Source: Eledone cirrhosa (taxonomy: Eukaryota). From it: a stretch of 64,000 bases of DNA. Where the stretch lies: the NCBI GenBank assembly GCA_964016885.1, contig OZ024748.1:54498001-54562000 (forward strand), read 5' to 3'. Each line of letters starts with the position of its first letter. Position 1 is the first letter of the stretch. Position numbers and translations under genes: made by a program. This document shows, piece by piece, positions 1 to 64,000 of this stretch. A model generated the notes under the pieces. That model made no database searches and was not told the origin of the DNA. It saw only the letters and a program-made list of their open reading frames with translations.

Positions 1-25946: not shown

Positions 25947-27530
25947 ATCATCATCATCTTCGTTTAACGTCCATTTTCCACGCTAGCATGGGTTAGACGG
26001 GAGTTGTCCCACTTGAGGCAATGATTGGTCGGGTGACCATGTCTCGCTCATATAGGACTATCTGGCAGGTTTTCTACGGTTGGATGCCCTTCCTCACACC
26101 AACAATATTTACAGTGTGGAACTGGGAACTTTTTACCGTGTTACCTACACGACCACATTACAGCGTGGACTGTGTGTGTTTTTTTCTCGTGACACCTACA
26201 CGATCTCGATCTCATTTATTTCATTTATTTGGACTGGATGTTGTGGTACCAACTTTATAGAGAGAGGGTGGTGTTGGTGGGAGTGGGAGGATAGGGTAGG
26301 GGTAGTGGATTGGGGTGTATATTTGGTTAAGAGGTGCCTACTGGCTGTAGCTTTCGCTTTGTACATAGGCAAGGCGGGTCTTCTGTATTACTGCGGAGTG
26401 CCAAAGATCTCGGTCCAGTGACATTGTCTTAGAGAGGTGCAAGTGTGTAAGGTCGGAATTTATCAGATCGTCCCAGGTTTTTCTGGGTCTACCTACTCCG
26501 TAACTACCATCAATTTTGATCGCCCTGCACTTTTTTATACAGCTGTCGTCTTTCATGCGCATCACGTGGCCATACCAACGTAGTCTTCTCTCGAGTAAAC
26601 AGCATCTGATCCCTCTTATTCCTAATTTCTCACTTAGTTCATTTATGCTTTGCCGTTCACGTATATTACTATTACACATCCAACGGAGCATGCATGCTTC
26701 GTTCCTTTCCAGTCTACGCAGGTCCTCTGCACGCAATGCCCATGTCTCACTGCCATGTAGCATTGCTGATCGTATACAAGCATCATACAATCTGCCTTTC
26801 ATTTTTAGAGAGAAACCTTTTGTGGCCAACAGCGGTATAAGCTACTGTACTTTCAGAACACCCTCCACCACTGCTGATTTCGTCACCCAGGTAACAGAAA
26901 GTGTCTACTATTTCTATAGAACCATCTGGGCAATAGAAGGGGCTAGTATCATGTGGACACTTGCTACCTATTGCACCTGAGCATCGGCCACATATAAAGT
27001 CTACGTTCTTAGATAGTTTACCTGTGATCCCTCTACATCTTTTATGTACCCATACTTTGCATTTGGGACATAAAATTGAATTTCTGCCTACTCCTTTCCT
27101 ACACACTGAGCAAGGCCATTTCCCTGAGGGTACCTGTGCCTCATTTTCCTTTCTACAAACTAGGACTTTAGTCTTAGACAAGTTAACTTTAAGACCTTTT
27201 GATTCTAGGCCATGCTTCCATGTTTCGAATTTCTTTTCTAGTTCATCCATTGATTCAGCTATGAGCGTTAGATCATCTGCGTATAGGAGTCCCCATGGGC
27301 AGCCAGTCTTGAACTCATCTGTTATAGCCTGAAGGGCAATAATAAATAGGAGGGGGCTAAGGACAGCCTTGGTGAACACCAACTTTTACACTAAATTCTT
27401 CACAATATTCATTGTTAATTCTAACCTTACTGACTGTTTCATTATACATAGCTTGCATAGCTCTTACAAGCCATTCATCTACACCTAGTTTTCTAAGAGC
27501 CCACCAGATAATGGAGCGGGGGACTCTGAT
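25947..27530 (-). mobile_element. 5'-truncated RTE-clade LINE (RT pseudogene with PHD insertion)
   Basis: RVPRSIIWWALRKLGV..GVHQG..LSPLLF..LYADDL..FCYLG..MLHGSETW..RLRWYGHVMR..GRPRKTW across three ORFs with two frameshifts; 3' end next to (ATC)n. Confidence 0.93.
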
Positions 27531-27911
27531 ACATGTATATCCGTGTATGTGTATATATGCATATAGGTGTATGTATACATATGTGTATATGTATGTGTAT
27601 ATATATATATATTTATACATATATATATAGGTATAGATATATATATGTGTGTATATATATGAATACATTCACTTGCATGTACACAAATCACATATATGTG
27701 CATATATATATATATGCACATATGTGGCAGAAAGCAACACACACACATACACATCACACACACACATGTCCTTTGATAAAATGTCTGCTTAATCATAAGT
27801 GACTAGTCGCTGAAATAATTCTTGCAAGAACCACCTTAACAATAACAGCAACATATATCTTTGATTAGCACGGCATTGCCAGTAGTTGAATATGAATTTC
27901 AGGTTCATTAT

Positions 27912-28097
27912 TTGGTGGATTGGCAGTATCGGTAGAGGCTCGGGCGCCATGCTTTGACGCATAGTTACGGCCCTTGCCATTCTGAGTTCAAATCCCGCCG
28001 AGGTTAACTTTGCCTTTCATCCTTACGGGGTCGATAAAATAAAGTACCAGTAATACACTGGGATAATTGCTGGCCTTGTACCAAAAGTAGAAACAAT
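27912..28097 (+). mobile_element. SINE-A, young copy
   Basis: Near-identical to 19921-20106. Confidence 0.9.
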
Positions 28098-28118
28098 TAT
28101 TTGGTCTAGATTAGAAAT

Positions 28119-28860
28119 GCTGGGGAGAATGTCTCTCGAAGATAGCACCCGAAGACTGCTGGGGAGAATGTCTCTCGAAGATAGCACCCGAAGACTGCTG
28201 GGGAGAATGTCTCTCGAAGATAGCACTCGAAGACTGCTGGGGAGAATGTCTCTCGAAGATAGCACCCGAAGACTGCTGGGGAGAATGTCTCTCGAAGATA
28301 GCACCCGAAGACTGCTGGGGAGAATGTCTCTCGAAGATAGCACTCGAAGACTGTTGGAGAGAATGTCTCTCGAAGATAGCACCCGAAGACTGCTGGGGAG
28401 AATGTCTCTCGAAGATAGCACCCGAAGACTGCTGGGGAGAATGTCTCTCGAAGATAGCACCCGAAGACTGCTGGGGAGAATGTCTCTCGAAGATAGGACC
28501 CGAAGACTGCTGGGGAGAATGTCTCTCGAAGATAGCACCCGAAGACTGTTGGGGAGAATGTCTCTCGAAGATAGCACCCGAAGACTGCTGGGGAGAATGT
28601 CTCTCGAAGATAGCACCCGAAGACTGCAGGGGGAAAGTCTCTCGAAGATAGCACCCGAAGACTGCAGGGGAGAAAGTCTCTCGAAGATAGCACCCGAAGA
28701 TTGCTGGAGAGACTGTTGCTCGATACATTATCGTAGTGTTCTGATACCACCCAAAGACTGATAGAGAAGATGTCCCTCGATACATTATCGTAATACTCTA
28801 ATACGACCCGAAGACTGATAGAGAGAACTTCACTCGAAATATTAATCTAGTGTTCTACCA
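28119..28860. repeat. 39-bp minisatellite (~15 copies) trailing into longer degenerate units
   Basis: gctggggagaatgtctctcgaagatagcacccgaagact. Confidence 0.95.
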
Positions 28861-29044
28861 TATTGAACATCGACGACAATGAATATTAGTTCGAAATAAA
28901 ACTTTGAATTATATTTCTTTTCAAATCTTTCCAGATATAAATTTGCATGGCATTCGTAGAGGCAAGGTCGGCGCTACCATTGCGACAACTCAGCAGTCGC
29001 CTATCACACATATCTCAGGTGTTTTACGGAAAATTAAAGGATCA

Positions 29045-30237
29045 GAGTTTGAACTCAGACCGTAAAGGGACGTAACTATGCTGGAAAGCATGGCGTCCGA
29101 CCCTCTACCGATACTGCCAATGATTTCTGATATAGGCACAAGACCAGCAATTTTATACAAATTTCTATAATTAACTTAAATATATAATTTCCTAAGATCA
29201 ACAGATTAATATCATCAAGGTGTTGGATTAGCAATATCGGTAGAGCGTCAAACAACAAGCCTTGTGGCATAAAGTTGCGTCCCTTTACTTTCTGAGTTCA
29301 AATACCGCAGAGTTTAGCTTTGTCTTTCATCCCTACATGGTCGATAAAATATAGTACCAGTACCGCTCTGGTCGATTTAATCGACTTTCCCCTCCCCCAA
29401 AATTGCTGGTCTTGCGCCAAAAGTAGAAACAATTATTATTATGGTCGGTGGATTGATAGTATCGATAGAGCGTCAGACACCATACTTTGCAGCATAGTTA
29501 TGGCCCTTTACGTTCTGAGTTCAAATCCTTTGCCTTTCATCCTTACATGGTTGATAAAATAAAGTACCAGTAATGCACTGGGATAACTGCGGGCTTTGTT
29601 CCTAAATCCGGAACCATTATCATTAAGGCGGTGACTTAGCAAAAAAAAAAAAAAAAAAGTCGTTAGAGCGTTGGGGAAAATGTGTTGTGGGATTTATTTA
29701 CGGCCCTTTATGCTCTAAGTTCAGATCCACAGAGGTTAACTTTTCCTTTCATCTTTCCGGGGTGGATAAATATAGTACCACTTTGGACTTCTATCAAAGG
29801 TTTGAAACTCGCTATAAAAATGAGGGCATATCTTGGTAGAGACGAACAATCAGAGCAGTTCGTCCTGAATCTATTAATGCTTGGGGATGGAACACTTCCT
29901 GCAGATAGAAGGGAGTTATTGATACAAGGCCCATAGTACCAGTTACGTACTGGTATCGATACAATCGATTTTCCACTCTTCAAGTTGTTGGCTTTGTGCC
30001 AAATGTAGAAACATTTATTACAGGGTGGTAGATTGGAAGTGTCGGTAGAGCGTCGGACAAATTGCATTGCGACGTATATTTACGGTTCTTTACGTTCTCA
30101 GTTCAAATCCTGTCGCGGTTAGGTTTACATGTCTTTACGAGGTCGATAAAATAAAGTACCAGTAATGCATTGGGTTCGATTTGGTCGACTTCCCCTTCCC
30201 TTCAAATTACTGGCCTTGCGCTAAATATAGAAACAAT
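29045..30237 (+). mobile_element. Cluster of ~6 SINE-A copies (first on -, the rest + head to tail)
   Basis: Repeated ggattgg..tcggtagagcgtc..gttcaaat..taaagtaccag..agaaac. Confidence 0.8.
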
Positions 30238-30496
30238 TATTATTTTTGGTATTAGGATCTATTTTGATCTATTTTTCTGTTTTTTTTTATGAACGTGTAT
30301 ACTTAATAGCGTCCCCCACACAAATACACAACCAATTTGAGGGCAAATCACCTCATTCCCCATATTATCAATTTGATATGCAAATAGCTAATTTAACGTT
30401 TCACCAATCATGCATTGCCATGAAAAAGAGAAGGGTGAGACCGTCTTTTCACAAGAATAAAGAAGCTGTTACCCCCGCACATGTCTATAGCAGTTA

Positions 30497-31025
30497 CTCT
30501 CTATCTCTCTCTCTCACTCTCTCTCTCTCTCTCTCTCACTCTCACTCTCTCTCTCTCTCTCTCTCACTCTCTCTCTCACTCTCTCTCTCACTCTCTCTCT
30601 CACTCTCACTCTCTCTCTCACTCTCTCTCTCACTCTCTCTCTCACTCTCTCTCTCACTCTCTCTCTCTCACTCTCTCTCACTCTCTCTCACTCTCTCTTT
30701 CACTCTCTCTCTCACTCTCTCTTTCACTCTCTCTCTCTCTCTCTTTCACTCACTCACTCACTCTCTCTCTCACTCACTCACTCTCTCTCACTCACTCTCT
30801 CTCTCTCTCTTTCACTCGCTCACTCTCTCACTCTCTCTCTCTCTCTCACTCACTCTCTCTCTCTCTCTCACTCACTCTCTCTCTCTCTCTCTTTCACTCA
30901 CTCTCTCTCTCTCTTTCACTCACTCTCTCTCTCTCTTTCACTCACTCCTCTCTCTCTCTCACTCACTCACTCTCTCTCTTTCACTCACTCACTCTCTCTC
31001 TCTTTCACTCACTTCACTCACTCTC
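30497..31025. repeat. (CT)n/(CTCA)n microsatellite
   Basis: Read directly. Confidence 0.97.
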
Positions 31026-31225
31026 NNNNNNNNNNNNNNNNNNNNNNNNNNNNNNNNNNNNNNNNNNNNNNNNNNNNNNNNNNNNNNNNNNNNNNNNNNN
31101 NNNNNNNNNNNNNNNNNNNNNNNNNNNNNNNNNNNNNNNNNNNNNNNNNNNNNNNNNNNNNNNNNNNNNNNNNNNNNNNNNNNNNNNNNNNNNNNNNNNN
31201 NNNNNNNNNNNNNNNNNNNNNNNNN
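31026..31225. other. Assembly gap (200 N)
   Basis: Run of N. Confidence 1.
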
Positions 31226-34200
31226 GATGGGGTGAAGGGTTAGTGGGTATTCGATACAGTTGATGGGGGGTGACGGGTTAGTGGGTTTGATACAGTTGAT
31301 GGGGGTGACGGGTTAGTGGGTTTGATACTGTTGATGGGGGTGACGGGTAAGTGGGTTTGATCTGTTGATGGGGGTGACGGGTTAGTGGGTTTGATACAGT
31401 TGATGGGGGTGACGGGTTAGTGGGTTTGATACAGTTGATGGGGGTGACGGGTTAGTGGGTTTGATACAGTTGATGGGGGTGACGGGTTAGTGGGTTTGAT
31501 ACTGTTGATGGGGGTGAAGGGTTAGTGGGTTTGATACAGTTGATGGGGGTGACGGGTTAGTGGGTTTGATACAGTTGATGGGGGGTGACGGGTTAGTGGG
31601 TTTGATACTGTTGATGGGGGTGACGGGTTAGTGGGTTTGATACAGTTGATGGGGGTGACGGGTTAGTGGGTTTGATACAGTTGATGGGGGTGACGGGTTA
31701 GTGGGTTTGATACAGTTGATGGGGGTGACGGGTTAGTGGGTTTGATACTGTTGATGGGGGTGACGGGTTAGTGGGTTTGATACAGTTGATGGGGGTGACG
31801 GGTTAGTGGGTTTGATACAGTTGATGGGGGTGACGGGTTAGTGGGTTTGATACAGTTGATGGGGGTGACGGGTTAGTGGGTTTGATACTGTTGATGGGGG
31901 TGACGGGTTAGTGGTTTGATACAGTTGATGGGGGTGACGGGTTAGTGGGTTTGATACAGTTGATGGGGGTGACGGGTTAGTGGGTTTGATACTGTTGATG
32001 GGGGTGACGGGTTAGTGGGTTTGATACTGTTGATGGGGGTGACGGGTTAGTGGGTTTGATACAGTTGATGGGGGTGACGGGTTAGTGGGTTTGATACAGT
32101 TGATGGGGGTGACGGGTTAGTGGGTTTGATACAGTTGATGGGGGTGACGGGTTAGTGGGTTTGATACTGTTGATGGGGGTGACGGGTTAGTGGGTTTGAT
32201 ACTGTTGATGGGGGTGACGGGTTAGTGGGTTTGATACTGTTGATGGGGGTGACGGGTTAGTGGGTTTGATACAGTTGATGGGGGTGACGGGTTAGTGGGT
32301 TTGATACTGTTGATGGGGGTGACGGGTTAGTGGGTTTGATACAGTTGATGGGGGTGACGGGTTAGTGGGTTTGATACAGTTGATGGGGGTGACGGGTTAG
32401 TGGGTTTGATACTGTTGATGGGGGTGACGGGTTAGTGGGTTTGATACTGTTGATGGGGGTGACGGGTTAGTGGGTTTGATACAGTTGATGGGGGTGACGG
32501 GTTAGTGGGTTTGATACAGTTGATGGGGGTGACGGGTTAGTGGGTTTGATACAGTTGATGGGGGTGACGGGTTAGTGGGTTTGATACTGTTGATGGGGGT
32601 GACGGTTAGTGGGTTTGATACAGTTGATGGGGGTGACGGGTTAGTGGGTTTGATACAGTTGATGGGGGTGACGGGTTAGTGGGTTTGATACTGTTGATGG
32701 GGGTGACGGGTTAGTGGGTTTGATACAGTTGATGGGGGTGACGGGTTAGTGGGTTTGATACAGTTGATGGGGTGACGGGTTAGTGGGTTTGATACTGTTG
32801 ATGGGGGTGACGGGTTAGTGGGTTTGATACTGTTGATGGGGGTGACGGGTTAGTGGGTTTGATACTGTTGATGGGGGTGACGGGTTAGTGGGTTTGATAC
32901 AGTTGATGGGGGTGACGGGTTAGTGGGTTTGATACAGTTGATGGGGGTGACGGGTTAGTGGGTTTGATACAGTTGATGGGGGTGACGGGTTAGTGGGTTT
33001 GATACTGTTGATGGGGGTGAAGGGTTAGTGGGTTTGATACAGTTGATGGGGGTGACGGGTTAGTGGGTTTGATACAGTTGATGGGGGTGACGGGTTAGTG
33101 GGTTTGATACTGTTGATGGGGGTGACGGGTTAGTGGGTTTGATACAGTTGATGGGGGTGACGGGTTAGTGGGTTTGATACAGTTGATGGGGGTGACGGGT
33201 TAGTGGGTTTGATACAGTTGATGGGGGTGACGGGTTAGTGGGTTTGATACTGTTGATGGGGGTGAAGGGTTAGTGGGTTTGATACAGTTGATGGGGGTGA
33301 CGGGTTAGTGGGTTTGATACAGTTGATGGGGGTGACGGGTTAGTGGGTTTGATACAGTTGATGGGGGTGACGGGTTAGTGGGTTTGATACTGTTGATGGG
33401 GGTGAAGGGTTAGTGGGTTTGATACAGTTGATGGGGGTGACGGGTTAGTGGGTTTGATACAGTTGATGGGGGTGACGGGTTAGTGGGTTTGATACTGTTG
33501 ATGGGGGTGACGGGTTAGTGGGTTTGATACTGTTGATGGGGGTGAAGGGTTAGTGGGTTTGATACAGTTGATGGGGGTGACGGGTTAGTGGGTTTGATAC
33601 TGTTGATGGGGGTGACGGGTTAGTGGGTTTGATACAGTTGATGGGGGTGACGGGTTAGTGGGTTTGATACTGTTGATGGGGGTGACGGGTTAGTGGGTTT
33701 GATACAGTTGATGGGGGTGACGGGTTAGTGGGTTTGATACAGTTGATGGGGGTGACGGGTTAGTGGGTTTGATACTGTTGATGGGGGTGACGGGTTAGTG
33801 GGTTTGATACTGTTGATGGGGGTGAAGGGTTAGTGGGTTTGATACTGTTGATGGGGGTGACGGTTAGTGGGTTTGATACTGTTGATGGGGGTGACGGGTT
33901 AGTGGGTTTGATACAGTTGATGGGGGTGAAGGGTTAGTGGGTTTGATACAGTTGATGGGGGTGACGGGTTAGTGGGTTTGATACAGTTGATGGGGGTGAC
34001 GGGTTAGTGGGTTTGATACTGTTGATGGGGGTGACGGGTTAGTGGGTTTGATACAGTTGATGGGGGTGACGGGTTAGTGGGTTTGATACAGTTGATGGGG
34101 GTGACGGGTTAGTGGGTTTGATACTGTTGATGGGGGTGACGGGTTAGTGGGTTTGATACTGTTGATGGGGGTGAAGGGTTAGTGGGTTTGATACTGTTGA

Positions 34201-37200
34201 TGGGGGTGAAGGGTTAGTGGGTTTGATACTGTTGATGGGGGTGAAGGGTTAGTGGGTTTGATACTGTTGATGGGGGTGACGGGTTAGTGGGTTTGATACT
34301 GTTGATGGGGGTGACGGGTTAGTGGGTTTGATACTGTTGATGGGGGTGACGGGTTAGTGGGTTTGATACTGTTGATGGGGGTGAAGGGTTAGTGGGTTTG
34401 ATACAGTTGATGGGGGTGACGGGTTAGTGGGTTTGATACAGTTGATGGGGGTGACGGGTTAGTGGGTTTGATACTGTTGATGGGGGTGAAGGGTTAGTGG
34501 GTTTGATACTGTTGATGGGGGTGACGGGTTAGTGGGTTTGATACAGTTGATGGGGGTGACGGGTTAGTGGGTTTGATACTGTTGATGGGGGTGACGGGTT
34601 AGTGGGTTTGATACTGTTGATGGGGGTGAAGGGTTAGTGGGTTTGATACTGTTGATGGGGGTGACGGGTTAGTGGGTTTGATACTGTTGATGGGGGTGAC
34701 GGGTTAGTGGGTTTGATACTGTTGATGGGGGTGACGGGTTAGTGGGTTTGATCCTGTTGATGGGGGTGACGGGTTAGTGGGTTTGATACAGTTGATGGGG
34801 GTGAAGGGTTAGTGGGTTTGATACTGTTGATGGGGGTGAAGGGTTAGTGGGTTGATACTGTTGATGGGGGTGACGGGTTAGTGGGTTTGATACAGTTGAT
34901 GGGGGTGACGGGTTAGTGGGTTTGATACTGTTGATGGGGGTGACGGGTTAGTGGGTTTGATACTGTTGATGGGGGTGAAGGGTTAGTGGGTTTGATACTG
35001 TTGATGGGGGTGAAGGGTTAGTGGGTTTGATACTGTTGATGGGGGTGAAGGGTTAGTGGGTTTGATACTGTTGATGGGGGTGACGGGTTAGTGGGTTTGA
35101 TACTGTTGATGGGGGTGACGGGTTAGTGGGTTTGATACTGTTGATGGGGGTGACGGGTTAGTGGGTTTGATACTGTTGATGGGGGTGAAGGGTTAGTGGG
35201 TTTGATACTGTTGATGGGGGTGACGGGTTAGTGGGTTTGATACAGTTGATGGGGGTGACGGGTTAGTGGGTTTGATACTGTTGATGGGGGTGACGGGTTA
35301 GTGGGTTTGATACTGTTGATGGGGGTGAAGGGTTAGTGGGTTTGATACTGTTGATGGGGGTGAAGGGTTAGTGGGTTTGATACTGTTGATGGGGGTGAAG
35401 GGTTAGTGGGTTTGATACTGTTGATGGGGGTGACGGGTTAGTGGGTTTGATACTGTTGATGGGGGTGACGGGTTAGTGGGTTTGATACAGTTGATGGGGG
35501 TGACGGGTTAGTGGGTTTGATACTGTTGATGGGGGTGACGGGTTAGTGGGTTTGATACTGTTGATGGGGGTGAAGGGTTAGTGGGTTTGATACTGTTGAT
35601 GGGGGTGACGGGTTAGTGGGTTTGATACTGTTGATGGGGGTGACGGGTTAGTGGGTTTGATACTGTTGATGGGGGTGACGGGTTAGTGGGTTTGATACTG
35701 TTGATGGGGGTGAAGGGTTAGTGGGTTTGATACTGTTGATGGGGGTGAAGGGTTAGTGGGTTTGATACTGTTGATGGGGTGACGGGTTAGTGGGTTTGAT
35801 ACTGTTGATGGGGGTGAAGGGTTAGTGGGTTTGATACAGTTGATGGGGGTGACGGGTTAGTGGGTTTGATACTGTTGATGGGGTGAAGGGTTAGTGGGTT
35901 TGATACTGTTGATGGGGGTGAAGGGTTAGTGGGTTTGATACTGTTGATGGGGGTGACGGGTTAGTGGGTTTGATACTGTTGATGGGGGTGACGGGTTAGT
36001 GGGTTTGATACTGTTGATGGGGGTGACGGGTTAGTGGGTTTGATACTGTTGATGGGGGTGACGGGTTAGTGGGTTTGATACTGTTGATGGGGGTGACGGG
36101 TTAGTGGGTTTGATACTGTTGATGGGGGTGACGGGTTAGTGGGTTTGATACTGTTGATGGGGGTGACGGGTTAGTGGGTTTGATACAGTTGATGGGGGTG
36201 ACGGGTTAGTGGGTTTGATACAGTTGATGGGGGTGACGGGTTAGTGGGTTTGATACAGTTGATGGGGGTGACGGGTTAGTGGGTTTGATACTGTTGATGG
36301 GGGTGACGGGTTAGTGGGTTTGATACTGTTGATGGGGGTGACGGGTTAGTGGGTTTGATACTGTTGATGGGGGTGACGGGTTAGTGGGTTTGATACAGTT
36401 GATGGGGGTGACGGGTTAGTGGGTTTGATACTGTTGATGGGGGTGACGGGTTAGTGGGTTTGATACTGTTGATGGGGGTGACGGGTTAGTGGGTTTGATA
36501 CTGTTGATGGGGGTGACGGGTTAGTGGGTTTGATACTGTTGATGGGGGTGAAGGGTTAGTGGGTTTGATACTGTTGATGGGGGTGAAGGGTTAGTGGGTT
36601 TGATACAGTTGATGGGGGTGACGGGTTAGTGGGTTTGATACTGTTGATGGGGGTGACGGGTTAGTGGGTTTGATACTGTTGATGGGGGTGACGGGTTAGT
36701 GGGTTTGATACTGTTGATGGGGGTGACGGGTTAGTGGGTTTGATACTGTTGATGGGGGTGACGGGTTAGTGGGTTTGATACTGTTGATGGGGGTGACGGG
36801 TAGTGGGTTGATACTGTTGATGGGGGTGACGGGTTAGTGGGTTTGATACTGTTGATGGGGGTGACGGGTTAGTGGGTTTGATACTGTTGATGGGGGTGAC
36901 GGGTTAGTGGGTTTGATACTGTTGATGGGGGTGACGGGTTAGTGGGTTTGATACAGTTGATGGGGTGACGGGTTAGTGGGTTTGATACAGTTGATGGGGG
37001 TGACGGGTTAGTGGGTTTGATACAGTTGATGGGGGTGACGGGTTAGTGGGTTTGATACTGTTGATGGGGGTGACGGGTTAGTGGTTTTGATACTGTTGAT
37101 GGGGGTGACGGGTTAGTGGGTTTGATACTGTTGATGGGGGTGACGGGTTAGTGGGTTTGATACAGTTGATGGGGGTGACGGGTTAGTGGGTTTGATACTG

Positions 37201-39354
37201 TTGATGGGGGTGACGGGTTAGTGGGTTTGATACTGTTGATGGGGGTGACGGGTTAGTGGGTTTGATACAGTTGATGGGGGTGACGGGTTAGTGGGTTTGA
37301 TACTGTTGATGGGGGTGACGGGTTAGTGGGTTTGATACAGTTGATGGGGGTGACGGGTTAGTGGGTTTGATACTGTTGATGGGGGTGACGGGTTAGTGGG
37401 TTTGATACAGTTGATGGGGGTGACGGGTTAGTGGGTTTGATACAGTTGATGGGGGTGACGGGTTAGTGGTTTGATACTGTTGATGGGGGTGACGGGTTAG
37501 TGGGTTTGATACTGTTGATGGGGGTGACGGGTTAGTGGGTTTGATACTGTTGATGGGGGTGACGGGTTAGTGGGTTTGATACAGTTGATGGGGGTGACGG
37601 GTTAGTGGGTTTGATACAGTTGATGGGGGTGACGGGTTAGTGGGTTTGATACAGTTGATGGGGGTGACGGGTTAGTGGGTTTGATACGGTTGATGGGGGT
37701 GACGGGTTAGTGGGTTTGATACTGTTGATGGGGGTGACGGGTTAGTGGGTTTGATACTGTTGATGGGGGTGACGGGTTAGTGGGTTTGATACAGTTGATG
37801 GGGGTGACGGGTTAGTGGGTTTGATACAGTTGATGGGGGTGACGGGTTAGTGGGTTTGATACTGTTGATGGGGTGACGGGTTAGTGGGTTTGATACTGTT
37901 GATGGGGGTGACGGGTTAGTGGGTTTGATACTGTTGATGGGGGTGACGGGTTAGTGGGTTTGATACTGTTGATGGGGGTGACGGGTTAGTGGGTTTGATA
38001 CTGTTGATGGGGGTGACGGGTTAGTGGGTTTGATACTGTTGATGGGGGTGACGGGTTAGTGGGTTTGATACTGTTGATGGGGGTGACGGGTTAGTGGGTT
38101 TGATACAGTTGATGGGGGTGACGGGTTAGTGGGTTTGATACAGTTGATGGGGGTGACGGGTTAGTGGGTTTGATACTGTTGATGGGGGTGACGGGTTAGT
38201 GGGTTTGATACTGTTGATGGGGGTGACGGGTTAGTGGGTTTGATACTGTTGATGGGTGTGACGGGTTAGTGGGTTTGATACTGTTGATGGGGGTGACGGG
38301 TTAGTGGGTTTGATACTGTTGATGGGGGTGACGGGTTAGTGGGTTTGATACTGTTGATGGGGGTGACGGGTTAGTGGGTTTGATACTGTTGATGGGGGTG
38401 ACGGGTTAGTGGGTTTGTTACTGTTGATGGGGGTGACGGGTTAGTGGGTTTGATACAGTTGATGGGGGTGACGGGTTAGTGGGTTTGATACTGTTGATGG
38501 GGGTGACGGGTTAGTGGGTTTGATACAGTTGATGGGGGTGACGGGTTAGTGGGTTTGATACTGTTGATGGGGGTGACGGGTTAGTGGGTTTGATACTGTT
38601 GATGGGGGTGACGGGTTAGTGGGTTTGATACTGTTGATGGGGGTGACGGGTTAGTGGGTTTGATACTGTTGATGGGGGTGACGGGTTAGTGGGTTTGATA
38701 CTGTTGATGGGGGTGACGGGTTAGTGGGTTTGATACTGTTGATGGGGGTGACGGGTTAGTGGGTTTGATACTGTTGATGGGGGTGACGGGTTAGTGGGTT
38801 TGATACTGTTGATGGGGGTGACGGGTTAGTGGGTTTGATACAGTTGATGGGGGTGACGGGTTAGTGGGTTTGATACTGTTGATGGGGGTGACGGGTTAGT
38901 GGGTTTGATACAGTTGATGGGGGTGACGGGTTAGTGGGTTTGATACTGTTGATGGGGGTGACGGGTTAGTGGGTTTGATACTGTTGATGGGGGTGACGGG
39001 TTAGTGGGTTTGATACAGTTGATGGGGGTGACGGGTTAGTGGGTTTGATACTGTTGATGGGGGTGACGGGTTAGGGGGTTTGATACAGTTGATGGGGGTG
39101 ACGGGTTAGTGGGTTTGATACAGTTGATGGGGGTGACGGGTTAGTGGGTTTGATACTGTTGATGGGGGTGACGGGTTAGTGGGTTTGATACTGTTGATGG
39201 GGGTGACGGGTTAGTGGGTTTGATACTGTTGATGGGGGTGACGGGTTAGTGGGTTTGATACAGTTGATGGGGGTGACGGGTTAGTGGGTTTGATACTGTT
39301 GATGGGGGTGACGGGTTAGTGGGTTTGATACTGTTGATGGGGGTGACGGGTTAG
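31226..39354. repeat. 35-bp G-rich satellite (gatgggggtga[c/a]gggttagtgggtttgatac[a/t]gtt), ~230 copies
   Basis: Read directly; very homogeneous. Confidence 0.99.
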
Positions 39355-40167
39355 CCAGCTGGGCCACACCCACCGCCAGTGCTCGGTGAGGTTTCGGAAA
39401 ATTCTGGATGAGGAGTCTAATCAGCAAGAATACTCAGACGGGGATTCAAAATAAGCATACCTCCATAAATTTGTAAAGTAGTGGGGCAGGGCTCTCCAGT
39501 GTCCGCACCCCACTCCTATCATGGCGACAGACCCGAGGCGGACATGGATGGAGTTGCTGGTTCTTATGTCCAGAAGTCGCTGTATTAAGTAATGGTCGCA
39601 TTGGCAGAGAGAAAGAGGAGTTTTAGCTTAGTTGTGTAAAAGACAGCGAAAGCAATGTTGTGCAGAACAGCCAGCGATAGCCGCTACCTCACCCTTTCCA
39701 CCTAACGGTGTTCATTCTTCAGGTGGGATGACCTTCTTTAGATTTTGTGGAAGAAAACGGCAGTCCAGGAACTGAAGACACCGGGTGTTTCGATGACACC
39801 ACCAACCAATCGATGAAACCATGCTACGTTGCCAACACCGTCACTCGTCAGTTCCATCACAGCAACGTGTAGAACTCTAGGTGTCTGCTGTCTCCAGGGG
39901 ACAAAATGGACAAAGCGTTATCCCGGGGAGAACATTTAAGACAGACAGGTAGGTAGATGTATCTGCTATCGAGTTGGCGTATAGAGACGGTTCAGTCACA
40001 CAGAATTGTCCAATAAATGTTTAAATAAATTTGGATCAGCTCGAGCTAAAGGAGTTGCCTCCCTTGCAATCTTCTTTTTATCTGATCACATCTGAAGGAA
40101 GTTTCAATCTTGAAATTACAAGGAGAGTCTCGGTTGGTTGAAATATTTACACACACACAGTGCGAGA

Positions 40168-40283
<116 letters not shown>

Positions 40284-40679
40284 CTGCTTGTCTGTCTGTC
40301 TGTCTCTCCCTCTCTCCCCCTTTCTCTGCTTGTCTGTCTGTCTGTCTCTCCCTCACTCTCGTTTGTGTCTACTCTGGTCAGCTTGGTTCATATTTTAATA
40401 ATACGAACTTGGTTTTCCGTAGAGTGAGTAAGAAAACGGCCCAAGCTGTGTCCGTTCTATTCGACTTACTTCGTAATAACTAACCCCTAACCCACCACAC
40501 CCCCGGACCTACAACATCCTTAACAGCCAGGTAGACTGGACTTCTGAAAGTAGCCACAGTGCAGTTGTTTGGAAACTTCTCTCTTTGATTCTGCTGCCAG
40601 TTTCTCCAGTCGCTGATGTTAATTCTGAACACCTTTCTTTTGTCTTTAGAAAAACCTAACTCTTCATACCTTTATGCTG

Positions 40680-41115
40680 CCATGATGATGATGATTGAGT
40701 TAGTGGTGATTATGATGATGATGGTGGTGGCTAGGATGATGATGGTGGTGGCTAGGATGATGATGGTGGTGGCTAGGATTATGATGGTGGTGGTGGTGGT
40801 GGTGGCGGTGGTTAGGATAAAAGCTGTAATGGTGTTGAGGATGGTGGTGGTGGCGGTCAGGATTATAGTTGTCATGTAGAATATAATGGTGGTAACAATG
40901 ATGATGATGATAGTGATGATGATGTTGATTATAATGGAATTAACGACGATGATAATGATAATGGTAGTGATGTGGTGGTGGTGGTGGTGGTGGTGGTGGT
41001 GGTGGTGGTGGTGATGTTGACGACGATGATGGTGGTGGTGATGTTGATGATGATGATGGTGGTGGTGATGTTTATGATGATGGTGATTATAATGGTGACG
41101 ATGACAACGGTGATT
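40680..41115. repeat. GAT/GGT low-complexity region
   Basis: Read directly. Confidence 0.9.
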
Positions 41116-41557
41116 ATAACGACACTGCGACAATGAGAGTGGCGTCAGTAGTAATGGTGATAATCTGTGTGGGAAAGGACGATACGGAAATATTGACTTC
41201 TCTCACGGCATCTCGTTTCTGGTAAATCACGATTTTCGGAGAGGTGCTCACTACAATTTGATTTTTTTTTTTAAACACAAAAACTAAAAGAAACTAAAAA
41301 AACAAATGCAACACCCACAAAAAAAAAAACAACAACAAAAAATGACACTGTTTAAAAAAACAAAACAAAGAAACAAACCATATAAATGAAAAAATAAACT
41401 TATTCGTGCATTGACCTGTGAAACGGTGTAAAACAAATTGTCATTCCTGCAGAGGAAACGCCTCGATTCATGAACTGCAAACTAACACGCAACTTTATGA
41501 GGACTTTTGGAATAAATCTCTCTCTCTCTATTTTTTTTTCTTCTAAATGTTGAATAT

Positions 41558-41800
41558 GTAGGCATGGCTGTGTGTGTGGTAAAGGGGTTCCCTATGTAGC
41601 CACGTGCTTCTGGGTTTAGTCCCGCTGCACAACACCTTGGCCAGATGTCTTCCAACGTAGCCTCGGGCTGACCAATACATTGTGGGTGGAATTTCGGAGA
41701 CGGAAACTAAAGAAACCCATCCTATGTGTGTGTGTTCATGTGTGTGTGTGTGTGTGTGTTCATGTGTGTGTGTGGTCATGTCTGTTTACGTTTGTGTCTG
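41558..41800 (+). mobile_element. SINE-B (tRNA-derived) with a (TG)n tail
   Basis: ggcatggctgtg..ggt..gggtttagtcccgctg..caccttgg..gcctcgggctgacc..gacggaaact..(tg)n. Confidence 0.7.
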
Positions 41801-41914
41801 CGTTTATGTATAAAATCCTGACACACTAGTATTTGGTGCTCTCACACGAGTAATGAGGTAGCTGTAACAACATACAATACCCAGAGCGAGACTTATCTAT
41901 GATACATAAACATA

Positions 41915-42125
41915 GAGCGGTGTATTGGCAGTATCGGTAGAGCGTCGGACACCATGCTTTGCAGCATAGAGTTACGGCTCCTTACGGTCTGTGTTCAAAT
42001 CCCGCCGAGGTTAACTTTACCTTTCATCATTTACGCGCTCGATAAACTAAAGCACCAGTAACTTACTGGGGTCGATTTAATCGCCCCCCCCCCCCAATTA
42101 CTGGCCTTGTGCCTATACTAGAAAT
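41915..42125 (+). mobile_element. SINE-A
   Basis: Matches the consensus. Confidence 0.85.
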
Positions 42126-42201
42126 CATTATACATATTGCACACGTTTCCTTTGCGACTTTATTATGATTCACACAGTGTTCGTGTTACTGTTTATATAT
42201 A

Positions 42202-42248
<47 letters not shown>

Positions 42249-42249
42249 A

Positions 42250-42442
42250 TTGTTTCTACTCTTGGCACAGGGCCAGCAATTATCCCAGTGTATTACTGGT
42301 ACTTTATTTTATCGACCCCCCCCCCCGTAAGGATGAAAGGCAAAGTTAACCTCGGCGGGATTTGAACTCAGAATGGCAAAGGCCGTAACTCTATACGTCA
42401 AAGTATGGCGTCCGACCCTCTCCCAATACTGCCAATCCACCA
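42250..42442 (-). mobile_element. SINE-A, young copy
   Basis: Reverse complement matches the consensus. Confidence 0.9.
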
Positions 42443-42444
42443 AT

Positions 42445-42650
42445 GATGATAATAATAGTAATAAACGAAAGATAAAAGTTTATAACATCACTATTTATTT
42501 CATTATATACATCTCATATGTATTTTGTTTGAAGAAGGCATACTCTGATTTATGTTAAACATAAATGTTTGCATCCCCGGAATATATATAATGAAATAAA
42601 TAGTGATGTTATAAAGTTATATCTTTCGTTTATTGCTATTATCATCATAA
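42445..42650. repeat. ~80-bp inverted repeat around a degenerate PLE hammerhead-like spacer
   Basis: aataaacgaaagata..tataacatcactatttatttcattatata / tatataatgaaataaatagtgatgttata..tatctttcgtttatt; spacer ttgaagaaggcata..tatgttaaac. Confidence 0.6.
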
Positions 42651-42739
42651 TACCCCAGATAAGTTTTATCAGTCGAGTACTTCGTATCAGTTATAAACAT
42701 AACTCAGTTGATTACATGTCAACGAAGTTTTTAACTCAT

Positions 42740-42771
<32 letters not shown>

Positions 42772-43133
42772 CAATCACAGAAAAAAGAGAATCAGTGTTG
42801 CGACGAAAGGAATTTATTGGGCATATTACAATTGTTTCTCAGGCGACCAGCTCGAGGCACGATCGATGTGGTGATCAAACCTGACTCTGAAATCACGCGG
42901 TCCTCGGATACGTCTCGATTCTACGAAGCAAGTAGATTTTCCTATCTCACTCTCTCTATATATATATACATATATATATATATATCGAGAGAGAGAGAGA
43001 GACACGTAAAGAACTCGTGATTAGAAGACGACTGTCGAATATATATAGTGTTTTGTTAAAAGGATAAATTGAGAAATCCAAACCTACTATAATAACTATC
43101 ACTTTAGTACTGAGTAGTTTACTGGTCGTGGGA

Positions 43134-43208
43134 ATCCATTGAAAAGCATCGGACTCGTAAATATCTTCAATGAATTGCGAAACAGTTCTACCCGTAAGCT
43201 GTCTGGAT
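43134..43208 (+). ncRNA. Type-I hammerhead ribozyme, U3-A8 core variant
   Basis: atcca TTGAAAA gca..tgc GAAA cagtt..agctg TC| tggat: 5-bp stem I, 3-bp stem II, stem III of at least 5 bp, GUC site. Flanked by an imperfect inverted repeat at about 43057-43102 / 43211-43256. Confidence 0.65.
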
Positions 43209-43454
43209 ACGTGATAGCTATCATAGTAATTTGTACATCTCAATTTATCCTTTTAATTGAGTTCTGTGAACCATACTATTTTAGTCAGTATTTTCATCCT
43301 CGTGGGGGTTTCTGTCCCTTGGGATTTGAACACATAAAGTTATATATCTGTGTTCCTCTCTCTTTACTGTGTTATAAGGCTCGGAAAATGTTTTCCTTGA
43401 GTTAATTTGATTATAAGGGACTATTGTGAGTTTTTAACTCAATATATACTTTTG

Positions 43455-43505
<51 letters not shown>

Positions 43506-43508
43506 AAT

Positions 43509-43539
<31 letters not shown>

Positions 43540-43568
43540 AATTATATATATATATATGTGTGTGTAAT

Positions 43569-43601
<33 letters not shown>

Positions 43602-43604
43602 AAT

Positions 43605-43635
<31 letters not shown>

Positions 43636-43812
43636 AATTATATATATATATATATGTGTGTGTATGTAATTATTCATATATATATGTGTGTGTGTGTGTG
43701 TAATTATTCATATATATATGTGTGTGTGTGTGTAATTATTCATATATATGTGTGTGTGTGTGTGTGTGTGTATGTAATTATTCATATATATATATATGTG
43801 TGTGTATGTGTG

Positions 43813-43847
<35 letters not shown>

Positions 43848-44419
43848 ACATAATATATATTAGAAATCAGTTGAACATTCGAGCATTGAATCAGGTAATA
43901 TCTTGATGATGGTGATGATCATGATGATGATGTGTGCTCTGGTGGCAGTGGTGGTGGTGGCGGCGGCGGCAGCGTTAATGTTGCAGTTGGTGGTCATAAA
44001 GATGGCGACGATTACAAGCAATACAACAACTACAACAACAAGAACAGGAGGCAATAGAAAAAGAAGTACAAGATAAACAACAACGCCAAAGAACCACAAG
44101 AACAACAACAACGCCAAAGAACCACAAGAACAACAACAACAGGGACATAACTGCTATATCGACAAGAAAATAACTACAGCGATATCATGGACAACAAAGG
44201 TACCGTCACAAGATGGAGTCACTTTAGTTTTGTTGCCATTATAAGACACCAGACTTTTCTTTTGATATAAACTGACCACTATCTTGTATAGAAGTGGTTC
44301 TGTCTCTGTCACCTCAACTTCTACCCCCTCCCTCTATCTCTCTTTATATACACTTAATGTGTATACACACACACACGCACATATATATATAAAATGCATA
44401 CAATTATACATATATATTG

Positions 44420-44450
<31 letters not shown>

Positions 44451-44544
44451 TGTGTATATTTGTATATTATATATATATATATATAGACATACGCACATAT
44501 ATACATACTTATATATATAATGTATATATATATACACATAATAT

Positions 44545-44584
<40 letters not shown>

Positions 44585-45417
44585 GTATATATGTATGCAT
44601 ATATATGTGTGTGTTTCTCCCTGATTGTTCGCCCCCCCCCCCTCTAACTCTCACTCGTAACTTCTCTCTCTCTCCCTCTCTCCCTCTCTCTCCTTTCTAT
44701 CAAACCAGATCTGGATGTCTTTTATGGTCAAAGTTATGTTGACGTCTTTTATATATTATCTGACGTTGCCTATCTTGATTGGTTGCGAAAGAATAGGTTT
44801 TCGCTTCCGGTTTAACATTTTTCTCTTTCCAAAGAACAGAGCATCATCTTCACAACTTTTTCCAATCTTTCTATGAGTTTGTGTGTGTATGTGTGTGGTA
44901 TTTTTGTCTGCGTGCATGTATGTTTATATATGTGTATGCTATTTATGTCTGTATGTATTTAGCATTTTTGTCCGTGTTCGTTTATGTATGTATGTATGTC
45001 GTATTTTTGTTTGTGTGCATATATGGTTATGTATGTGTGTACGTATATGGTATTTTCGTGTATGTGTTTGTGTATGCATGTGGTATTTGTGTGTATCTGT
45101 GTGTGTCTGTGTATGCATGCGGTATTATTGTGTATGTGTGTGTGTATGTATGTGGTATTTTTGTGTATGTGTTTGAATGTCTTTATGTATAGGTTTCTAG
45201 TATGTGTTTTGTATGTGGATGTGTTTGTGTGTGTATATAGCATGTATGTGCGTGTATGTATATATATATGTGTGTGTATTGGAAAAACTGATTCTTTTTT
45301 TTTTCTACTTTTTCTTTCTTTTCTTTATTTTTTGTGTTATTTTTTCTGTTTTTCTTTCTTTCGACGGGGCTGGGGTTACTTTAGGTGAGATTCCAACATT
45401 TCTCTCTGGTTTCTTGA

Positions 45418-46170
45418 TAATGATGATGATGATAGTAGTGATGTTATTGGTGGTCATGGTGATGATGATGATGATAGTAGTGATGTTATTGGTGGTCATG
45501 ATGATGATGATGATAGTAGTGATGTTATTGGTGGTCATGGTGATGATGATGATGATAGTAGTGATGTTATTGGTGGTCATGGTGATGATGATGATGATAG
45601 TAGTGATGTTATTGGTGGTCATGGTGATGATGATGATGATAGTAGTGATGTTATTGGTGGTCATGGTGATGATGATGATGATAGTAGTGATGTTATTGGT
45701 GGTCATGATGATGATGTTGGTGGTGATAGTGATAGTGCTGTTATTGGTGGTCATGGTGATGATGTTGGTGGTGATATTGGTGGTCATGGTGGTGATAGTG
45801 ATGATGTTGGTGGTTATGATGGTGCTGATGTTGGTGGTGATAGTGATGATGTTGGTGGTGATATTGGTGGTCATGGTGGTGATAGTGATGATGTTGGTGG
45901 TTATGATGGTGCTGATGTTGGTGGTGATAGTGATGATGTTGGTGGTGATATTGGTGGTCATGGTGGTGATAGTGATGATGTTGGTGGTTATGATGGTGCT
46001 GATGTTGGTGGTGATAGTGATGATGTTGGTGGTGATGGTGATAGTGATGATAGTGATGTTATTGGCGGTTATGATGATAAGTGATGATGTTGGTGGTCAT
46101 GGTGATGATGGTGATGGTGATGATGGGGACAGTGATGATGGTGATGTTGTTGATGTTACTGATGGTGGTG
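45418..46170. repeat. GAT/GGT-based minisatellite
   Basis: gatgatgatgatagtagtgatgttattggtggtcatggt and longer units. Confidence 0.93.
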
Positions 46171-46204
46171 ATGTTGCACTTAGTGCTGCTAGTTATTGGT
46201 GACT

Positions 46205-46360
46205 GTATAGTATAGTAGTGGAGGTAGTGTTGGATGTGTAGTATAGTAGTGGAGGTAGTGTTGGGTGTGTAGTATAGTATAGTAGTGGAGGTAGTGTTGG
46301 GTGTGTAGTATAGTATAGTAGTGGAGGTAGTGTTGGGTGTGTAGTATAGTATAGTAGTGG
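46205..46360. repeat. ~36-bp minisatellite
   Basis: tagtatagtagtggaggtagtgttgggtgtg x4. Confidence 0.9.
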
Positions 46361-46424
46361 GGACGGTTTGGTGACGACGGGGTTATTCGGTGTTATAGTT
46401 TGAAGTTCAGATTCATCTATTTCA

Positions 46425-46515
46425 GCAAGTGGTTTGTGTATAAGACGCACAATCATAAGGTCACGGCTTCGACTCCTGGAATCAGTGGAGCCTTGTATTC
46501 TTCAACAATGTGCTA
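46425..46515 (+). mobile_element. Diverged SINE-C head
   Basis: agtggtt..cacaatcataaggtcacggcttcgactcctgga. Confidence 0.5.
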
Positions 46516-46532
46516 CATTCATGTAGCTTACC

Positions 46533-46688
46533 TTTATAGGACCTGGACCTACAACTTGCACAGAGTAAAGACATGTAACCCTTCCTATTATAGGACCTGG
46601 ACCTATAACTTATACAGAGTAAAGACATGTAACCCTTTCCATTATAGGACGTGGACCTACAACTTGTACAGAGTAAAGACATGTAACC
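46533..46688. repeat. ~54-bp triplicate
   Basis: ttataggacctggacctacaacttg.acagagtaaagacatgtaacc x3. Confidence 0.9.
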
Positions 46689-46730
46689 AGGAACGAAAAT
46701 GTTTCCACTATAAATGAACTTTATTGGATA

Positions 46731-47678
46731 CTAGCAGTAAAGCCCGGCGTTGCTCGGGGTCGCTCAGTAGCTGTGTTAAAGTTACAATGTTAAGTTTCTT
46801 TTTTGGCTTAAAAACTGTAGTGTCTACTGTGCAGACTTGCATGTGGTGTTTTTGATTAATATTCCCTCAACCAACAATATGCCTTATGAAGTTAAGAAAA
46901 CATAACGATAACCCAAATGTTATAACAAAAGAGGATGCTGGGGATAAAAACTGCACTGGTTATTTATTAACAAAGATCGAAAATGTAAACACTGCAACGC
47001 AGAGAAAAACATTAGCGTAACCAAATTATCAGTTATGTCTGTCTGCACGCCTATATCACCTCTCTGCACGACTGTCTGTCTGCACGCCTATATCACCTCT
47101 CTGCACGACTGTCTGTCTGCACGCCTATATCACCTCTCTGCACGACTATCTGTCTGCACGCGCATATCACCTCTCTGCACGACTGTCTGTCTGCACGACT
47201 GTCTGTCTGCACGCCTAACGACGAAATATTTGCTTGTTTTACGTAGTCTTTAAATAGACTTGTTTCCAAGTAAAAATATTGTTTTAAAATGCTTTTAAAT
47301 GGAAATGAAGCAAAACGGAAGCTTAGTGTTCGAACTGATGAATTTTGCAGGTCAATATTTTGCTGGCTCGACAACTGTTCTTGTATTGTGTTAATGTCAT
47401 TTTAAACGCTGAGAAAGCCAGCGTAATTTTTTACGTAAGACGCTCAATGTAAACAGAACAAAGGGAAATAACTGATAACTTACGCTCAAAAATCGATACA
47501 TTATATTCGATTTCGTCACATAGGGTGGGTCAATTTGAAATATTTTTTTTCCGATGTCTTCGCTAGGGCTCAATGTACAAGTATAGCAATTTCGGTGCAA
47601 TTCCGTCAGAGATTCTAAGAGGAGATGTGTGCCAAAAATCGATAGACAGACAGACAACCACAGTTTTATATATATAGA
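46731..47678 (-). mobile_element. Non-autonomous Helitron
   Basis: Minus strand: A|TC tatatatataaaa start, (gtct)n, an internal 37-bp tandem repeat (47035-47215), 3' hairpin cccgagcaacgccggg, then CTAG|T; no TSD. Confidence 0.85.
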
Positions 47679-47977
47679 TTACAATTGTTTCGCTATCGGT
47701 CGGCTCAGAGTTTGATCATAATATTTGGGGCCCGACTCTGTAGCGACATCTTTATAGATAGAGAGTAGCTAGAACTCTCTATTTTATAGCATATATATCA
47801 GTGTGTTACAGTTACACCCAGGCGAAGCGCAGTCAGTTTCGCTTTGGTGTAATGGTAATGTAACTAGACATCCGACAGACGGCTGGTGCGAGTTCCATTC
47901 ACGTAGGCGTCTCTAGGAGTTTATATACTGACTGTGTTAGACTCTCTGATAGTCAACCCTGTAGAAGCTTAATTACT

Positions 47978-48018
<41 letters not shown>

Positions 48019-48020
<2 letters not shown>

Positions 48021-48161
48021 ACGCAGTCCAGAATTAGCCGTCGAAACGGCTTGAGCTCAGCTGTCGGGGTCTTACTGGTTCCTATTACCCACTCTACTAC
48101 CTCAAGTATTGAGTACTTTGGTGCGTTATGGTCCACCTGGTTCCTTACCACATTTCCTTCG

Positions 48162-48162
<1 letters not shown>
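48019..48162 (+). mobile_element. TA-inserted mini-element, 'P-Q' family (collinear form)
   Basis: Module P (agaattagccgtcgaaacggcttgagctcag..ggggtcttact) followed by the reverse complement of module Q; (TA)n on both sides. Confidence 0.75.
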
Positions 48163-48208
<46 letters not shown>

Positions 48209-48215
<7 letters not shown>

Positions 48216-48496
48216 ATACTTGGGAAGGGTCATATTTGTGTATAATAATATTACCAGAATTAATAACAGAACACACTCACTGTTTGTTTGGTTTTCGCTT
48301 CTGTGTCTTTTATATCGGTTAATTTAATTTATTCGGTCCTCAATGTTACCATTGACTGACCAATGGTCAAAAATACAGATACAGTATAGACACAAACACA
48401 TATACATGTGACAAATATGACCCAAATATGACCCTCCCCAAGTATAACAATATTTGTTTCGACACACGATTTCATATCAAAAACCTCGCAAAACTA
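48209..48496. mobile_element. PLE-type element of the 12658-13647 family
   Basis: ~200 bp matching the left arm of 12701, then an inverted ~30-bp terminus plus tail (tttcgacacacgatttcatat..cctcgcaaaacta). Confidence 0.75.
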
Positions 48497-48510
48497 TATA
48501 CACACACAAG

Positions 48511-48541
<31 letters not shown>

Positions 48542-48618
48542 CTATTGACCTGAGGCAGTAATTTTACAAGTTTCACGTTACTAAACATATTTGCACAAAC
48601 CTTTTCTGAGATAACATA

Positions 48619-48704
<86 letters not shown>

Positions 48705-48923
48705 ATACATAATCATACATATATATGTATGGTTATGATTAAACATAAGCATTGATATACACACGCACGCAGACATTATACGTAAGCACGCACATGCGCA
48801 CACACATGTATATATACACACACACACACATTTACATGGATATAATTAAATATATGCATATATGTCCTCATGGATGGAAACCATTAAATATATACATACA
48901 TACACATAGTATATATATACAAG

Positions 48924-48956
<33 letters not shown>

Positions 48957-49499
48957 ATATATATTTGCCTGTGTATACATTTATATATACATGCATACAT
49001 ATATATATATATACACACACATATATACATATACTTATATATATATAATTTATATATGATATATATGATATATATGTATACGCGTATATATATATATATA
49101 AAATATATATATATATATATAAATAATATATTATATATTTAAAATATATATTATATATATATATATATCCATGTATGGACATGGTTAAACATATGCATTG
49201 ATGTATACACACACACGCACGCACACACATACACACACACACATATCGATCTTAGGTCATTCTGCCCCACACCCACCCCCACCCCATCGATATCTAGTCT
49301 GTTTCTTTGATTAGTTGTTTCAGCTATCACAGATCTTTTATTTTTTTTAGATGTCCTTTTTTTTCTTTTCGTTTTTTTTCTTTTCCTTTTCGCTCTAAGA
49401 GTAATTATGTTGAGGAGGCGACCCTGAGACACAGAAGCGTTGTCACCTCACTAGAGAGTTCTGGAATAGCTGTCATCATGATGATGGTGATGATGATAA

Positions 49500-50270
49500 T
49501 TGTGATGACGACGATGACGCAGTTGGTGGTGGTGTTGTGGTGATGGTGGTGTGGCGTTGGTGTTGTAGTGCTAGTGTTGTGGTGGTGGTGTAGTGGTGGT
49601 GGTGGTGGTGTAGTGGTGGTGGTGTAGTGGTGGTGGTGTTGGTGGTGTTGTGGTGGCGTTGTCGTGGTCGTGGTGTTGTAATGGTGGTGTTGTCGTGGTG
49701 ATGGTGGTGGTGGTGTTGGTGTTGTAATGGTGGTGTTGTCGTGGTGTGGTTGTGTTGTGGTGGCGTTGTGGTGGTGGTGTTGGTATTGTGATGGTGTTGT
49801 TGTGGTGGTGATGGTATTGTAATGGTGGTGGAGATGGTTGTGTTGTGGTGTTGTGATGGTGTTGTTGTGATGGTGGTGGTGTTCTGGTGGTGGTGTTGGT
49901 GGTGTTGTGGTGGCGTTGTCGTGGTGGTGTTGTAATGGTGGTGGTGTGGTGGTGATTGTGTTGTAATGGTGGTGGTGATGGTGGTGTTGTGGTGGTGTTG
50001 TCGTGGTGGTGGTGTTAGTGTTGTAATGGTGGTGTGGTGGTGGTGATGGTGGTGTTGTGATGGTGGTGTTGTGGTGATGGTGTTGTGGTGGTGGGTGTGG
50101 TTTTGTGGTGGTAGGGGTGGTTTTGTTGTGGTGGTGGTGTGGTGGTGGTGTTGTGGTGGTAGTGGTAGTGGTGGTGTTGTGGTTGTGGTGGTGGCGTTGT
50201 GGTGGTGGTGTTGTGGTAGTGGTGGTGGTGTTGTTGTGGTAGTGGTGTGGTGGTGGTGGGTATGATGATT
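49500..50270. repeat. GGT/TGT low-complexity region
   Basis: Read directly. Confidence 0.9.
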
Positions 50271-50517
50271 ATTGTGATAACCATTACGATGACAATGGTT
50301 TGATGAACATTGAAACGACACGTCTATGTATATATATATATACGTGTGTATATACGTATATATATATAAGGGTATATATATACGTGTGTATATATGTATA
50401 TATATACGTGTGTATAAATGTATATATATAAGGGTGTATATACGTATATAGTGTATATATGTATATATATAAGGGTGTACATAGTATATATATATATATA
50501 TATACATATACATACAT

Positions 50518-50581
<64 letters not shown>

Positions 50582-51270
50582 ATGTGTGCAGAAAGATGCA
50601 AAGTACTTACAAGTCTCAGCATATAAAACATGGAGACATATAAAGATAAAAAAACAACAATGTACTGAACACAGGGTCCACATTAATGGACATGGTTGTG
50701 TGTGTGTGTGTGTATAATGTGTGTGTGTGTGTTTAATATGTGGTGTGTGTGTGTGTGTGTGCAAATATCTATGTATTTGTGTATTTATATATACTGTGTG
50801 TGTTTCAGCATGAATTTCGACACACATACATACACACATACATACACACATACATACATACACACATACATACACACACATTCACACATACATACACACA
50901 CATACACGCACACATTCACACGCACACATACACATGCACACATTCACACATACACTCACATATACACTCACATATACACTCACACATTCACAGATTCACA
51001 GACACACAAATTCACACACATTCACTCATTCACACATTCACATTCACGCACACACATATATATATATATACACTCACATATATACACACACACACACACA
51101 CAAAGTGAACAGCAACAACGATAAAAATAACCAAAAACTATGATAAAAATATAATAGCTTTGCAAAAGCTGAAGGCCAACTTATGGAGGAGGTTGTCTTG
51201 GTTAGGGCCATTTTATAAAGTTGGTTATATCTAGAGAGAACATGAGATATCGCTTAGATATCACACACAC

Positions 51271-51309
<39 letters not shown>

Positions 51310-51851
51310 TACACAGCTTCTCTTTCTCTGTATCACATACACCAACAGAATTACAAACATACGCACACGTACACACACATACACAAACATACATATACAC
51401 ACATGCATATACACACACATACAGACCCACCTAAAGATTTACAAACCTGAACACATACACACACAGATATTGACAGGCAGACACACTGTCACATATATAC
51501 TGTCACACACACACACACACTGTCACAGACACACACACACACACTGTCACAGACACACTGCCACATTCACAGACACACACACACTGTCACAGACACACAC
51601 ACTGACACACTGTCACAGACACACACAGTGTCACATACATACTGTCATAGACACACACACTGAAACACACACACACACACACACTGTCACAGACACACAC
51701 ACACACTGTCACAGACACACACATCTGACTCTGATGAAAGATATATTACTGCAGGAATTGTACCTAATTTGGTGCCATTGAAGATGTATCATCGATGGTC
51801 TGAAAGCTGTAAAGAAATCCCGACACACACATATATATATACATGTATATG

Positions 51852-51939
<88 letters not shown>

Positions 51940-51963
51940 CACATATATATACATATATATACA

Positions 51964-51999
<36 letters not shown>

Positions 52000-52002
52000 C
52001 AT

Positions 52003-52120
52003 GAAGGCATGTGGCTGAGTGGTTAGAGAATTGGATTCACAATCGTAAGGATGTGAGTTCGATTCCTGGACCAGGTGATGCGTTATGTCCTTGAGCAAGA
52101 CACTTTATTTCACGTTGCTC
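52003..52120 (+). mobile_element. SINE-C tRNA head
   Basis: A box tggctgagtgg, B box gttcgattcc, then tgtccttgagcaagacactt. Confidence 0.8.
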
Positions 52121-52262
52121 CTTCTACCTGGAGTTGCGACCGATAGATAGTATTAGCAATTGGAAAGACCAACGGAAACATTGTTTCCTCGGTCCGATTT
52201 GACGAAAGTCGATCGTTCCTTATATATACATATATATATATATATAAGTTTTAATATAGATG

Positions 52263-52313
52263 AGATTCTACAGGACTATAACTGTTTCATTCTTTAGAAA
52301 TCATCAGAAATCT
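52263..52313 (-). ncRNA. Type-I hammerhead ribozyme (canonical core)
   Basis: Minus strand: agattt CTGATGA t ttc taaa gaa t GAAA cag ttatagtc ctg TA| gaatct; about 16 nt from (TA)n. Confidence 0.6.
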
Positions 52314-52880
52314 GGGTATCAAAAAATAAATATGGTATTTATAGGTCTCTACAAGTGGTAGGAGAGGGTGGCGAGTGGGCTGGGTGTAGGTCATTGGTTG
52401 ATAGAAAAGGGAATTCATTAAAAGCTAATTCTACAAAGCTATAGTTTATTTTTATTTTTATTAATTTTTGTTTTTAGAGTAACAAAAGCAGACAGAATTC
52501 TATAAACAGGTTCCGGATGGCATACCATTCCTTGTCATTAAGTTTCTCTTAAGCTAACAGATGTCTATAAGATCAGTGGGGGGTGGTCAGTCATGGTCGA
52601 TAGAATTAAAGGAAAGGGAGATTCTTTAAAAGCTAAATTCATTAAGGTTCTACTAAGTGACAAAGGTTTAGAGAATTCTGTAGACAGATTCAAAATACTG
52701 AGTGCATATCTTACAATTATCTTCGAACTTCTCTTAAACTAATCAACTATATGCCAAAAATCAACAGACACATTCACAAAAAAACACACTCACTCACACA
52801 CTCGCGCGCAACCATAAACGCACATACACATACACATATACACACATAAAAGCACACACACATATATATACATATATATA

Positions 52881-53245
52881 GGAGTAAGTAAGACCCCGAC
52901 GGCTGAGCTCAAGCCGTTTCGACGGCTAATTCTGTACTGAATGAAAAATCAGTTCTGGTATTTAAATAGCCGAACTTGTCAAGGGGCAATTCCATATATG
53001 GTCAAAGAGATAATCACCAGGATTGGTCATCCCACAAGGTAGTAGTAATTCAGCGATGGCAAGTTGGTGGGGGAGGTAGCCAAACCTGCCAGTAGGAGAA
53101 AAGGGGAGAGGGGGCGGAGTAGACCCATTGATGCGTTGGTGGTGCCAGCTACAGCTGGGTGTGAGGTAAAAGAGGAGGCGGAGGAGGGGGAGGAGGTCAA
53201 TACGGTAAGTAGAACGATGAAAATGTAAAACTGTAAATGTAAAAC

Positions 53246-53250
<5 letters not shown>
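52881..53250 (-). mobile_element. P-Q family element, longer 5' form ending at module P
   Basis: ggagtaagtaagaccccgacggctgagctcaagccgtttcgacggctaattctg is the reverse complement of P and abuts (TA)n. Confidence 0.7.
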
Positions 53251-53283
<33 letters not shown>

Positions 53284-53291
53284 CACACATA

Positions 53292-53335
<44 letters not shown>

Positions 53336-53445
53336 CACATATATATACACACTCACACGCATACATACATACACACATATATACAAGTGCATACATATAC
53401 ATATATATACACATAGTGCATACATATACATATATATACACATAG

Positions 53446-53498
<53 letters not shown>

Positions 53499-53565
53499 AA
53501 ATATAATACACATATATACACACACACATATATATATATATACATATACACACACATACACACAT

Positions 53566-53601
<36 letters not shown>

Positions 53602-53694
53602 AAACAAATATATACATATACAAACACACACACACACACACATACATACATATATATATACACACACATATACACATATATAAGGAAAAAGCAC

Positions 53695-53736
<42 letters not shown>

Positions 53737-53739
<3 letters not shown>

Positions 53740-53981
53740 ATATTATATTTTTTGTCATTATATTTTTTGTCTTTATTTGTTAATTTTTCATTCGCACCGT
53801 TTCCGTTCGCTATATGTCTCTCCACCACTCCCCTACACACCCTTTGAACTCTGTTCCCACACACTTCTCACCTGAAGAAGGGCTTATGCCCGAAACGTCG
53901 TCCCCCACCTACCCCCCACTCTCCTGAGCGTGAATTTAATAAACATTTATTGTACTGCCTCTCTGTTCTGTTCAATTTTAC

Positions 53982-53983
<2 letters not shown>
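53737..53983 (+). mobile_element. PLE pseudo-LTR fragment inserted in (TA)n, with a hammerhead-like motif at 53868-53902
   Basis: cac CTGAAGA a gggc ttat gccc GAAA cg TC| gt, then aataaa; (TA)n on both sides. Confidence 0.65.
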
Positions 53984-54031
<48 letters not shown>

Positions 54032-54077
54032 TATATATAGAGATACACAATTCATACATATATTCATATATATATAC

Positions 54078-54140
<63 letters not shown>

Positions 54141-54181
54141 TACATACATATATACACAAATACATACACATATATACACAC

Positions 54182-54262
<81 letters not shown>

Positions 54263-54263
54263 T

Positions 54264-54300
<37 letters not shown>

Positions 54301-54450
54301 AACATACATATACACATATATATACACATACACACACACAATATATATATACACAAATATATACATATACACTCACACACACACACACATACATACATAC
54401 ATACACACATACATACATACATACATACATATACAAATATATATACATAT

Positions 54451-54513
<63 letters not shown>

Positions 54514-54592
54514 CATATATATACATACACACACATATATACATACATACATATACACACACATATATACACACACACACATATACACATAT

Positions 54593-54623
<31 letters not shown>

Positions 54624-54910
54624 TACACATGCATATATATAAATATATATATATATATCCATATATATACATATATACACATACATACACAGACACATAC
54701 ATAAACATACACATATATACAAACATATATACGCATATATACACACATATATACATATATATACACGCATACACACATATACACACCTGCACACACACAC
54801 ATATATACACACACACACATACACACATATATATATATATATATATACACATACATATACATATATACATACATACACATACACATACATACACATATAT
54901 ACACATATAT

Positions 54911-54957
<47 letters not shown>

Positions 54958-55084
54958 TATAGATATATACATATATATATACATACATGAATATACACAC
55001 ATAAAACACATATACAAACATACATATATATATATACATACACATACATATACACACATACACACAAATATATACACATACAAA

Positions 55085-55704
55085 TAAATAAGTACTCAAT
55101 AAATATACGCATATACGCAGACACATAAAAACACCTACAGGCAGAAAATGTTGATAGGAAAGAGGTACTCGCATAACCATAGTGGCCGTATTTCAGGTTG
55201 AGGAGGGCTGGGGTAGGGTGGGAAGGAGGTATAGGGGGCCAATAGGGGGAGGTCGTTTTTAGCCATCGGGCTTTAACACTGGCTTAAAGTGTTTGAAAGT
55301 TGCAAAGTTCTTGTGCATGCAGTTCGAGCAGTGTTCAGAGAGTTTGTTCAGTAGCGGGCCCTTGGCGAATAAAATTTCGTAGCTCTCTGAAATACAAAGG
55401 TCGCAGCCCTTGTGTCCTCCGTTGTAAGAGCGCGCATTCTGGAGTATTTTCCATTTAAGCGTTAAGGGGGTGGAGTTCCTTTTTAGGTCCCAAACGTAGG
55501 AGGCGAGTGTTGTCTGATTTGATTTGTCCGGTTACTGGAGGAGTAGGTATGGGCATACCAACGGGTCTTAAAGTTGTTGGAGGTCATGCCGATGTAAGTT
55601 TTTTTGCAATCCTCGGTGCCTGAGATGACATCGCATTTGTATACGATATCATTTGTGAGGCATTTGTTTTCAAGTGGGCATGCTTCCTTATTAAGGCAAT
55701 TACA
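55085..55704 (-). mobile_element. 5'-truncated Penelope-like retroelement: GIY-YIG endonuclease (55259-55704) plus 3' UTR
   Basis: Manual translation [41 protein letters not shown]../[43 protein letters not shown]; one frameshift; missed by the ORF track. Confidence 0.88.
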
Positions 55705-55768
55705 TATATATATGTATATATATATATGTGTGTATATATGTGTATGTATTTGTGTATATATGTATGTA

Positions 55769-55831
<63 letters not shown>

Positions 55832-55867
55832 GAATATATGTATGAATGGTGTATCTCTCTCTATATG

Positions 55868-55904
<37 letters not shown>

Positions 55905-55920
55905 GTATGTATGTATGGTG

Positions 55921-55957
<37 letters not shown>

Positions 55958-55969
55958 TGTGTGTGTGTG

Positions 55970-56012
<43 letters not shown>

Positions 56013-56075
56013 ATATATGTGTATTATATTTTATGTATATATATATATATATATGTGTATATATATATATATATA

Positions 56076-56263
56076 TTGTTTCTACTTTTGACACAAGGCC
56101 AGCAATTATCCCAGTGTATTACTGGTACTTTATTTTATCGACCCCCTAAGGATGAAAGGCAAAGTTAACCTCGGCGGGATTTGAACTCAGACCATAAAGG
56201 GCCGTAACTCTTTGCTGCAAAGCATGGCGTCCGACCCTCTACCGATACTACCAATCCACCGCC
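56076..56263 (-). mobile_element. SINE-A, young copy
   Basis: Reverse complement matches the consensus. Confidence 0.9.
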
Positions 56264-60562
<4,299 letters not shown>

Positions 60563-60879
60563 GAGGGGATTACATGCACAGAAGCCAGTTTATCTAAATT
60601 GCTGATTCCATATACAGAGACATAGTACGGCCATAAACAAAATGGTGTTGAGTTAAGAAAGACATAAGGTAGTGTGTGGGAATGTGGGAATATAGGAATA
60701 GTGTATTCTAGAACACATCATCTGAGATCAGTGTTCGAGAATTAGTTTCTCATATATCTTGTTTATTGTCATCCATAGTTCCCTTTCTTTACATTTATTT
60801 TCAATTTGTGCTTTTATTTTAGTATTTGAGAACTCACCATCATCACCATCACCACCATAATCACCACCATCATCATCAT

Positions 60880-61297
60880 CATCATCATCACCTTCATCAT
60901 CGACGTTTTTCGTCCGTATTTCAAGACTTGCAGGAGTTGGAGTGGTCTTTTCCAGTACAGGTTATCTCCCTTTGCCGCTTTCCTTCCCGTTGCCTTCATC
61001 TCCCTGTGAAGTTTAGTATTTTTGGATTAGTTCTCATCACCCGTGCCCAGATCTTCCTTGATTTCTTCTATTGCAATTTCCTACCATTGGGATATCTTCG
61101 CACTTCTTTACTCCACGATCAGCTTCCATACGCATCGCATGTTCATACCAGCGCACCCCACTCACTTACATGCTACATCTGATTACTCTTACACCCAGTT
61201 TTTCAGTTATTTTTTTCTCAACTCATCCAAGCTTTGCCTTCAGGTACATTAACATTAGACACCCATCGGAACGCCCTTGCTTCATTCCTCTTCAGGC
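60880..61297 (-). mobile_element. Old RTE LINE 3' fragment
   Basis: LKRNEARAFRWVSN..KLGVRVIRC..RWYEHAMRM..VKKC, homologous to 26338-26829; (ATC)n tail. Confidence 0.75.
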
Positions 61298-61533
61298 CCC
61301 CCCCCCCCCCCCCCCACACACAAACACAAACACAAACACACACACACACACACATATATATATACATATATACATATATACACATATATACATATATAAG
61401 CAGAAGGGATATTTAATTTGTTGGAAATTCAACAAATATAAATGTTTATAACTGATTCAGAGCACTCGACCGTTTCTGGAGTAAATATTCAATGATATTA
61501 AATAAATGGAAACTATATTTATAAAACCATATT

Positions 61534-61595
61534 TATTCTATTATATATATTTCAAGGGTACCAAAAACTTTGGTACGCTTTCATCAGATAAAATA
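61534..61595 (-). ncRNA. Mirror hammerhead ribozyme
   Basis: Exact reverse complement of 61720-61781. Confidence 0.8.
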
Positions 61596-61719
61596 CAAAA
61601 TGTGTTTTATAAATTTTGACATAGCCAAGAAACATATCTTATCAGTTGAATTATCCAAGGAAAATTCAACTGATAAGGTATGTTTCTTGGCTATGTCAAA
61701 ATTTATAAAACACATTTTG

Positions 61720-61781
61720 TATTTTATCTGATGAAAGCGTACCAAAGTTTTTGGTACCCTTGAAATATATATAATAGAATA
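61720..61781 (+). ncRNA. Minimal type-I hammerhead ribozyme
   Basis: tattttat CTGATGA aagcgtaccaaa gtt tttggtaccctt GAAA t atat a TA| atagaata: 8-bp stem I, 11 of 12 pairs in stem II, palindromic stem III. Confidence 0.8.
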
Positions 61782-61852
61782 AATATGGTTTTATAAATAT
61801 AGTTTCCATTTATTTAATATCATTGTGTGTGTATATATATATATATATATAT

Positions 61853-61981
61853 AATCAGATATGGTGTGCTAAGATACCAAGTGGACCATAACGCACCAGG
61901 GTACTTGATACTTACTGCTGCCTTAGTTCGGATATAGCTGTCGAAATGGCCGAAGCTCAGCCGTCGGGGTCCTGACTCTTT

Positions 61982-61986
<5 letters not shown>
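61853..61986. mobile_element. P-Q family mini-element (inverted form, diverged)
   Basis: gtggaccataacgcacca..gtact..atactta, then tagctgtcgaaatggc..gctcagccgtcggggtc; (TA)n on both sides. Confidence 0.7.
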
Positions 61987-62042
<56 letters not shown>

Positions 62043-62581
62043 TGAAAAATGGCGAGCTGTGTTGTTGCAAATAGGATATATATAAAAATGAAGAATTAGA
62101 AATAGAAGCCAGGACTATCTGTCATCAGTGGTCTACTAGCCCTTATAGATATTTCTTCGCATTGCGGACCATATACTTCAGGCTAGGGCGATGCAATAAC
62201 TAAATTAAGTTATTGGGATAAAAAGAGTTGGGTGGAGAAAGAGAGACAGGTAAAGAGAGGAAAAAATGAGAAAAATCAAGTCAATAATTCATGTTGAACA
62301 TAAGAACGTGCGAATATTGACGAGAAAACGAAAGACACATCTTGGCCGTGCGAATGTGAGCGAGGAAAGAATTTCGTACAGTGTGGGACGATGGAGGAAG
62401 TGAGAGAGAGGGTGAGTAGCAGAGTGAGTGAGTGAAAGTGTGAAGAAGAGGCTAGCCGAGAGAGAGAGTGACTAGCAGAGGGGGTGAGTGAAAGTGAGGG
62501 GGAGGAGAGAGAAGGGGGAGAGAGAAAAAGGATAGCAGTTTATATATATTTATACATGTATGTATATATATATATATATAT

Positions 62582-62701
62582 GTGGTAAGGAACCAGGTGG
62601 ACCATAACGCACCAAAGTACTCAATACTTAGGGTAGTAGAGTGGGTACAGAATTAGCCGTCGAAACGGCTTGAGCTCAGCCGTCGGGGTCTTACTTGTTC
62701 C
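62582..62701. mobile_element. P-Q family mini-element (inverted form)
   Basis: Q (62582-62647) joined to P (62645-62701) through a gta overlap; TA flanks. Confidence 0.75.
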
Positions 62702-63299
62702 TATATATACAGTATATATATTGCCGAGGTTATAGGGAATATTCACTATACACCCCGTTTACTCACAATTACTCTGAGGTATGGTTTGAACGTGTATCGA
62801 GCAAAACTTGTCTTTGAGAGCTAACCAAGTGTGTATAGAGAGAAATTCTCATAAACACACATGCACACACATACATGCACATATTCATGTACCTGGACAT
62901 ACATACATGCATATATGATACATTCATCCTTTTATATACACACATACATATATCATACATTCACACACACACACACACACACGATAATTTTTGCATAGAC
63001 TCTAGATGTCTGTGATATAGGTTACTTTACTTATTCAAGAAAATTTGGGAAAATGACAAAACATATACCACACATACACACCTGTATATATACGTACATA
63101 TATATATATATATACACATACATACTCAGACACATATATACATACATATTCATACAGACACACATGTATATATACGTACATACATACACATGGATGCTTG
63201 CATACATACATGCATATATACTCACAGACACACGTATATATATATATGCATACAAACACACATATACATACACACACACAGACACACGAGTATATATAC

Positions 63300-63377
<78 letters not shown>

Positions 63378-64000
63378 GCATACTCACACAAACTCGTATA
63401 TATATATATATATGCATACATACATACATACATACATACACTCATTCATATACAGGTGTATACATTCACATACAGACACAATTATATACATACGTACATA
63501 TACATGGTGTATATATACACACGTACATACACACATACATACATACATACATACATACATACATACATACATACATACATACATACATACATACATACAT
63601 ACATACATGTATGTAGATAAAAAGTTAAAGAAACTGTGAAACAAAGAAAAAAGTGAGAAATAAAAGGTTGCAAGAATGTGTAAAAGACAGAAGATAAAGA
63701 AATGTAGAAAAGTTATGGCGTTAAGACATTTGTGCCATGGAGATATTTTGGCTGTAGAGTTTGGCGATCTTACAAGAGATTCCACTGCATCAAAGATTCT
63801 ACTTTAAATGTCTTTGTTTTTACTGTCACCTGAAAGAATTGTATGTGTGGTGTGGTGTGTAGTGGTGGTGGTGTGATGGTGATGTGTAGTGATGGTGTGG
63901 TGTGGTGGCGGTGGTGGTGTTGTTAGGCCTGTGGTGGTGGTGTGATAGTGATGTGTAGTGGTGGTGGTGTTGCTAGGCCTGTGGTGGTGGTGTGTGGTGG

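What the first reader, a model, noticed from the sequence alone, without database searches (positions are those of the whole stretch)
61400..61825. 336-bp DNA palindrome encoding two outward-facing hammerhead ribozymes
Seen: arms 61490-61656 and 61659-61825 pair with about two mismatches. Each holds a complete CUGAUGA / 12-bp stem II / GAAA / UAUAUA palindromic stem III / 8-bp stem I hammerhead, with predicted cleavage after 61773 (+) and at the mirror site on the minus strand. Known: PLE minimal hammerheads with a palindromic stem III are thought to act as dimers. Inference: a read-through transcript from either strand can fold as the ribozyme or as a long dsRNA hairpin that masks it, so it may be a self-silencing or siRNA source. 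The copy at 4212-4345 has the tail and terminus but no palindrome.
Basis: partly seen in the sequence, partly recalled or inferred. Interest (0 to 1): 0.72.

Follow-up and report, generated by a model that had tools for sequence, protein, structure and literature searches.

The report
Head-to-head Penelope ends with hammerheads
This DNA palindrome is real: two back-to-back copies of the end of a very abundant repeat, each with a predicted self-cutting RNA motif, likely left by one insertion of a Penelope-type jumping gene, a layout already described for such elements and so ordinary in kind.

Summary
Palindrome confirmed: 61490-61825, 165 of 168 pairs match. Each arm holds a type I hammerhead with an intact core; stem II is 11 bp with a C.C mismatch, not 12. 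The left arm alone carries a 90-nt extension (61400-61489), and both ends abut microsatellite. This is the published layout of Penelope-like element (PLE) insertions: an inverted 5'-truncated copy plus a one-sided tail (PMC3846280, PMC8557442); paired opposite-strand hammerheads are in print too (PMC4209133). Public runs show a very abundant family with other head-to-head joints; six more insertions of this layout lie in the window. Likely mechanism (inferred): both strands of cut DNA prime reverse transcription at two neighbouring RNA sites and the copies join head to head. The proposed switch is not supported: in read-through RNA the hairpin wins by 84 kcal/mol, and one transcript holds only one sense ribozyme. 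No PLE protein was found in the window, Rfam gave no hammerhead hit, and no listed read spans this exact junction. One lead: partner copies at other loci start at the same place, so the centre may mark the RNA's 5' end. The scan noted the same layout before, in this genome and others.

The parts
61400..61489 (-). One-sided 3' extension ('tail', about 90 nt) of the left copy; outer end abuts a TA/CA microsatellite
   Evidence: Contiguous with the arm end in family contigs (table 8, table 8); homologous to 4212-4301 and 42652-42738
61458..61482 (-). Small bulged hairpin just behind the first terminus, of the kind seen in published Hydra-clade consensus ends
   Evidence: Pattern scan (pattern fitted after seeing the sequences), alignment A1, by-eye comparison with File S7 of PMC8557442
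61490..61652 (-). Left copy: 163 nt of element end, 3' end pointing outward
61534..61595 (-). Predicted type I hammerhead, minus strand; predicted cut at 61542
61647..61663 (.). Head-to-head junction at a short self-complementary patch that belongs to the right copy; candidate 5' end of the template RNA
   Evidence: joints and loose ends at other loci start at 61652-61659
61652..61825 (+). Right copy: 174 nt of element end without tail; outer end abuts (TG)n(TA)n
61720..61781 (+). Predicted type I hammerhead, plus strand: stem I 8 bp, stem II 3+8 bp with C.C mismatch, palindromic stem III, predicted cut after 61773
4212..4345 (.). Same family: whole tail joined head to head to the last 44 nt of the end, abutting without overlap, in (TA)n
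42443..42738 (.). Older relative with the same layout (long arm with decayed hammerhead, short inverted arm, one tail)

Best explanation
The palindrome is two head-to-head copies of the end of an abundant repeat, likely the pseudo-LTR of a Penelope-like retroelement (probably Hydra clade), and was likely made in one insertion in which both strands of cut (TA)n DNA primed reverse transcription. Shown: two 163-nt arms with 3' ends outward, one with a 90-nt tail, both ends at microsatellite, an abundant family whose depth falls from the terminus towards the centre, and other head-to-head joints at other positions. Inferred: one cDNA began at the tail end and one at the inner terminus, as the two neighbouring start sites shown in vitro for the anole element PAc (PMC11167929); both ran about 165-175 nt and were joined through a short self-complementary patch. 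The hammerheads are passengers of the element end. In a read-through transcript of this copy they are predicted to be masked by the hairpin; any dsRNA would be a by-product.
For: Layout equals the published PLE layout: inverted 5'-truncated copy, tail on one end (PMC3846280 passages; PMC8557442 passages). Penelope-13_HM is listed with an inverted 5' copy and the same hammerhead on both strands (supplement); opposite-strand hammerhead pairs 100-700 bp apart are reported (PMC4209133); ours are 141 nt apart. Family is abundant: 27,516-35,352 reads laid out of 12.5-12.8 million read in each of three RAD runs; summed contig depth 3.6 million at 61516-26 against 2,394 at 61648-58 (run X2; not a copy number). 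All 15 listed skips table 5 (21 more not shown) join a left-arm piece to a right-arm piece, i.e. other head-to-head loci, one of them in another organism (X6). Loose ends put (TA)n directly at the inner terminus (X1, X5). Both arms share alleles that are a minority in the family (61538, 61600, 61602), so both come from one source. Six more insertions in the window have this layout; at 4212-4345 and 62580-62705 the tail piece and the inverted end piece abut without overlap, as two-site priming on one RNA predicts. A sister subfamily keeps stem II with three swapped pairs and the same C.C mismatch (by eye from a loose-end consensus).
Against: No PLE reverse transcriptase or GIY-YIG domain next to it or among 103 screened frames of the window (the only reverse transcriptase hit lies 34 kb away and is followed by a PHD finger), so the family is tied to PLEs by anatomy only. 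Tail is about 90 nt against 30-40 nt in print. Rfam gave no hammerhead hit; the G10.1-C11.1 pair of published minimal PLE hammerheads is A-U here. No listed contig or read spans this exact junction. No target-site duplication can be read in the microsatellite flanks. The strand-change joints in raw reads do not give direction and some may be library chimeras.
Confidence: 0.72

Rival explanations
1. Same element, but the second arm arose by fold-back self-priming of a single strand at the small central hairpin, as proposed for rotifer Penelope elements.
For: The junction sits on a short hairpin and the minus strand reads exactly as a snap-back product would (sequence); 4 of 15 listed joints are symmetric within 2 nt, one in the stem II loop; PMC3846280 argues for self-priming.
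Against: Fold-back alone cannot supply a tail on one arm only, nor the abutting, non-overlapping copies at 4212-4345 and 62580-62705; 11 of 15 listed joints are not symmetric. The two routes can combine.
Confidence: 0.17
2. A selected regulatory locus: a hairpin RNA gene that makes small RNAs against the family or toggles between ribozyme and dsRNA.
For: A read-through RNA folds as a near-perfect 165-bp hairpin, about -260 to -270 kcal/mol; Penelope families are small-RNA targets in rotifers (PMC3846280).
Against: No toggle: 84 kcal/mol gap. The arms differ at 1 of 163 positions, so the copy looks young, and the layout recurs at many loci, so no selection is needed to explain it.
Confidence: 0.04
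3. A non-LTR retrozyme (tandem hammerhead repeat with a circular RNA) or a MITE-like DNA hairpin element.
For: Type I hammerhead, no ORF; retrozymes are proposed to derive from pLTRs (bioRxiv 10.64898/2026.07.22.740005, abstract and introduction).
Against: No head-to-tail repeat here; copies contain the uncut ribozyme in mid-sequence and are 5'-truncated at varied points; the ends are unequal (tail on one side), unlike terminal inverted repeats. Two 'goes back' joints are only 30 and 52 nt long.
Confidence: 0.04
4. Assembly or library fold-back artefact.
For: No listed read or contig spans this junction.
Against: The mirror stops exactly at the family's terminus, the flanks differ (tail left, microsatellite right), one arm carries a private change (61637), and the same layout occurs in independent short-read data and in older, decayed copies.
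Confidence: 0.03

Closest known systems
EN+ Penelope-like insertions with inverted pLTR and one-sided tail (Adineta vaga Pen2a etc., PMC3846280; Fig. 2 legend of PMC8557442)
   Same: Head-to-head 5'-truncated copies, palindrome at the junction, tail on one end, hammerhead in the pLTR.
   Different: No ORF between the ends; arms nearly equal and almost without spacer; tail about 90 nt rather than 30-40.
Hydra-clade PLEs, e.g. Penelope-13_HM, Hydra-2_Amil, Hydra-2_Ajap (PMC8557442 section 11 and Files S1, S2, S7)
   Same: (TA)n targets, hammerhead 50-150 nt before the 3' end, a similar bulged hairpin behind the first terminus (by eye), and in Penelope-13_HM the same hammerhead on both strands.
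   Different: Listed Hydra hammerheads have 3-7 bp stem II and an AC...GU stem III; this one has 11 bp with a C.C mismatch and an all-AU stem III. By eye its end does not match Hydra-1_Obim, and a 15-nt motif of it is absent from the supplement. No protein is available to place it.
Minimal PLE hammerheads (Cervera and de la Pena 2014, PMC4209133)
   Same: Type I, long stem II, palindromic stem III expected to work as a dimer; opposite-strand pairs 100-700 bp apart already reported.
   Different: No bulged base at 9.1 and A-U in place of G10.1-C11.1; activity untested here (low in vitro for the published ones).
Poseidon_Ac (PAc) internal two-site initiation (PMC11167929)
   Same: Two termini separated by a tail; AT-rich targets; uncut hammerhead carried into the DNA copy.
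   Different: Shown in vitro for another clade; here only the genomic footprint is seen.

Membership tests
Type I hammerhead ribozyme | Core CUGAnGA ... GAAA ... NUH with stems I and II | tested here: met
   stem I pair probabilities 0.59-0.72, stem II 0.91-1.0 in a single arm
Type I hammerhead ribozyme | Stable stem III, or palindromic stem III for dimer pairing | tested here: met
   8-nt self-complementary stretch, duplex only -3.2 kcal/mol; needs a second RNA
Type I hammerhead ribozyme | Match to an Rfam hammerhead model | tested here: not met
Type I hammerhead ribozyme | Self-cleavage at the predicted site | not testable with these tools
   needs in vitro transcription
Minimal PLE hammerhead (PMC4209133) | Bulged base at 9.1 and G10.1-C11.1 pair | tested here: not met
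   A-U pair directly after the core; a G at 10.1 occurs in part of the family (61580 T>C, 428 of 1471 plus-mate reads in X12)
EN+ Penelope-like element | ORF with telomerase-like RT and GIY-YIG endonuclease | tested here: inconclusive
EN+ Penelope-like element | Inverted 5'-truncated copy at the 5' end | tested here: met
EN+ Penelope-like element | Tail extension on one end only (30-40 bp in print) | tested here: met
   one-sided, but about 90 nt long
EN+ Penelope-like element | Hammerhead in the pLTR near the 3' end, and 5' truncation of copies | tested here: met
   cut site 52 nt before the terminus; depth falls from terminus to centre
EN+ Penelope-like element | Target-site duplication | tested here: inconclusive
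   both flanks are microsatellite
Hydra clade | Protein motifs (RWK, DKT, CxCX5C, no CCHH) | not testable with these tools
   no coding sequence of this family was obtained
Hydra clade | Insertion into (TA)n | tested here: met
   (table 7); shared with Naiad and others, so not diagnostic
Non-LTR retrozyme | Head-to-tail tandem units each with a hammerhead | tested here: not met
   single head-to-head pair at this locus; family-wide arrays not tested

The most novel reading that the evidence does not exclude
The palindrome is a fossil of two run-off ('strong-stop'-like) cDNAs: both strands of the cut target primed on the same short RNA, each copy ran to the RNA's 5' end, and the centre of the palindrome (about 61647-61652) therefore marks the element's transcription start. 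This would give a general rule for how PLEs make head-to-head ends and ORF-less pLTR copies, and predicts the 5' end of the RNA to within a few bases. The conserved C.C mismatch in a long stem II would then mark a family-specific hammerhead contact.
Probability: 0.35. Interest if true: 0.5.

Novelty: new member of a known kind. Interest (0 to 1): 0.22.

Why it matters
As a kind of structure it is known. Its value is as one clean, young footprint for the open question of how Penelope-like elements integrate: it fits two-site, two-strand priming, and the clustering of partner starts at its centre makes a cheap prediction (where the RNA begins). It also warns against reading such palindromes as hairpin RNA genes.

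Tried and rejected
Rfam: nothing at gathering score; the weak miRNA matches at the centre reflect any long hairpin and were rejected. Two pattern scans of metagenome contigs found nothing. No RNA holder listed. Read ends piling at 61415, 61426, 61615, 61652 and 61663 in the RAD runs were rejected as biological: all 5 fall on AATT sites, i.e. likely restriction cuts; two of them flank the centre, so those reads cannot test the junction. Summed depths were not used as copy numbers. The first joint of the strand-change list (61395/61494) and the short ones near 61492-61506 were not interpreted, as direction is not given. Literature searches for a twin-priming or strong-stop model of PLE inverted ends returned no paper stating it, but they cover open-licence text only; the 2017 paper on PLE hammerheads cleaving as dimers is not in the library (only its title phrase in other papers) and is recalled, not read. 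Supplements of the bioRxiv retrozyme preprint were not seen and could list related families. Earlier scan notes by sequence and nearby place gave nothing.

Full report
Observation. The palindrome is there: 61490-61825, 165 of 168 pairs complementary, unpaired only at 61637/61678, 61653/61662 and the central AA. A strict pattern of my own gives these 2 sites in the window against a mean of 0.03 in 100 Markov controls. Rfam has no hammerhead hit, at gathering score or among 51 weak matches. That counts against a canonical hammerhead; the published PLE motifs were found with relaxed descriptors (PMC4209133, parts 1-2 of 4 read).

Anatomy. Read in the ribozyme's sense, the unit is: about 75 nt leader, hammerhead, 52 nt, first terminus, 90-nt tail, second terminus. 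The left copy (minus strand) has the tail; the right copy stops at the first terminus. Both outer ends touch TA-rich microsatellite. The central 10 nt are not a mutated mirror: other loci carry the same letters on the sense strand (loose end at 61457 in X4), so they belong to the right copy. The true arms are 163 nt with 1 difference, and at that position the left arm departs from the family (52 of 56 plus-mate reads in X12 have the other letter). Both arms share alleles that are a minority in the family (61538: 2769 of 3427 reads differ; 61600: 686 of 883; 61602: 621 of 867; X12 plus mates). So this is one young event from one source.

The family. I laid 8 of the 14 listed runs. In three RAD runs of one study 27,516, 30,823 and 35,352 reads fit the 306-nt stretch out of 12.5-12.8 million read, nearly all only in part and many from a sister subfamily. 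Summed contig depth peaks at the terminus (3.6 million) and falls to 2,394 at the centre (X2), while the unique flank has depth 3-6 (X1); the tool warns that these are not copy numbers, so I take only 'very abundant, 5'-truncated'. All 15 listed skips (21 more not shown) join a left-arm piece to a right-arm piece, which on this reference means head-to-head joints at other loci; 4 of 15 are symmetric within 2 nt, and one is from another organism (X6). Raw reads show strand-change joints too (10 of the 15 listed rows), without direction. A loose-end consensus of 5,410-10,930 reads shows a sister stem II in which, by eye, 12 of 14 pairs form, three pairs are swapped and the C.C at pair 4 is kept; the decayed copy at 42.5 kb keeps it too. 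This supports the structure at family level. No core position is among the 40 listed variant rows in either call, but 37 and 92 rows were not shown.

The window itself holds six more insertions with this layout: 4212-4345, 12646-13647 (arms 99.6% over 271 nt), 42443-42738, 48208-48496, 61865-61985 and 62580-62705. For the last two the native order was inferred from 48026-48153 and from loose ends at 61914; 61865-61985 rests on 75% likeness to 62580-62705. At 4212-4345 and 62580-62705 the tail piece ends at the first terminus and the inverted end piece follows without overlap. In the other long ones, including the finding, the tail-bearing copy ran on past the first terminus, which creates the inverted repeat.

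Mechanism. Shown in vitro for another PLE (PMC11167929, parts 1-2 of 4 read): the protein cuts and extends both strands of AT-rich DNA, starts reverse transcription at two neighbouring internal sites that bound the tail, and uses uncut RNA. Inferred here: each target strand primes at one site, the two cDNAs point inward and are joined head to head. Abutting copies follow when the outer cDNA stops at the inner site; palindromes follow when the upstream part is copied twice, from two RNAs or from one RNA by displacement (PLE enzymes lack RNase H; recalled). The published alternative is fold-back self-priming (PMC3846280, passages); the junction does sit on a small hairpin, but fold-back alone gives no one-sided tail.

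A read-through RNA folds at -270 (+) or -258 (-) kcal/mol; forcing the hammerhead costs 84 kcal/mol. Any one transcript has one sense ribozyme, in its second arm, so there is no dimer in cis and the antisense arm is waiting first. dsRNA from such a transcript could feed silencing as a by-product, as Penelope families are small-RNA targets in rotifers, but transcription of this copy is untested.

Comparison. Inverted 5'-truncated copies with a tail at one end are the stated norm (PMC8557442 passages and section 11; PMC8969392 passages). Opposite-strand hammerhead pairs 100-700 bp apart are reported in Schistosoma, and Penelope-13_HM is listed with an inverted copy and the same hammerhead on both strands (supplement part 2). 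It works like a PLE end. Membership is supported by anatomy but not by protein: no PLE domain among 103 screened frames of 60 aa or more (low-complexity frames left out). An 853-nt contig at depth 106 in X4 runs 748 nt upstream of the hammerhead region, so relatives are longer, but its letters were not shown. A bulged hairpin just behind the first terminus (4 matches in the window, 0.09 in controls, pattern fitted afterwards) resembles by eye the ends of Hydra-2_Amil, Hydra-2_Ajap and the start of Hydra-1_Ajap (supplement parts 52-53); an earlier scan note gave me this lead. Hydra clade is therefore probable, not shown. The host looks like an octopus from its repeats (recalled, not tested).

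One lead. Six other listed records start their right-hand copy at 61652-61659 with at most 7 unexplained letters where these are given: 61503/61652, 61572/61657 and 61550 (X1), a loose end at 61457 (X4), 61548/61654 and 61424/61659 (X2) (61505/61652 in X2 is probably the first of these again, as X1 and X2 are one sample). Few copies reach that far, so the clustering suggests a fixed 5' end of the template, and the equal arms would be two run-off copies. Against it: the reference holds no sequence upstream of 61652, which favours apparent clustering; letters between are unknown for one joint; one multi-copy contig has 68 unshown letters beyond 61650 (X4); only the best-supported rows are listed; I have no null. 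Searches found no open-licence paper with this model; an earlier scan note proposes a like idea for another family.

Artefact. No listed piece spans this junction, and RAD reads end at AATT sites on both sides of it, so the direct test is open. The mirror stopping at the family terminus, the unlike flanks and the private change in one arm argue for a real insertion.

Verdict. Real, correctly seen, ordinary in kind: a new member of a known class of insertion footprint. Interest 0.22; the run-off reading has probability about 0.35 and would deserve about 0.5.

Noticed in passing
window 12646-13647: Another family with the same layout: 271-nt inverted arms 99.6% identical, 405-nt spacer, 55-nt tail on the left only, CUGACGA...GAAA core with a 6-bp stem II in each arm; no clear stem I by eye. 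A shorter copy lies at 48208-48496 with the tail on the right.
   Followed up: partly
window 48026-48153, 52878-52939, 61865-61985, 62580-62705: A third short family in (TA)n, seen both in native order (end then tail) and as tail joined to an inverted end; carries the same bulged hairpin in its tail.
   Followed up: partly
window 61735-61761 and 42510-42570: C.C mismatch at the fourth pair of the long stem II is kept in three subfamilies while neighbouring pairs swap; possible tertiary contact.
   Followed up: partly
window 14758-15160: Old 400-nt imperfect palindrome (74%) next to (TA)n, with no hammerhead core in my scan; perhaps a decayed MITE.
   Followed up: no
window 26786-27385 (-): Reading frame with the end of a reverse transcriptase domain (Pfam RVT_1, E 1.5e-10) followed directly by a PHD finger (E 6.9e-07).
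   Followed up: no
window 31026-39500: A 200-N gap (31026-31225) followed by a 35-nt satellite of over 200 copies, 97-99% alike in its core.
   Followed up: no
window 3991-4114, 19895-20129, 21223-21583, 27912-28101, 29048-30247, 41894-42459, 56055-56282: A dispersed short repeat of about 200 nt in many copies, SINE-like (label recalled).
   Followed up: no
window 60950-61290 (-): Decayed coding remnant with many stops that resembles the 3' end of a LINE (recalled likeness), directly left of the microsatellite that holds the finding.
   Followed up: no
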